The notes below the pieces were generated by a model. It did not search any database and was not told the DNA's origin. It saw only the letters and a program-made list of their open reading frames with translations. DNA of 64,000 nucleotides from a virus (taxonomy: Duplodnaviria > Heunggongvirae > Uroviricota > Caudoviricetes), in the IMG/VR virus record IMGVR_UViG_3300029996_000255; one strand, 5' to 3'. Below, in pieces: positions 1 to 64,000 of this stretch. A program made the translations under genes and the position numbers. Every line of letters starts with the position of its first letter. The stretch's first letter is position 1.

Positions 1-2383
1 AATAATTATCAGAATCATTTGTAACAATAACCTGTGATATCGCAACATTTTCATTTTTAACTGTATCAGAGTTAATATAATTAAGATTTACATATCTGTT
101 TTTATCTCTAAGAACATATGTGTTAGCCGTATTTGGGATTGAGCCTTGATACCCATTGAGGTAAGTAGAACTTCCCTGAAGATTAGCATATATATCAGAT
201 TTTTTCTTAAATATTATTCCAGGAGGAGTTGTCATTGGTAAAATGGTTTCATTTGTTATAGTTGTAGATTTTGTTAGTATCGTCCACTCAGTGTTCCACT
301 CAGAGTATATTTGATATATACCACCACCTCGCAACCACAAAACAGGTTTAGATGAGTTGATCAACTGTTTGTAACCAATTGGATTCTTGGAATCAGAAAT
401 GAATTTTTGTTGATAGCTTAAAACAATTTCATTTGCATCGGTTGTTCCATAACCGCTTTGAATAGTCAGCAAATCAAGAATAGCTGTGAAACCATTATTA
501 TAAGTGTGATTACTCCAACTTGGCATACAATTACCGTCTAACTGTGCGGCGCACTTTAGACGATACATACCACCCCTCGGAATTAATACAGTAGCCACAA
601 CTGGATACCAAATATTTTCATTATATTTAGAATCAGTTAAATTTATTTCTTTTGCTATGCTTAAAGTTGTGCCCCCAAGTGGAATAGAACAAGCAACAGG
701 TTTGCCGTCACTGAAATAAATAGGTTGAGTAGCAGATCCAGCAGAAGAAGTTAGCTTAATTGCACTGTTTGCCGAGGTTGCAAATTTAACACTTTGTTCA
801 GAGATGGTATCTGTAGTTATAATTGTACTTCCACTTTCAGAAGAAGCGGCGGGAAGATAGATTGGAGCAGAATTGTTGACCCTTCGATTAAAATTTGCAT
901 CGGTAGTATAATTAAACACAAGATCTTCTTTTGTGGCTAAATTACCAATAGTCCAAGCACCATTTGGAGTTTTTTGTCCAACAACAGGGTTGTAACTATT
1001 TGAAGAAGATCTGCTACCAAAAACAGCTACATTTTCTCTATCTTTTATCCAAGTACCACCAGCCTCCCTAATAATTCTTCCAGTCATTGTGCCACCAGTC
1101 AATAGAAGAGGGTCACTTACAATCTTATCTAATATAGTCTTGTTGTTGTGAGTATGCTTCTTAGAATTAGCATCATCATAGTTTGTTTTATCTTCTTTAG
1201 ATAGTAAACCATCAACAGATTGTGTAGCTTTTGGAATGGCGTTGGCAGAAACTGCGACCCATTTTGAACCATTATAACGATACGTATAATCTGTGTCTTT
1301 TACATTGACAGTCCAACCATCTTCAGGGTTAGGATATGTCTTAGTTATATCTGCAAAAGTAGCGACAGCTTCTTTCCAATCAATGTTATTCTCTAAAGCG
1401 GAAAATTTGTTGTCGATTTCGTTCTTAGTATATTTATCGTTCCAATTATTTTTATTCGAGTTTACAGTATTTTCAACTGATATAGCTTTGTTATAAGCTA
1501 TCTTAACCGCATTTGCAGTAGGAGCGTGAACTGTAGAACTTGAAGATACGCTATCTTCAAGTTCGTTAGTAAGAACAAAATGATGATTATCTAATTTATT
1601 TTGTAAATCATTTGCTTTGTCATTTGCATTTTTAGCAGCTGCATTTGCGTTATCTATAGCTGTTGTGGTATCTGTTTGTCTTTTAGTTTCTTGTGCTTGC
1701 CTTGTATTCTCGTTTGAAATTCTAGTGTTTTCATTTGTAATTCTAGCATCTTCGGCTTTTTGTCTTTTATCTTCTTCATTTACTCTTTTTTGTTCAGAGT
1801 TAATTCTCGACTCTTCATTGGATTTTCTTTCTGCTTCATCTTTCTTTCGTACATCTTCATTTGCAGTTAAGGTCTTATCTAATTCAACGACCTTCTTGTT
1901 GTTAAAATCTATCTGTGCAAGGGCATTGGTTAGAGCATTAAATTCATAAGAAGATTCTATTTGAGAGTGATTTAAAGCTGTAGGTGTAATATTTATATAG
2001 AAATCCATAATTGATATAATAGGTGCATTGACTTTATATATATCATCAATATTTGTTGGTTTTTCTTCGGATGTAAAAACTTTTCTTAAAAGAAAAATAT
2101 CTGCAATAGCTCTACCTGGCGCTGAGAGCATTTGTTCTGTTAATTCTATTTTAAGTTTTCCATCGGAAGTAACTTCAACTTCATTAAAAACACCATTATC
2201 ATCAGGTTTTTTAAAACGAATAAAAGCACTCATTATTGATTTGTCAACTGTAAATACAATTCCATTTTCAACACAAGTTATCTCAATATAACGTGTCTGA
2301 TTATCATATTGTTTTGCGTTTACAGAAACTACATTTTTTGTATACAAATCAAGAGTTATTTTTGCTGTAGTTTGTTGTCTCAT
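1..2383 (-). CDS. Tail fibre / receptor-binding protein with N-terminal BppU-like upper-baseplate domain (partial, runs off left edge)
   Basis: Not in ORF track. ATG at 2383 after SD GGGAG gives MRQQTTAKITLDLYTKNVVSVNAKQYDNQTRYIEI..., then a coiled-coil segment and Gly/Ser/Thr-rich fibre segments; same frame is open at the left edge; follows the Tal-like gene. Confidence 0.75.
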   Translation of the reverse strand, partial: MRQQTTAKITLDLYTKNVVSVNAKQYDNQTRYIEITCVENGIVFTVDKSIMSAFIRFKKPDDNGVFNEVEVTSDGKLKIELTEQMLSAPGRAIADIFLLRKVFTSEEKPTNIDDIYKVNAPIISIMDFYINITPTALNHSQIESSYEFNALTNALAQIDFNNKKVVELDKTLTANEDVRKKDEAERKSNEESRINSEQKRVNEEDKRQKAEDARITNENTRISNENTRQAQETKRQTDTTTAIDNANAAAKNANDKANDLQNKLDNHHFVLTNELEDSVSSSSTVHAPTANAVKIAYNKAISVENTVNSNKNNWNDKYTKNEIDNKFSALENNIDWKEAVATFADITKTYPNPEDGWTVNVKDTDYTYRYNGSKWVAVSANAIPKATQSVDGLLSKEDKTNYDDANSKKHTHNNKTILDKIVSDPLLLTGGTMTGRIIREAGGTWIKDRENVAVFGSRSSSNSYNPVVGQKTPNGAWTIGNLATKEDLVFNYTTDANFNRRVNNSAPIYLPAASSESGSTIITTDTISEQSVKFATSANSAIKLTSSAGSATQPIYFSDGKPVACSIPLGGTTLSIAKEINLTDSKYNENIWYPVVATVLIPRGGMYRLKCAAQLDGNCMPSWSNHTYNNGFTAILDLLTIQSGYGTTDANEIVLSYQQKFISDSKNPIGYKQLINSSKPVLWLRGGGIYQIYSEWNTEWTILTKSTTITNETILPMTTPPGIIFKKKSDIYANLQGSSTYLNGYQGSIPNTANTYVLRDKNRYVNLNYINSDTVKNENVAISQVIVTNDSDNY

Positions 2384-2420
2384 TTACAATAATTCTCCCT
2401 TCTTAAAAATTAATGGTGTT

Positions 2421-5400
2421 CTAACACCAAGTTTTATTGTCATTATCCCAAGTGTTAATAACGGTATCATCCACCCAGAATCGAAGAAATTGTCCATCCC
2501 AAGACATAGATATATCTGAATTACTGGCTTCTAATCTATTTAATACCATTGCCATTTTCCTTTGTTCCGTTCCGTGCATACAATAAATTCCTGTTGCTTT
2601 AATGTTACCAAATACAGATAAGGCGGCATCGCTAAAACTTCTAGTTCCTTCGGTATCAATACTTATTTCACCTTTCCCAATCCAAGTCATTTTTGTCTGA
2701 TTTGGCATATGCCACATTTTAATTCCATCACGAAGAACTTGTACTTCAGTACCTGCCTCACCTGTGATTGTCATTCCATCTCCATCGCCTTTTGTAGAAT
2801 TAGAACAAAGAGTTAATGTATTAAATCCTCTGTTATTTTTTGCGAAGATTCCATGACCTTGAACGCTGAAATATGAGCCATCTGTTTCATTGTTTATTTT
2901 CATTTCTCCACCAATAATACTCGCCACCATTTTATACGTTGAATCACCTGACCAACCATAACCAGAGGCAGTTAATTTCGTAGCGTTGATTTCACCTGTT
3001 ATTCTGGCATTAGAAGCATACATTTCACCATTTTGTTTAATGTAGAAATTTGCATAATATACACCATCTTTTTTTTGTTGACAAGAAAACGTCCAAGTGT
3101 CAGGCGATGTGGCTTTCTGGAGATATACCCTGTAATCATCTTGATCATGATAAATAGCTTCATTATTAATATTCCAACCACCAATAGTAGCTTTAAGAGC
3201 AACTAGGTCATCGATGGAGATTGCATTAGCAGTTATAGTGTTAGTTGCTATTTTCCCACCATCGATGGTTGTAGTGTTAGCTTTATAAATATTAGAGGCA
3301 ATATCATCTGCTGTTTTTTGAGCAGTATTTATTTTACTTTGAGCAGAGCTGTCAAGACATTCAAATGTTACTTTACCTTTTAAATTGATATTGTCTGCCA
3401 TCAATTCATATAACTTGTTAGTTAAGGTCATACTTGCTTGAGAATTACCCGAAGCAACTAACCAATTGATTTTTCCTGCGGTTTGACTGACAGAAGTGAT
3501 TGTTTTAGAATTATCTGCAATAGAATTATTTATTGAGTTGATCTTATCTGACAAACCATTCACATCAGATATATCAGGAGAAGTTGTTGTAGACCACTCA
3601 ATATCAACATTTTTTATTTGTAATTTTTTATTTGTGGCGTTATAAGAAAAAGTATCTCCACCAATATTGCAATCACCAGTTGCCAAATTGAAATGTGTTC
3701 CAGCAGTACATATACCCTTTGAATCTGTTGTGTAATTAGCAGAATATATATCACCTGCGATAATAAGACCTGATATAACAAAGTCTGTATTTAAGCCATA
3801 CTTCTCATACATAGTACCATTGAGAGTATATTTTTGTTTACCCAAGGCTGTAACAGCAGTTCTCCATCTATCTGTTGTATAAACAAATTCATTAACATTA
3901 ATTCGTGCCTGTTCATCTTTATAATCATCAATCACATCATCATAACTTCTAATAAGGATTCCATGTTCATCAAATATCGCAGTCGAATTAGTATTATGAA
4001 CACTATATAAAGCAGAGTCTAATCCATCTTTTTGTAACTTTTCAAATGTTAAATTAGCTTTCTCCCCTTGAGAAGCTTGTTTGATAGTAGAAGAGTAGCT
4101 TGTCGCCATAGACTGAGATTTTGCAAGAATGTCTTTAACTATATTAACATTTGAACTTCCGTATCTATATGCGTCCGAAAATGTAACTGATAATTTGCTT
4201 AAATCACCATAAGATATAGAAATATCTGCCAATCTCATTACATAAATTTTCCCATCAATTTTGGTTCTTATAAAATTTCCAAGTGTAAAATCATCAAGTA
4301 TTGGTTCAAAAATTCTATTTCCATCTTTATCTGTTAACAAAAGGAGGTTTTGTAATGTTCCCGAAATAGTGAATTGCTTCTCACCAGATTTAACTAATTC
4401 CTTCTTGGCAACCACCAACAATTCATTTGCCTTGTCAATTAATTCAGTATTAGTTAGCCCATCAGATATGTAATTGTCATTACTATAATCATTTTCACGT
4501 CTATAATAAGTAAATAACTTCCAATATTTTTCACCTATATACGATTCAAAATCTAGCTCATTATGAGTTTTTGAAATCAAATCTTCAATGTATTTCTTAA
4601 GACCTGTGATTGTATCTAATTGGGAATTCCTGTAAGATAATTCATTCTCTAATGCAATAAAACGTTCATAATATGGGATATAGATAGAATCATGTAAGTT
4701 AGAAGATTCAGATGCGACACCTTGTTCAGTTAGGACATTAATAGCAGTCTGGTAAGCTGATTGATAAGAAGTTAATCTTTGTGTAGAATATTTATGTAAT
4801 TCTATTTTAAATGTATCTAAAGATTCGATTTTATATATTTCTTGTAATCCCTGATCATTTACTTTCCCCATAGCCTTATCAACCTGTTGATTAACATAAG
4901 CAATATAATCATCATTAATTTCAATACTTATTGCAGTTTTCATTTCAGCTGTATCATCTTTATCTGAATAACTTGTTAATTTGAATCGACCTGTCCAAGT
5001 TTGTGATTTAAGAGTTGAACCATCAAGAATTTCAACCTTATAAATGGATGTATCAATTAATGCCTTTGCCATTGCTAAAACAGCATTGTTAGCTGTGTAA
5101 ACAGATATTTTACTTACATCTGTAACTGCTACGGGAGATAGATTAGAAGTAGTAAGCAAAGCCAACTGAGATGCTGCTGTTTTGTCTTGCTGTTTCCAAG
5201 TTGGCATCATAGAACTATCAAGATATGAAGATAAATCAATAATATCATAATATACAGAAGTTATATTACTCCAACCCTTATACTGTGACTGAATAGAAGA
5301 GTACGTAGTTTCTGGATAATATATCTTAATGTATTTAATAATGTTATTATATTGACTTACAAGAGAAGATTCTAAAGAAAATGATTTATTGTTAGTATAT

Positions 5401-6389
5401 TCATTGACAAGTTCATTATAAGATTTTATTTTATCTTGCAACTCATTTGGCATATCTAATAAGGTATCATTATTAAAATAATAAATATAATTACTGCCGT
5501 TAGGATTGATATTTTTTAAAGTTGCGTTAATTAAATCATCTCCACCAACAATCCTAAAGCAATTTTTAATATTATCTGTTTCAGAAGTCAACTGAATGTC
5601 TGAGCTAAGGTTATTTTTATCAATAAATATTGAAGTATCTTTTCCATATGGTTCATGTAAAATTGTTCCTCCACATTCAGGACAAACCGTAAACGAATCT
5701 TCACTTCTATAATCGCAACTTAAACAACAAGTTTCCATATCATATACATAGACACTTCTTGTATTTGAATCAAATAAAAATATACAACCGACTTCCTGCG
5801 ATAGAGTTGTTAAAAAATCATAAACACTTGTGCTATTTATACTGAATGAACGCTGAATATTTAAAAGAGTTTCATCAACGTGGGCAATAGTATATCCAGG
5901 GACTTTTTCAAAAATTCTATTTAACAATGAACAATTTTTCTTACTAGAATTATAGAATATAGTTGGTTCTGTATACTCTTCACGAGCAATATCAGCTTCT
6001 GTATTAATTTCAACATCATGTAAAATTACCTGTCCAAGTTCAGCCTCGCACAATGATTTAGCTGTTACAACTTTTTTTGTATTTATTTTTGATTCATCTG
6101 TACTAACTGAAATTTCAAACCATTCATTATATTCTTTAACATATACTGTCTTAAAATCAATAATCTTATGCCAAAGATTTTCTATTTCTGCATTTTGTTC
6201 TTTATACACATTAAAAGATAATTCATCCATAGCACCAAATTGCGGATGATATGTTATAGAATCGGCAGGAATATTAACTATTTCACCGAATTTTTCAAGA
6301 TTTCTATTACCTAGAATAATATGTAATGGTCTTATTGCTTGTCCTGATTTTTGCATACGAAGCAAATTTTTTACATTAATTTTTTGCAT
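2421..6389 (-). CDS. Tail tip / Tal-like (prophage endopeptidase-type) protein, 1322 aa
   Basis: Position after Dit; N-terminal phage tail domain, coiled coil, beta-rich C-terminus with ADNINLKGKVTF / TTIDGGKIATNTITA-type motifs. Confidence 0.75.
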   Translation of the reverse strand: MQKINVKNLLRMQKSGQAIRPLHIILGNRNLEKFGEIVNIPADSITYHPQFGAMDELSFNVYKEQNAEIENLWHKIIDFKTVYVKEYNEWFEISVSTDESKINTKKVVTAKSLCEAELGQVILHDVEINTEADIAREEYTEPTIFYNSSKKNCSLLNRIFEKVPGYTIAHVDETLLNIQRSFSINSTSVYDFLTTLSQEVGCIFLFDSNTRSVYVYDMETCCLSCDYRSEDSFTVCPECGGTILHEPYGKDTSIFIDKNNLSSDIQLTSETDNIKNCFRIVGGDDLINATLKNINPNGSNYIYYFNNDTLLDMPNELQDKIKSYNELVNEYTNNKSFSLESSLVSQYNNIIKYIKIYYPETTYSSIQSQYKGWSNITSVYYDIIDLSSYLDSSMMPTWKQQDKTAASQLALLTTSNLSPVAVTDVSKISVYTANNAVLAMAKALIDTSIYKVEILDGSTLKSQTWTGRFKLTSYSDKDDTAEMKTAISIEINDDYIAYVNQQVDKAMGKVNDQGLQEIYKIESLDTFKIELHKYSTQRLTSYQSAYQTAINVLTEQGVASESSNLHDSIYIPYYERFIALENELSYRNSQLDTITGLKKYIEDLISKTHNELDFESYIGEKYWKLFTYYRRENDYSNDNYISDGLTNTELIDKANELLVVAKKELVKSGEKQFTISGTLQNLLLLTDKDGNRIFEPILDDFTLGNFIRTKIDGKIYVMRLADISISYGDLSKLSVTFSDAYRYGSSNVNIVKDILAKSQSMATSYSSTIKQASQGEKANLTFEKLQKDGLDSALYSVHNTNSTAIFDEHGILIRSYDDVIDDYKDEQARINVNEFVYTTDRWRTAVTALGKQKYTLNGTMYEKYGLNTDFVISGLIIAGDIYSANYTTDSKGICTAGTHFNLATGDCNIGGDTFSYNATNKKLQIKNVDIEWSTTTSPDISDVNGLSDKINSINNSIADNSKTITSVSQTAGKINWLVASGNSQASMTLTNKLYELMADNINLKGKVTFECLDSSAQSKINTAQKTADDIASNIYKANTTTIDGGKIATNTITANAISIDDLVALKATIGGWNINNEAIYHDQDDYRVYLQKATSPDTWTFSCQQKKDGVYYANFYIKQNGEMYASNARITGEINATKLTASGYGWSGDSTYKMVASIIGGEMKINNETDGSYFSVQGHGIFAKNNRGFNTLTLCSNSTKGDGDGMTITGEAGTEVQVLRDGIKMWHMPNQTKMTWIGKGEISIDTEGTRSFSDAALSVFGNIKATGIYCMHGTEQRKMAMVLNRLEASNSDISMSWDGQFLRFWVDDTVINTWDNDNKTWC

Positions 6390-6394
6390 TAAAA

Positions 6395-7189
6395 TTAAAT
6401 TCCTACCTTTCTAACAGGAGAATAAGTCATAGTTACACTTATATTAAGCGTAGAAGAATAGTAATTATCTCTGTTTTTATATGTGTTTATTAATTTAATA
6501 AAATTATAATTAAAGTCATTTGCTATGTTGTGAGCAAGCTTATCGGATGTAATCATTCGATGTTGATTATCAATTGTGATTACTTCACCCTTTATACAAT
6601 TATTGATAATACATAATTCGTTATCTGCTGAATTAGTAATAGTAAGATTACCTGCTTCATTACAAGTTATAACCGTATAAGGATATATTTCTCCAACCTC
6701 ATCTGAATCATCATATATATAAAAAGATTTTACATTGGAAAAAGTATGGGTTCTTTCTTTAGCAAAACCATAAGGTGCATTAGAAGTAAATACACATTCA
6801 ATTCCATATATATCATCATTAATTTTCACAGCTTGAACATTGAATGTGCCATAAAACCTTATATTTTCGTAGCCTTCTTTATTTATTTTAAATTGATCAA
6901 AAGTCTTTCTATTTAGCCATCTGTTTATCGCTCCATATTCTTCTGGCATAAGAGGAATAGGATTACAATGATTGTCTAGTCGGCATAATTGAATAGTGAA
7001 AGAGTAGTCTTCATCATATGTACTTCCATATAATTCAGAAATATCTTGTCCGACTGATTTAACAGTGTTAAATGTTAGAGTAGAGCCAGAGGAAATGGTT
7101 TCACTACCACCAGAAGAAGAATCAAATTTAACTACATATAAGCCATAATCACTAGCCAGCTCATCACCATATTGGAAATCAGTAAACAT
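6395..7189 (-). CDS. Distal tail protein (Dit)
   Basis: 264 aa, MFTDFQY...ASDYGL start, CVFTSNAPYGF and IYPYTVIT motifs typical of siphophage Dit; lies between tape measure and Tal. Confidence 0.75.
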   Translation of the reverse strand: MFTDFQYGDELASDYGLYVVKFDSSSGGSETISSGSTLTFNTVKSVGQDISELYGSTYDEDYSFTIQLCRLDNHCNPIPLMPEEYGAINRWLNRKTFDQFKINKEGYENIRFYGTFNVQAVKINDDIYGIECVFTSNAPYGFAKERTHTFSNVKSFYIYDDSDEVGEIYPYTVITCNEAGNLTITNSADNELCIINNCIKGEVITIDNQHRMITSDKLAHNIANDFNYNFIKLINTYKNRDNYYSSTLNISVTMTYSPVRKVGI

Positions 7190-7213
7190 ATTTTCACCAT
7201 CCTTTTTAATATT

Positions 7214-7579
7214 TTATTTTTTTAATAAATTATCAAGCATTTTCTGGTATTGCTTTTCAAACTCTTGCATTTTTTTTGTATATTCTTTTTTAACTTTATC
7301 TACTTCGGTTATTTGTTCATCTAAAACCTTAATTCGGTCATTATATTTCATACATAACTTTTCATATGTATTCTTAGACATTCTTGCTTTTTTAATTAAT
7401 AAGGAAAGATTATCATAAGACCCAGAGGCATTTTCTTTAACGATTGAAAGACCGATTTCATTGTCAATAATTTGCTGTTTCAAGTCTTCATTTTCCTTTT
7501 CCAGTAGAGCGCAATGTCTTTCATAATATTCCAGCTTCTTTTCCATATTACTTTTACTCTTAACTAACTTATTTGACAT
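7214..7579 (-). CDS. Hypothetical coiled-coil protein
   Basis: 121-aa K/E-rich ORF with SD GGAG. Confidence 0.6.
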   Translation of the reverse strand: MSNKLVKSKSNMEKKLEYYERHCALLEKENEDLKQQIIDNEIGLSIVKENASGSYDNLSLLIKKARMSKNTYEKLCMKYNDRIKVLDEQITEVDKVKKEYTKKMQEFEKQYQKMLDNLLKK

Positions 7580-7645
7580 CCTATTTTCTCCAATCTATCC
7601 TTAATTTTAATATCTTTAATAATTCTTAATAATTTCTAACATAAT

Positions 7646-7680
7646 AAAAGACACACTAGCCTAAACTAATGTGTCTTTTT
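7646..7680. terminator. Intrinsic terminator (possibly bidirectional)
   Basis: AAAAGACAC...GTGTCTTTT inverted repeat with A/T runs on both sides. Confidence 0.6.
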
Positions 7681-7720
7681 GTGATTTTGTATTTAGTTGT
7701 ACTGTAAAAAAAATTAATCT

Positions 7721-8368
7721 TTATTTATATTTTTCTGCATCTTTTAAATTGACATCACATAATTCCTGAATATCCTTACACATATAACTATCTGAATCAT
7801 AGATAACTTCAACGCTATCTGCTTTTAAAGTATTTAAAATTATAACCTTATTATTATCACTTCTTTTATCTTCTATAACTACATTGTTTAAATTTTTTAC
7901 TATATATGAAGATAATATTATATTAGGACTATTTGATTTACTTTCAATATAATGTATCATTCCTTCATAAATTTTGTTATTTATAATTATTTTTGCTTTC
8001 ATAGATTTAGATTTATCAAGTAAATCATTCCAATAATAATCATTACCTGTTTCTCTTATTTTTAGAAAATCTAAAATAGAAACAATATATTTATTTTGAA
8101 TTAATTTTCCCAATAAATAACCCAATAAAACAGCGCATATAATCATACCTAATATGTATATTTCTTGACAGGCATAAATTGGAATGAGATTTATTAACTC
8201 ACAATATATATATCCTATGACCAAAGATGACATTAATATATGTTCTGTATTTTTATCGTCTATTTGTTTTATCCTTGTAAAATGATATGTTGAATAAATT
8301 AAATAACCAGTTACAATATATAGTATTACTTGTGGTAATATCTCTGTTAAATCTTTAATTATAATCAC
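7721..8368 (-). CDS. Moron-like membrane protein (3 N-terminal TM segments plus soluble domain)
   Basis: 215 aa, very AT-rich, hydrophobic N-terminal half; inserted in the tail operon between its own upstream AT-rich region and a terminator. Confidence 0.65.
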   Translation of the reverse strand: MIIIKDLTEILPQVILYIVTGYLIYSTYHFTRIKQIDDKNTEHILMSSLVIGYIYCELINLIPIYACQEIYILGMIICAVLLGYLLGKLIQNKYIVSILDFLKIRETGNDYYWNDLLDKSKSMKAKIIINNKIYEGMIHYIESKSNSPNIILSSYIVKNLNNVVIEDKRSDNNKVIILNTLKADSVEVIYDSDSYMCKDIQELCDVNLKDAEKYK

Positions 8369-8481
8369 CCCTTTTTTCGTTTTGGTGGTTTGGGTTTAGA
8401 ATTTCCATTATTATGTGGTGGTCGTAATGAAAATAAGTTTTTGACTGCGTTATTTTTTTGAAATGTTTTTTTGATTCCCAT
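8365..8481 (-). CDS. Small Lys/Pro/Asn-rich peptide (38 aa)
   Basis: SD GGAGG, MGIKKTFQKNNAVKNLFSLRPPHNNGNSKPKPPKRKKG*; stop overlaps the GTG of the next gene. Confidence 0.5.
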   Translation of the reverse strand: MGIKKTFQKNNAVKNLFSLRPPHNNGNSKPKPPKRKKG

Positions 8482-8619
8482 ATGTTTATCCTCCAACTAC
8501 TAATATATAATTATTATATACCAATAATTGACAAATATCTACAAGAACATATATTCGCAAATTCAATTTGTTAATCAATATCACGGGCATACCAACATTA
8601 GTCAGTACGCCCATAAACC

Positions 8620-11600
8620 TTATCTAAATGTCAACATATTAAGTGAATTACGTCCTAACACTTGACCCAATGTACCTTCCTGTACTGCTTTTAAAAACCT
8701 CTTATCACTTACCATCTGTTTCATAAAATCTTCATAATTTTTAACATTAGGTAATGATAATGTTACATCTCCAAATTCTACATCAACCTTATTAGCCAAG
8801 TTATTCGATATATTAGGAATATCGGGCAACTTAGCACCTAAGTTATCCATATACATATTCGGAGTAATAATACCTTTAGAAAGATTCCAAAGCTTTTCTA
8901 CTTGGTCTGCATTAAATACCATATCACCAGCATCTAACTTGCGAAGTGTACCATACTTCTTAGAGAAGATAACTTCTGAACCAAGACCTTTTTCATCTGT
9001 GCGGTGTATACCTGCTGTTGCTGATTTAGTACCATTTTTATAACCATGAGATTTGAGCTGGTCTAACATCCAAATATTCTGATCTGAACTACCATAATAT
9101 TCTCCGTCACCACCCATAGCAGAGTAGTAATCAGCTCTTGCACCAAATGAACTGTCTATGTCATTATATTTTAATCTATCCACAATACTTGAATCCACTT
9201 CGAGTAAGTCCTTCGGATAATCGTCTTCCAAATGATAGAACCAATCACCCCAAGAGCCACCATCATCAGATGAGCCACTATCAGAGTTATCCCAATTATC
9301 AGACCAATCATTAGAACCACCAGACGAACCACCGCCATCAGAATAACCACCATCGGTATTAGCATTCTGTTCTGCCTGCTGTCTTGCAATCTCATCAGCA
9401 ACTCTTTGTGCTTCATCATTACTATTCTTCAATAAACCTTGTACAGCAGCATTAATGTCACCACAAACCTTATTAATAGCATTGTTGCCTTCAACAAATT
9501 TGTTACTAAAGTCACCTAATACACTATTAATACCATTTGTTATGTTGTTGGCATTTAGACTCCATATAGAAGACATAGATTCACTAAGCTTATAACCATA
9601 ATTCTCAGCAGTAGTAGTAATAGTCTGTGAGATATTAGAAGCATTTTCGTTAGACTGGTCAATAATTTCCTGCATAGTTATATCAAACGAATCAAGTCGC
9701 TCATCGAGCCACGTTTTTGTAGTATCGGCAAGATTATCTAAAATAGCTTGCGTATCGCTTATAAGCTTTTCATACTCAGTATCTTTCAAATCATCTTTAG
9801 CAGTATTAATTTGGTCTTTAAGCTGCTGGATATTCTTCTTACCTTCCTCAGAATTATCTCCTTGATAAGCAGAGTATTGCTTCTCCAAAGCATTAAGAGC
9901 CTTTGTTTTTTCAACGATAGATTTTTCATAATCATAAGCATCCTTTTGCTGACTCATAAGATCTTTATATTTCTGGATAACTTCATCAAGTTTATCAAGA
10001 AATGTATCATAACCTTCTTGAACCAAATCCTTAAGGGCTTCTTTTTCAGATATACTTGAATTTATAGCATCCTGTTGTGCCTTAATAAGTTCTTGCTTCC
10101 TATCCAGCAATTCCTTATCATAAGGATCTTTAGTCAACTCTTCATCAATCTTAAGTATCTCGTCCTTATAAGCTTTTGCCTGATTAAGATATAATTGATA
10201 CTTCTGTGCGATTAATGCTTGTGCAGCCTTACCATTGTCATTTATATTACCATTGTCGTCAGTAATATCTTCATCCTTTAGTAAGTCAACAAGGAACTGA
10301 GTTTCGTCTATAAGATTGCTGACATCATCTCTAGTCCTATCGAAAGCATCCCAATTAATCTGTCTTATCGCATTATCATACTCAACTAATGCCTTTTTAG
10401 CATCATATATACTTGAAGTACAATCATCTATGGCAGACTGCATAGAATACCAATCCTCAGATTCAGCTTCAATCTTGCCAGATGCCATAGCAGAATTAAG
10501 TGCCTTTGTAAGTGCGTCTCTTTCCTGTTCAAGCTTTTCAAGATTCTTTTGTTCCTGTTCCATCATAGAATTATTAAGCAGAGTAGAAGCAAACCAGCCC
10601 TGTTCTTCTAAGAAGTCATTATCCTTGCTATATAAATCCTTAATAGAATTTACTTTCCCAAGAACTTCTTCAAACTGTGATTGAATATTATCGAATCTAC
10701 TCTTAGCAAGCTGTCTTATCTCAATGTTTAATGACTGTACAGAGTCAGCAGCATCTTGAGCCTTATCATATAAATCCTGACAATCTGAAATAGCGTCTTT
10801 AAGGTCATCGTCATAGACAGTTTCTATATTAAATGAACCATTTGCAATCTGATCTTTGTAATATCCGTCAAGGTCATATGAATTGAATCTATCCATATAG
10901 AAGTCATAAGCATCTGACTGTGCGTTAATCTCTGATAACAATGTTTCCATAGAATCGGAGAGGGCATTATTACGATTAAGCCATGTACGTGTTGTATCAG
11001 ATACTTTATTCTTTAAGCGGTCATAGGCTTTAGAGATTTTGGATAAGAGACGTTCTACCCAGTTGAAGTCCTGTGGCGATGGTTCGGAGGATGAATCAGA
11101 TGAACCACTGGAAGATGAGGAATCTTTACCGAGTGACTGCCAATCAGTTGTAATAGATAAATCAGGTGCATTATTTTTAAATGTTTCTTGAAGACGTTTC
11201 CATGCATAATTATATTCATTTACATAATTAAGAATCTTTTCTTTATCCTTTTCTTGAGAAGCCTTAATTTCCTGATGTAGGTTATCCATCATTTTCGCAC
11301 CAGCAAACCCTGTTTTTAATGGATTGCTTTTTTGATTTAATGGTGAATCTTCATTGTCTTGAACACTCATCATGCCTGTTTCAGCATCTTTTACTATCTT
11401 AAATGCTGTAAGCTGATTTTCAAAATATTTAGACCACAAATTACCAAGCTTGGATACTAATTGTGCTTCACAACCAGCTTTTGCTTCAGCTAAATTTTTC
11501 CATTCCTTCCAATCATTTCCATAGAAACTTGTAAGCATATTTTGAAGCTTTTCATTACCTGTTACAACTTGATTCCAAAAATCATTAGTATAAATATACT

Positions 11601-14247
11601 TATTTTGTTCTGATATTTTATACGCTTCAGCATCATCATTATAGGCTTGTTCTAATAATGCGAACAATTCTTCCGAACTCAATAATCCGTTTCTGAACTG
11701 TTTAACCGACTCATTCAACTCAGGAAATGCTTTAGCAATTGAATCCAAAGTAGAAGATGATAATCTGTTTGTATTTTGCAACTCATCTTGTACAGATTTA
11801 AGTAAATCAGCGTGTGTTTCAAGTTCAGATAAACTATCTCCAATTGAACCATCTGCCGTAAGTTTAAAACTTGTATTATCAAATATCTGAGATATCTTAT
11901 TGGCATCAGATTCAAATTTAGAAATTATTTTATCGTATGAATCTTGTGAGAGTGAACCTTCTTCTACCTTCTTCTGAAGATTACTTTGTACTTCTGATAA
12001 CTTTGCCTTTGCCAATTCTTGATATGAATTTGCAGCATCATAATTAGTCGAAGCTAAATATTTTGTTGCATCAGCTTCAGTTGTGATACTTTCAACAGTA
12101 GAAGCTAAATTAGCAAGTGCTTGTTGTTTCATATCCTCAATACGAGCTTGAGTAAGTTTATCTAAGGCTTCTTGGTCGAGAGTAAATGCACCAGACTCCA
12201 TATCAATGTAATCGAGCCAATTATCACCTAATGCGATAACGGATTGCATTGTATCAATTGAAATATTTCCATTACTGTTATATTCAGAAACAGCAGAAGA
12301 GAGCGTAGAATAAGCAGATTGAATTTCATCCAATTGAGAATTTAGCTTACTTAATGTTGACGGGGCGTTATCACTCCCCATATCGAATAATTTAGTTTCT
12401 TTGAAAGTGTTTACCTGTTTAGCATAATTTTCTCGTGCTTTAGCAGCACTATTAGCAGAAGATGCAATTTCTTTCCAATTGTCAATTTCTTCTTGAGTAT
12501 TTACGGAATGTTCTTTAAACCATGAATCCCAATCAAAATCAGGTTCTTTCTTTTTTGCTTCTTCTATAATGTTGTTATACTGTTGAGATATATTATCAGC
12601 TACATCATAACCAAGACCTTTTTTTAAAGAATCTGCATCAGTACCAATATAATCAGCAATTTTTTTAATGTAATCATCAATTGCTTGCTTATCTTTTGAT
12701 ACATCGCCCATATTATTAGGATCAATTGCCAATAGAGACTTATAAGCATTAGAAATACCTTCTTTATTATTCTCGATACCATCAATAATTTTTTGTACAA
12801 ATTTACTATTAATATCAGAATCTTTATTGAAAGTGCCAGCGGCTGCTTCAGTTAAGGCATTATCAATTAAGGAACTTATTTGATTTATTTGTTCATCATT
12901 CAAATTATCATAATCTGAATTATATACAAAATAAGCATTTGCTTTAGTCTTAATTCCTTTCATTGCCTCGTCAACTTCTGCCTGATAAGTTGCTAAATCA
13001 GCTTTCATATTCTGAATGATAGTAGTAACTTCTTGGTCAGTGCTATCGGTATCTAATCCATATGTCTTTAATAAACTTCTAAAAACAGTATCCGAACCTA
13101 TAGAGCCAGAGTAATTTCTTAAATCCTTAATAGATAAATTTGTGGCTTTTTCAAGATAAGATATCTTTTGAGTTGTGGATAAGCTTTTAACTGTTGATTT
13201 ATCAGAATTAAATGTGAACGCAGATTTAAAGGCATCTTTTATGCCAGTCTTTGATTCATTTTTATAATTCTTGACTACATTAGTATTCTCCTTATCACTG
13301 CCACTTATAACACTAGCAGCGGCTGCTTTCTGTTCATCCTTATATGCTTTTGTTAAAGCCTCAACATTACCCTTTAAGGTTAATATTGCAGTACCTTCAG
13401 AAGTATGTCCTGCTATTAAAGAAGGATAAATATCAGCAATCTGGTTACAAATATCTTGATATTTTTTATACTCATCAGTTGTAAGTGAAACATTATTACC
13501 TAATTCATCAACACCCTTTGATAAAGTTTCATAATCATCTTTTATATTATTGATGGTCTTTTTGTGCGATTCAAGAGTCTTCAAACTATCATTATATGAT
13601 GTAACCATATCATCTACGGCTTTTTTCATATTTTCGGCACTATTTATTATATTGGAAATACCTTTTATAATGAATGAAGCAATAGCAGAAGCTATAGCAC
13701 CTATGACCATATTTAAGGCAGTAGTAGCAATTGATAATGCAATTGTCTTTAATTTTGCAATACCAAGACTCTTGATATATCCACCAAGTCCAGCATTTGC
13801 ACCATTAAGACTTGTAAGATAATTACCAAGTTTCATATTATGAGAAGCAACAACTTCAGCAAAAGCATTACTCTCTTTTACAGAACTCTTTAAGAGACTG
13901 TTATATTCTTTAATATTTGCATTAATACCTTGAAAACTGAAAGACTGTTTTGCAATGTTCTCATAATTCTGCTTGGTAATAAGTTCGTTAATAGATTCCC
14001 TTTTAAGTACATCATTCTTTTTAATGTATTCCTCAAGACCATTTACTTTTGAATACTTACCATCTTCAAAAGTTTCAGTTAATACCTTCTGAAGCTGAAT
14101 AGTATCACCTTTAGCATTTTTAATAGCTTTGCGTAACTCATCTATTTTATCTTTACTTAAATTAGTAAGTTTTTCAACCTCGGTAAAATTTTTTGTTCCA
14201 CCTAACTTATCAGTAATACCCCAGTTATCAGCTAGTATTTTTCCTAT
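8620..14247 (-). CDS. Tape measure protein, exon 2 (1875 aa)
   Basis: The 1738-aa track ORF is open 137 codons further upstream (IGKILADNWGITDKLGG...) with no ATG; helical TMP character; C-terminal GYKNGT...TDEKGLGSE motif. Confidence 0.85.
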   Translation of the reverse strand: MGKILADNWGITDKLGGTKNFTEVEKLTNLSKDKIDELRKAIKNAKGDTIQLQKVLTETFEDGKYSKVNGLEEYIKKNDVLKRESINELITKQNYENIAKQSFSFQGINANIKEYNSLLKSSVKESNAFAEVVASHNMKLGNYLTSLNGANAGLGGYIKSLGIAKLKTIALSIATTALNMVIGAIASAIASFIIKGISNIINSAENMKKAVDDMVTSYNDSLKTLESHKKTINNIKDDYETLSKGVDELGNNVSLTTDEYKKYQDICNQIADIYPSLIAGHTSEGTAILTLKGNVEALTKAYKDEQKAAAASVISGSDKENTNVVKNYKNESKTGIKDAFKSAFTFNSDKSTVKSLSTTQKISYLEKATNLSIKDLRNYSGSIGSDTVFRSLLKTYGLDTDSTDQEVTTIIQNMKADLATYQAEVDEAMKGIKTKANAYFVYNSDYDNLNDEQINQISSLIDNALTEAAAGTFNKDSDINSKFVQKIIDGIENNKEGISNAYKSLLAIDPNNMGDVSKDKQAIDDYIKKIADYIGTDADSLKKGLGYDVADNISQQYNNIIEEAKKKEPDFDWDSWFKEHSVNTQEEIDNWKEIASSANSAAKARENYAKQVNTFKETKLFDMGSDNAPSTLSKLNSQLDEIQSAYSTLSSAVSEYNSNGNISIDTMQSVIALGDNWLDYIDMESGAFTLDQEALDKLTQARIEDMKQQALANLASTVESITTEADATKYLASTNYDAANSYQELAKAKLSEVQSNLQKKVEEGSLSQDSYDKIISKFESDANKISQIFDNTSFKLTADGSIGDSLSELETHADLLKSVQDELQNTNRLSSSTLDSIAKAFPELNESVKQFRNGLLSSEELFALLEQAYNDDAEAYKISEQNKYIYTNDFWNQVVTGNEKLQNMLTSFYGNDWKEWKNLAEAKAGCEAQLVSKLGNLWSKYFENQLTAFKIVKDAETGMMSVQDNEDSPLNQKSNPLKTGFAGAKMMDNLHQEIKASQEKDKEKILNYVNEYNYAWKRLQETFKNNAPDLSITTDWQSLGKDSSSSSGSSDSSSEPSPQDFNWVERLLSKISKAYDRLKNKVSDTTRTWLNRNNALSDSMETLLSEINAQSDAYDFYMDRFNSYDLDGYYKDQIANGSFNIETVYDDDLKDAISDCQDLYDKAQDAADSVQSLNIEIRQLAKSRFDNIQSQFEEVLGKVNSIKDLYSKDNDFLEEQGWFASTLLNNSMMEQEQKNLEKLEQERDALTKALNSAMASGKIEAESEDWYSMQSAIDDCTSSIYDAKKALVEYDNAIRQINWDAFDRTRDDVSNLIDETQFLVDLLKDEDITDDNGNINDNGKAAQALIAQKYQLYLNQAKAYKDEILKIDEELTKDPYDKELLDRKQELIKAQQDAINSSISEKEALKDLVQEGYDTFLDKLDEVIQKYKDLMSQQKDAYDYEKSIVEKTKALNALEKQYSAYQGDNSEEGKKNIQQLKDQINTAKDDLKDTEYEKLISDTQAILDNLADTTKTWLDERLDSFDITMQEIIDQSNENASNISQTITTTAENYGYKLSESMSSIWSLNANNITNGINSVLGDFSNKFVEGNNAINKVCGDINAAVQGLLKNSNDEAQRVADEIARQQAEQNANTDGGYSDGGGSSGGSNDWSDNWDNSDSGSSDDGGSWGDWFYHLEDDYPKDLLEVDSSIVDRLKYNDIDSSFGARADYYSAMGGDGEYYGSSDQNIWMLDQLKSHGYKNGTKSATAGIHRTDEKGLGSEVIFSKKYGTLRKLDAGDMVFNADQVEKLWNLSKGIITPNMYMDNLGAKLPDIPNISNNLANKVDVEFGDVTLSLPNVKNYEDFMKQMVSDKRFLKAVQEGTLGQVLGRNSLNMLTFR

Positions 14248-14267
14248 CGTTAATAAATACTTTGATA

Positions 14268-14296
14268 TTGTGAGATATGTTAATTAGTGTTATTAT
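14268..14296 (+). promoter_or_regulatory. Sigma-A-type promoter for intron cargo genes
   Basis: TTGTGA-N17-TATTAT with extended -10 TG, ~30 nt upstream of SD GAGGAG and ATG 14329. Confidence 0.55.
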
Positions 14297-14328
14297 ATTC
14301 ATATACAATTGTGAGAGGAGATTAATAT

Positions 14329-14907
14329 ATGAGATATTGTTTACGATGTTGTGATATTTGTTCGGACACATCTGAAGAATATGAATTATGTCCAGAAAGT
14401 TGTGGTACTTGTGGTGCAACAGGTGAAATGCTTAAAGAGGATGGTGTAACAGGCGAACAATATGAACAAATGACCGAAGATGAAAAGGATGAATACGAAG
14501 TTAAAATCCGTTTAGAAGTTGAAAATTCACCATATTTTAACGAAGAACTTTATAGAAAATATAGCATGGGTGATCCAGATTTTTATTATAACTTTCGTTA
14601 TGATGAATATACACGCTTAACAGGTAAAAAAGCTGGTCAAAAGCTAACTCCCGAAGAAGAAGCCGAAGAAAAACGCAAATTTGAGGAATCTATGCGTGGA
14701 GCAGAAGCGGATTACTATTTCAATCTTGGCAAACAAAAACGTGAAGAACAAGAAAATGCTAATAAACCTAAGTGCCCAACTTGCGGTTCTACAAACATTA
14801 AAAAGATGAGTGGAATAGAACGTGGAGCTTCAATAGCTGCATTTGGTATCTTTAGTAAGAAAATTAATAAGACTTTCAAGTGCTGTAATTGCGGTTATAC
14901 ATGGTGA
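14329..14907 (+). CDS. Intron cargo: zinc-ribbon protein with short hydrophobic hairpin
   Basis: 192 aa; N-terminal Cys cluster, C-terminal KCPTCGS...GASIAAFGIFS...KCCNCGYTW; SD GAGGAG. Confidence 0.8.
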   Translation: MRYCLRCCDICSDTSEEYELCPESCGTCGATGEMLKEDGVTGEQYEQMTEDEKDEYEVKIRLEVENSPYFNEELYRKYSMGDPDFYYNFRYDEYTRLTGKKAGQKLTPEEEAEEKRKFEESMRGAEADYYFNLGKQKREEQENANKPKCPTCGSTNIKKMSGIERGASIAAFGIFSKKINKTFKCCNCGYTW

Positions 14908-14924
14908 TAGGGAGGTGCAATTTT

Positions 14925-15053
14925 ATGCCAACAAATAATAACAACAAAGACAAAAAATCCACAGATACCAAACCAAAGGGTGAAGTAAGAAATATTAATA
15001 CCACAACCAAAGGGTTATTCGATTATCATAAAGAAAAGAAAGATAAAAAATAG
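14925..15053 (+). CDS. Intron cargo: small Lys/Asn/Thr-rich peptide (42 aa)
   Basis: SD GGAGGTG, MPTNNNNKDKKSTDTKPKGEVRNINTTTKGLFDYHKEKKDKK*. Confidence 0.55.
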   Translation: MPTNNNNKDKKSTDTKPKGEVRNINTTTKGLFDYHKEKKDKK

Positions 15054-15172
15054 TCACTTACTTTTCTTAAACACGTTAAACATATTTTCAAATAGACCAG
15101 GAGTAGTGGTATTTAAATTCTTGATTTCTCCAACAGGTTTGTTTGTTTTATGCTTTTTAGGAGATTTTTTAC

Positions 15173-15700
15173 ATGAAGACAAAAGAATCACTTCCTTCCT
15201 ATGAACTTAGTTTATACGAAAAACTATATGAAAAAGAAATCACATATAGAAACAATTTTAGCGATAAAGCATATAAGAGTATCACTGTGATAATATCGTT
15301 ACTTGGTGCAAATGTATGGCTTGTTACAAAATTCATCTCTATTTTTAACTCTGAATGTTGTTTTATGAAATCAATAAACGGAATTCTTATTGCGGTCAGT
15401 ATAGTTCTAACTTGTATGGTTGTAATTGGATTCTTCAATGTTTTATATAATTATAAAGAAACAAGGCAGAAACCAGAAGATATACAAAAGCTTTTAGAAG
15501 AATATAAGTCACTAAATGATATTGATAGCAATGTAATATATCTTATGAACAAGTCATTGATAGTATCTTATGCAGAAGCTGCGGTTAAGACATACAATGA
15601 GACACAAAAGCATACTGGATTATTTAAGAAGGTGTATCTTTGGATTATTATTGAAGTTATTGTCTGTGCTGTTTTATTCTTTTTAGAGATATTAGTTTAA
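15173..15700 (+). CDS. Intron cargo: membrane protein (3 predicted TM segments)
   Basis: 175 aa with hydrophobic segments at ~36-56, ~68-90 and the C-terminus; SD AGGAG. Confidence 0.75.
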   Translation: MKTKESLPSYELSLYEKLYEKEITYRNNFSDKAYKSITVIISLLGANVWLVTKFISIFNSECCFMKSINGILIAVSIVLTCMVVIGFFNVLYNYKETRQKPEDIQKLLEEYKSLNDIDSNVIYLMNKSLIVSYAEAAVKTYNETQKHTGLFKKVYLWIIIEVIVCAVLFFLEILV

Positions 15701-15827
15701 TGCAACTTCCCTGAGCCATTACAATATTTCGTAGAATAAGATAAATACACCTAAACATATGTTCCTAATAGTAAAATCTTCCTCAAAGTAGTATGATAGT
15801 GTTATCAAATTACGGAGGGGTATCACA

Positions 15828-16055
15828 ATGTACGCATTTAAAATTAAAAACAAAGATGGTAAAGTTCAAGAGTATGAACATATCAAAAAAGTATATTATG
15901 GACATAAGGGTATATCCGAACATACTCTTGAAGGTGATAAAATATTCAATCATCAATACTCTACGGGATATGATTTACATTTATATTCTGAGAATAATGC
16001 ATTTACCATCGCTAGGTCAGAAATTTCAGTTATAGAAGTGGTAAAAGAAAATTAA
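15828..16055 (+). CDS. Intron cargo: small hypothetical protein (75 aa)
   Basis: SD GGAGG, MYAFKIKNKDGKVQEYEH..., beta-strand-like pattern. Confidence 0.7.
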   Translation: MYAFKIKNKDGKVQEYEHIKKVYYGHKGISEHTLEGDKIFNHQYSTGYDLHLYSENNAFTIARSEISVIEVVKEN

Positions 16056-16192
16056 TTACCATACCCGAATTCAATTATCACTTCTGTATTGAGTTCGGGT
16101 ATTTTATTAAGATCAAGAGCCTTTATATATTCAATAGCTGGTTTTAATTCCTCTAATTCGTTGATTTTAATTTTAATATTTAAATTTGTCAT
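16052..16192 (-). CDS. Intron cargo: small hypothetical protein (46 aa)
   Basis: SD GAGGT, MTNLNIKIKINELEELKPAIEYIKALDLNKIPELNTEVIIEFGYGN*; tail-to-tail overlap with 15828-16055. Confidence 0.5.
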   Translation of the reverse strand: MTNLNIKIKINELEELKPAIEYIKALDLNKIPELNTEVIIEFGYGN

Positions 16193-16266
16193 TATTTTTA
16201 CCTCACATCATAATAATTTAGGTTATTCCGTCCAAATAAATAGATATAATAAAAGAGTAGTCAATT

Positions 16267-16443
16267 ATGCTAAAAATTCATTATTGTCCAAACTGTCACA
16301 GAGTTACATATACACATTATCTTACAAATGTATGTCGAGTATGTAATTGTGATTGTATAAAACTCGATATTGACTTTAAAGAATTCTTCTCAATGAATGA
16401 AGTTGAAAGAAAAGAATATATATCGAAACACATTGGCTTATAG
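16267..16443 (+). CDS. Intron cargo: small zinc-finger protein (58 aa)
   Basis: MLKIHYCPNCHRVTYTHYLTNVCRVCNCDCIKLDIDFKEFFSMNEVERKEYISKHIGL*; two CxxC motifs. Confidence 0.6.
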   Translation: MLKIHYCPNCHRVTYTHYLTNVCRVCNCDCIKLDIDFKEFFSMNEVERKEYISKHIGL

Positions 16444-16660
16444 AATACAAACTGCTGTTCTGGATTGTATTTAATTTTGTACAATGGTAAAATATAGACA
16501 TTGGAGAAACAACATGGATGTGTGCCATAACACTCTATAACCGAAGGTTGTCCCAATGTCTATTTTTGTGGCATTCGGAATAAATATCTGCCCATTCTGG
16601 GCTAAAAGAATATTCCCTACTTATTTATATTCTTACTAAGAAGGGAGGTGAAAATACATA

Positions 16661-16846
16661 TTGAATATATTATATGCCGAGATAATCGGTTCAATAATTC
16701 TTGGAATATGTTATGTAATATGCCACATAGCTTCAATCGTTGGCAAATGTTACATTGCTAAAATCTGCAAAGACTACAGTGATTCCAAAACTGGAAGTTT
16801 AGCAGAAATGACTTCTAAGGATATCAATATCAATCTTCATCATTAA
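16661..16846 (+). CDS. Intron cargo: small single-TM protein (61 aa; type I toxin/holin-like architecture)
   Basis: Strong SD GGGAGGTG, TTG start, hydrophobic N-terminal helix, followed by a terminator. Confidence 0.6.
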   Translation: MNILYAEIIGSIILGICYVICHIASIVGKCYIAKICKDYSDSKTGSLAEMTSKDININLHH

Positions 16847-16886
16847 TGTTCTTCATTTATATATTTATTCTCCTTTATTTCATCAG

Positions 16887-16916
16887 TAGGGCTGTCTCAC
16901 GACAGTCCTATTTTGT
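16887..16916 (+). terminator. Plus-strand intrinsic terminator closing the cargo region
   Basis: TAGGGCTGTC-TCAC-GACAGTCCTA followed by TTTTGT; no U-run on the minus strand. Confidence 0.65.
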
Positions 16917-17435
16917 TATTCTCTTTTATGTTGATTATACTTAATATACCTCTCACAATATATTAATTATGGTGTAAAGTGTATCAACTATCACCTTCAT
17001 TTTAAGTACACCTCTTATTCTCCCCTGAGCACACATTAACGATTTCATTAACCGTCTAGTCCTTATGCTCGATGATCGTAGTCTTTGCAAAAATGTTTAA
17101 GACTGTCGGATGCGGATTTACCTTGTTTTAGTGATATTACCATACCTCATGCTTTCACATTCGCCGCTATAACCTTTCGTATTATAGTTTGGTTACTAAA
17201 ACAAACTTTTTTGGTTTTCCCGTACTATGTTGAATTCATAGTAACTGAAAGGATTTCTTTACAAACCTCGCTATTATGCCATATTGACTCATAGCCACGA
17301 TTAAGTGCCAGTCATTCTCTACTATTTTACAATTAGAGTCCTTGCTTATTATACAATAAGTTCGCACACCTCACGGTTAAACTCTACGGTAGCTAGGAAA
17401 GGAGAATTGTTAATAAAATTTATTAACCTTATCAA

Positions 17436-20417
17436 ACCACCGCTTTTATTTGAAGCAATAATAGTTGCAATTGCTCCTAGTATGGTTGGAAGATGCTTTT
17501 CTACTAATTTAAAAAATTTAGAAGCACCTTCAGTTAAATCTGTGGTAAAATCTAAAACAGATTTAACAGTTGTAGTATCAATTACATTGTACCAAAATTC
17601 TTGTGCTCTATTTTGAAGTTGCTGAAATTTTCCATCAACACTATCTAAATAAGCATTTAATTCGTTTTCTGCCGAGCCTTTGGAATTTTGAGCATCCTCA
17701 TATACTGAACGAAGCATATCTCCATTTTGAAGAATTGAAGCCGCAATATTACTACGATTTTTACCTGCTATAGTCTCCAATAATAAGTTAAGATTATTTG
17801 TTCCTAATTCTTTATCTTTCTTGACTATTTCATCGTATAAATCTGCCAATCCTTGCATGATTTCATACGTACTCTTGTAATTTCCGTTAGAATCAAAAAT
17901 ATCCAAGCCTTTACCGTCTTTTGTTGCAGCGGAAGTTGCAGATTGGATAGTATCTCTCAATTTTGACGCTGTAGTTATCATGCCATCTGTTTCTTCACCA
18001 AGATCTTCAAGCTCTTGTTTTGCTTGAGTAGTACCCACGAGTCTAAGTGAAATAGTACGAAGACCTGCTCCTACCTTAGACGGATCTTGAGTGATTGCGT
18101 TGCCAGCCGTTGTAAGGGATACAGCTTCATTTAAGTCATTATTAGCAGTTACTAATGCACTAGCTGAATCTTTAAGAGCTGTTGCCAATCCGTCAGTTGA
18201 GATGCTGTAATTATTACCGATATTATTTAAAACATCAATTATGTCCATTTTATCAAGGTCTTTATAAGCCTGACTCATAGACACAAGTGAGTCGGTTGCC
18301 TCATCTATTCCTTCAAATTCAGATACGTTAAGTAAGATATTTGCATCTTTAGCTGATTTAGCAGCTTGATCTATCGATTCACCCAAGCGCATCCAATCTG
18401 CTGTGGAATTTTGTATCTGTTTCGCAGTAGTTCCAACTGCGTCTGCTGTATCGAATGTAGTATCTTGATATCTCTTTAAACTTTGAACAGATTCATTGGA
18501 TACTTTTCTCATTTCAGTAAGAGCAGTATCTAATTGCCTAACAATACTAACTCCTTCTTTACCATATCTTATAAAGTCATTAAATCCAAAATATGTACCA
18601 ATAGCACCAGCGACACCATACCACGCTTTTTCCTTAATAACTGACCACATACTTTTGCCGCCACGACCAGCCTCAATTTCAGCATTGACTATTTGCATAA
18701 TCTTTCCGTGAATAACATCTAATGATGCACTTGGATTACCAGATTTAATTTCAGCATAGTAAGCTTTTATCTGATTCTTAGCTTCTCGTGACATTCCAGA
18801 ATGCTCTTTAAGAATATTATTGATTTTATCTAATTCTTTTTGAGCAGATATAAGGCTATATCCCTTTTCGGCAGCCGACATATTCTGAACAGCGGTAATA
18901 TTTTCTTTGATAAGTTTTTCTTGTTTATCTAGTTTACCAAGTTCTTCTTCAGTCACCAATTCAGGATGTTTTTTTAAATTATTCAGAATATCTTCATATT
19001 GTTTAACAGCTTCTTTAACAGCATCAACTCGCTTCTTATAATCATCGCTTGTCCAACCACCATTCTCAAATCGAGCAATAGTTGCATCATAGCCAGATGT
19101 TTTCTTGGTATAAGATTGGAGGCGAGTATCATACTTCGAGAGATCAACATTAGACACTTCTTTATCAGCATTAACAATTTTCTCTTTAGCTTCAGCATTC
19201 TCTTTAGCTTTCTGAGTATTCTGTTCTAATACATTATTCTCTTCTTTGATTGAATTAGTAGCAGTCTCTACAGATGCAGAAACATCTTTATCAGGAAATA
19301 CGTCTTTCATGTCCTTATTCTTAACACTCTTCAACGCAACACTTGTCTTTTCAGCTGAGTTAGATGCAGCCTTACCAAAGTTGTCTATTGCATCTTGCGC
19401 AGATTTAAAGGTCTGAGTAACAGAAGCACCTGCGTTTTCAACGTCAGTTAATTTCTTAGTAATTGTTACGAATTCACTACTGTCAACTTTTATAGAATAT
19501 TCATCACCAAGATTTAAACTATTTTTTATTTTTTGCGCCTTGTCTAATGTTTCTTGATATGTAAGAGCAGGAGAGGTTTCACGACCAAAATTCTCTAATG
19601 CTGTTTCTAATTTGTCTACACCATTTGTTACAGTCTTAAAACGCTGTTCAAAAATATTACCATCAGCATCGACTTTTGCGGAAAATGATTTCCATGCGCC
19701 ATCAGCATCTTTTATTTTTGCACTTACCTTTACAAGACCATCAACAAGCTCTGTGTTTACAGTTTCACCAAGAATTGTATATCCAGAATTTGATAATTTT
19801 TCATTAATTCTATTAGGAGAGTAATTTAAGAAATCTTCTTCTGATATTTTTCTTCGTTTTGCGTATCTATCCTTTTTAGGTGGACTAGGTGGGTTTGTAT
19901 TTCCAGATGAAATATTCGTTTTCTGTCCAATCTTACTCTGTGCATCAGCCAACTTCTCAGCTTCTTTGGCAGCATCTTGATATGCATTACTAATATTCTC
20001 CACTTGTTTGACAGCACCACTCGTATTGCCCATGTTTTTATTAACATTGAGAATATTCTGACTCAGTTCAGAAAGCGACTTGTCAATATTCTGGATAGAA
20101 GAGAGTAGTGTCTTCGTACCAGAATCATCTACTTTACCAAAAGCTTTACTTAAGCTCTGTACTTCTGATACAATACTTGATAACTCTTTTGATAAATTCT
20201 CAAACTGTTTAAAATCACCCGTTCCTTTTCCAAGAGAGTCAAGCATTTTATCAAGTTTTTGAATAGCACTTTCTAATGTCTTTGTATCTATATCTAATTT
20301 TACTTTTCGGTCTTCATTGGTGAAATTATTAATTTCTCCTTCGGCAACCTTAATTCGTTTTTTTAAATCTTCAATGTCAATACGAATTTGAGCTTGCCAA
20401 TTTGCTATTCCTGACAT
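17436..20417 (-). CDS. Tape measure protein, exon 1 (994 aa; unspliced ORF runs on to stop at 17349)
   Basis: TP901-type core: LDTALTEMRKVS, ADWMRLG, IIDVLNNIGNNYSIST, VGAGLRTISLRL, KSTYEIMQGLA. Confidence 0.9.
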
Positions 20418-20427
20418 AAATTACCTC

Positions 20428-20913
20428 CTATCCAAATAATATTTTCTTTGCTTTATTATCTATAATTTTTTGTACACGACCTCCAAATCCACTTCGAAAG
20501 TCTCTATCGACTCTATCAAACGGAGGTATACTTTGATGCATCATCCAACGACCATGACCATGTTCACCATTCATAAACATATAATCGAATGCCGTATTTG
20601 CTTGTAATGGTTGTTTCTCATACGTTGGATATGGTGGTCTACTAAAACCTGGATAATCATTCATTCTCGAAGAATCAACCTGTAATGTTAAAATATTGCC
20701 ATTTGCTGATGTATAAGCGGAATTATATACATTCATAAAATTTTGAGTTCTTACATATTCCATTGGTGAATAATCGTTATACCAATCTATTAGAGAATCG
20801 TATACAGATTCTTTGAATAATTTATTGATTTCAGGCGCAACTTCTTTTGCCAATTGTTTCTCTGCATGTTTTATATCTTTTAAAACCATTGATGCTAAAT
20901 CACCTTTAGCCAT
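20428..20913 (-). CDS. Hypothetical virion morphogenesis protein
   Basis: 161 aa immediately upstream of TMP; WYNDYSPMEYVRT motif. Confidence 0.6.
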   Translation of the reverse strand: MAKGDLASMVLKDIKHAEKQLAKEVAPEINKLFKESVYDSLIDWYNDYSPMEYVRTQNFMNVYNSAYTSANGNILTLQVDSSRMNDYPGFSRPPYPTYEKQPLQANTAFDYMFMNGEHGHGRWMMHQSIPPFDRVDRDFRSGFGGRVQKIIDNKAKKILFG

Positions 20914-21035
20914 GTATCATCACCTCCAAAAGTTTCACTATAATTTCACTATTTTTACACTAAAATAGGAGAGCAGTATTACCACTCTCCATAAGAAAAG
21001 CCCTATGACATTTGACCGCCATAGAGCCTAAATAT

Positions 21036-21212
21036 TTAACCATTATGAATTATTCCGTATATCAAACCACAAATGCCAAATACAAAATAATAATGAGCAG
21101 TGGTTAGTACAAATGGAATAAACGGTTGTAAAACTTCTATACAGATATCATCTACATGAAATAATGTAAGAATCCATCCACATAGAAGACCATATAAAAT
21201 TCCACCTATCAT
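21036..21212 (-). CDS. Small two-TM membrane protein (58 aa)
   Basis: MIGGILYGLLCGWILTLFHVDDICIEVLQPFIPFVLTTAHYYFVFGICGLIYGIIHNG*. Confidence 0.55.
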   Translation of the reverse strand: MIGGILYGLLCGWILTLFHVDDICIEVLQPFIPFVLTTAHYYFVFGICGLIYGIIHNG

Positions 21213-21241
21213 TTAATATCCATCCTTTGAAATTTGAATTT

Positions 21242-21823
21242 CTATATCTCTTTAAATTCGCCCTTCTTAGCAAACTCAATAATCTTATCCAGTTCTTCCT
21301 TTGGAATCTCATCAAGTTTCTTACTAACAACATCCATAAGCGGTGTGAGAGTAGCTTCGCCAAGAGCCTTAAATCTTTCCACCTGCTCTGTGATAAAGCT
21401 GTGGATCTCGTATTTATTCTGCAAAATATCCGATTTCTTAATTGATAACAAATGTTTAAACTCTGCAATTTCCTCATATGGAATAAGTGGAGCAGTAATA
21501 TCATTACCAATAAGAAGAATATCAAATAGTCCAGATTTCTTTAATTCATCATATTCCTCAAAGAATCCTTTAGTCTCTACAGTAAGGTTTGTGTAGTTCT
21601 CAATAAAAATTCTTGTAATTAACAAATATTCAGCAGAAGAGTTTACTTTTATATTTCCTGTCTCTTTATCAATCATAGTTATTTTCAGTAAATTAGCAAT
21701 AAGCGCATCCTTCTTAACAAATGGCACATAAGGTGTAATCTCAAGATTATCTTTAATATACTGATCCTTTAACTGCTTAGTTGCAATATTATTATACTTT
21801 TCACAAAATTCTTTAATTGTCAT
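21242..21823 (-). CDS. Hypothetical protein (possible tail assembly chaperone)
   Basis: 193 aa, SD AAAGGA, upstream of TMP. Confidence 0.6.
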   Translation of the reverse strand: MTIKEFCEKYNNIATKQLKDQYIKDNLEITPYVPFVKKDALIANLLKITMIDKETGNIKVNSSAEYLLITRIFIENYTNLTVETKGFFEEYDELKKSGLFDILLIGNDITAPLIPYEEIAEFKHLLSIKKSDILQNKYEIHSFITEQVERFKALGEATLTPLMDVVSKKLDEIPKEELDKIIEFAKKGEFKEI

Positions 21824-21846
21824 AATCCTTTTATCTCCTTTATATC

Positions 21847-22242
21847 TTATTTCTCAACAACAATAGGTACTAAGTCAGCGAGCGCATCTGTATCAAGTTC
21901 CATCTCAAACAGCTCATCAACAGTAATAGGTGTAATATCTATATCAACATCAGATTCTGCGACAGTATTAATTTCCTTGACAAAATCTGTCCATGTCTTA
22001 TCATTAGGTGAAACCCTCTTCTGAGTTACATTACCCTCAGAATCAAGAACATCTGTACCATACTTGTTTATAAGACCATCCTTAGTCATCTCAAAATCCT
22101 TTACAATACTCTGTACTTCTGAATATAATCTAAGTAATTTGAACTTAAATTTCGCTTTAATATCAATATCTTTATTCTCAATCACATTCTTAATTCTTGA
22201 ATAGATGTTGTTTACCTGATAAACCTTTAATGTTTTGTTCAT
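21847..22242 (-). CDS. Hypothetical phage protein
   Basis: 131 aa, SD AGGAG; acidic C-terminus. Confidence 0.6.
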   Translation of the reverse strand: MNKTLKVYQVNNIYSRIKNVIENKDIDIKAKFKFKLLRLYSEVQSIVKDFEMTKDGLINKYGTDVLDSEGNVTQKRVSPNDKTWTDFVKEINTVAESDVDIDITPITVDELFEMELDTDALADLVPIVVEK

Positions 22243-22258
22243 ATTATGTTATTCTCCT

Positions 22259-22771
22259 TTATAATCTTGTATCGTTAAGAAATCCATTGATATCATAACG
22301 ATAATTTACTTTTAATTTTTTCTTATTAATGAGAATAGGATTGCAGTATTTCAATAAATCATTTTCATTAAAACTTTTTTTTGAAAGAGAGTTTATTAAT
22401 CCATCCCATTCATCTATCATAAGAAAATATGTATTACTTGTTTTTCTGAAATCCAAAATAAAACCACTACATACATTTTTATAAGTAGAAAACTTCTTTA
22501 ACGATTCTACTTGATAGTAGTGTATAATTCCTTTATCTTCCTTGGTTCGTTCAAATGAACAAGATCCTTCAAAAGTTTTTAATTCCAATGTCCAAAATGT
22601 ATTTCTATTGCCACTAAAAATCATAAAGTCACATGGACTATGTTGACTAAATCTTAACTTTGAACTCATATCAAATGATTGAGCAGCATCAGGCGGTCTA
22701 TAAATTAATACATCTTCTGGACATGAATTTTTGAAGTTCTGTTCAAAAATTTTGCCTATATTTTTTGCTAT
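22259..22771 (-). CDS. recU: RecU-like Holliday junction resolvase
   Basis: GKIFE, SPCDF, LELKT, IHYYQ motifs; frame extends 34 codons upstream of the track ATG to an ATA at 22771. Confidence 0.8.
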   Translation of the reverse strand: MAKNIGKIFEQNFKNSCPEDVLIYRPPDAAQSFDMSSKLRFSQHSPCDFMIFSGNRNTFWTLELKTFEGSCSFERTKEDKGIIHYYQVESLKKFSTYKNVCSGFILDFRKTSNTYFLMIDEWDGLINSLSKKSFNENDLLKYCNPILINKKKLKVNYRYDINGFLNDTRL

Positions 22772-22963
22772 AACTATTCATTCCTTTCTTGATTAAGGGC
22801 AGGCAGTCTAGTCATCTGCCCTAACTAAAAAATGCCCTTACCATATGACTAGATAATGGTAAAAGCACTTTAATTTTCTATGAGTTTCTTCCTTATTAAT
22901 ATAAAGATATAACAAAAGAGCGATCTTGTATGAAATCGCTCTTTCATAAAATAAAATATGTAA

Positions 22964-23137
22964 TTACGCACAAACAAACATTGGGTATAGCTCCCACTTA
23001 GCGTTGGGATATTTATCAATATTATCAAGTACGACTTTGTGTACTTCTTCCATATTGCCAATATTAATATCAATATGGATAATTTTTCCACCTGTTAGTT
23101 CAACTTCTTCACAAATTAAATTAAAGTACATCCTCAT
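22964..23137 (-). CDS. Small hypothetical protein (57 aa)
   Basis: SD GGAGG, MRMYFNLICEEVELTGGKIIHIDINIG... Confidence 0.55.
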   Translation of the reverse strand: MRMYFNLICEEVELTGGKIIHIDINIGNMEEVHKVVLDNIDKYPNAKWELYPMFVCA

Positions 23138-23149
23138 GTTAGATTCCTC

Positions 23150-23383
23150 CTATCTCTTTATACAAAATAATTCGTACAAGTCAACTTTTAGTATATGAGA
23201 TAAAGTAATAGCGTGACTAAGTAGAATATCATTAGTTTGATTGTTTTCAATTTTTGACAGGGTGGTTGCAGAAATACCACTTCTCTGAGATAGTTCCTTT
23301 AATGTTATATTTTGCTTATATCTATATTCGCCAACTTTATTCTTCATATCATAAGTATTCTCAAGAAAAATTTTGTTATACAT
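23150..23383 (-). CDS. XRE-family HTH transcriptional regulator
   Basis: ITLKELSQRSGISATTLSKIEN. Confidence 0.85.
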   Translation of the reverse strand: MYNKIFLENTYDMKNKVGEYRYKQNITLKELSQRSGISATTLSKIENNQTNDILLSHAITLSHILKVDLYELFCIKR

Positions 23384-23449
23384 AGAATAACTGAAATTTA
23401 ATAAACATTGGTTTATACAATATGTGATATAATGAAGATTATGGCTAAA

Positions 23450-23932
23450 TTACCTAAAATCACCACTAACAAGTTTATTATGATATATTTCTCTAACAGC
23501 TTTCATTGATTCTACAATATATCCATTAGTCATATGATTATCAGCAAGTATTTTTTCATATTGCTCATAAGTCCGAAAAATATGTTCAAAAGCTTCTCTA
23601 TTATAATCCTGCCCACCCGTAAGAGCAGAACAAAAATTAAGAAGCTCCCATCGAATATCAGATATCTCTTTTTGTACAAGATTGTCCTTAATGTCATCAA
23701 TACCTTTAGATATTTTTTGGATTTCCTGATACTGCCAATTGTCATGTTTTTCAAGCGTTTTAATACGATTTTCAACAGTTTCTCTATCTTCGTCAATGCC
23801 TGTCTTTAATCGAAATTTCTTTTTAAAATAACCGAATATTTCGATAACTTTTTTAACTGCAAACAAAATGGCAAATAAACCAAGTATGACAAGCACATAA
23901 TCAATCTGTGCTAAATTCTGTATCTCCTGCAC
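23450..23932 (-). CDS. Holin-associated single-TM coiled-coil protein
   Basis: N-terminal TM, coiled coil, YEQYEKIL...NG motif; adjacent to holin. Confidence 0.6.
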   Translation of the reverse strand: MQEIQNLAQIDYVLVILGLFAILFAVKKVIEIFGYFKKKFRLKTGIDEDRETVENRIKTLEKHDNWQYQEIQKISKGIDDIKDNLVQKEISDIRWELLNFCSALTGGQDYNREAFEHIFRTYEQYEKILADNHMTNGYIVESMKAVREIYHNKLVSGDFR

Positions 23933-23952
23933 TCATATGTACCATCCCTTCT

Positions 23953-24210
23953 TTACTTTTTTAAAAAATTCTTGAAGGCTTCATATAAACCAGTAGAAGC
24001 AAGACCAGATACAAGTCCACCAAGTAAAATTTCAGGTGTAAAGCTCATATTCATCCATGTGTTTAATGTAACACCAAGCACTGCCATAATCAGTGGAATA
24101 TACTTATTAACCACATCTGTTGTAACAATATTTTTTAATACATATCCTACGCATAAGCAAATCCCAACAATAATCGGTACTGTAAAATTTGTTAAAAATG
24201 ATAAATCCAT
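23953..24210 (-). CDS. Holin
   Basis: 85 aa, 3 TM segments, NKYIPLI and GLVSGLASTGLYEAFKN motifs. Confidence 0.85.
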   Translation of the reverse strand: MDLSFLTNFTVPIIVGICLCVGYVLKNIVTTDVVNKYIPLIMAVLGVTLNTWMNMSFTPEILLGGLVSGLASTGLYEAFKNFLKK

Positions 24211-24215
24211 TATAT

Positions 24216-24458
24216 TTAGTCCTCCGTATCATAATTTTTCCATCTTTGATATAATTCTTTAGTGTCTTTTCGATCAAATATCATCACAATAATTTTCCTG
24301 TCATTCTTATTATCATAGCTAGGATAAATGTCGATAGGATATGCACCAGAACTCATATAAAAGATTTGCTGTTTTACATTGCAGATTCTATTCACTTCAT
24401 GCTCTGAATAGTTTCGTGCGTTATGTAGATTAGTTTCTATCATATATTTTCCTTTCAA
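24216..24458 (-). CDS. Hypothetical phage protein
   Basis: 80-aa ORF in the late operon. Confidence 0.6.
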   Translation of the reverse strand: MKGKYMIETNLHNARNYSEHEVNRICNVKQQIFYMSSGAYPIDIYPSYDNKNDRKIIVMIFDRKDTKELYQRWKNYDTED

Positions 24459-24530
24459 TCCGTAATAGCGTAAAAAATAGGGATTACAACATTGAATAGT
24501 AATATGTTATAATCCCTTATTTAAAAATCA

Positions 24531-24905
24531 CTATTCAACATTACTTTCAGCCTCATTTTCGACTTTTGTAACAATATCCTTTTTGACAGATTTAGCCTCT
24601 GTCTTTTTATTTTCTTTCTTAATAACTTGTGCTTTTGCCTTCATGATAGAGGTAATAGAATTCTTATAACTTTCGCCAAAGTATTCTTTTCTGCTCAAAT
24701 CTAATTTTTCTAATTTTGGTTTTGCTTCAATATCTGTCGTGCGTCCATCTTCAAATGCAGAAGTCACTTCATCAATTTCATGGCAATTATCTGAACACCA
24801 ACAAAAATACCATGTTGGTTTCAAACGATCTTCTGGATTACAAACTGGACAAAATGAATAAGTCTTACCGCAAAGCACACAAGTTCTCAATTCTTTCTTT
24901 GACAT
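24531..24905 (-). CDS. Zinc-binding hypothetical protein
   Basis: CVLC..CPVC..CSDNC motifs; SD GGAGG. Confidence 0.65.
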   Translation of the reverse strand: MSKKELRTCVLCGKTYSFCPVCNPEDRLKPTWYFCWCSDNCHEIDEVTSAFEDGRTTDIEAKPKLEKLDLSRKEYFGESYKNSITSIMKAKAQVIKKENKKTEAKSVKKDIVTKVENEAESNVE

Positions 24906-24954
24906 TATTCCTCCTTGTAAGAATAGGGCAGTAGTTTAACTGCCCTACGTGTTC

Positions 24955-25791
24955 TTATAATTCGATATCGTCCTCTTCCTCGTCAATGTAATAAATAGAG
25001 AAAAGTTCTCCATCTGTAGAGCAAGCATTTAGCATCATAGAACCCTTATAATCCATCGTCTGAGAATCACCACCCTGTAATGCAAGTGAAAACTCAGGAC
25101 TTGGCATAAATGAAGGGATGTGAATGATAGCTGCTTTTAATACATCAGTCTCACACTTGTCTACTACAAGTGCCTTGAAGAACAACTCATGAGATTTTGG
25201 GAACTTTTTACCAGAATTAGTAATCTTTGCTCCGCTCTTAATTGTCTTCTTATACTTGACAATATACTGAGTTTCACCATCTGCGATAGGCGGTGTTAAT
25301 ACATCACTCGCAGGTGTATTGTCTGGTTCACCCGAAGCTTCGGTGTGCTTAATTGCATATTCAGTAGCAGAAGCGGCAGATCCTTTCTTAAATTCGTCCT
25401 TACCCATAGAACCCTTTGTAGAAAGAGCATTTACATGGATAGAACCTTCAACAAATCCCGTAACATCTAATGTTTCGCCAGCTTTTACGATCTGAATCAT
25501 CGGCATAACAATACCCTTATCTGCGGTTGCAATCTCAGCATCAGTAGCAGAAATAGTCTCTACAACAGCAAGGTTAAGGAATGCGTTAGTTGCAGTAACC
25601 TCACCTTTCTTACCTGTATACTTACGATATACAAGGTTTCCATCCTTATCATTGATATCTGTTGAGTCAGCCGTAATATCAATATTTGCCTGTGTAAGCT
25701 GTGTTAAAGCATACAGAGGTGTACCATTAGACTTTGCACCGTAACCAAACTGAAGTCTATCTACGATTACGTCACCTAATTTAAATGCCAT
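24955..25791 (-). CDS. Major tail (tube) protein
   Basis: 278 aa, strong SD, followed by a hairpin; position after neck genes; beta-rich. Confidence 0.7.
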   Translation of the reverse strand: MAFKLGDVIVDRLQFGYGAKSNGTPLYALTQLTQANIDITADSTDINDKDGNLVYRKYTGKKGEVTATNAFLNLAVVETISATDAEIATADKGIVMPMIQIVKAGETLDVTGFVEGSIHVNALSTKGSMGKDEFKKGSAASATEYAIKHTEASGEPDNTPASDVLTPPIADGETQYIVKYKKTIKSGAKITNSGKKFPKSHELFFKALVVDKCETDVLKAAIIHIPSFMPSPEFSLALQGGDSQTMDYKGSMMLNACSTDGELFSIYYIDEEEDDIEL

Positions 25792-25842
25792 AATTATTTT
25801 CCTCCTTTAAAATTGTTATTTTTATGCAATAAAAATGAGCGA

Positions 25843-26676
25843 TTAAATATCGCCCATAAAATTGATTAAATCTTCAGGAATGTCTTTGGCTGACACCATA
25901 CCACCGTAAATTCCGTGTAAAGCAGCCGTTCCCTGTTCGTATTTTTGAATTCTGTTTACAGAATCCATAAACTGACATATATTCACTTGTTTTAATTCTT
26001 CCAACTTATATTTAAACCCAGGATGATTTATACAACTCGAAACAAGTGGTAAAAGAGTCGATGCGCCTTTCTTTTTATCATCCTGTTCTGCTTTCATTCT
26101 ATCTTCTTGTAAAATCCATTGTTTTGTTGTTTTACCTTTTGCCTTTTCAACCTTTGGATGAACATTCATCATCGCTCGAATAAATTCAGCAATTTCCATA
26201 TATTCATCATCATAAATAATCATATTTTTATCTTGATTTAAAAGCGCAAGATGATTGTATTCTGGATCGTCAACATTTTTTCTTGCTTGAATTAATTCAA
26301 ATCCATCAAAACTAAAATCTTTGAATAGTAGCTTTAACGGCTCTTTATCTTCGAGCAATTGATATAAGATATAAAACACTTCAATATCTTTTGTTTTGTT
26401 CCAATCCTTTTTAAATACATCATAAAGAAGAACTCGAATAGAAGTAGAATTACTAAGAAAAGGAGAGATTGCTTGGTAGAATTTTGATTCGCCAATATTT
26501 AAAATATCTCCTATGGTTGGAATTGAAATAGTTATACCATTTATTGTATAATCCTCACCAAAATACATTTTAAGTTTGTCGAAATGATATTCTGGCTTTT
26601 TACTCACTTCTTGTTTTTTGGCTTCATCTTTTTCTGCGGCAGATTGAAGACTATCCAATGTTTCTAATACATCCAA
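25843..26676 (-). CDS. Conserved SPbeta-like morphogenesis protein
   Basis: 277 aa, ITISIPTIGDI and QFMDSVNRIQK motifs; between tail terminator and tube genes. Confidence 0.6.
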   Translation of the reverse strand: MDVLETLDSLQSAAEKDEAKKQEVSKKPEYHFDKLKMYFGEDYTINGITISIPTIGDILNIGESKFYQAISPFLSNSTSIRVLLYDVFKKDWNKTKDIEVFYILYQLLEDKEPLKLLFKDFSFDGFELIQARKNVDDPEYNHLALLNQDKNMIIYDDEYMEIAEFIRAMMNVHPKVEKAKGKTTKQWILQEDRMKAEQDDKKKGASTLLPLVSSCINHPGFKYKLEELKQVNICQFMDSVNRIQKYEQGTAALHGIYGGMVSAKDIPEDLINFMGDI

Positions 26677-26680
26677 ACAA

Positions 26681-27334
26681 TCACCGCCTTATACCGTAAT
26701 TCATAATAGATGGTTTTCCACAATAAGGTGTACGAACTTTACTATTTAAGTCCGTAAGTTCAAATACAAGAGTGCGAGCCACATAATTGTTATCAACTGT
26801 AGATTCATAATCCTGTGTAAGATATGTCTGCATACCAAATATATTAGACCATGCGAATCGTTCTCTTATAATGGAAGCAATAAGGTCATGCCTTGGAATT
26901 CCAGTCAATTTATCCATACGGTCATCTCCATGAGCAAAAATAGTAAAAGTAACTTGTGTTTCTTTTAATCCTGACTGATATCTAACCGTATCTCTAAACC
27001 CTACTTGATAACACACATAACATTTAACTGTTGTCTGTGTATCTGGAATAAATAAAAATGGACGAATAAGAGAATCACTTCCAAAATATCTATCCCATTC
27101 ACCAAGAGGTTCATATTGCTTGGTATCTTCATTCCATTCCCAATTGATGTTTCCATTTTTGTCGAACAATTCAGATTCTAACTTTTTATCATTGAGAGCG
27201 TATAACAAACATGGATTTGATAACAAAGCATTTTTGATTTTTTGCTTGTATAGAATTACATCATCATCAGGAGTAGTCTTATATGCACGAAGCTTATTTA
27301 ACAAATCATTTTTTGTAACTAATTTTTCTGCCAT
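26681..27334 (-). CDS. Putative tail terminator / completion protein
   Basis: 217 aa; synteny; RHDLIASII motif. Confidence 0.55.
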   Translation of the reverse strand: MAEKLVTKNDLLNKLRAYKTTPDDDVILYKQKIKNALLSNPCLLYALNDKKLESELFDKNGNINWEWNEDTKQYEPLGEWDRYFGSDSLIRPFLFIPDTQTTVKCYVCYQVGFRDTVRYQSGLKETQVTFTIFAHGDDRMDKLTGIPRHDLIASIIRERFAWSNIFGMQTYLTQDYESTVDNNYVARTLVFELTDLNSKVRTPYCGKPSIMNYGIRR

Positions 27335-27344
27335 AAAACACCTC

Positions 27345-28625
27345 CTATTCAGTTAATTCTAACGGTAAAAATTCAGATTCAATCGGCAAGTTATCCTTAA
27401 CAATTTCACACTTAATCGACAATATTTTACCGATAGTAGAGGCGTTATTAGGAAACTTTACTTTCTTTTGGTTGTACTCTGTACCAGCTCGCCATGTAAC
27501 TTTGTCTGTCCAATCTTCATTATCAATAGCGCAAGTCCATGTAAAGGTTGCATCAGCATATTCAGTTGTGATATCTTCATTGGAATCATTGAATAGATTT
27601 ACTGTGAGATTTTTATAGCTGCCACCGACTTTGATTGTAGAAGTGGATGCTGAAATTTTTGCTGTTATAGAAGATGGGGGAGTAGTTGGAGTAGATGGAT
27701 CTGTTGGGGCAATTTCTGAATCGAAATAGTTCGCATACATTTCGCCCGTTTCAAGATTGACATAATCCGTATGCTCGTTCCAAAATGCCGTATATATAGT
27801 AAGTTTTTGAATACCAAATGGCATTGAATTTTCAACCTTGGTCACTGTCCATACTGTAGGATGTTCTGTTAAAGCACTTACTACAACTCGCATATTTTTA
27901 GAATCTTCAGAAGTGTACCAAAACTTCTCTGTAATAGAGTTCATTGGCAACCATATCTTATCCTGATTATCTGTGTGTGTAAAATATCTATCTGTGTAAG
28001 TTCCTATAGTGTAGGAATTCTGTTGTCTTAAACAACACCACATACGTCTCTTGATTCGCTTATCATTAGATTTTTCAATCCATGTAAGTTCGTAATTTAC
28101 TGGCAAAATCAAATACTTAGGAAACTGATTAGCTGGTTCATCACGGCAAATAATCCATTTATGATAAACTCCTCTATCATCTGGAACGTCCACGAAAAGC
28201 CCTATCGGAAATGTCGCTCCATAGCGTTTTCTAAAATCAGTCTCATAATAATAAAGGTCATCACCTTCATTGAATCTTACAGGCTGACTTGGACGAAACA
28301 TAAGATAGTATTCCACTTGGTCTTTGTCCATTGACTGATAAGATTTGATAATAAACTTTGCATCTATCTTTGTCTTATTGGTATTTTCATAAGTCATACC
28401 TTCAGCAAGTGAACGTGTAATTCCATGTTCATCTGTAAAGAAGTCGTCATGAAAATGATCGTAGATATAACAAGTCTTGGAAGCAATACTGTTATCCCAA
28501 GTTTCTTCCATCAAAAAGTCAGATTCGTCTTTATAAATTTGACCTAAAGTTTTCGCATTATTTGTTTTGGCGTTAGCGATTCGCCGTGCTGTCTGTAAGC
28601 TTGGCATCACCAACACCTCCTTCAA
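27345..28625 (-). CDS. Putative head-closure/neck protein with C-terminal Ig-like domain
   Basis: 426 aa; PT-rich linker then Ig-like segment (IKVGGSYKNLTV...TWT). Confidence 0.55.
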   Translation of the reverse strand: MKEVLVMPSLQTARRIANAKTNNAKTLGQIYKDESDFLMEETWDNSIASKTCYIYDHFHDDFFTDEHGITRSLAEGMTYENTNKTKIDAKFIIKSYQSMDKDQVEYYLMFRPSQPVRFNEGDDLYYYETDFRKRYGATFPIGLFVDVPDDRGVYHKWIICRDEPANQFPKYLILPVNYELTWIEKSNDKRIKRRMWCCLRQQNSYTIGTYTDRYFTHTDNQDKIWLPMNSITEKFWYTSEDSKNMRVVVSALTEHPTVWTVTKVENSMPFGIQKLTIYTAFWNEHTDYVNLETGEMYANYFDSEIAPTDPSTPTTPPSSITAKISASTSTIKVGGSYKNLTVNLFNDSNEDITTEYADATFTWTCAIDNEDWTDKVTWRAGTEYNQKKVKFPNNASTIGKILSIKCEIVKDNLPIESEFLPLELTE

Positions 28626-28950
28626 ACATCTGCTTAATGTAATTGTGACTATCTAAAATAGCCCTACGAAATGTCATGTAATCAAACTCATCGGATGTAA
28701 CTTCGTCATAAGCAGCTTGCAAAGTAGCCATTAATGTGACCATAATTCCATTATTATTAAATAGAGTTTTTGTTCCACTAAATTTAAACATGACATTCTG
28801 GAAAAATATAAGAAAAGCTTCATCATTCTCAAATATTTTTTCTTCTATTCGATTATCCTTGTAAAGTAATAACTTATGGACATCGTTGTGCATTGCATGT
28901 GCAGCTTCTTTAATTTGTCTTTTAGTGAACGAACCATATATATATTCCAT
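28573..28950 (-). CDS. Hypothetical protein
   Basis: 125-aa ORF coupled to neighbours. Confidence 0.6.
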   Translation of the reverse strand: MEYIYGSFTKRQIKEAAHAMHNDVHKLLLYKDNRIEEKIFENDEAFLIFFQNVMFKFSGTKTLFNNNGIMVTLMATLQAAYDEVTSDEFDYMTFRRAILDSHNYIKQMFEGGVGDAKLTDSTANR

Positions 28951-28952
28951 AG

Positions 28953-29405
28953 TTATTCACCTCGCACATATGAATTATTAATATATCCATGACTTGCAAG
29001 TTTTCTACTAAATTCATGCTGTAATGTATCCAATCTACTTTGCATATCTTTATATGGATTCTGTATGTTTTTTTCTTCTTTTGTTCCTAAAGCTCTAGCA
29101 GTAAATTTTGCAGAGTCAACCTGTGGTTTTAACCATTCAATTGTCATTCCAAGAGTGAACAATCCTATAACATATTCTTTATCTGCAAAATCGCTAACAG
29201 GATATTGCATCTCAAATTCAATCTGTTGGATTTCATCATCCATATTAAATGAAGCGAATTTTCTAATAACTCGTTCATCACCTGCAACCATGCGTAAACG
29301 TTCAGTCCATGTTTCATTAAGATCGTTTTCGTCAAGAGAAAGTTCTTTCATATCATTGATTCGTCCTCTTGTTCGTGAAAAAATTGTTTCATATGGAAGC
29401 GTCAT
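28953..29405 (-). CDS. Putative head-tail adaptor
   Basis: 150 aa, MTLPYETIF start, helical; synteny after capsid genes. Confidence 0.55.
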   Translation of the reverse strand: MTLPYETIFSRTRGRINDMKELSLDENDLNETWTERLRMVAGDERVIRKFASFNMDDEIQQIEFEMQYPVSDFADKEYVIGLFTLGMTIEWLKPQVDSAKFTARALGTKEEKNIQNPYKDMQSRLDTLQHEFSRKLASHGYINNSYVRGE

Positions 29406-29420
29406 TGTGAGCCTCCTTTA

Positions 29421-29954
29421 CTACATATTCAATTTTAAAAGCAACTCTGTTCCAAAAATAGAATCAAGTGTCTGAATTCTCTTAACAGAATCAAGTGTTC
29501 CGTCATCAACCATACTTGTTGCAATAGTTTTTAATGCTTCCTGTGCTCCAATTGGAAGAGAATAGATTGCTTTTTCCATTTGCGAAGGAGTCATCTTTAA
29601 AATATCTCTTAAATCATTTGTTGAATGAAGAGTAGAATATAAATCATCAAGTTCTGGATGTAATGCAATGAAATCTGCATTCTGCACAACAAAACGAGGT
29701 TTAAACATCATCTTGTCACCCTTCCTTGCTGCATAATCCAAATCTCTAAATTCAATTTCCTGAACGTCATCAATATCTGCAAATGTATATAAAGTATCTG
29801 ATTTAAGTCCAACATAAAATAATTCTCCTGCGGTAAGAGACACACATGGAATCATTTCTGTTGGCTCAAACTTCTTTTTTTCTGATTTCTTTTCAGCCAC
29901 ATCAGTATTAGTATTTTCTACTGCTTTTGTGGTTGTCTTTTTTGTATATGCCAT
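29421..29954 (-). CDS. Hypothetical head-associated protein
   Basis: 177 aa following the major capsid gene; LDSVKRIQTL motif. Confidence 0.55.
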   Translation of the reverse strand: MAYTKKTTTKAVENTNTDVAEKKSEKKKFEPTEMIPCVSLTAGELFYVGLKSDTLYTFADIDDVQEIEFRDLDYAARKGDKMMFKPRFVVQNADFIALHPELDDLYSTLHSTNDLRDILKMTPSQMEKAIYSLPIGAQEALKTIATSMVDDGTLDSVKRIQTLDSIFGTELLLKLNM

Positions 29955-30020
29955 TTATTTTTTCCTTTCTATCCAATATAAAAAGAGTGGCTAGATAATC
30001 TAACCACTCAATTTTATTTA

Positions 30021-31142
30021 TTACTCAAGAGTCCACTGACCAAAGTACTGTGGTAATACTACCTCAACACCCATTTCTCTCTGAACTTCATATTTCTGGA
30101 AGTCATCAGCGTGTTCACCCTTCTGAGTACCAGATTCATAAATCTGAGTTTCGCCCTTATCTGTGAACCACACGAACTGTTCCTGATTCTTTGCAAAGAT
30201 AAGAAGTCTCTTATCGTCAATAAGTCTCTTTGTTACATCATTGAAAGCAAATCTCTGAGGAATCTCAATGAGTTCTGTTCCCTCATATGTACCAAGGCGA
30301 CCTGTCTTAGCAACATCCTCCTTCTGAGATAAACTTCTCCAATCAACTTCTGTAAGACCATTAAGTTTCTTTAATGCAGTCTTTGTACCCATAATAACAA
30401 CTTCTGCGCTATTGGCTGTTCCAATATCCTCAAGAAGTGTATCAAACTTGTCTTTTGTAGAAGCAGATAAAGCACCTGTTTTTACGAACTGAGAGTTGTT
30501 AGGTAACTTAGTAGCAGCACCATAAATTCCTGTATAACAAAGTTCCTGAACCTTATATACGAATGCTTCTGCAATCTTATCTGTCAGCTCTGTGAAATCA
30601 ATACGTCCAAGTAAAATAAGATCAATATCCTTACCAATCTTTACACCATACTTCTTAGTATGAATCTTGTGTGCTGTACCTTCATTTAAGTACTGTAAAG
30701 TCAGATCATGATGGTCGCCACTGATTTCAGCAACAGCAAGCATAACCTTTTCTCTTGACCAGAACTCTTCCTCGTCACCAAGTTTAACATTTCTCATATC
30801 TACAAAATCATTAAACCACTCAGATTCCTTAAATGCTGTATCTACCTTAAAATCAATATCAGACTCAAGTAACTCATATACTTCTGTGTGATGAAGCTCT
30901 AAAGCTCTTTCACGTCTCTTGTTGGATCTAAGATCATCTTCAGTAAGGTCACATACCTCCATAATAATTTTACGGATTGCCTTGTTTGCTTCGTGCTTAG
31001 AAACCTTTCTCTGGTTTCCGTCATCATCGTACTCATAAATATCAATTCCGTGATTTAAATTGTATGTAAGCTTCTTAAAATTTTCATACTTATCAGCATC
31101 TTCAAAAACTTTTCTTAAATGTTCTGTACTAAATCTCATCAT
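30021..31142 (-). CDS. Major capsid protein
   Basis: 373 aa, strong SD, followed by a hairpin; GRLGTYEGTELIEIPQ motif; synteny after protease/decoration genes. Confidence 0.8.
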   Translation of the reverse strand: MMRFSTEHLRKVFEDADKYENFKKLTYNLNHGIDIYEYDDDGNQRKVSKHEANKAIRKIIMEVCDLTEDDLRSNKRRERALELHHTEVYELLESDIDFKVDTAFKESEWFNDFVDMRNVKLGDEEEFWSREKVMLAVAEISGDHHDLTLQYLNEGTAHKIHTKKYGVKIGKDIDLILLGRIDFTELTDKIAEAFVYKVQELCYTGIYGAATKLPNNSQFVKTGALSASTKDKFDTLLEDIGTANSAEVVIMGTKTALKKLNGLTEVDWRSLSQKEDVAKTGRLGTYEGTELIEIPQRFAFNDVTKRLIDDKRLLIFAKNQEQFVWFTDKGETQIYESGTQKGEHADDFQKYEVQREMGVEVVLPQYFGQWTLE

Positions 31143-31163
31143 TATTCTATATCCTCCTTTCTA

Positions 31164-31634
31164 TTACGCACCAATTTTTAATTTTCCACTAGAAATCGTT
31201 GTGATTTCAGCTCCAACTGTAGGTGAGCCATCAAAGTTGTCCTCTGTAAGCCAATAACGATCCTGTGAATGAAGCATGTATCCACGAACTGCACCGTCTG
31301 CTGGATCGTTATAGAAATTAGAAGCAAGTGCGAGTGAACGAGGACTCTCGACATTGTTGAGGGGTTTCTGATAGATAACACCAACTCCCTTTGGATCTCT
31401 AATTACAACAAGGTATCTTCCTGACGCATCCTTCATTGCGATATAAGCATCAATTTCAGTTGCAGCTTCCATCTCCCAATTATCAAGAGAAGTCATCTTA
31501 CCTGGTTTGAAATGATATCCGTTAGGTGTATCTTCTGTGATCTTTACGGATAAAATGTGCTCACCATAATCCTGAGCAAGTAAATTACCAATTTCCATCT
31601 GTGGAAATTTTGTAGCAGCATATTTAATAGCCAT
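31164..31634 (-). CDS. Putative capsid decoration/stabilising protein
   Basis: 156 aa between protease and capsid genes; strong SD. Confidence 0.55.
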   Translation of the reverse strand: MAIKYAATKFPQMEIGNLLAQDYGEHILSVKITEDTPNGYHFKPGKMTSLDNWEMEAATEIDAYIAMKDASGRYLVVIRDPKGVGVIYQKPLNNVESPRSLALASNFYNDPADGAVRGYMLHSQDRYWLTEDNFDGSPTVGAEITTISSGKLKIGA

Positions 31635-31719
31635 TATGTTTTCCTCCTTAAATTTTGTTTTTTTGCAATAAAAAAGAACGCATAAAGCGTTCTGTACGAA
31701 ATGAAGTTATATTCAGTTT

Positions 31720-33414
31720 TTAATCAAATAAATTGCCATAGTTTTTCTTAGGCTTTGATTTCTTATTCATATTTGTAAGTATCTTAACTGAATTTGTGTT
31801 TTTCTTTGTGTCAACAGAAGAGAAGTTTGCATGTGCAGACATATAATCTGAATGCATAACCTTTACCTTTGTTTCAAAGTCTTCTATAGAATAATTATCC
31901 ATAGTCTTTACTAATTCGGCAAAATCAGCATTCACATAATTTCCATCTGAATCTTTCTCTGTAAGAACAGAATAATTATCCGCATTGATAATAGCTTCTT
32001 TCTGTGCATGAAGTTCATTCTTTTCTGCTGTCTCTTTGAACTCCTTGAGGGCGGCATAATTAGAACGCATGGATTCAAGTTCAGCTTTCTCACTTGCTGT
32101 CAAAAGCTCACGGAACAATTCTATACGTTCATCATCAAATGAAACATTATCTCCATCTTTTGTATAGTTCTGGCGGTAAATTTTGTCAGTACACCAACCC
32201 TCGTATACAAAATAAGAATCAAATACATTTGAGATATAGTAATAATCGTTGTCCGACTCTTCATATGGTGCTAACAGATTATAGAGTGCATATCTTGTAT
32301 CTTCATGAGAAATCTCATATGTACGAACAATCTTTTCAAAAGTCTGACTTCCACCTTCATCGTCATCTGGATCAGAAGCTCCTTCGCCATCACCTTCTCC
32401 ATCATTGGAAGGCTCACCAGATTTTCCGTTATCTGAATTGTCTCCGTCTGAATTGTCATTATCGAACATCTCAGCGAATTTTGCTTCAAGTTCCTCATCT
32501 GACATTTCTGCGTAGTCGAATGTTACATCTTCAGCAGTCTTACCATATTTGGCAAGTAACTCTTCAAATTTTGTCATTTTGTTATTTGTTCCTCCTTCCT
32601 CTGATTGTGTTTGAACAGGAGTCTGTTCTTTATTGAAATTAGAAAGTGTCTTGTTAAGATTTTCTAAGAGTTCAATCATTTTTTCATCTTTGTCAAATTT
32701 TACCGAATTGTTATTTACACTAAAATCTGCAATATCTGCACGAGAACCTTCCATGCCTTCCTGAATTTCTGTGCCATCATCATGGCTTCCTAACAAAGTC
32801 GAAGCGTTTACATAGAAATCGTTTAATTCGAGATACTTCTCCTTGGCGTTGTAAGAGAGTTCATCAATAAAAAGCTCGCAACTATTTTTTGAACCTTGTT
32901 TTACACGAATAATTTCACAAGCCTTTGTATATTCTTCACTTATATAAGCATAAGCACATACATAATCTTTATCTAAGCTATCATCATGTTCCCAAAATGC
33001 AGGTTCAGATGAAAAAGAACCAACTTGAGATTCAATATATCTAAGTTCTTCGTTACCTTTATCATCCTTAACGATTTCCATCTCATGTCCTTTAAAATCC
33101 CAAGTTCCGTCTGTAAGCTGATGGATTGCAGCCAACACAGGTCTGTCAGCAATCGTATTCATTGCTTTCTCAGCAGCATCTTTTGATACATAACTCTTAT
33201 TTCTGTTAAGTCCTGTATGAAAAATTCTGAATTTTAGACGCATCATTCCACGATGATTTTCGTCTACGGTATCATCTACCTCGAAAGTAGTAGGTACTTT
33301 TAAAGCCAACTGATAGCCAGTATCTTTAGAACTGAATTTTGCAAATTTTTGTTCTTGGCAAAATTTTAGTAAATCATCTTCAGTTAAAATTTTCTTTTTA
33401 ATAACCTTTGGCAT
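31720..33414 (-). CDS. Prohead protease / scaffold protein
   Basis: HTGLNRNKS, SCEL and TLLG...EGMEGS motifs, then an acidic coiled-coil scaffold region. Confidence 0.75.
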   Translation of the reverse strand: MPKVIKKKILTEDDLLKFCQEQKFAKFSSKDTGYQLALKVPTTFEVDDTVDENHRGMMRLKFRIFHTGLNRNKSYVSKDAAEKAMNTIADRPVLAAIHQLTDGTWDFKGHEMEIVKDDKGNEELRYIESQVGSFSSEPAFWEHDDSLDKDYVCAYAYISEEYTKACEIIRVKQGSKNSCELFIDELSYNAKEKYLELNDFYVNASTLLGSHDDGTEIQEGMEGSRADIADFSVNNNSVKFDKDEKMIELLENLNKTLSNFNKEQTPVQTQSEEGGTNNKMTKFEELLAKYGKTAEDVTFDYAEMSDEELEAKFAEMFDNDNSDGDNSDNGKSGEPSNDGEGDGEGASDPDDDEGGSQTFEKIVRTYEISHEDTRYALYNLLAPYEESDNDYYYISNVFDSYFVYEGWCTDKIYRQNYTKDGDNVSFDDERIELFRELLTASEKAELESMRSNYAALKEFKETAEKNELHAQKEAIINADNYSVLTEKDSDGNYVNADFAELVKTMDNYSIEDFETKVKVMHSDYMSAHANFSSVDTKKNTNSVKILTNMNKKSKPKKNYGNLFD

Positions 33415-33468
33415 CTACTTAGTCTTTTCCTCCTTTCTGACATAATAGAAGTCGCCCAAGGAAGACGA

Positions 33469-33648
33469 CTAAAATGTAAGCATATTTGTATACTTTAATT
33501 TATTTATATCTATATTTTCTGAAAACCGAAGAGTATCAGTATTCAAAAATACATAAATACCATTAGAATTTTGCACCTGTTGATATCCTAATTGGGATAG
33601 GAGAGTAGCAGTAGGTGCATCTTGTGTCTGTATAAATTTTTGATTCAT
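33469..33648 (-). CDS. Small hypothetical protein (59 aa)
   Basis: MNQKFIQTQDAPTATLLSQLGYQQV...KYTNMLTF*. Confidence 0.55.
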   Translation of the reverse strand: MNQKFIQTQDAPTATLLSQLGYQQVQNSNGIYVFLNTDTLRFSENIDINKLKYTNMLTF

Positions 33649-33659
33649 TCCACCAACTC

Positions 33660-35237
33660 CTATTTATCATTTAAATTCTCGTCTCTTGTACGAAGTCCAG
33701 CATCTGTAAGTTCCGAATCATCCTTCTCTTGACCACCGCTTTTATTATTGCCTGTCTGAGTATAAGTGCTAGATAGCGGTTTGAATTTTGAACTAAGCTG
33801 CAAACAGTCTTCTTCCAAAAAGTTCATAGATAACGTATCTTTTTCAGATACGCCATTTAATGTGTTATAAAGAATTTTGTTTGGTAATCCATTAGTACAT
33901 GATTCCAAGATTGATTTTCTAAAATCATCCTTCTGATAAATAGAAACATCAAAGAATTTAACCTTACAAGGTTCAGATATCCAATTAGATAGTAGTCGAT
34001 TTACAATCGCTTGAATCTGTGGAATAAGAGTTGAAATAGAAAATGTAGAATCTGCAAGTACACCATATTTAAAAGCAGTAGAATTCGATGCAGAGTTTAG
34101 GTTTAATATCTGAGCACCACCAGCGGTATTAAGAATTTCCTTTGTTGCTTTTTCAACTTTTGTAACATCGCCAGTTGCATCATCTGGAAAACTTATCTCG
34201 TGTAATTCACCAGGAACAATAGCAGCAGAGATATATGGTGGTAATGCTTCTTCAAGCATACGATTGAAATACTGAATCATTATATCTGGATTTACAGCCC
34301 AATCATCTACATCATTACCCATTGTCTTCATTTCAAGCCATACTAATTTATATATATTAGCTGCCTGTTGAACTGCTTGATAATCAGAAGCATCCATAAG
34401 GTCAATCAATGATAAGAATATAGGTGTAAGCACGGGAACGATGGTTTCCCAGTCTTCAGACCTAAATTTAATACATACATTATATTCTTCTGGAATTAGC
34501 TGATATTTTTCATTTGTACTCTGATATGTACTCCACATACTATTGAATGGTTCACCCCAATATTCAAGAAGCTCCTGATGGCTACGGAAATAACTCATGT
34601 CCATAGCTCCTGCAAATGAACCATCAGGAAACATACCTGCTATTTTCATATAATCTGGATCTAATGGAAGAACAAACATTCCTTGACCTTCTGTATAATA
34701 AGCACATCCATAAAATACATCTTCTCTTAAAGTGATAGACGCAGCTTTACGAAATTCATAATTCAATCCTAAAGTGTCAACTATATCAACTGTTTCTTGA
34801 TACTTTTGCAATGTGGATTGTACATCGTTTTCGCCTGAGATTATAAATGGAGGAACTATATTACGAATTGTAAGATCAATCTGATTTGCATAATATTTAC
34901 AAAGACGATAATAGATTTCTGAACGATAATAAAGATAACGAGATAAGCTTCGTAGATTCTTTTCATTAGAAGAGATATTCTTTATGTATGATTTTACATC
35001 TTCCTTTGAGTAATTACTGATTGACGTATATCTAGATGATTTCTGAATATCTCGAAGACTTGTAATTGCACTTGTTGCGTCTTCATAACGTTCAAGTTTA
35101 CTTTTATTTTTCTCATACCATTCACGCATTTCATTTGCGGTTGGCTGTTTTGGAGTAGAAGAAGTAGTTTTCTTCTGTGAATTATTTACTTTAGCAGGTG
35201 CATTAGAATTTGCATCTACTTTCTTAGGTCTAGGCAT
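33660..35237 (-). CDS. Portal protein
   Basis: 525 aa directly after terminase; LRSLSRYLY, LPLDPDYMKI, PLSSTYTQ motifs. Confidence 0.8.
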   Translation of the reverse strand: MPRPKKVDANSNAPAKVNNSQKKTTSSTPKQPTANEMREWYEKNKSKLERYEDATSAITSLRDIQKSSRYTSISNYSKEDVKSYIKNISSNEKNLRSLSRYLYYRSEIYYRLCKYYANQIDLTIRNIVPPFIISGENDVQSTLQKYQETVDIVDTLGLNYEFRKAASITLREDVFYGCAYYTEGQGMFVLPLDPDYMKIAGMFPDGSFAGAMDMSYFRSHQELLEYWGEPFNSMWSTYQSTNEKYQLIPEEYNVCIKFRSEDWETIVPVLTPIFLSLIDLMDASDYQAVQQAANIYKLVWLEMKTMGNDVDDWAVNPDIMIQYFNRMLEEALPPYISAAIVPGELHEISFPDDATGDVTKVEKATKEILNTAGGAQILNLNSASNSTAFKYGVLADSTFSISTLIPQIQAIVNRLLSNWISEPCKVKFFDVSIYQKDDFRKSILESCTNGLPNKILYNTLNGVSEKDTLSMNFLEEDCLQLSSKFKPLSSTYTQTGNNKSGGQEKDDSELTDAGLRTRDENLNDK

Positions 35238-35255
35238 ATTTGATAATGCACCTCC

Positions 35256-36998
35256 TTAATTGTATTTTGCTTTACGGATTGGAAGCTTTGAAACTAATGA
35301 TTGTGTATCTTGTGTCTTAGGTTTTAATTTTAATTCCAATTGACAAGCACACCAATAAGAATAGGCAATAGAAGAATATCTATCTTTCCTCATACCTTCG
35401 ACTTCTTTAACCTTGATATTTCCGTTTTTAACTTCATGATCCAATTTAATCAATTCGTAAACGGCAAACGTTGTTTGCACATAAGACATTTTCAATTTTG
35501 CTTGTTCTGTTGGAGACATTTTGAAATATCCCTTATATGTTTCTTTTAATGAGCTATCCGCATCCTGTTCAGAAATAAGAAAATTAATTTTTCCATTCTG
35601 TATACCATTTCTAAGTAATACACATATCTCATTATTAAAATTAGCATTAGCTTTTACAGACCAAACAACTTTATTAGCATCACGAACTTTGCATCGTTCA
35701 GCCATATCTTTATCATTTATACAAGTCATTGCCTGATATCTTTTACCGTTTTCTTGGCAAACTTGATCCTTGGTAATAAAATCATATACTCCCAAGCCAA
35801 TTCCGTTTGTATCTAAAACTAAATCTGTACATTGATACTCATAAAAATATTTCATAACAATCATTCCTAATTCGTCTGTTTTCAAGCCTTCAAAAGTTTC
35901 ACCATATACGAAATTTGATTGATATGCAGTATCATTTACTTGAATTAAGTCGTTAATAAAAATAGCAGAGGCATCATTTTTTTTCTTTTTCGTGGATTGC
36001 ATAAGAGCAACGTCAATAGATAGAATTCTTTTACCAGTAGATGTTAATTTCGGAATTGTTATTTTGTCATTACAGAAACTCAATGGTGGAAATGCTTTGC
36101 GAAGTCTTCTACGAGCAGTTAATTCATCAAATTTAAACAAACTACCATCTGTATCACCAAACCATAGACATTCCATTTCCATCTGCTGAACAAGTTCATT
36201 GTAATCAGCTTCACTCATTTCATCTTCAAGCTGAGAACGAGAGAGTAATCCTTCACGCACCGATACCTGATAAGGTAATCCACATATGAAATATTTTTTT
36301 GTGTCATCAAAGAAATTAAGAGTGTAACTTTGCGCTTTTCTATAAGCCCATGAACTTTTAAAATATGCACTGGACATATATATTTCTTTGTTTCTTTCCT
36401 GCATATGAGCATATTCGGGTTTTTGTAAATATTTTGGCTGTCTTGGACTTGTTAAGAATTTACGCAATACAGTATTGATAACTGTTTCATCGACCATACG
36501 AAATTCATCAACAACTATGCAATTTGCTCTGGCTGATCTTGAATTTTCTGAACTGGTTCTTGTTTTTATCCATGAACCATTTTTGAAATAAATAGAAGCG
36601 TCATTTTGACCAATATTACATTTTCCTATTTCAGAACGTAATATGGAAGATTGTTTCATGAAATCATCTTGTATTTTCAACAAGACTTCGTTAGCCTGTT
36701 TTAAAGTTCCAGAACTAACAACTATTTTTGTACCAGGAAATAAAATACATCTTACACAACAGAAGAGGGCGGTAAGATATGTTTTTCCTTGACCTCTTGC
36801 TGCAAGATACATAACAAAATTGTAATGCATCATGCACCACAAGAGAATTTGCTGAAACCATTTAAGAGATAATCCCAGTACATCAATGACATACCTATGT
36901 GGGTTGTTACGATAATATCCTGCTCTCCAAGCAACAGTTTCCATTATCTTTTGTTGTTTATCTTTTTCTATCTCAGTCTGAGTTTTTAATTGAGGCAT
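35256..36998 (-). CDS. terL: Terminase large subunit
   Basis: Walker A AARGQGKT, Walker B IVVDE, nuclease SIDVA and RKDRYSS. Confidence 0.92.
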   Translation of the reverse strand: MPQLKTQTEIEKDKQQKIMETVAWRAGYYRNNPHRYVIDVLGLSLKWFQQILLWCMMHYNFVMYLAARGQGKTYLTALFCCVRCILFPGTKIVVSSGTLKQANEVLLKIQDDFMKQSSILRSEIGKCNIGQNDASIYFKNGSWIKTRTSSENSRSARANCIVVDEFRMVDETVINTVLRKFLTSPRQPKYLQKPEYAHMQERNKEIYMSSAYFKSSWAYRKAQSYTLNFFDDTKKYFICGLPYQVSVREGLLSRSQLEDEMSEADYNELVQQMEMECLWFGDTDGSLFKFDELTARRRLRKAFPPLSFCNDKITIPKLTSTGKRILSIDVALMQSTKKKKNDASAIFINDLIQVNDTAYQSNFVYGETFEGLKTDELGMIVMKYFYEYQCTDLVLDTNGIGLGVYDFITKDQVCQENGKRYQAMTCINDKDMAERCKVRDANKVVWSVKANANFNNEICVLLRNGIQNGKINFLISEQDADSSLKETYKGYFKMSPTEQAKLKMSYVQTTFAVYELIKLDHEVKNGNIKVKEVEGMRKDRYSSIAYSYWCACQLELKLKPKTQDTQSLVSKLPIRKAKYN

Positions 36999-37001
36999 AA
37001 A

Positions 37002-38078
37002 TTATACCTCCTCTTCAGCTTTCTGACCAAAGATTTTATCAAATAATGCTTCTGAATCAGTATCTTCATCATACTCAGGCTTTTTGACAGTATATTTAGA
37101 AATGAACTTTTCATAAGTAGAAGAAAATGCATTTTTCAATCCCATCATTTTAGAGAGATGCCCCTTAAAGAATACATCAATTAAGAGTCCAATTTTATCA
37201 GGATCTTTAAATTCACCTTCTGGTTCTGGAATTGGTTTTTCTTGTTCCCATTTATCAATAAGCTGCCCAAATGTAAGATTATCAGTTAATTCAGATGCAG
37301 TTTTTTGATTAGGTTTGATATTTAAACTTCCTAGCAGATTCTGTAAAGTAGCATCTAAATCTTTTGTATCCTTGCCATTTTTCTGAGCATTATCTATCTC
37401 AAGTTCCTTGCAACATACTCGTTTAAATAAAAGTTCCTGGGATTTATTTTCACATGGATAACGTGTCGTCCAGTCTTGGTATTCCGTCTCAAGATACATA
37501 AGTTCTTCATTATTATAGTTATTTCCAAATCTTTTTCTTGCTGTTTTGAGTGTTTTTTGAACAATCCTTGTATTTGTTTCAGGATTATTATCTATATCAT
37601 CAATAGAAAATTCAGAGTCTTTATAGGAAGTGTTATTGTACTGTGGAAGAGAAGCTACCATTACAATAAGATTTTGAACAGCCGTTCCACGAACTTTTTC
37701 ACCAACACCTTCATTAATAGCTTGTAACTGTGCGTTATAATCACTTTCGCTAAATTTCCAATCAAGCTGTCTAAAAGTGTTAATTGTTTTTTCTCTATTG
37801 TCTGTTCTAATGCCAGTTTTAGGATCTACGTCAGTACATAAATCTAAAATACAAGCCTTACACGCAAAATGCTCAAATCCGCTTTTACTTTTGTTAGATT
37901 TATAAAAATTTCCATTACCTTTAGTTGATTTCCATTTTCCACAATGAGGACAATAGATATAATCCAAATCTAGTAAATGGTTGTAGTCAATGGCTAAATC
38001 ATGATACGCACCTTTTACATTATTTACTGTTAACTTTTTGACCTCATCATCAGTTTTGGCTTGTCTTAAATTAGCCAT
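37002..38078 (-). CDS. Zn-finger protein upstream of terL (possible terminase small subunit)
   Basis: CPHC...CKAC; TFGQLIDKWEQEKPIPEP; synteny. Confidence 0.55.
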   Translation of the reverse strand: MANLRQAKTDDEVKKLTVNNVKGAYHDLAIDYNHLLDLDYIYCPHCGKWKSTKGNGNFYKSNKSKSGFEHFACKACILDLCTDVDPKTGIRTDNREKTINTFRQLDWKFSESDYNAQLQAINEGVGEKVRGTAVQNLIVMVASLPQYNNTSYKDSEFSIDDIDNNPETNTRIVQKTLKTARKRFGNNYNNEELMYLETEYQDWTTRYPCENKSQELLFKRVCCKELEIDNAQKNGKDTKDLDATLQNLLGSLNIKPNQKTASELTDNLTFGQLIDKWEQEKPIPEPEGEFKDPDKIGLLIDVFFKGHLSKMMGLKNAFSSTYEKFISKYTVKKPEYDEDTDSEALFDKIFGQKAEEEV

Positions 38079-38192
38079 TGTTTCACCTTCTTTCCTTTTA
38101 TTTCAATATAAAAAGAAGCCATTTCATACGAAATGACTTCTCAAACTTTCCAATATTAAATTTTCAATGAAAGTGCAATTCACTTCACTTAG

Positions 38193-38260
38193 CACACCCA
38201 CTGCGCATCGAACACAGGTTAGAAGTTTTGGAGACTTCATTCTTGCCAAAAGATAGGTGC
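38193..38260 (-). tRNA. trnW: tRNA-Trp(CCA), short D-arm
   Basis: GCACCTA/TGGGTGT acceptor, GAAGT-CTCCAAA-ACTTC anticodon arm, TTCGA T-loop. Confidence 0.7.
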
Positions 38261-38263
38261 ATA

Positions 38264-38347
38264 CGCCGTGTTAGGGATTCGAACCCCAAAGACTTTTACA
38301 TCCAGACTGTTTTCAAGACAGCACCCTCGACCAATCGGACACACGGC
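38264..38347 (-). tRNA. trnS: tRNA-Ser(TGA)
   Basis: GCCGTGT/ACACGGC acceptor, CTGT-CTTGAAA-ACAG arm, long variable arm, GGTTCGAATCC. Confidence 0.9.
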
Positions 38348-38352
38348 ATGAG

Positions 38353-38440
38353 CGTAGTATATAGGACTTGAACCTATGCACCGAATAAACGATGACCTCT
38401 GATTAGCAATCAGGTGCAATACCAACTCTGCCAATACTAC
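38353..38440 (-). tRNA. trnS: tRNA-Ser(GCT)
   Basis: GTAGTAT/ATACTAC acceptor, CTGA-TTGCTAA-TCAG arm, long variable arm, GGTTCAAGTCC. Confidence 0.9.
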
Positions 38441-38644
38441 AGATAAAGAGAGTCGCCTCATGAAGCAACTCTCTGTTACTATATAAATACCATATAGCCT
38501 CGCTGTCCATTTAAGTATCAGCTATTTATTGAAAATTTATTGTCTTTCTCATTGAGTTCTCAAACTCCGAACTTTCATTTAAGCTGTATATAACATATCC
38601 TATTGTTGCAACAGTACCTGTTTGAAAACCGCAATAGACATAAG

Positions 38645-38722
38645 GGCGGTAGTAAGTGTTGAGCTTACACACCTAAGTTTCGTATGCATCCAAAAAATAG
38701 GTTTTGGCATCAGGTTTACCGC
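38645..38722 (-). ncRNA. tRNA-like RNA with non-canonical D and anticodon arms
   Basis: GCGGTA/TACCGC acceptor-like stem and GTAAG-CTCAACA-CTTAC T-arm; starts 4 nt downstream of tRNA-Glu. Confidence 0.45.
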
Positions 38723-38726
38723 ATAA

Positions 38727-38799
38727 TACTCGGTATGGGATTCGAACCCATGTTATCCGATAGAAAGTCGGAGGTCTTTGACCACTTGACTAACCGAGC
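38727..38799 (-). tRNA. trnE: tRNA-Glu(TTC)
   Basis: GCTCGGT/ACCGAGT acceptor, TCCGA-CTTTCTA-TCGGA arm, GGTTCGAATCC. Confidence 0.9.
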
Positions 38800-38832
38800 A
38801 TATTTAGGGTGGAAGAGTACCACCCATTATTT

Positions 38833-39309
38833 TTACAGAATAACTTCTGTTTCACCTTCAAACTTAGTATTTAATGCACGAATCTCAGCAAGTTTCTTAC
38901 CAATTTCTTCCTGAATCTTGGTAGCGAAAAGTTCAACCTTTGCCTTACCAATCTTTTCAACACTATCAAAAGGTGTTTTAACTTCTGATTCTGGAATCTT
39001 TGTAACATCTACAGAGAATGCAATATGAAGATTTTCATCCACAACAAATGACTGGTTAATAATATCTTTTAACTCAACAGAAATAATAGTTGAATCATCA
39101 ACTTCACTATCGGTTGTAACTGGATCTCCATTGGAATCAGCTTTCATATTAGATTTAAAGGATATCTTAGAATATTCGATTGTTCTGACAAAATTATGTA
39201 ACATATCTTTTTCAGTAGCAGCATCGGTATCTGATGTACCTAATTCTGCGACAGAAATATCTACACTAATAACATTTTCATCAATAGTTTTACTAATATT
39301 TAATTTCAT
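38833..39309 (-). CDS. Hypothetical protein
   Basis: 158-aa ORF within the tRNA cluster. Confidence 0.65.
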   Translation of the reverse strand: MKLNISKTIDENVISVDISVAELGTSDTDAATEKDMLHNFVRTIEYSKISFKSNMKADSNGDPVTTDSEVDDSTIISVELKDIINQSFVVDENLHIAFSVDVTKIPESEVKTPFDSVEKIGKAKVELFATKIQEEIGKKLAEIRALNTKFEGETEVIL

Positions 39310-39617
39310 GAATTTGTACCCTCACTTTCAGTTTCATTTGCAATTACTTGTTTATATCCGTCTCTAATAGCCATAAATAAATCACGCAATACTTCTTTAT
39401 CAATAGAGCAATCTAAATTTGACGTATCAAATTGTGGATCACTTACTGAAAAATCTAATGTTCCGTCATTCCGTGGCACGAACAAAATTTCCACGTTGTT
39501 GTTTAAGAGTAAAGTAATAGAATCTATTTTTTCACCATTGTTGGATGTAACTTTACGAACCTGTCCAACTTTTAATGGCTCTTGCTCAATAATCAATCTA
39601 CTTGTCATTATATACAC
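39306..39617 (-). CDS. Hypothetical protein
   Basis: 103-aa ORF overlapping the next start; SD AAGGAG. Confidence 0.6.
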   Translation of the reverse strand: MYIMTSRLIIEQEPLKVGQVRKVTSNNGEKIDSITLLLNNNVEILFVPRNDGTLDFSVSDPQFDTSNLDCSIDKEVLRDLFMAIRDGYKQVIANETESEGTNS

Positions 39618-39656
39618 TCCTTTCTTTTATTTTTCGTTTTCTTTTTATTCATTGAG

Positions 39657-39730
39657 TTGCGGAAACAGGACTCGAACCTGCATACTCTTGGTTATGAGCC
39701 AAGTGAGATTCCATTGCTCGTCATTCCGCT
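39657..39730 (-). tRNA. trnM: tRNA-Met(CAT)
   Basis: CTTGG-CTCATAA-CCAAG arm, GGTTCGAGTCC, GCGGAA/TTCCGC acceptor with 1:72 mismatch. Confidence 0.8.
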
Positions 39731-39739
39731 ATGATAATC

Positions 39740-40380
39740 AGCATAAAGCACTAACTAGCTGATATTGGACTGTACACATCCAGTTTATAAATTAGACACA
39801 CTAGGTATCCATGCTTTTCAAAATCACTTTAATCAGATTTACTCGCTAACCAACGCACGAGAAGGAGATTACTACCTGTGTCACCCAAAATATATTGCGC
39901 TTATATAGTGACACTCCATATTTATCTGTCTTTCCAGATGTCAGACCGCTCAGCAGTCATTCGCTATTTCTATCTCAAAAACTCAGATACGAATTTAGCG
40001 ATAAATCCATACCTTACAAAACGACTAATAGAAGTTGTGTTTTACTTATTAAAGGTTCTCATTAACGTAGAGAGGCACGATCACTTCTATGGTTGATATT
40101 GACCGTTTTAGGACTTACAATGCTATATGAATAGTAAATGCCAAAATATGTTAATCGTCTACTAAGGCAAGACCTTTCCATAACACCGCCAATGAGCAGT
40201 AGCAATGGGAAGTTTTAGACCATTCCAAAGGTCAATAATTTCGCAAACCGACCTTTATATTTATGTCACATATCGGTCAGTGACAGCTCACTTGTAAAAA
40301 TCTATCAACGGATTGACAGACCGCCCTCACTTCTTTTGGATGTGAGCAGCTTGTATAACTTATCTATGATGGGCGGTGTA
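39740..40380 (-). ncRNA. Unassigned structured non-coding RNA region
   Basis: No credible ORF, GC above background, several nested complementary segments, directly upstream of tRNA-Met. Confidence 0.45.
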
Positions 40381-40567
40381 TCCATCATCTCAGGTACTTC
40401 GAAGAGTGTGTAGAGAACCATTTTCTACCTATAGATAAGTTGTTGTATTTATTTATTCTTTTGTTTTAAGAATGCATATTTTTGAATTTGTCAAGGGTTA
40501 GATGAAAGCTTCATCGGGATTGTCAGTGTCTTCACGAATTACATACATCTGAGTGGTTTCGGAAGGA

Positions 40568-41584
40568 TTATTTGCTTTCAGATTCATTTTTCTCTTTTAA
40601 AGCATTGATTTTTTCCATAACTTCTGCTTTAGTTTTAGGTTTGCAATAGAAGGAACGGGTTGTTTCTGTCGATTTGTGGTTGGCAAGCTCGGCTGCTAAT
40701 GCTAAATCGCCAGTCTCTTCATAAACCAAATTTAGACGAGATTTTCGTTGGCAATGAGGTCTATAGTCAGAAATTCCAATTATTTCACCATATTTCTTCA
40801 TTCTATCTCTGATTGCGCTATCACCCATAGGTTTATATTCTCCATTGTATTTTGTAATTAACAATGAATCACATTCCAAATGGTCATAATCATTCTTTCT
40901 CATTTCAAGCCACTCTTGAATAAGTTCTTTTGCAACATCACCAAAAACCACCTGTGTACGATATCCTTCCTTTTCTCTTATATCAATAAACATGTTATGT
41001 TCTAAATCAAGTTTGGATAACTGCAATCTCAACAATGCGCCAATTCTATTGGCAGAATCGAAGCTTACCTCAAATAAAATCTGATCTTGAATTGAATACT
41101 TATCATTTTCAGATAACTCTCTACGGATTGTTTGAACTTGTTCTTCTGTAAGGAAATACGAATTTAAAATATGTTCCTCATTTGCTTTCTTCATTCTATC
41201 GAGTTTTCCATCAAAAGGATGATATTTTACAAAACCACGTTTCATAGACCAAATATAGAATGAGCTAACGGCAGAAATTTTCATGTTAATAATCTTTTTA
41301 TGATTCAGAAGTGTTTCCTGGCAGAACATAATATAGTTCTCCATAATATCAACAGCATCTTCCATAAACTCATCTGAATACAAATCTAAATCTCCATAAT
41401 TTTCACCTAACCACATAAGGAAATGACGAAATAATCCTTCATATCTTTTATATGTAGTATCTTTAACATCCTGATTTTTTATAATATTTGATTGGAGATA
41501 CTTCTTATATTTCTTCAAGTTATCAGGATTTATAAATTTCTCCTTATCCTTGGTAAAATATTTTACCCTTGTTACATGTGCCAC
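40568..41584 (-). CDS. Tyrosine recombinase (Xer/integrase family)
   Basis: Catalytic R (ANRIG), K (REKEG), HCQR, LANH and FY motifs. Confidence 0.85.
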   Translation of the reverse strand: MAHVTRVKYFTKDKEKFINPDNLKKYKKYLQSNIIKNQDVKDTTYKRYEGLFRHFLMWLGENYGDLDLYSDEFMEDAVDIMENYIMFCQETLLNHKKIINMKISAVSSFYIWSMKRGFVKYHPFDGKLDRMKKANEEHILNSYFLTEEQVQTIRRELSENDKYSIQDQILFEVSFDSANRIGALLRLQLSKLDLEHNMFIDIREKEGYRTQVVFGDVAKELIQEWLEMRKNDYDHLECDSLLITKYNGEYKPMGDSAIRDRMKKYGEIIGISDYRPHCQRKSRLNLVYEETGDLALAAELANHKSTETTRSFYCKPKTKAEVMEKINALKEKNESESK

Positions 41585-41631
41585 TAAATCACTTCCTTTC
41601 GTATAATAAAAAGAAGTAGAGCAGTGGTAAA

Positions 41632-42914
41632 CTAAGCTACTTCTTGTAAAATCTCATTTATTTTATTTTGCAATATTTCTTTATAACTTCCGTTTTTCAT
41701 TTCAGATGAAAACAGAAATAGATAATTACATTTGTTCTCTATAAGTATTTTTTCTTTGTATAGCATTTTCTGTTGATACTCTTGATGACGTTTGTACTTG
41801 TATTCATAATGTCTCCAATCTGCCGTGTCGTTAGGTATAACACCTGCAATTTCAACATATAACTTTTTACCGTTAGGCAAAAGTATACAGTAATCACAAT
41901 TTGTTTTTCGTTTCTTGTCACTATTTGTAAAAGTCTTATACATTACATCTCTAAAATATGATTTGTTATATTCATATCCAAGAGAACGTATATGTGTAGA
42001 AAAATCAAATTCCATAGTTGATACAGCACGTTCACCATCATCAAACGTATATTTAAAACTAAAATTATTTGGATTCATTTCAAATCCAAGGCTTTTAATA
42101 TAAGCAAATACATCTAAACCTTCACGCTTAAATGCTTTTGTTATTGATTTATGTTCAATATTATTTTTATGATATAAACCACTTTCTAAATCTTGCCATG
42201 TAAGAAATTTTCTACCAGTTTTTCATATAGATTATTTAATGCCTCTGTAATAGTATTCCTATAATATTCAAATGGATAAAGAGGTTTATCTGTTGGTGTA
42301 GGCATAAGACCAATTTCTTCTTTAGCTTTATTAAGACCACCAAACATTCTTACCAATACAATCATTGAAAAACCAATTTTCTCAAGTGAAATATCTTCTC
42401 GCAAAATTGGTCTGCCTAATTTTTTCTCAAGATTTATAAGTGCATTCGCAATATCTTCTTTTTCTTTTTTGAGCTTATTGCTTTCATAACCACACCAACG
42501 CACGAAATCATCATATTTTTTCACATTTTTATCTGGACAATATTTTACGAACCAAATTGGATTTGGTAAACCATATTTATTATTCATTAACTCATTTCCG
42601 CATAAAGCATGACCAATATTATCACTTACTTCTTTAAATCTTTTGACATATAAATCATAATCTTTACTTTCTGTCCTTACGTGAGATACCTTACCAAACT
42701 GTAATAAGAAATCATTATAGGTGATACTATTTTCTTTTAATACACGAGTTATAATTCTGCTTTGTGGCATATTATGTTTTGAGTCACATTTTGAATATAC
42801 TGGCACTTCACCGTAAGTATCAATAAATTGATTATACAAAATAACCAAATCGTCATAAGTTACTTTAGTAGATTGGACTTCTTTATCTCCAACCTTTAAC
42901 ATTCTTGTTCCCAT
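41632..42914 (-). pseudogene. Frameshifted free-standing endonuclease-like gene (repeat DNA-binding units plus PD-(D/E)xK-like C-terminus)
   Basis: ORFs 42186-42986 and 41632-42078 join via one missing A in the run at 42219-42223 (...YEK|TGRKFLTWQDLESG...GFEMNPNN); C-terminal CDY...YVEIAG. Confidence 0.6.
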
Positions 42915-43101
42915 AATTTCCCCTACACTTTCCCCTACACATACAATAAAAATAGAACAGTAGAAGAGGTGTGTAGGTTGCCTCATATACTTGGTAGCTA
43001 CTCCAAGTACCTACTGTTCCATAAATCCCACAATCAGCTATGACACTAATCATGAGCACATATATTTATTCTCTGTTTTCATTAACAGAAACATAGAAAA
43101 T

Positions 43102-43202
43102 TGACTTTAATAGGATTCGAACCTATATCCATTCCGTCAGTGGCTTTCACACTGGTGTCTGCGGTTTTACCTTGGATGCTTTGACCATTAAGCTATAAAG
43201 TC
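43102..43202 (-). ncRNA. tRNA-like RNA with enlarged anticodon arm
   Basis: Perfect GACTTTA/TAAAGTC acceptor, GCTT-AATGGTC-AAAGC D-arm, ATAGG-TTCGAAT-CCTAT T-arm; ~40-nt structured insert in place of the anticodon loop. Confidence 0.7.
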
Positions 43203-43247
43203 ATAACAAAAAAGAGTGTGCAGTTTACACCACACACTCTAAATAAT

Positions 43248-43844
43248 CTAAAATCCAAAAGCCTTTAACATCTTCTGAATATCTTCATGACTTAACTCAT
43301 TGCTAGAGTAGTAAGAATAACTCATATAAGAGTCGCCATCTGATCTACTAGCAGTAAATCCGTGAGTATTTCCATCTTCGTCTTCAGAAGTATGTAAATA
43401 AGTTTCATCATGCGCAGGACAGTTTTCACAATCACCATCGCAATCATCATATTCATTGCCAATTCCTACTTCATATACCTCATCAGCTTCAATCTTTGGA
43501 ATAATCTTGGAATTACAATCATCAAAGATGTATACAACATCGGCTTCAATAAAGATGTATCCATTATCTCTCTTAACTGGTTCGCACCAGATTTCATCAT
43601 CTAATAAGCTAATAACGAAAGCATCGTCATACCCATCCCATTCTGGATTACCAAACTTATCAATAAATGCAATACCGTATCCAATTCCAATAAGTTCACG
43701 AATAATCTCTTTTGCATCTTCATATTTAGCAACAACGTCTATTGAGTTGTATTTGTCATCAGATTTTATTCTGTCGTATGTATTTGAAACAACACAAGCA
43801 AAATCTTCATAGTCTTCAAAATGTAATGTTTTTATAATAATCAC
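43248..43844 (-). CDS. Acidic hypothetical protein with Cys cluster
   Basis: 198 aa; CDGDCENC motif. Confidence 0.65.
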   Translation of the reverse strand: MIIIKTLHFEDYEDFACVVSNTYDRIKSDDKYNSIDVVAKYEDAKEIIRELIGIGYGIAFIDKFGNPEWDGYDDAFVISLLDDEIWCEPVKRDNGYIFIEADVVYIFDDCNSKIIPKIEADEVYEVGIGNEYDDCDGDCENCPAHDETYLHTSEDEDGNTHGFTASRSDGDSYMSYSYYSSNELSHEDIQKMLKAFGF

Positions 43845-43855
43845 AACCTTTCAAA

Positions 43856-44140
43856 TTAAGCGTTCTTTACGGCATCTTTAAGTGCCTTACCTGCTTTAAA
43901 CTTAGGTGCTTTTGAAGCTTCTATGTGAAGTGACTCACCTGTAAGTGGGTTTCTACCTTCTCTAGCAGCTCTTTCAACTACTTCAAATGTACCAAAACCA
44001 ACTAACTGAACCTTGCCACCTGCTATAAGTTCATCAGTTATTGATTTTATTACACCATCAACAATAGTAGTTAAATCCTTCTTTGATACATTTATATCAA
44101 TATTTTCCTGCGTCTTTGCAACTAATTCTGTCTTATTCAT
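43856..44140 (-). CDS. hup: HU DNA-binding protein
   Basis: MNKTELV...VQLVGFGTFEVVERAAREGRNPLTGE...PKFKAGKALKDAV. Confidence 0.95.
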   Translation of the reverse strand: MNKTELVAKTQENIDINVSKKDLTTIVDGVIKSITDELIAGGKVQLVGFGTFEVVERAAREGRNPLTGESLHIEASKAPKFKAGKALKDAVKNA

Positions 44141-44252
44141 AAATAAAAAAATCTCCTTTTAATAAATAATATTTTGGCACTTTTAATAATAAGTGCCAAT
44201 TTAATAATAAAAGAGGGTAGTAGCCAATACGATCTACTCCCTCAAAAAAATC

Positions 44253-45308
44253 TTATTCAACCCAAAGCTGAACCTTATCAATATATCTACCAAAACAACC
44301 AGCATATCCGTCCTGTCCATTTACAGTTTGATCATCTATCTGAACAGGGTAATATTCGTCCATACCCTGTGGCGATACCTGTATATATAGACACTTGTAT
44401 TCATAACCATCAGGTGTATAGAATACTGCTTTTAATGCGTCAATAGGTGTTCTACCGTTACCTGCGTAACCATTTTCGTCATCATTAATGTCATAGCCAT
44501 CAACTTCTGGAAGCCAATCGCCGTTAAGTAAGTGAACCTGATATCTTACATAACCTTCACTAACACCAATGGCAATACCTGTAATTGCCTGATCATCACT
44601 AGCACCAGCCCAATCATCTCTATCATGAACTTCATCCCACCAACGATTATTTGACTTAGCCCTATAATAAACATCAACATGACCTAAATCATTAATTCTA
44701 CCACCTGTAGTTTCATTATTATCCGAACTATCATTGTCAGAACAATCTTCACTTGAATCTTCTGATACTACTTCGCCTGTTAAGGCTTCGACTATAGCAT
44801 TCGCACAGGCTTCAGCATCCCATCTGTTAGCATCGTCTCTATCATCCACGAAGCAACATTCAATTAAGATAGCAGGGGCTTTTGTGTTTCTAAGAACATA
44901 AAGTCCTGAATTGGTTTTAAATCCTCTGTTCCTAATATTAAGTTTTTCTGAAATTGCCTCACAAATCTTCGAACCAATTTCTTCTGTTCCAGTGTCATAT
45001 CCGTAAACTTCTGTACCACCAGTAGAATCATCGCCTTCGTAATCATCTCTACCAGAGTTAAGATGTATAGATATATCTAAATCAACATTATGTGAATTAC
45101 ATTTAGCAACAATCGCTGCTAAACAACCATTCTGTGACGTGTTTTCATCACACGTACAATCATAAACTGTATGTCCAAGTGCTTCTAACTTTGCAATTAC
45201 AGCATTCTTGACGATTCTGTCTTCAACAGACTCCTGTAAAATACCAACTGCACCATAAGCACCCTGATCCTGTTGACAGTGACCTGCATGTACATTATAT
45301 GTAGCCAT
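44253..45308 (-). CDS. Endolysin, N-acetylmuramoyl-L-alanine amidase (Amidase_3) with C-terminal cell-wall-binding repeats
   Basis: HAGH, ESVE, SIHLNS, GTEV, PAILIECCFVD; acidic linker; YRA..W / YQVH..WLP / GYAG repeats. Confidence 0.9.
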   Translation of the reverse strand: MATYNVHAGHCQQDQGAYGAVGILQESVEDRIVKNAVIAKLEALGHTVYDCTCDENTSQNGCLAAIVAKCNSHNVDLDISIHLNSGRDDYEGDDSTGGTEVYGYDTGTEEIGSKICEAISEKLNIRNRGFKTNSGLYVLRNTKAPAILIECCFVDDRDDANRWDAEACANAIVEALTGEVVSEDSSEDCSDNDSSDNNETTGGRINDLGHVDVYYRAKSNNRWWDEVHDRDDWAGASDDQAITGIAIGVSEGYVRYQVHLLNGDWLPEVDGYDINDDENGYAGNGRTPIDALKAVFYTPDGYEYKCLYIQVSPQGMDEYYPVQIDDQTVNGQDGYAGCFGRYIDKVQLWVE

Positions 45309-45385
45309 TTTATATTCCTCCTATACAAAATAAATAAAAATAAAAGAGGATAGTATAAAACTATCCTCATAAGAACAAAATATAA

Positions 45386-46621
45386 TTAACTAAGCTGAAT
45401 ATCTTTTATCATTTCAACTTCGTTATCTTTTAAAATTGCTATTGTTTGAGATGCTACACTACTGCAATAAAAATTTTTGGAAAAATCATTGAATCCGCTT
45501 AAGCAGCCTGTAGATATAGCATATCTACCATGATTTTCTGACTGAATGGAAAAATTGTGGAGATGTCCACTAAAGATTAAATCATAGAACTGATTATCAC
45601 TAGAAATAATTTTTGCAAGATTATATCTATCATTTTTATATTTATCACCATGAATAAATTTACAAGATAAACCACAAACAGTAATATTTATCTCAGAATC
45701 ATTATAATTTGTATCTAATATAGAAATGCGTTCACAGCCACTTACATCAACCAAATCTTTAATATGTTCAGTAATAAGCACATTTGCGTTGTCGCCCTCA
45801 TAATTCTTTTTCTTGTCACCTGACATACGATCATGATTTCCAGCAATACCACCAAATACAACATTGCAATCTTCAGCTAAAGCGACTAATAATCTATATA
45901 TTAGTTTAGTAGCCTTATGTATCTGCATAGATTGTAAAAATTCACAATTATGTGCTTGTGTTTCTCTCATATATGAATTCTCGATCATATCACCTGTTGA
46001 TATAACCAGAACCTGACGGATATTATATAATTCAATATACTTCTTACATTCAGAAATATATTTATCTATTCTTTCATTAGCAATTTCCCAATTAAAATTA
46101 TTACCATTACAATTGTTAATTATATAGCCAATATGCCAATCAGTAATATGACATATCATAGTGTAATCAGATTCTTCTTCAACAGAAGAGTACATATATG
46201 TAGGAATTTCCATTGAGAAATTATTATCTTTCATATATTGTTTTAATTCATCAGCAACAGTAATGCAAGGAACTAAATCTCGTTTAAGTTTATTAAGTTT
46301 CAATCTATCATTATGTATTTGCTGTTTAACAATATATTGTTCACCTAGTACTTCTTTAGCATCATCAAGAGTACTACTTTTTTCTGTTATGTTTTTAGCT
46401 TTTAAATATTCTCTAACAAAATAATTGCCAAATATGGTCTGACTAGCCTTTCTAACGCTATCATAATGACATTTTATATCATATTTATCTACAATTTCTT
46501 TCCAATCTATATCTGAAATACCAGACATTTTATTCGAAATTTCTTGTAAAACCTGTTCATAAGTTGATGGGGTTAGCCCATATTTTTTTAATTCTTCTTC
46601 GAAATTATAAATATAGTCCAC
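45386..46621 (-). CDS. Calcineurin-like metallophosphoesterase (SPbeta YonJ-like)
   Basis: DWHIG, GDMIE, GNHD, HGD, GHLH motifs. Confidence 0.85.
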   Translation of the reverse strand: MDYIYNFEEELKKYGLTPSTYEQVLQEISNKMSGISDIDWKEIVDKYDIKCHYDSVRKASQTIFGNYFVREYLKAKNITEKSSTLDDAKEVLGEQYIVKQQIHNDRLKLNKLKRDLVPCITVADELKQYMKDNNFSMEIPTYMYSSVEEESDYTMICHITDWHIGYIINNCNGNNFNWEIANERIDKYISECKKYIELYNIRQVLVISTGDMIENSYMRETQAHNCEFLQSMQIHKATKLIYRLLVALAEDCNVVFGGIAGNHDRMSGDKKKNYEGDNANVLITEHIKDLVDVSGCERISILDTNYNDSEINITVCGLSCKFIHGDKYKNDRYNLAKIISSDNQFYDLIFSGHLHNFSIQSENHGRYAISTGCLSGFNDFSKNFYCSSVASQTIAILKDNEVEMIKDIQLS

Positions 46622-46628
46622 CTACTCT

Positions 46629-46838
46629 CTATTCTTCATTAGATTCAGTAGGTTCATCGAGTTCGCTTTCCTCTTTTACCTTCACATTTATTTCAACACC
46701 GCCACCGTTAAATACTGATAGAAGAGTAGCAAGCTTCTTTTCTTCGCCATCTACATCAATGGTCATATTATCTGTGTCAATGATACCTGCAATCTTCATA
46801 GAAGTCTGCTTAGTCTCTTTAAAAACAAAATTTGCCAT
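46629..46838 (-). CDS. Small acidic protein (YonK-like by synteny)
   Basis: 69 aa, SD GGAGG, immediately upstream of the phosphoesterase. Confidence 0.6.
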   Translation of the reverse strand: MANFVFKETKQTSMKIAGIIDTDNMTIDVDGEEKKLATLLSVFNGGGVEINVKVKEESELDEPTESNEE

Positions 46839-46861
46839 AATCCTTTAAATCCTCCATAAAA

Positions 46862-47182
46862 TTAAAAATTCCCACCAGAACGCTTTCTGCCAGGATTAAA
46901 ATACATTTGTTTCGTTTTATTCTGTTTTACTTCAATATACTCACGAATCTTGCTAATATAATTTTCATCGTAACTTAAACGAATATGTGACTCCAAATAA
47001 TAACACCCACAACGAGTAGGAATTTTATTTGATAATACATTGTCTATAAGCTTATACGATGGATTAAGATTTGAAAGATGAGTATGTTTTTCTGTGTCAT
47101 CTTTTCTGCATATACGATAGCCGTTTTCAGTCTTGTCAATATAAAAATCTTTATATTCTATTCGATTTTTCATAGCCAGCAC
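46862..47182 (-). CDS. Hypothetical protein
   Basis: 106 aa; HTHL and YYLESHIRLS motifs. Confidence 0.65.
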   Translation of the reverse strand: MLAMKNRIEYKDFYIDKTENGYRICRKDDTEKHTHLSNLNPSYKLIDNVLSNKIPTRCGCYYLESHIRLSYDENYISKIREYIEVKQNKTKQMYFNPGRKRSGGNF

Positions 47183-47347
47183 CTACTTGACGAATTTATC
47201 TTCGATGTAACGCTTTCCACTACAAGTCTTGTAATAACCTATGTGTTCGCCATTCCGATCTACATATCCTCGTCTTGTGTTTCTAATTACACCTTCAGAT
47301 AATAATTTTTCAATTTCATTTTTTGAAATGTACTTAATAATTTTCAC
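47183..47347 (-). CDS. Small hypothetical protein (~54 aa)
   Basis: ...KYISKNEIEKLLSEGVIRNTRRGYVDRNGEHIGYYKTCSGKRYIEDKFVK*; start uncertain. Confidence 0.5.
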   Translation of the reverse strand: MKIIKYISKNEIEKLLSEGVIRNTRRGYVDRNGEHIGYYKTCSGKRYIEDKFVK

Positions 47348-47386
47348 TTCTTTCTTGATTTATTTCCTACATAAGCAGGATAGTAG

Positions 47387-47461
47387 TTGGAAATGTAGGA
47401 TTTGAACCTACGACCTCCTGAACCCAAATCAGGCGTTCTAGCCAAGCTGAACTAATTCCCA
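47387..47461 (-). tRNA. trnP: tRNA-Pro(TGG)
   Basis: CCTGA-TTTGGGT-TCAGG arm, AGTTCAGCTTGGCTAGAAC D-arm, GGTTCAAATCC. Confidence 0.9.
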
Positions 47462-47493
47462 AAATAAAAAATCCCATACCGAAGTATGAGATC
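47462..47493 (-). terminator. Intrinsic terminator after large ncRNA
   Basis: ATCTCATAC-TTCG-GTATGGGAT followed by TTTTTATTTT. Confidence 0.75.
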
Positions 47494-47502
47494 CTTACTT
47501 AA

Positions 47503-48335
47503 TATGAGCTGAGATATTTGACTCAATACACTAACATCTACTGTGGTTGGACACAGTTTATCACACAAGCGATTAACTTGTAGTTAGCAACAACACCGAT
47601 TTTGACATAATCGGCAAACTCTTACCACAAAGTATTATAGATTTTCTTTCTGCACATTCTTCCTTGCGAGATTCATAGGTTGCAGCCTATTAGAGTTGTA
47701 CGTACTTGTACTTTCTCATATAGTACCTTGCGAGTGCTATATGTCACCATATTACAGATGAATAAGTTGTTTGTCTCTTTGCGGTTATACACACTTTTGC
47801 TTGTTCTTTTCTATCAGTAAATCAAATAATATTTTTATTATTAAGGAATTCTGTTCATTCACCAAAAGTATGTACTTACAAATGGACGATGAGGTGTATA
47901 TTTGACCATCAGTACCTTTTGAGTACCGCCCAATCATCACCATCCTGCTCGGATTGCGATCTCCTTGCTTTTTGATTCCATCCCTGTTTTTCAACTTAAG
48001 AGATATTATCAAAATCCTATCAACAGTTATACTTGCGGTATTCCCGTCAATAGTACACAAATCATCCCCACATTTCTGTGTTAATACAGTGCCTATTTCG
48101 AGACACCCACCAAATCAATTTGTTTAAGAATCTCATGCAATGCAATTGATTACATAAACTCATAAATAGTCATTATCAGTTGACCTCTGACCTTAGATAT
48201 GGCGTAGATTTTATGTGTTTTCCGTTAAACTGTATTATACAGTCGCAGCCTTATAATACGATAAGAACCACTTTATACGTGTCGCCACGCTTATTTTAAG
48301 ATTCAACATCCTCCGATCCGAAACCGACCAGTCCT
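47503..48335 (-). ncRNA. Probable GOLLD RNA (~830 nt)
   Basis: ORF-poor, hairpin-rich, many GNRA loops, between two tRNAs; contains GCAAAAGU, UAGGCU...GAAUCUCGCAAGGA and a 3' AUCUCAG that I recall from the GOLLD 3' domain; ends approximate. Confidence 0.7.
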
Positions 48336-48350
48336 ATAAAAATAGGATAA

Positions 48351-48422
48351 CTCCCACAACAGGATTCGAACCTGTAACTTACGAATTAACAGTTCGTTGC
48401 TCTACCATTGAACTATATGGGA
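48351..48422 (-). tRNA. trnN: tRNA-Asn(GTT)
   Basis: TCCCATA/TGTGGGA acceptor, ACGAA-CTGTTAA-TTCGT arm, GGTTCGAATCC. Confidence 0.9.
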
Positions 48423-48742
48423 AAAGTATCAGTGATTACACGATTTTTTAAATAATGCAACCACCGATATAAGAAAGAGAGGTTAATTTATAAAATAAAC
48501 TTTTAATATTATGTAATGCCACATAGGGCAGGATATTAAGAAAAGCTGATTTCATTCTAAATCTGCAATGCCACTCAGAAGAGCAGCAGAGCAGACATAC
48601 AAAGATTGTCGGTTTGTTTCTTCCATGACAATCGTTTTTGTATCATATTTTTGTAAATATTTCACTATATCTACATTTAAGAAAAACGAATTTTTTGTGA
48701 AAATATACCAAAAAACCTTATAAATCAAGGGTTTTCAGAGTT

Positions 48743-49528
48743 TTAAGAAACTTCACACATTGAAGTTTCTCTTGATTTCCTCATACTATTTCTTTGCCAT
48801 TCGAGTTGTTTTTCTCTTGCACAATATTTACAATACTTATCATTTGTGCCTTTTATCCTAATTTTTCTTCCACATCCATTTACACACTGCTTGTAGCCTT
48901 TTTTAAAATTTCCTATGTACTGGTTTCCAATATTTTCAAATTTAGTTACTTTATATGCAACATCATCATCTGTATCTCCTAAATCTATTTTTATATTAAG
49001 ATTATTCACCTTTTTCCCAAAATGAATATAACCATTACTATATAACTCATGCAACAATTCATTCTTTTTATCAGATGAGAGAGTAACATTGGCAAGTTTA
49101 AATACTTCTGAAAGACCTTTTGAGTCTTTTTTATTTATCCATCCTTCACTATTCATATATCTTGCAATAGCAAATAATGTAAACATAAATTTCTTTTGGC
49201 GATCATTTGGAAGAGACTCCACGACTTTTAGTTCTTTTTCATAGATAGGAACATACTCAAGTTCCCTAAAGAGATTTTTTGATTCTAAATCATATATATC
49301 AATACATGTTTTTTTGATTTTATTGGCATATCTATATTCCTGATATCCTTCAATATTGAATTCAAGCATCTTTGCTTTGACTGTATCAATTAGAATATTT
49401 GGATCTTTACCTCTATCAAAATAATACTTAGCAATCAATGTTATTAGATATCCATTCGAGATATTGTCTGGTTTGTTGCCAGACGCTAATATCTCTCTAA
49501 TATATTCTTTTTCATTCAGTATATACAA
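48743..49528 (-). CDS. Hypothetical protein with C-terminal Zn finger, coupled to the RNAP gene
   Basis: 261 aa; CVNGCG...KYCKYC; overlaps the RNAP stop. Confidence 0.7.
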   Translation of the reverse strand: MYILNEKEYIREILASGNKPDNISNGYLITLIAKYYFDRGKDPNILIDTVKAKMLEFNIEGYQEYRYANKIKKTCIDIYDLESKNLFRELEYVPIYEKELKVVESLPNDRQKKFMFTLFAIARYMNSEGWINKKDSKGLSEVFKLANVTLSSDKKNELLHELYSNGYIHFGKKVNNLNIKIDLGDTDDDVAYKVTKFENIGNQYIGNFKKGYKQCVNGCGRKIRIKGTNDKYCKYCAREKQLEWQRNSMRKSRETSMCEVS

Positions 49529-52070
49529 CTTTTTCCTCCATTTCTTCTAAACGTTTAATAATTAGTTCTCCAATACAATCCCAACAAAACTGTCTATTAC
49601 CTTTATATCCATAAGTCATATCAAGAATGATATTCATACGTTCATCATCATTTGGACATATTTCTTCAGCTTTCTTCTTAAACATTTCAACCATACTTGC
49701 ACGTTGATAATATTTGTCGAATTCATCCTGTTTATCAAAGATATCGGTTCTATTTAGTTGTATTCCTTTTTCTTTCCCCTGTTTCTTTTTATATTCTTTA
49801 ATGCATTCACAATAATATTGTTCAAGTTCTCGCAGAGCTTGTCTGTGTTCTTCAGTACAACGTCTTTTAACCTTCAATGTATTATAATCAAATGAAGAGT
49901 CCTTATGTAATTGAGATTTGTAACCATCTAACTGACTTTCAACATATTTACAAATCTGATTCATAGAACAATTCCCTGTACCAACTGGCATTTTTCTCTC
50001 ATACCAAAAAAGAAAATCTTCTTGTTCTTTTGTAAGGGTATCTTTATTATGTAAATCCTCAATAGAACATTTATAGATAGCATAGCATTTAGCATTACTT
50101 TCTTTAATGTATTGCTTGTACTGTCTTTTTGTCTCATCGTAAACATAAATCATAAAGTATGGTTTTCTGTATGCACAAAGAGATTGCAAATATTTATTCT
50201 CTCCGCAAGCACCAAGATTATACCAACTACTTTCCATTGGTTTTGCAATGATTCCCTTAATTTTGTCCAACTCATTTTGTTGATAAAGCTGACCACATTC
50301 TATTCTGTATTCTAATTCTTTATATTCAGGTGAATCTTTCTCGAAATGAGATTGAACTTCCATCATAGATGTGACATAATTAGTGATTGTTCCAACTTGA
50401 TTTCCCATACCTGCTTTATTTGTCTTTTTAACGGCAGCTTCAGTGACAACAATTTTTTCCGCATTTCGTTGGACACATTCAATAGCAGGTAGGTATCTAT
50501 AACGTCTTTTCATAACTGAATTATTAGTAGAAAAGTTCAGATCGGAGTCCCAATCTTCCCCATTCTCAGCCATACAAAATGAGTCCCAACCGTTTATAAT
50601 CATGATAGTATTCATATATTGATACCAATATTGGCACTCATCGGACGAATTAACACGACACATTCTGATATTGTTATGACTTGTCATAGGACTTCTAAAG
50701 AGAACAATTTCATCCTCATTTCGATCAATCCAGAATTTTGAATAACATTCATTTGCTTTTAATAAGCCTGTAACTTCCAAACCACAAAGAGACTGCATAA
50801 GAGCAAATGGATCGCCACTTGCAATCTGATAATTACCATTTACAAACAACTTACCAATTTTTGCATCATTCATTTTCTTTTTTATGTATCTGTGTGTAGA
50901 ATCAATGATATATGGATCTCCCAACATATATTCGCTTGTATATAAAGCACGTTGCCATGAATTTACATCAGTATTTTCATTAATACCAAGAAACTTAACG
51001 GTAGAAGAGTAGTCTCCACACATTGCATCTTTTAAATATTTGATTGTTGGCGCACATAACTCCTCAATATCTTCATCTGTAAATTCATACGACTGAAGAT
51101 ACTGATAATTTAATTCTCTCTGTTCTTCAAGAATATGTGGTGAAATTTTTGTTACAGAAAATCCATATCCACATTCCTTATATGCATTTACATACTGTTC
51201 AATATTATCATATGCTCCCCATAATTTGAGAGACGATTCTGTAACAATCATTTCGCATTGACGAATATCTTGCATGTTTCCCCAAATATCTTCAATCATA
51301 TAATTGCCATTATTATATTTTTCAACAAATTCATAAATAGGGAACGGATAGAGCATTCCTTTGAGCCATGCGTTTCTCAAGCACACACCGCCAGGAATAT
51401 AATCAAGACCTAAAGATTCAGCTACTCGCTGCATATATTGTATAGTACAAAGATTAAAACCGTCAGATACATTGTTTTCAAGAGCTTTATCTTTAATAAT
51501 TTCTCTTGTCGGTTCTTTTGAATTGCCACCATCATCGAGTGATATAACATCTGCAAAATATTGTGTAATACAATCTTTTACAACCAAAATTCCATGTGGA
51601 TCACAAATCGGTTGTGATGCAGAACATGTTAATGCTTTGTAAGCTTCATATTTTGCAGGAACTAATTTAGTATCTGGATTTCTCTTACATTCACATAATT
51701 CATTTAATTTGTCAATGTATTGTGAATTACAGAAGAGAAGAGTATTGTTTTTTAATCCACCAGTAGTTCCTACAAAGCGTTTATAATTAACACCATTTAT
51801 GGTAACACCTTTTTTACTAGTCGCTCTTGCAAAATCAGATTTTTTATCAACAACTACCTGCATAAATATCTTTGAAAAATCAATACTCCAAATAGGTTTT
51901 TCTAAAATCTTATTTGCCATTATGCGGAACTCTTGGGCTTCAAACAGTGATATGAGTTCCTGATATTTAAAAGCCTCTTCTTTGGTAATCTGTAAATCCC
52001 AATTAGAATACTTTAGTTTATTTGTTCCAATTTTAAAAATCTCATATTGAGGTACGCTAATACCAGCCAT
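49512..52070 (-). CDS. YonO-type single-subunit two-barrel RNA polymerase (RdRP-homologous)
   Basis: 852 aa; SDG, LRNAWLKGML, FRSP and metal-binding DWDSD motifs, IGT/VGTITN; SPbeta-like synteny. Confidence 0.8.
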   Translation of the reverse strand: MAGISVPQYEIFKIGTNKLKYSNWDLQITKEEAFKYQELISLFEAQEFRIMANKILEKPIWSIDFSKIFMQVVVDKKSDFARATSKKGVTINGVNYKRFVGTTGGLKNNTLLFCNSQYIDKLNELCECKRNPDTKLVPAKYEAYKALTCSASQPICDPHGILVVKDCITQYFADVISLDDGGNSKEPTREIIKDKALENNVSDGFNLCTIQYMQRVAESLGLDYIPGGVCLRNAWLKGMLYPFPIYEFVEKYNNGNYMIEDIWGNMQDIRQCEMIVTESSLKLWGAYDNIEQYVNAYKECGYGFSVTKISPHILEEQRELNYQYLQSYEFTDEDIEELCAPTIKYLKDAMCGDYSSTVKFLGINENTDVNSWQRALYTSEYMLGDPYIIDSTHRYIKKKMNDAKIGKLFVNGNYQIASGDPFALMQSLCGLEVTGLLKANECYSKFWIDRNEDEIVLFRSPMTSHNNIRMCRVNSSDECQYWYQYMNTIMIINGWDSFCMAENGEDWDSDLNFSTNNSVMKRRYRYLPAIECVQRNAEKIVVTEAAVKKTNKAGMGNQVGTITNYVTSMMEVQSHFEKDSPEYKELEYRIECGQLYQQNELDKIKGIIAKPMESSWYNLGACGENKYLQSLCAYRKPYFMIYVYDETKRQYKQYIKESNAKCYAIYKCSIEDLHNKDTLTKEQEDFLFWYERKMPVGTGNCSMNQICKYVESQLDGYKSQLHKDSSFDYNTLKVKRRCTEEHRQALRELEQYYCECIKEYKKKQGKEKGIQLNRTDIFDKQDEFDKYYQRASMVEMFKKKAEEICPNDDERMNIILDMTYGYKGNRQFCWDCIGELIIKRLEEMEEKVVYTE

Positions 52071-52091
52071 AAATCCTCCTTTTGTTTATTA

Positions 52092-52406
52092 TTAATATTT
52101 TCTAAGTTCATTTAGCATAATTTCCACATTATCTCCATGCAATTCAAGTGAGATTTCTTGATAACCGCTATACCACGGATTTGTATAACAACTAAATTCG
52201 GCACATATGTCAATGATTTTAGATTGAATTGTGTTTCGTTTGGGTTCTAAAAATCTTTTCCTTTTAGTTGTATAGCATTCATATATTTTTCCAACTTCAT
52301 CAGATCTTCCAACCATTATTTCATGTTTTTGAACTGTTGCAGTCAGAATGTAGTCGATGGCTTCTTTGTAATATTTCTTTACTGTTCCATCTTTTTTTGA
52401 AAACAA
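52092..52406 (-). CDS. Hypothetical protein
   Basis: 104-aa ORF with SD GGAGG upstream. Confidence 0.55.
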   Translation of the reverse strand: MFSKKDGTVKKYYKEAIDYILTATVQKHEIMVGRSDEVGKIYECYTTKRKRFLEPKRNTIQSKIIDICAEFSCYTNPWYSGYQEISLELHGDNVEIMLNELRKY

Positions 52407-52477
52407 TACACTTTGGATCCTCCTTTTTTTATTTACACTTATATATTCTCCAAATGAAATTTCTATTTACTTACACA

Positions 52478-52759
52478 TTATTGAAAATAAACAGGTACTT
52501 TTCCAACACTAAATCTTTTCATAATTAGATAACTTATATACCCATCAACTAATTCAAAATTTCTATCAACAATAATAGGACTAAGCTCACCATATTTAAT
52601 AAAATTATTAAGTTTTCTTCTATACTTAAAATACTTAGGTGGAATAGCATAAAATTCTTCCTTAATCTTAATTTCTCCGAAAGGTATCCAATATTCCTTA
52701 CCAGACACATAGTCAATATCAAAAAATATCCTAATTCTATCAATAATCATAAGCATCAT
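52478..52759 (-). CDS. Small ParB/Srx-like fold protein
   Basis: PIIVDRNFELVDGYISY...KVPV pattern. Confidence 0.55.
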   Translation of the reverse strand: MMLMIIDRIRIFFDIDYVSGKEYWIPFGEIKIKEEFYAIPPKYFKYRRKLNNFIKYGELSPIIVDRNFELVDGYISYLIMKRFSVGKVPVYFQ

Positions 52760-52982
52760 CCTCCTTCATATATTTAGTCTCATATCCCAACCAGTCAATT
52801 ACAAAATCTATGTTAGGTATACAGTCTCTATGTATATATTCTCCATCATAACTTTCAAGATATTCATCATCAGGATAAATTCCTTCTTTGCAATAGCAAC
52901 AAGTGTAATTAGGAATCTTTATCTTATTATTAGGACAACGAGTAGCATGTCCTGAATCTCTTAAACAATATTCACAAGCCAT
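52740..52982 (-). CDS. Small Cys/His-rich protein
   Basis: CEYC...H..RCPN, CCYC, HRDC motifs. Confidence 0.65.
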   Translation of the reverse strand: MACEYCLRDSGHATRCPNNKIKIPNYTCCYCKEGIYPDDEYLESYDGEYIHRDCIPNIDFVIDWLGYETKYMKEDDAYDY

Positions 52983-52983
52983 A

Positions 52984-53301
52984 TTATCTCTCCTTTTCTG
53001 CTAAAGCATTTCCACGTTCAAAACAATCAAGTTCATACTTAGTACGATTGATATAACGTGTAAAATCAGCATTTTCAATATATCTTGTCACTTCCATACA
53101 AAGCACCTTTTTATCTGGCACATTAAATTCAATAACACGAGGCTCATCTATTAAATTAAACCCATCAACACTATTATCCTTAATAAATAGAGTAGTATCA
53201 TATAAACTCTTTTCCTTATTCCATCTACTCATTGCAAGTATTGAATATCCATTATTCATATCAACTGTTATAGCTGTATCAGCAATTATTTCATATCTCA
53301 T
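52984..53301 (-). CDS. Hypothetical protein
   Basis: 105-aa ORF coupled to neighbours. Confidence 0.65.
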   Translation of the reverse strand: MRYEIIADTAITVDMNNGYSILAMSRWNKEKSLYDTTLFIKDNSVDGFNLIDEPRVIEFNVPDKKVLCMEVTRYIENADFTRYINRTKYELDCFERGNALAEKER

Positions 53302-53519
53302 TATGCAATTTCCTCACTTTCTTTATTGTCTCTGATAATACATTCTCTTTTTCTATCATTATCAAATTTCAAATCAGTAAAAATTCGACTAGCAATATTC
53401 AAGTCAGTACCACCGAAATCTGAGCCAGATTTAAATAGAAGTGGTGAACATATTATCCTGTTACGTCTCTTAAGTTCCATAGTTCTTGTCATTACATGAT
53501 TTTCTGTTTCCTTTGTCAT
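53301..53519 (-). CDS. Hypothetical protein
   Basis: 72-aa ORF with SD AGGAG. Confidence 0.6.
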   Translation of the reverse strand: MTKETENHVMTRTMELKRRNRIICSPLLFKSGSDFGGTDLNIASRIFTDLKFDNDRKRECIIRDNKESEEIA

Positions 53520-54178
53520 TAATTTTTAGTCTCCTTGTTAATAAAATTTTTTTAGCCATATCATCGCTCCTTTTAGTGTGATACGTGTTTTTGTTACATA
53601 TTTATATTCTCTAAATGAGAATTGATTTAATGTTAATTAAAGTGGGGATTTTCTAATTCACTGATATGTGATATAATCAATTTGATGTGTATACACGATT
53701 TTTAATTGTAACTCGTAAACCAAGGTCACAACTGATTTTATATCAGGTACGAAAGGCGTGATTATGCACATAAAATTGATATGTCCTATCAGAGTTTTCT
53801 TGTGTGACTGCACATGTTTTCACAGAAGGGAGGTCTGGTTAGGATAATTAATTTAATTTTGACACCTGGATTACTATAGCTGTTATAAATCTTGTTAAGT
53901 ATTGTGTTAGAAAGTTCACAGAATACAAAGAATTAAAACTGCTTGTAACTTCAGGCAAGAAACGTGTTACCGTTACGAAAAACGGTATTTCGTATGAGAA
54001 GTAGAGTAAAATAGGTACGTGATTTACTATTTTATTCATTCTCATGCTGCAACCTTATTTAATATATTCACCAGTGAATTAGAAGCCTCACTGCAAATTG
54101 GAGCGTTTAGTGTAACACTCATTGCGCAAATTTATGGTAAAGAGATATTGTCGTAGGAGATAGTATCTCTTTATGTTC

Positions 54179-54955
54179 TTACATATTAATATTCTCTAAA
54201 AGTTCTATCTGTTTTTGTATTTCTGTTTCAGGGTTATATTTATCATCAATTTTTTGTCCATTTTCATTATGTATAAAATGTCTATAATCAGCAAAAACCT
54301 TTGGCGTAGTTAAAAATTTTTTCTCACCATCCTTAATGTATTGTTCTCTTTTCATAGGTTGGCATTTTATAATTTTCAATGTATCTAAAATATCAACTAT
54401 ACGCCCAATATATCTTTCAGATAGTCCAATATCTTCTGAGATTGTTTTGAAATATCTGTAGCAGCATAGTGGTTTATCTTCCATGCGATTAAGATTTACA
54501 CGAATATAGGAAAGCAGAAGTAAGATATAGGCAGAAGACATTCGTGTTAAGTCTACATCTGACTTCTGTAACTCTTCCTTAAAATTCAATATTTTATCTA
54601 ACTCATCAAAATAGATAATCCCAAACTTATCAGGTACATCAAATTTTTCTATATTCAGTTGCACTTGTTGATATTTCACCGAATTGGTGTTTTCTTTTAG
54701 ACTTTTTTCGAAATCAGGACACTCAATAAAGTATCCATAATAAGACAAGAGCAATAGAACTTCATAATATTTTTGATTGATTTTTCCATCTCTGTAATTA
54801 GGCTTCAGTTTAGACCAGTGACAAAGTTCTGTTGTAGAAAATGCCACTGTATCATCAAGTGAACGCCTTGCACAAAGATATGAGAAGATAATCACTCGTT
54901 TAGATGAGAGATCTTTATCATAAATGATTTCTCGTGGTATTTTTACATAATTCAA
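54179..54955 (-). CDS. Putative winged-helix DNA-binding / replication-related protein
   Basis: YVKIPREIIYDKDLS start, KTISEDIGLSERYIGRIVDIL HTH. Confidence 0.6.
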   Translation of the reverse strand: MNYVKIPREIIYDKDLSSKRVIIFSYLCARRSLDDTVAFSTTELCHWSKLKPNYRDGKINQKYYEVLLLLSYYGYFIECPDFEKSLKENTNSVKYQQVQLNIEKFDVPDKFGIIYFDELDKILNFKEELQKSDVDLTRMSSAYILLLLSYIRVNLNRMEDKPLCCYRYFKTISEDIGLSERYIGRIVDILDTLKIIKCQPMKREQYIKDGEKKFLTTPKVFADYRHFIHNENGQKIDDKYNPETEIQKQIELLENINM

Positions 54956-55075
54956 ATTATTGTTTTCACCTTCTTTCTATTCTTAAAAATATTCTCCATC
55001 TTGACTTTCAAAAATCGTGAACTTTTACATTTATGAAATTGTCAAAAATTCATTTGGGTACATGTCAGGTGTGGA

Positions 55076-55846
55076 TTATTTTAATGGAATAGAAGGTCGA
55101 TAGATATGTCCTTTTTGTCTTTCAAAGATAATATATCCATTAACAATACATTCTTTTCTATATAAATCATATTCAGATGATTTATTAGAATCAAAATATC
55201 TTTTATCAATAGATTGTATATATTTTTGAGAAATAAATGTTTGTGGTAAATCAAATGGAAGAGTATCTTTAGTATTAGATTCACTATTAAATTTTGGTTT
55301 TAGTTTTGAAATATAATATATCTCAAATATATTCGTTTCTGCTTTTGTCCTAAATTCTCTTAATTCAATATGATTAAAAACGCCTGATAATCTTTGATTT
55401 GCAGAAACACAAGAACGAGATAATAAATCGCTATTACTTTTTCCAATATATATAAGATCATTATTATTATCATATATGAAATAACAGCCAATATTTGTAG
55501 ACATTATAGGTCTACTATATGTACAAATAACGTCCATATCAGAATTTGATATAATGGATAATCGTAATCCAATATTATTAATAATGTCTTCGTTAAAAAT
55601 ATTCTGGTTTATAGAATTGCCTATATCAGATATTCTTTTGAATTCATCAATATCATTATTTGCAGCTAGTTTAATCCAATCAGTGAAATTGAAATTGTAT
55701 GATACCTTTTCTTCATGCTTATGTAGATAATCATATATTTTTGACAATCCATCAAGGTTATCAAAATTAATATCATTATTATTATTTTGTGCTACAACTG
55801 TTAAATATCTTTTTAGTCCATAATAATTTTTAAATTCAGCTCTCAT
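55076..55846 (-). CDS. GIY-YIG nuclease-domain protein
   Basis: GCYFIYDNNNDLIYIGKS..L..R and E..YISKLKPKFN. Confidence 0.75.
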   Translation of the reverse strand: MRAEFKNYYGLKRYLTVVAQNNNNDINFDNLDGLSKIYDYLHKHEEKVSYNFNFTDWIKLAANNDIDEFKRISDIGNSINQNIFNEDIINNIGLRLSIISNSDMDVICTYSRPIMSTNIGCYFIYDNNNDLIYIGKSNSDLLSRSCVSANQRLSGVFNHIELREFRTKAETNIFEIYYISKLKPKFNSESNTKDTLPFDLPQTFISQKYIQSIDKRYFDSNKSSEYDLYRKECIVNGYIIFERQKGHIYRPSIPLK

Positions 55847-55858
55847 AAAATCCTCCTA

Positions 55859-56662
55859 TTATTTGTTTCCGTTTTTAATTTCTCCAAACGAATCCACATT
55901 ATAAATTTCCAACATCTTTGATATAGCCCATTCGATTTCTTGCCCATAACCTTCTTTATTAAGTACATATATATTTGGTACATTTTGTGGTGGTTTCTTT
56001 GGATCTGGTTGAATACTGCCAACTTCTTTCTTAACGAGAAGTGGCTCTTTGTCGCCAATAGAAGATGTGAGATATTGAATACATTGATTAATGGTATCTT
56101 TTGACATAGAAAGTTCTTTTGACATAGATTCTATACTTCGCCAAAAAGCTTCTGGTTTAGTTTCAGGATTATACATAGCCTCTTCGTTGTCTTTATTTTT
56201 TGGACGAATAAATATATAAGAATTAATGTAAAGAAATGCCATTAATATATTCTCTTTATTAATACTAGATTCATTCATCATAATAAAATCAAGTTGAGAA
56301 GATGTGATTTTTGAGAACTTATCAACAGCATCAAAATTTTCAGGAATAATTTTAATCTCAATACCAGTATCATAAGTTATAGAATCAAGATCTTGTTGAA
56401 CCTCAATCATTTTGTTGTTAATCATATATTCCAATACATCAAGAATCTCTTGAACTGCTTTTGGTCTACGCTTATGTGTCTTATAGCCATAAAAATTTAA
56501 TACTTTTCTAAGAGTAATCCAACTATAATCTTCGTAAGACCTATATTTATCAATAAGGATATAGGTAATATAAAATTTTCGACTGACTCCATATTTGGTT
56601 TTAATGTTTCCTTGAATATAATCATTTGGGAAACGTGTAAAATATTCTGTTTTCTGTTGCAA
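55859..56662 (-). CDS. Putative winged-helix DNA-binding / replication-related protein
   Basis: YFTRFPNDYI start, SIESMSKELSMSKDTINQCIQYL HTH, PNIYV. Confidence 0.6.
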   Translation of the reverse strand: MQQKTEYFTRFPNDYIQGNIKTKYGVSRKFYITYILIDKYRSYEDYSWITLRKVLNFYGYKTHKRRPKAVQEILDVLEYMINNKMIEVQQDLDSITYDTGIEIKIIPENFDAVDKFSKITSSQLDFIMMNESSINKENILMAFLYINSYIFIRPKNKDNEEAMYNPETKPEAFWRSIESMSKELSMSKDTINQCIQYLTSSIGDKEPLLVKKEVGSIQPDPKKPPQNVPNIYVLNKEGYGQEIEWAISKMLEIYNVDSFGEIKNGNK

Positions 56663-56985
56663 TAAAAAATTCCTCCTTGTATGTGATATTTATTTATTCT
56701 CCATTTGAGATTAAGCGGAAGATGAACTTACGAGCGTTCAGTAAAGTAGGTCTGAACCCCCACTTGTTCGTTTTATTTTTGAAATTGGTAGGGGGTGAAA
56801 CCCACTTTGCCGAACTGAAAGAAGATATATAACATTATTAATAAGACAGACTATTACGCTTGTATTTCGCTTATGCTTCATACAAGCTCTTTATTTTTTG
56901 GTTGATTGTTATTGGTTAATTTAGGTATGTGGTATTTTGAATTAATGTTTTTATTTGAGTACATATATGATGTACCTATGTGAAA

Positions 56986-57237
56986 TTATTCTCCATTTAA
57001 TTCTTGAATTTCTTCTTCTGACATAGAATCCAATTTCTTTAACGCTCTTTCAATATAAATAAGTTCTAATAATGTGAAGTTATCTATTATTAATTTTGTA
57101 TCATGGCTATTAATGATATCTATATAAATATGATTAGATAATTTCTTGGCAACGGATTTTCTTGTTCTCTTAAATAAAATTGATTTCTTCATAATATCAT
57201 TCTCCTTTTGAATTATTCTTTTCGATTGTCTACCCAA
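56986..57237 (-). CDS. Hypothetical protein (true start probably ATG 57192)
   Basis: SD AAGGAG precedes MKKSILFKRTRK. Confidence 0.5.
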   Translation of the reverse strand: MGRQSKRIIQKENDIMKKSILFKRTRKSVAKKLSNHIYIDIINSHDTKLIIDNFTLLELIYIERALKKLDSMSEEEIQELNGE

Positions 57238-58699
57238 AGATGTTCTTTTCTTGCTAACGCTGCGAAAAGACCGCCCTTATCAAAGGGCTACATCTTGTGC
57301 TTACGCACATACTACATTTTTTTGAGCTTGTATATAGTTTTCTCATACCCCTATCTGTGGGTTAAAAATGAGTTTTAGATAGTGATTTTAAATTTTTATA
57401 TCTTAGGTGATAACTCATAAGGGTATGAGATAAAAGTGTCTAATTTTTCTGTGAGGTGTGATTTTCTCCCTAAATAGATTAAGATGCAATTCTGTCGGTT
57501 AATTCATCAAATATATTTCTATAAAAGTTCATGGTAAGTTATTAAATGTTCCTAATTGTAATGTGTTAAATTGCTCATAACGAGTCCTCCTTTAAATTTA
57601 TTAATTTTTTGTTTGGCAAGAGTGGTGTGATGATTATTTACAATAGATTATTCTCTTATATGAATTTGAATTTATGATTTTTTAGCATTGTATGGATATG
57701 TTAATTAACAAAGAGAGTTAATGTAAAATTCTTTACATTGGATATAAGGCGAAAAATTAATGATTTAGAGTCTATTTTGGATTTTTATATGTCAGGTGGT
57801 TAGTTGTTAGGGTAGAGGATAAAAATTGAAATTTGAGCTGTGAGAGTGGATTTTTGTATAGGCGTGAGAATTGACAATATTATTTATAGTAAATGTATGT
57901 GAATGTATATAGATAGTTAATGTAATTTTGGGTGATGTAAAAAATTGACCTTGTATTTTGAGCATTTGGGTGGGTAAAAATGATTTTAGGTGTTATTGGT
58001 AGGGTAAAATGAAAACGCTGTGTATTGGCGAGATGGAGGGTTTAGATGAGAAATGAGATTCTTTAGTATTGTTATAGTGGGATTTTTTGATGGTTTGTAT
58101 TATATTTTTGGTTGTTTTTGTGATGCATATAGGCGATTTTTTGGGTTTTCTGGTGTGGTTTTTATGCACCCCCCTTGTATTGTAGATGAGAGAGTTGTGA
58201 TTTGTGTGATTAATTATTAATGATAGATTTTGGATTAAAAATGATTATCGGTAAAAGTACTTATAAATAAGGAAGATTTTGGATTTGTGAATGAATTTTT
58301 GATAAGATGGAAGTTTAATTTTTTGGTTGTGAAGTGGCTGAAAGTGGCTTGATTGGTAGGTTTAAGCGATATGGGGTACGATAAGTGGTTTGGAGGATGA
58401 AATTTGGGATTTTGCTTGATTTTGTTGGGAATTTTGCAGTTAGGGAAAGGATGGATTTTTGAGTTGGTGTGTAGACGAATCAGCTACAAGCCCTGCAGCA
58501 TTTCCAGTTCCATTAGTTGGTTTTAACTACCCCCAGTTAGTCTAAAACAATGGCTAATAGATATATATTAACCATTCTTTTTTCATCTGGAGCAGAGCAA
58601 TTTGTAAGTAGTATTAAAAACTATGTGTTGTGGTGTGAGATATTATGTTATGTGGTTTTGTGTGAATAAAACTTTATCGAAAAAATTTTTAAATAATAC

Positions 58700-58728
58700 T
58701 TGACACTAAAATAACTATATGATAATAT
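58700..58728 (+). promoter_or_regulatory. Strong sigma-A promoter 1
   Basis: TTGACA-N17-TAATAT with extended -10 TG and AT-rich UP tract. Confidence 0.7.
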
Positions 58729-58800
58729 AGCTATATCAACAAAAACAACTACACTTTTTTCAATCGAAAAAAGATTTTTCAAAAATATTTCAAAAAGTAG

Positions 58801-58829
58801 TTGACAACTAAACTATATTATGATATAGT
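58801..58829 (+). promoter_or_regulatory. Strong sigma-A promoter 2
   Basis: TTGACA-N17-TATAGT with extended -10 TG and AT-rich UP tract. Confidence 0.75.
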
Positions 58830-58841
58830 TTAGACAATCCA

Positions 58842-59510
58842 ACAGGGAGTAAAAAATCCCTGTGTCGGATAAACAACAGGGATTGAAAAAATGTTATAAA
58901 CATTCCTAGCAAAATGATTATAACATTCAATTCTTATAAAGTCAATCGACTTTATACAATCCCCAAAATAAAAATCCCATAAAAACCGTGGGTTTAAAAA
59001 GCCGTGATGGTTAGTCTGCCATGACGTTATTCTGAAAAAAACTTGTAGTATTGGCAAGTTGCAATAAATAGGAATAGTTGAGCGGAGGCAAGCGGTTAGG
59101 CGGTTAATAGAATAAGTGTAACAACCATACACAACAGGTACTGTTATAATTTAAGTCTTTTGGGGTATGCCCATCGGCAGACTGAAAAAACAGGATGGTA
59201 AAAAATCTATTAGTAGCAATAAACAATGATACCAACACTAAGAATAATTAGAAAAAACCTGTATGAGATAGGTTGACAGGCTATCCCTGTCGTATCTCTG
59301 TTAATGGCAAGTCGGTAACGATACTACTATTAATAAATACAAGATTTTAGACTGAAGGGGTACAGGTTAGTTGATGGCATACTTAAAAAAGTAAAGCGTA
59401 TAAAACACTTTGTAAACAGGCATAAAAAACTTGTTATTTTTGCCGACAGGGTAAAATCTGTTAGCAATGATTTTTATTTATAGGGTAACGCCTATAACCT
59501 GTTTTCCTGT
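58842..59510. repeat. Dispersed ACAGG/CCTGT repeat array in non-coding leader
   Basis: 13 copies counted by eye (8 ACAGG, 5 CCTGT). Confidence 0.65.
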
Positions 59511-59685
59511 TTAAAAAGTGTATAAATAACTGATAGATATAGGCTATGAAAAAACTAGCTTGTCTAACTTGTAATACTTGAGATAGTTTACAAGTCTTTT
59601 ATTTTATGTGTGTTGACTTGTCCGCACTTAATAAATGTCAGGCGGTACACGTTGTAATATTGTGTATTGCAAAAGAATATTATTC

Positions 59686-59765
59686 TCTACTCACTGGCAG
59701 GCAGTTTCACGCTCAAGCGGTAGGATTAAACCTTTTGGAAGTGGGTTCAATTCCCACGGGTAGAT
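59686..59765 (+). ncRNA. tRNA-like element
   Basis: TCTACTC/GGGTAGA acceptor-like stem, GTGGG-TTCAATT-CCCAC T-arm, no canonical anticodon loop. Confidence 0.55.
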
Positions 59766-59843
59766 TCTGGCATTATGCCACTATAACTATAAAAATATTA
59801 TTGTGGATGTCCCCACGTTAAAACTTGGATGGATGGAGTTATT

Positions 59844-60638
59844 ATGTTAAAAATCAATTTCTTAAACAATGACGCAACTATTAATCAGATTACAGAACTT
59901 GCACAGGCTGTACGGTTCGAACTTTGCGATATGACAAAAAAAATGAACCTTGATGCAATCGCTAAACAGGCTAAAATTGTAGCTAATGAAAAGGGTACAC
60001 ATGATGAGGATGAGATTGCAACGGCTCAGGCTAAAATTGACAAATTAAAAGCTGAGAATGTCAAGTTGTCTACAACTATGGAAGAGTTACGGACAGTTTA
60101 TAATTCTATCATTGAGGCTATGACTGTACCTAATGACAAGGGTTATTCTAATAATTCTGATACTGTACGCACTGTATTGCGTGTAGTGGCTTGTGCTGAA
60201 AATAGCAAACTTTACAAGTATGCAATCATTCCAGTATTTGAGAATGAGTCACTTTATAACTGTTTACAGGCTATTCATGTAAATAATGATGTAGTAGAAG
60301 AGGGATACTCTACAAATACAAAAGAAAGAGTTGCACTCTATAAGTCTGCACAGGAAGAATTAGATAATATTATGCGTGATACATTTTCTTTGCCAATCGC
60401 TACACCTTACACAACTGCTTTACGTGTAAAACTCAATGCACAGGATAGAAAAGTATTACATGACTGCTACATTAAAGGTTTTTCTAATAAATTTGATACA
60501 GACGATACAGGCACAATTACATTCAAGTCACGCAAGTATAATACTGCCGTAAAGAAAAATCGCAAGGGTGAGATTGACTATTCAGGACTTGCAACTGATA
60601 TTGCAAAAATAGTTATTTCAAAGTATGCAGAAAAGTAA
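59844..60638 (+). CDS. Hypothetical early protein (264 aa)
   Basis: SD GGAG before ATG 59844; followed by hairpin AAGGGCAGA...TCTGCCCTT. Confidence 0.75.
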   Translation: MLKINFLNNDATINQITELAQAVRFELCDMTKKMNLDAIAKQAKIVANEKGTHDEDEIATAQAKIDKLKAENVKLSTTMEELRTVYNSIIEAMTVPNDKGYSNNSDTVRTVLRVVACAENSKLYKYAIIPVFENESLYNCLQAIHVNNDVVEEGYSTNTKERVALYKSAQEELDNIMRDTFSLPIATPYTTALRVKLNAQDRKVLHDCYIKGFSNKFDTDDTGTITFKSRKYNTAVKKNRKGEIDYSGLATDIAKIVISKYAEK

Positions 60639-60733
60639 AATCTTATAAAGTGTATAGTACGAAGGGCAGAGTTGAAAAATTCTGCCCTTTAATAGTGTAC
60701 ATTTTACACAATAATTTTAAGGAGACTATAACT

Positions 60734-60970
60734 ATGAACGCAATTCAAACTAAAAAGATGTTACATAACATAGAAGCAGATTATATTGGAATGGGTAGAA
60801 AATCTGTTAAACAAGATAATATAATTATAGACACTATTATGCATTTATATTATGTTACTGATTGGTTAGACTGGAAAGAGTGCAAATATTTATTCATGCA
60901 TTATATAGAAACTGGGATTTTGGATTTCCCAGAGGCTCAAAAAATGGCACGTAGAAGATTGACAGCATAA
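60734..60970 (+). CDS. Hypothetical protein (78 aa)
   Basis: SD AAGGAG before ATG 60734. Confidence 0.6.
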   Translation: MNAIQTKKMLHNIEADYIGMGRKSVKQDNIIIDTIMHLYYVTDWLDWKECKYLFMHYIETGILDFPEAQKMARRRLTA

Positions 60971-61007
60971 TGATAGCTATGCTAAAATGTAGTCACTATA
61001 AACGGAG

Positions 61008-61304
61008 GTGAAATGTGTGATAGTATATAATAAGCTAGGTGACTACTTAAAGTCAAAAAATATGAAATATATAGATTTACAAAGAGAACTTGCATTAAGC
61101 CCATCTATGACAGCTAAGTTTACAAAAAATAGAACTATGTCAACAGACACCATAAACAAAGTCTGCGAATATCTCCAAGTCCAACCATCAGAAATTATGG
61201 AATGGATACCAGATGCAGACTACAACAAGGCAAACGAACAAATTGCCTCAATAGACGCACAAATTGCGGAGCTAATGGCAAAGAAAAAAGAATTGCAAAA
61301 ATAG
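61008..61304 (+). CDS. Cro/C1-type HTH regulator
   Basis: IVYNKLGDYL...LSPSMTAKF...TINKVCEYLQVQPSEIME. Confidence 0.85.
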   Translation: MKCVIVYNKLGDYLKSKNMKYIDLQRELALSPSMTAKFTKNRTMSTDTINKVCEYLQVQPSEIMEWIPDADYNKANEQIASIDAQIAELMAKKKELQK

Positions 61305-61314
61305 GAGGACAACT

Positions 61315-61557
61315 ATGACAATAGAGGAAATGCGTCAAAGTATGACGCAAGCAAATGTATATTCAAAAGCAGATATAGATAAAATCTGTGAACTTGAAAA
61401 GGCATATCAAGAAGAATGACATGAGATAGCCGAACAATGCGAAGCTGAAGGCTATCCATCCAACGGAAGTAATTATGAACTCCGTTGTGAAAATGCAAGA
61501 GCTTATTATGATGAGCAAATTGCAGACATAGACGCAAATTATAGTTTTGAAGACTAA
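61315..61557 (+). pseudogene. Small protein gene with in-frame TGA at codon 35
   Basis: SD AGGAGG; MTIEEMRQ...AYQEE*HEIAEQCEAEGYPSNGSNYELRCENARAYYDEQIADIDANYSFED. Confidence 0.6.
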
Positions 61558-61693
61558 CTGCGTCAAATATAATAATCAAACCACTAAGCACCCAAACGCA
61601 AACCACATCGGGTGCTATTTTTGACTTGACAATACAACATATTTGATGTATTTTAAGGAAAAGAAAAACAAAGGCGAAATGGAGAATATACTA

Positions 61694-62029
61694 ATGGACA
61701 TAAACAGAACATTTATAGAAATTGATTCCTTTACTAAGAAATGGAAATCAATGGGATTAACAGAAGATGATTTAGTCATCTTGCAAGAATTGTTGTTAAA
61801 AGATCCAAAAATAGGTGATGTAATTCCAGGTGCAAGTGGAATTAGAAAAATAAGAATCCCTATTGACGGAATAGGCAAACGCAGTGGTGGCAGAGTAATT
61901 TATATTGATATAGAGGTAAAGGAATCTATATATTTGCTTGATGTTTATGCAAAAAATGAGCAAACTAATTTGTCAGAAAAGGAAAAGAAACTGCTTGCAA
62001 AATTAGTGGAACGATTAAAGGAGGTGTAA
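61694..62029 (+). CDS. higB: HigB/RelE-family toxin
   Basis: DPKIGDVIPGASGIRKIR...GKRSGGRVIY...LLDVYAKNEQTNLS; toxin-first order. Confidence 0.88.
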   Translation: MDINRTFIEIDSFTKKWKSMGLTEDDLVILQELLLKDPKIGDVIPGASGIRKIRIPIDGIGKRSGGRVIYIDIEVKESIYLLDVYAKNEQTNLSEKEKKLLAKLVERLKEV

Positions 62030-62032
62030 TAT

Positions 62033-62347
62033 ATGAGCTTTTACGAGGATATGGAAAGAGCATTAACAGAGGCTATTGAAATTGAAAAGGGAAATATTCC
62101 TCTAACAGAAAGAAAAAATATGCCAGCTCCGACTTTTTATGTTGCAGATAATGATAAGGAACTTATAGACAAAATAGTTGAAATACGTAAAAGTGAAAAC
62201 ATTTCTCAGTCAGAACTTGCAAAAATGACTGGGAACTCTCAGCAAGCTATTTCACGGTTTGAGAAAAAAACGCACAGTGCATCTATGAATTTATTTTATA
62301 GTATCATAAATGCACTTGGGTATGAAGTACAGCTTGTAAAGAGATAA
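62033..62347 (+). CDS. higA: HigA-like XRE-HTH antitoxin
   Basis: MSFYEDMERALTEAIE N-terminus and ISQSELAKMTGNSQQAISRFE HTH; 3 nt after the toxin. Confidence 0.8.
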   Translation: MSFYEDMERALTEAIEIEKGNIPLTERKNMPAPTFYVADNDKELIDKIVEIRKSENISQSELAKMTGNSQQAISRFEKKTHSASMNLFYSIINALGYEVQLVKR

Positions 62348-62640
62348 AATAATAGAATTTAGTTATAGCATCTAACGGAAATTAAAATCTGTTAGGTGCT
62401 ATTTTTATACCCAAAATTAAGGAGGTAAGCAATGAAACGCAAAATAATCTATATATTCATCACTTTAGCACTCATATTGAGTGCTTTTTTAATTGGCAAA
62501 ATGCAAAAGCCTAGTAAATACAATTATTTGAATTTAAACCAGATAACATCACACAAAACGGAAATAGCATAATAATTTACACATCAACAGGCGATTGTTA
62601 CGATTTCATAATAACAAAATAAGAAGGGAGAATATTAATC

Positions 62641-62796
62641 ATGTCAAGAGAAATGTATAACTACAAACGTAAAGCGGTACGGATTGCAAAAGATTTTCGT
62701 TATACAACGGAAACTATAGAAGCAATAGCCAATGCAAAAACGGAAAATGAAATCTCACGAATAATGCGTGAGGCAAGATTATCACAGGAGGATTAA
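62641..62796 (+). CDS. Small hypothetical protein (51 aa)
   Basis: SD GGGAG; MSREMYNYKRKAVRIAKDFRY... Confidence 0.55.
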   Translation: MSREMYNYKRKAVRIAKDFRYTTETIEAIANAKTENEISRIMREARLSQED

Positions 62797-62798
62797 CA

Positions 62799-63035
62799 AT
62801 GGAGCAGTTTAATTTTAGAATTATTAAGACAGCAAACGGAGCTGAAATAATAGACAATACTTTGTCAACTCCGTACAACTCATTAACACCTATTCAGATG
62901 ATGGATTATATCAATGTAGAAAACAGTCTGTATTTTGCAGAAAGACAAAAGAGATGGCAGAAGGCAGCCGAGCCAACAATCATTAACAAGGTGAAAAATT
63001 TTGCAAGGAGGATAATACATGAAGGGATATTATAA
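62799..63035 (+). CDS. Hypothetical protein (78 aa)
   Basis: SD AGGAGG. Confidence 0.65.
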   Translation: MEQFNFRIIKTANGAEIIDNTLSTPYNSLTPIQMMDYINVENSLYFAERQKRWQKAAEPTIINKVKNFARRIIHEGIL

Positions 63036-63138
63036 CGGATTTGCTTATATGGGATTTGTGCCAAGTATAGGCAAATATCAGCAATTTGAAAGCGAAACTG
63101 CATATAAAAATTATCTGATAGAAAGAGGTGAAATATAA
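63019..63138 (+). CDS. Small hypothetical protein (39 aa)
   Basis: SD AGGAGG; MKGYYNGFAYMGFVPSIGKYQQFESETAY... Confidence 0.55.
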   Translation: MKGYYNGFAYMGFVPSIGKYQQFESETAYKNYLIERGEI

Positions 63139-63302
63139 TGAAATATATTACTTACGAAGAACCGCTAAAAGGTAAAACATTCACAGAAAAGCAGATGCAT
63201 GAAGTCTACAGAGACTTAGCAAACAAAGCAGAATATCCAGACTTTGAGTGTTGGAAATCAGATATGCTCAAGTCAGGAGTGTTTGAAAAGTTTAGTAACT
63301 AA
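63138..63302 (+). CDS. Small hypothetical protein (54 aa)
   Basis: TAATG coupling, SD GAGGTG. Confidence 0.55.
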   Translation: MKYITYEEPLKGKTFTEKQMHEVYRDLANKAEYPDFECWKSDMLKSGVFEKFSN

Positions 63303-63379
63303 ACGGCAAGCGAAAGCAAGCCGTTATTTTTATATAAAAATACATATTAAAAATATTAAAAGGAAAGAGGTAGTTAATT

Positions 63380-64000
63380 ATGTGCAAAATTAACGGGAAG
63401 AAGTTAAGCGAAATTAGAATGAAAAAAGGATTATCACGAGAAGAACTGGCTACAAAAATTGGAATGTCTAAGTCATCTATAGAGAAATATGAAATAGGCA
63501 CAGCCAACCCAAGTGACAAAGTAGTAGATAAAATATGTCTGCTTTTAAAGATAAACAAAAATGATATTGAGGTTTCTGATGTAGGATACAGCTTTACACA
63601 AGGCATAAGCAGAACAGTAGATTATGCAAGACGTAAAAAAGACTTTGTTCGTTATTCGACACCACACCAGACAGAGGAATTTGTACAAACACATTCAAAC
63701 GCAGAAGAATCAATGGAGGTTAAAGAAGTAGATTGTGCATTAAAGAACTCTTTCAGTATTGCTTCAAAACGATATATTCTTATTAACCCAACATTTATAC
63801 ATATTCCAGATTGGCAGAGAGATACAGATATGGCAAAGGTGCAGGAAATAGCACAGAACTTTAATGAAGATAAATTTGATCCAGTTAAGGTATATATCAA
63901 AAACGGAAAACTGTATGTAGCCGATGGCGCACATAGAATAGTTGCATTTGTAATAAATGAAGAAATAAAAATGCTTGTAGAAGTACTTAATTGTTCAGAG
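63380..64000 (+). CDS. XRE-HTH fused to ParB/Srx-like domain (partial)
   Basis: GLSREELATKIGMSKSSIEKYE HTH; later WQRD...FDPVKV...VADGAHR. Confidence 0.75.
   Translation, partial: MCKINGKKLSEIRMKKGLSREELATKIGMSKSSIEKYEIGTANPSDKVVDKICLLLKINKNDIEVSDVGYSFTQGISRTVDYARRKKDFVRYSTPHQTEEFVQTHSNAEESMEVKEVDCALKNSFSIASKRYILINPTFIHIPDWQRDTDMAKVQEIAQNFNEDKFDPVKVYIKNGKLYVADGAHRIVAFVINEEIKMLVEVLNCSE

Follow-up and report, generated by a model that had tools for sequence, protein, structure and literature searches.

The window analysed here is a stretch of 64,000 nt of DNA from a gut phage (IMG/VR record IMGVR_UViG_3300029996_000255), and its tape-measure gene is split by an insert that holds several small genes. 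This locus raises the question of what the insert is and how one tape-measure protein could still be made across it. From its fold and its splice-site pairings, the 3,188-nt insert is in all probability a group I intron, likely spliced in cis from a late transcript to restore a 2,869-aa protein, with the region 3' of the core forming an exchangeable island of accessory genes. Tape-measure genes with group I introns have been described before, as have coral mitochondrial introns that carry genes. A search covering mainly the main texts of open-access papers gave no published description of phage group I introns that hold several accessory genes. The features discussed below are collected in Table 1.

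Intron boundaries and the joined reading frame

Exon 1 starts at ATG 20417 behind a strong Shine-Dalgarno (SD) sequence and matches TIGR01760 tape_meas_TP901 (E 8e-22, aa 628-988) and phrog_4211. Its last base is U at 17436. Its end GCGGUGGU (17443-17436) pairs with GCUACCGU (17393-17386) to form P1, with a U.G pair at the splice site, and UUUCCUA (17400-17394) pairs with exon-2 UAGGAAA (14246-14240) to form P10. An earlier note on this DNA had described these boundaries, both pairings and the terminal G; coordinates and pairings were re-derived and came out as described. The two exons joined give the 2,869-aa open frame that the note had predicted, with zero internal stops, and joined junctions are collinear with distant uninterrupted tape-measure proteins. 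The note had also pointed to 137 start-less codons between the 3' splice site and ATG 13836. No SD-like sequence precedes this ATG, exon 2 is conserved from residue 1 across 12 close loci, and synonymous changes in codons 1-137 are at least as numerous as non-synonymous ones in 10/10 relatives, a purifying-type pattern.

Table 1. Coordinates of the split tape-measure gene, its intron and the intron's cargo in the window
Feature	Position	Strand	Remarks
Tape-measure exon 1	17436..20417	minus	994 codons; 3' end GCGGUGGU is the 5' strand of P1
Group I intron	14248..17435	minus	3,188 nt, phase 0, interrupts the tape-measure gene
UUCUCCUU	17399..17406	minus	predicted pairing with GGGGAGAA 17025-17018, just past P7
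Internal guide sequence	17386..17400	minus	P10 part 17400-17394; P1 part 17393-17386; G of the U.G pair is 17393
P2 three-way junction	17335..17385	minus	includes GNRA-capped hairpin 17376-17369
P3 5' strand UAGU	17321..17324	minus	partner ACUA 17060-17057
P4-P5 domain	17111..17314	minus	split P4, inserted hairpins 17312-17223, P5abc 17204-17123, P5b GAAA-capped
P6	17080..17104	minus	two-sided changes in 3/4 pairs
P7, P3 3' strand and P8	17027..17070	minus	P7 GAGCA 17070-66/UGCUC 17031-27
P9 and further hairpin	16941..17012	minus	P9 17012-16971; hairpin 16966-16941, loop AUUGUGAGAGG complementary to 14318-14308
Intrinsic-terminator-like hairpin	16885..16912	plus	faces the core
Cargo gene, 61 aa	16661..16846	plus	hydrophobic N-half; homologues in 9 loci
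Cargo gene, 58 aa	16267..16443	plus	CxxC..CxxC zinc-finger-like; homologues in 15 loci
Cargo gene, 46 aa	16052..16192	minus	sole sense-strand gene, convergent with the 75-aa gene; homologues in 8 loci
Cargo gene, 75 aa	15828..16055	plus	homologues in 5 loci
Cargo gene, 175 aa	15173..15700	plus	three hydrophobic segments; 24 homologues
Putative cargo gene, 42 aa	14925..15053	plus	strong SD; no homologue found
Cargo gene, 192 aa	14329..14907	plus	double zinc-ribbon family; usual last gene of these introns
Sigma-70-like promoter and SD of zinc-ribbon gene	14268..14318	plus	predicted promoter 14268-14296, TG-extended
Terminal G (omega-G)	14248	minus	last intron base; G at the equivalent place in relatives
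Tape-measure exon 2	8620..14247	minus	1,875 codons; N-terminal IGKILADNWG

The same site in related phages

All close relatives are interrupted at this site, and the interruptions belong to about ten classes of ribozyme. The inserts of 37 non-redundant relatives measure 1-7 kb, all 37 end in G, and removal gives a stop-free join in 36; the remaining one contains a second insertion upstream. The 5' sequences at this one site fall into about ten unrelated kinds, each pairing with its own exon end, and the guides co-vary with the exons. At loci L041 and L111 the exon-2 frame opens right after a stop codon whose G is the terminal G. No close intron-free allele, which would have fixed the boundaries directly, was present among 13 loci found via exon 2 or 85 further loci. 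The 3' sites were placed with a peptide motif or by visual inspection, and for 11 of them this was done manually. Taken together, the comparison gives strong support to the group I intron with non-endonuclease accessory genes proposed in the earlier note, and from it we infer splicing. Two sequence runs compared with the locus consisted of contigs, none of which bridged the splice sites, a result that says nothing on splicing either way.

Covariation in the ribozyme core

Across 11 related cores, compensatory changes occur in 24 of the 49 pairs of P1-P8, a number reached in 0/500 shuffles, and 90% of the cells of the core alignment are paired, against 35-44% when it is slid. The P1 U.G is present in 11/11 cores, with two-sided changes in 3/8 P1 pairs. 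Elsewhere this position is C.A in one other class and a mismatch in locus L014. The P2 junction is paired in 100% of cells (two-sided changes in 2/5 and 2/2 pairs), P4 in 100%, P6 in 95% and P7 in 98%, with two-sided changes in 2/5 pairs of P7 and 3/5 pairs of P8 (hairpin 17057-17038). The P3-P7 pseudoknot and P8 follow in canonical order.

Covariation backs P5abc, P6, P7 (GAGCA/UGCUC) and P8 as first proposed, and it changes P3 and P4. The P3 originally drawn as UCCUU/AAGGA is the wrong helix: it aligns in just 3/11 cores with zero compensatory changes, whereas UAGU (17324-17321) with ACUA (17060-17057) shows two-sided changes in 4/4 pairs. For P4, given before as UACGGG/UCCGCA, the inner CGGG/UCCG pairing holds and the outer two pairs fail; the helix is better read as UG (17314-17313) plus CGGG (17222-17219) against UCCGCA (17116-17111), its 5' strand being split by about 90 nt of inserted hairpins. 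Locus L060 carries an uninterrupted form of P4. Relatives vary P7 as GAGCA/UGCUC, GAGUA/UACUC, GACUA/UAGUC and GAAUA/UAUUC. The guanosine-binding G-C would be the first P7 pair after a bulged C, the bulge being read from the sequence, and is G-C in 10/11 rows, the remaining row being L110, which is misaligned at its long P8. The Q motif is near the Rfam consensus, and the consensus P7, GACUA/UAGUC, occurs in L060, L102 and L111.

Rfam RF00028 gave no match in the window at the gathering threshold or at E<=10. The earlier note had listed the lack of a covariance-model hit among the results that would refute it; for Rfam this is what was found, yet it is uninformative because Rfam also misses the intron at this site in all 9 relatives scanned, some of which have textbook core motifs. 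RF00028 does match two further introns of these tape-measure genes; such a match aids detection and does not define a group I intron. Folded as single sequences, the core and the part after P7 scored no better than shuffles (z -1.1 and -0.85), and the core DNA had no match among 50,697 annotated phage records.

Reaching the distant 3' splice site

Guides fit their own exons and 3' ends better than those of others. In 15 related representatives, cognate pairings average 6.1 bp for P1, 7.6 bp for P10 and 4.7 bp for P9.0, against 3.2, 5.2 and 2.7 bp for non-cognate ones, and among all G sites the true terminal G ranks third or better in 9/15. The combined P10 and P9.0 test of the true 3' site fails for L018 and L091, the guide of L091 having been misplaced by the script. 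In the window, 26/432 G sites score equally well by pair count, and energy places the true site joint second of 643. An automated P10 search allowing offsets and G-U pairs was noisy, misplaced most distant classes and was dropped.

P9.0 has 5-8 bp in 11/15 representatives and 1 bp in the window class. The predicted duplex of UUCUCCUU and GGGGAGAA, found in 5/5 class members tested with one compensatory change (in L103), may substitute for this nearly absent P9.0. The hairpin loop AUUGUGAGAGG next to the core has 2 matching copies in the window against 0.03 expected. A loop/distal match of 7-11 nt lies 54-75 nt before the 3' site in 10/10 distinct class members, compared with 5/374 cargo windows, and a three-base compensatory block occurs in L091. 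The distal partner is the complement of the SD (ribosome-binding site, RBS) of the zinc-ribbon gene, and its conservation therefore stems in part from that role. This putative contact between a hairpin loop beside the core and a site before the 3' splice site is newly described here. Together with the post-P7 pairing and the 5-8 bp P9.0 helices, it is a likely natural solution to 3' sites that are kilobases away. An extended clamp from core to 3' end gained no support from duplex energies, which in most of 30 introns, the window's included, did not improve on the cargo background.

Cargo genes

The intron of the window holds seven genes with RBS-like upstream sequence, six antisense and one sense, in agreement with the roughly seven small genes counted before. 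Six of the seven have homologues in the loci compared, the 42-aa ORF being the one with none. Searches of Pfam, PHROGs, PADLOC and NCBIfam assigned no confident family to the window's cargo, and the 61-aa gene had no match in any of the four. The 175-aa protein has no Pfam match; it reaches Atlas 0.94 to a cluster with PF18967 in 11% of its members, a weak lead to a possible relation with PycTM-like membrane effectors. The double zinc-ribbon gene has 522 homologues and a match to phrog_3845 (E 0.002), and its family supplies the last ORF in 25/37 introns. Sigma-70-like promoters, among them the one placed before this gene, were predicted at an overall count at chance level. No Pfam match to homing endonucleases (GIY-YIG, HNH, LAGLIDADG, PD-(D/E)XK) was obtained for window ORFs or for 91 cargo representatives, which cover 82/89 cargo clusters.

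Across relatives the cargo comprises 219 ORFs in 89 highly variable families, most without annotation, with up to 11 ORFs per intron at one end and cargo-poor introns of 1.0-1.3 kb (L110 and L111) at the other. It includes GmrSD-N, TIR, ToxN and MazF-like genes, and the last cargo gene is antisense in 36/36 introns. The earlier note had called the intron a neutral landing pad and suggested comparing cargo at this site in related phages. A landing pad is supported by that comparison, since contents differ widely and modules recombine. Its neutrality is unsupported: relatives carry defence-like and toxin genes, and the cargo layout is strictly ordered.

Transcription, splicing and alternative explanations

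The hairpin facing the core would halt antisense cargo transcription ahead of the ribozyme, and a similar terminator-like site lies 470-550 nt into the intron in 24/38 introns. Sense-strand terminator-like sites are found inside 30/38 introns, so cis-splicing must involve read-through there; none was found in the window's own intron. The late region upstream already holds 9 such sense-strand sites. A YonO-family polymerase was matched in 4/5 related records, with the DxDGD motif present. YonO transcribes the SPbeta late genes as a single operon with little pausing (PMC5467207), and terminator read-through is not among the properties described in that account of operon transcription and pausing. 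The YonO-like polymerase likely reads through the cargo terminators.

The following course is proposed. The phage-encoded polymerase would transcribe the late genes through the intron and its cargo terminators, the core would fold within the first 410 nt, and exogenous G would attack at 17436/17435. The 3' splice site, 2.8 kb off, would be brought in by P10. In the window class its capture would be aided by the hairpin loop pairing with sequence 71 nt before the terminal G and by the post-P7 pairing adjoining the guide, and in other classes by a P9.0 of 5-8 bp, before the exons are ligated. The host polymerase would likely express the cargo genes, plausibly in the lysogen, using promoters that they carry themselves; the last gene is directed away from exon 2, and the terminator would halt antisense transcripts short of the core. 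No mobility gene is present in the intron, which appears fixed in the clade and probably swaps cargo by phage-phage recombination.

A bolder reading, which we regard as unlikely, is that these are clade-wide domesticated introns serving as swappable defence and accessory islands in an essential gene, whose hairpin loop catches the complement of the last cargo gene's RBS to find the 3' splice site; the halves could then assemble even as separate RNAs, which would make this a trans-spliced phage intron. Stated for the mechanism itself, exon 1 and the core would form one RNA ending in the cargo, the 3' piece and exon 2 a second RNA from an internal promoter, and the loop/distal pairing, P9.0 and P10 would assemble both. 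The sense-strand terminator-like sites in 30/38 introns, the position of every catalytic part 5' of the cargo and the specific long-range pairings would suit such a bipartite intron, as would the AGAGAAUA motif, which is enriched on the late strand and in several classes directly follows the core; organelles also provide known cases of trans-spliced group I introns (PMC2731911, PMC3873408). However, the window's intron has no sense terminator, cargo-poor versions exist (L110, L111), the halves are always adjacent and in order, and read-through could come from a YonO-like polymerase. No cargo promoter points into exon 2, because the last gene lies antisense in every case. Trans-splicing in this form appears rather improbable to us, and cis-splicing stays the preferred reading.

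It is very unlikely that the intron splices but is retained as a regulatory checkpoint or an exon-2 swapping device instead of as a site for cargo. In 120/136 pairs the exon-1 ends share at least 90% identity, and in 113 of those the exon-2 starts share less than 35%; antisense transcripts of the cargo might also, at least in theory, prevent splicing in the lysogen. Yet uninterrupted tape-measure proteins drop at the same place (80-89% before and 27-42% after, in the closest pairs), identity also declines on the opposite flank of the conserved domain, and the terminator would protect the core against antisense transcripts. Since uninterrupted controls show the same drop, exon-2 shuffling was not retained as an effect peculiar to the intron.

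Least probable of all, and barely credible, is an ordinary accessory-gene island with a relic RNA structure between two separately made tape-measure polypeptides: the Rfam result and a terminal G that is the third base of an in-frame ATG/TTG in 12/28 distinct 3' ends would fit it, but none of 28 distinct second halves has an SD at its first in-frame start, the window class has its 137 conserved start-less codons, guides co-vary with exon-2 starts kilobases off, and the core retains compensatory changes.

Cis-splicing around exchangeable cargo would extend phage group I introns from one-endonuclease parasites to fixed multi-kilobase gene islands in an essential structural gene. It would also mean that common gut phages have tape-measure genes wrongly annotated as gene pairs and that Rfam overlooks these ribozymes. 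The intron position may serve as a new hotspot for finding accessory and defence genes through guilt by location, and the solutions to the distant 3' splice site are testable in vitro and could be useful for RNA engineering.

Comparison with known systems

IA1/IA2 introns carry P7.1/P7.2 between P7 and P3; here just 5 nt separate P7 (17066) from P3' (17060). IC1-like introns have a P5abc with a GNRA loop and a receptor-like P6 extension; an IC1-like assignment would be tentative here, where P5abc is present and the split P4 is atypical. No match to the IS200/IS605 tnpA/tnpB genes expected at the 3' end of an IStron was seen among the proteins scanned.

Phage introns of group I that carry a single homing endonuclease gene, such as T4 td and those of Jug phages (PMC12880540), likewise interrupt an essential gene with a self-splicing-type intron whose ORF is expressed independently, whereas the present introns gave no endonuclease family match in 91 representatives or the window genes and hold up to 11 ORFs. 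IStrons of Clostridium, a group I intron fused to an IS605-like element (PMC3073962, PMC10690162), share a Firmicute group I core with a kilobase-scale gene-bearing 3' segment; the present intron differs in having no transposase or TnpB match, a fixed site and unrelated cargo families. TMP-IVS1, -IVS2 and -IVS3a/b of Bacillus cereus-group prophages are in-frame group I introns in tape-measure genes, different introns being adapted to one site and some being without a complete homing endonuclease gene (PMC2504315). They are described there as IA1/IA2 and that description includes no accessory genes, in contrast to the P5abc, the P3' directly after P7, the split P4 and the 1-7 kb multi-gene, two-strand cargo seen here.

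The hexacoral mitochondrial ND5-717 is an obligatory group I intron in which a peripheral element houses complete genes, two in anemones and 16 in mushroom corals (PMC6545197, PMC3073962). Its cargo lies in P8 and consists of the genome's own fixed essential genes, and its giant form back-splices. The present intron works like ND5-717 but is not a member, its P8 being a short hairpin; its cargo lies 3' of P7/P9, is accessory, varies between close relatives and occupies both strands.

Boundaries of the intron and the split tape-measure gene

Two long open reading frames (ORFs) match one tape-measure family at consecutive profile positions, the first carrying TIGR01760 (see the table). The intron boundaries proposed in the earlier note were borne out: exon 1 comprises 994 codons and ends with a U, the final eight bases form P1 with the guide and give a U.G junction, the seven guide bases next to the P1 part pair with exon-2 positions 2-8 (P10), the terminal base is G on the coding strand, and exon joining gives a 2,869 aa frame without internal stop. 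In the second half, none of the 28 distinct 3' ends has SD-like sequence at the first in-frame start, which in the window's ribozyme class lies 137 codons in. These start-less codons show 17-26 synonymous and 11-19 non-synonymous differences across 10 relatives. Without splicing, this pattern is hard to explain. In 12 of the 28 distinct 3' ends an in-frame ATG or TTG, lacking an SD, has the terminal G as its third base, which may be a consequence of P9.0 or may permit weak separate initiation.

Table. Features in the window or, where an L-number is given, in related phage loci
Feature	Position	Strand
Tape-measure ORF, first	20417-17349	-
Tape-measure ORF, second	13836-8620	-
Exon 1 end	17436	-
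Guide part of P1	17393-17386	-
Hairpin with 11-nt loop match	16966-16941	-
Distal partner of loop	14318-14308	-
Terminal G	14248	-
Seven small cargo ORFs	14329-16846	six antisense, one sense
Convergent short ORF	14925-15053	+
Convergent short ORF	15054-15191	-
Antisense terminator-like site	16885-16912	
AGAGAATA site	16917-16924	
Terminase and portal	33.6-37 kb	
tRNAs, integrase, endolysin	right of terminase/portal region	
Skipping-rope RNA	40360-40438	-
Skipping-rope RNA, in intron cargo	L018:12335-12415	
tRNA-like element	43102-43202	-
C.A at 5' splice site	L013:9187-9260	
GmrSD_N/NsnA-like gene	L005:10336-11310	sense
Group I-like introns at other sites	L043:9008, L056:8066, L060:8870, L064:8876, L061:8603, L076:8509-8868, L070:12733-13126	

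Occurrence in related phages

A search with the exon-1 end as query yielded 76 loci. In the 12 closest with both halves, the match covers exon 1 to the very last residue and resumes at the first residue of exon 2, and the halves lie 1,921-5,494 nt apart. Loci further away, at about 70-80% identity, are interrupted at the same codon, but what follows is one of about ten unrelated 5' sequences, and in each the guide complements its own exon end. Joined junctions align gap-free with uninterrupted distant tape-measure proteins. Among 85 further loci, 76 were interrupted, six open and three not judgeable. The open loci are all distant (just 47-58% identical), no close intron-free allele turned up among 13 loci located with exon 2 or the 85 further ones, and the intron thus looks fixed in the clade of the window. 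Exon swapping, suggested by a sharp drop in protein identity at the intron, gained no support from uninterrupted proteins, which drop at the same place.

Further group I-like introns were seen elsewhere in the same tape-measure genes. Several hold a single ORF of 310-430 codons, endonuclease-like by eye in L060 and L064, and two match Rfam RF00028.

Core structure

The covariance-model check suggested in the earlier note gave no Rfam group I match in the window, and the window core folded alone no better than shuffles, so the case for an intron rests on comparison. Further members of the class were retrieved with a motif from the P5 region, and 11 picked for diversity were aligned. In this alignment 90.4% of cells are paired (35-44% in slid controls) and 24 of 49 pairs show two-sided changes, a level reached by none of 500 shuffles, both controls being biased toward structure because the structure was drawn from the same sequences. 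Compensatory changes are plain among relatives in P7 (GAGCA/UGCUC, GAGUA/UACUC, GACUA/UAGUC) and P3 (UAGU/ACUA, UAAC/GUUA, CAGU/ACUG, UGCU/AGCA, UCAC/GUGA). The P3 originally drawn did not survive, its letters occurring in just three of 11 rows with no two-sided changes. The original P4 was retained in part; its outer pairs fail in every row. In their place, a conserved UG directly after P3 pairs, in 10 of 11 rows, with the CA that is invariant in the Q strand, and P4 is therefore split by inserted hairpins. L060 has the unsplit form. P5abc is present in the window core, and by subgroup criteria the intron seems closer to IC1 than to IA. Structurally, the insert is a real group I intron in every testable respect except for a long P9.0.

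In the commonest ribozyme class (L013 and 18 other loci), C.A replaces U.G at the 5' splice site, and L014 has U opposite C. Cores of the L019, L042 and L014 classes, about 250-330 nt into the intron, appear to have an extra bulged U in P7 directly after the G-binding pair.

The 3' splice site

A peptide-motif rule for exon-2 starts, drawn up after some junctions were known, picked 41 of 43; 37 follow G, and the other four hit a look-alike sequence lying 18 nt before the true start. With these corrected and seven more starts placed by hand, all 37 non-redundant inserts (967-6,965 nt) end in G, and the join is stop-free in all except L060, which has a second insertion upstream. Among the further loci, G precedes 30 of 36 picked starts, and the same look-alike accounts for five of the misses. 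Cognate P1, P10 and P9.0 pairings exceeded non-cognate ones (permutation p <= 1e-4; 15 representatives, not independent), and in nine of the 15 the true G ranks third or better among all G sites. This test fails for L018 and L091 and is weak in the window (26 of 432 G sites; P9.0 of 1 bp), where the site is tied second of 643 by energy.

In the window's class, two long-range contacts may make up for this weakness. A hairpin loop is the exact 11-nt complement of a segment 71 nt upstream of the terminal G; the window has two copies of this 11-mer versus 0.03 expected. Loop matches of 7-11 nt, 54-75 nt upstream of the 3' site, occur in 10 of 10 distinct class members versus 5 of 374 cargo windows. 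In L091 three bases have changed on both sides of the pairing; in L103 the loop match pointed to an exon-2 start that is in frame and has a compensatory P10. The distal partner is at the same time complementary to the ribosome-binding site of the last gene, but no gene lies behind the loop. The second candidate contact would join GGGGAGAA, which follows P7, to UUCUCCUU next to the guide; L103 carries one compensatory change in it. A long core-to-3'-end clamp was unsupported.

GUUUGA 100-250 nt after P7 and UCAAAC 20-40 nt before the 3' site recur across ribozyme classes (L013, L018, L019) and could pair with each other.

Cargo genes

Seven small ORFs with ribosome-binding-site-like upstream sequence were confirmed in the window's intron, and six have homologues in the fetched loci. 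Across the 37 introns there are 219 ORFs, 102 on the sense and 117 on the antisense strand, which fall into 89 clusters. One intron, L110, carries no ORF; in the other 36 the last ORF is antisense, and in 25 of the 37 it encodes a double zinc-ribbon protein. Of 38 introns, 24, the window's among them, have an antisense terminator-like site 470-550 nt from their start. Family searches covered 91 representatives of 82 clusters, excluding seven short singletons. Matches included GmrSD_N/NsnA-like (a cluster of 15), PemK/MazF-like, TIR/ThsB, ToxN/AbiQ, NYN, DUF3800, DUF3990 and HTH; the majority had no family match, and none matched homing endonuclease or transposase families. For the window's own cargo genes there was no confident match, and PycTM is a weak lead for a 175-aa membrane protein. 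All six combinations of two ribozyme variants with three 3'-end variants are found among close relatives, which indicates recombination within the cargo. The view of the intron as a neutral landing pad therefore holds for exchangeable cargo; "neutral" is unsupported because the arrangement of the genes is ordered and some of them are defence-like.

The commonest sense-strand cargo, a GmrSD_N/NsnA-like gene of 325-340 aa in 15 introns, is missing from the window. Two short convergent window ORFs have a common KPxGExxNxNTTTxGLF-like peptide; L038, L039 and L059 carry matches to the minus-strand ORF outside the intron. AGAGAATA, a possible phage promoter or regulator site, occurs 12 times in the window (5.4 expected), 11 times on the minus strand and mostly between genes; it also directly follows the core in several intron classes.

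Genome setting and probable mode of splicing

The window contains a large tailed phage's late region, related contigs being about 150 kb. A gut clostridial host is likely, since a cargo protein has a homologue at 68% identity labelled Lachnospira pectinoschiza and the ribozyme motif is present in two Clostridia MAGs. The tRNA-like element (Rfam 52 bits) has an enlarged, branched anticodon arm without a normal anticodon, and ARAGORN makes no call. Skipping-rope RNA occurs both in the window and within the intron cargo of L018.

We infer splicing from sequence comparison. Sense-strand terminator-like sites occur in 30 of 38 introns; the window's intron has none. Splicing in trans seems improbable. 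The late region upstream of the intron has nine terminator-like sites on the coding strand, and an RdRP/YonO-related family protein of 880-930 aa with a DxDGD motif is encoded in four of five related records; these argue that the intron is probably spliced in cis, out of one read-through late transcript.

Comparison with known introns

The intron would represent a new form of group I intron: fixed, immobile, multi-kilobase and serving, within an essential gene, as an island for accessory genes. In the openly accessible papers searched, no phage group I intron was described as carrying several accessory genes. The location is shared with group I introns in tape-measure genes of Bacillus cereus group prophages, as described in PMC2504315. 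Genes are likewise borne by group I introns of hexacoral mitochondria and by IStrons (PMC6545197 and PMC3073962, respectively). Gut jumbo phages have many short introns with endonucleases (PMC12880540).
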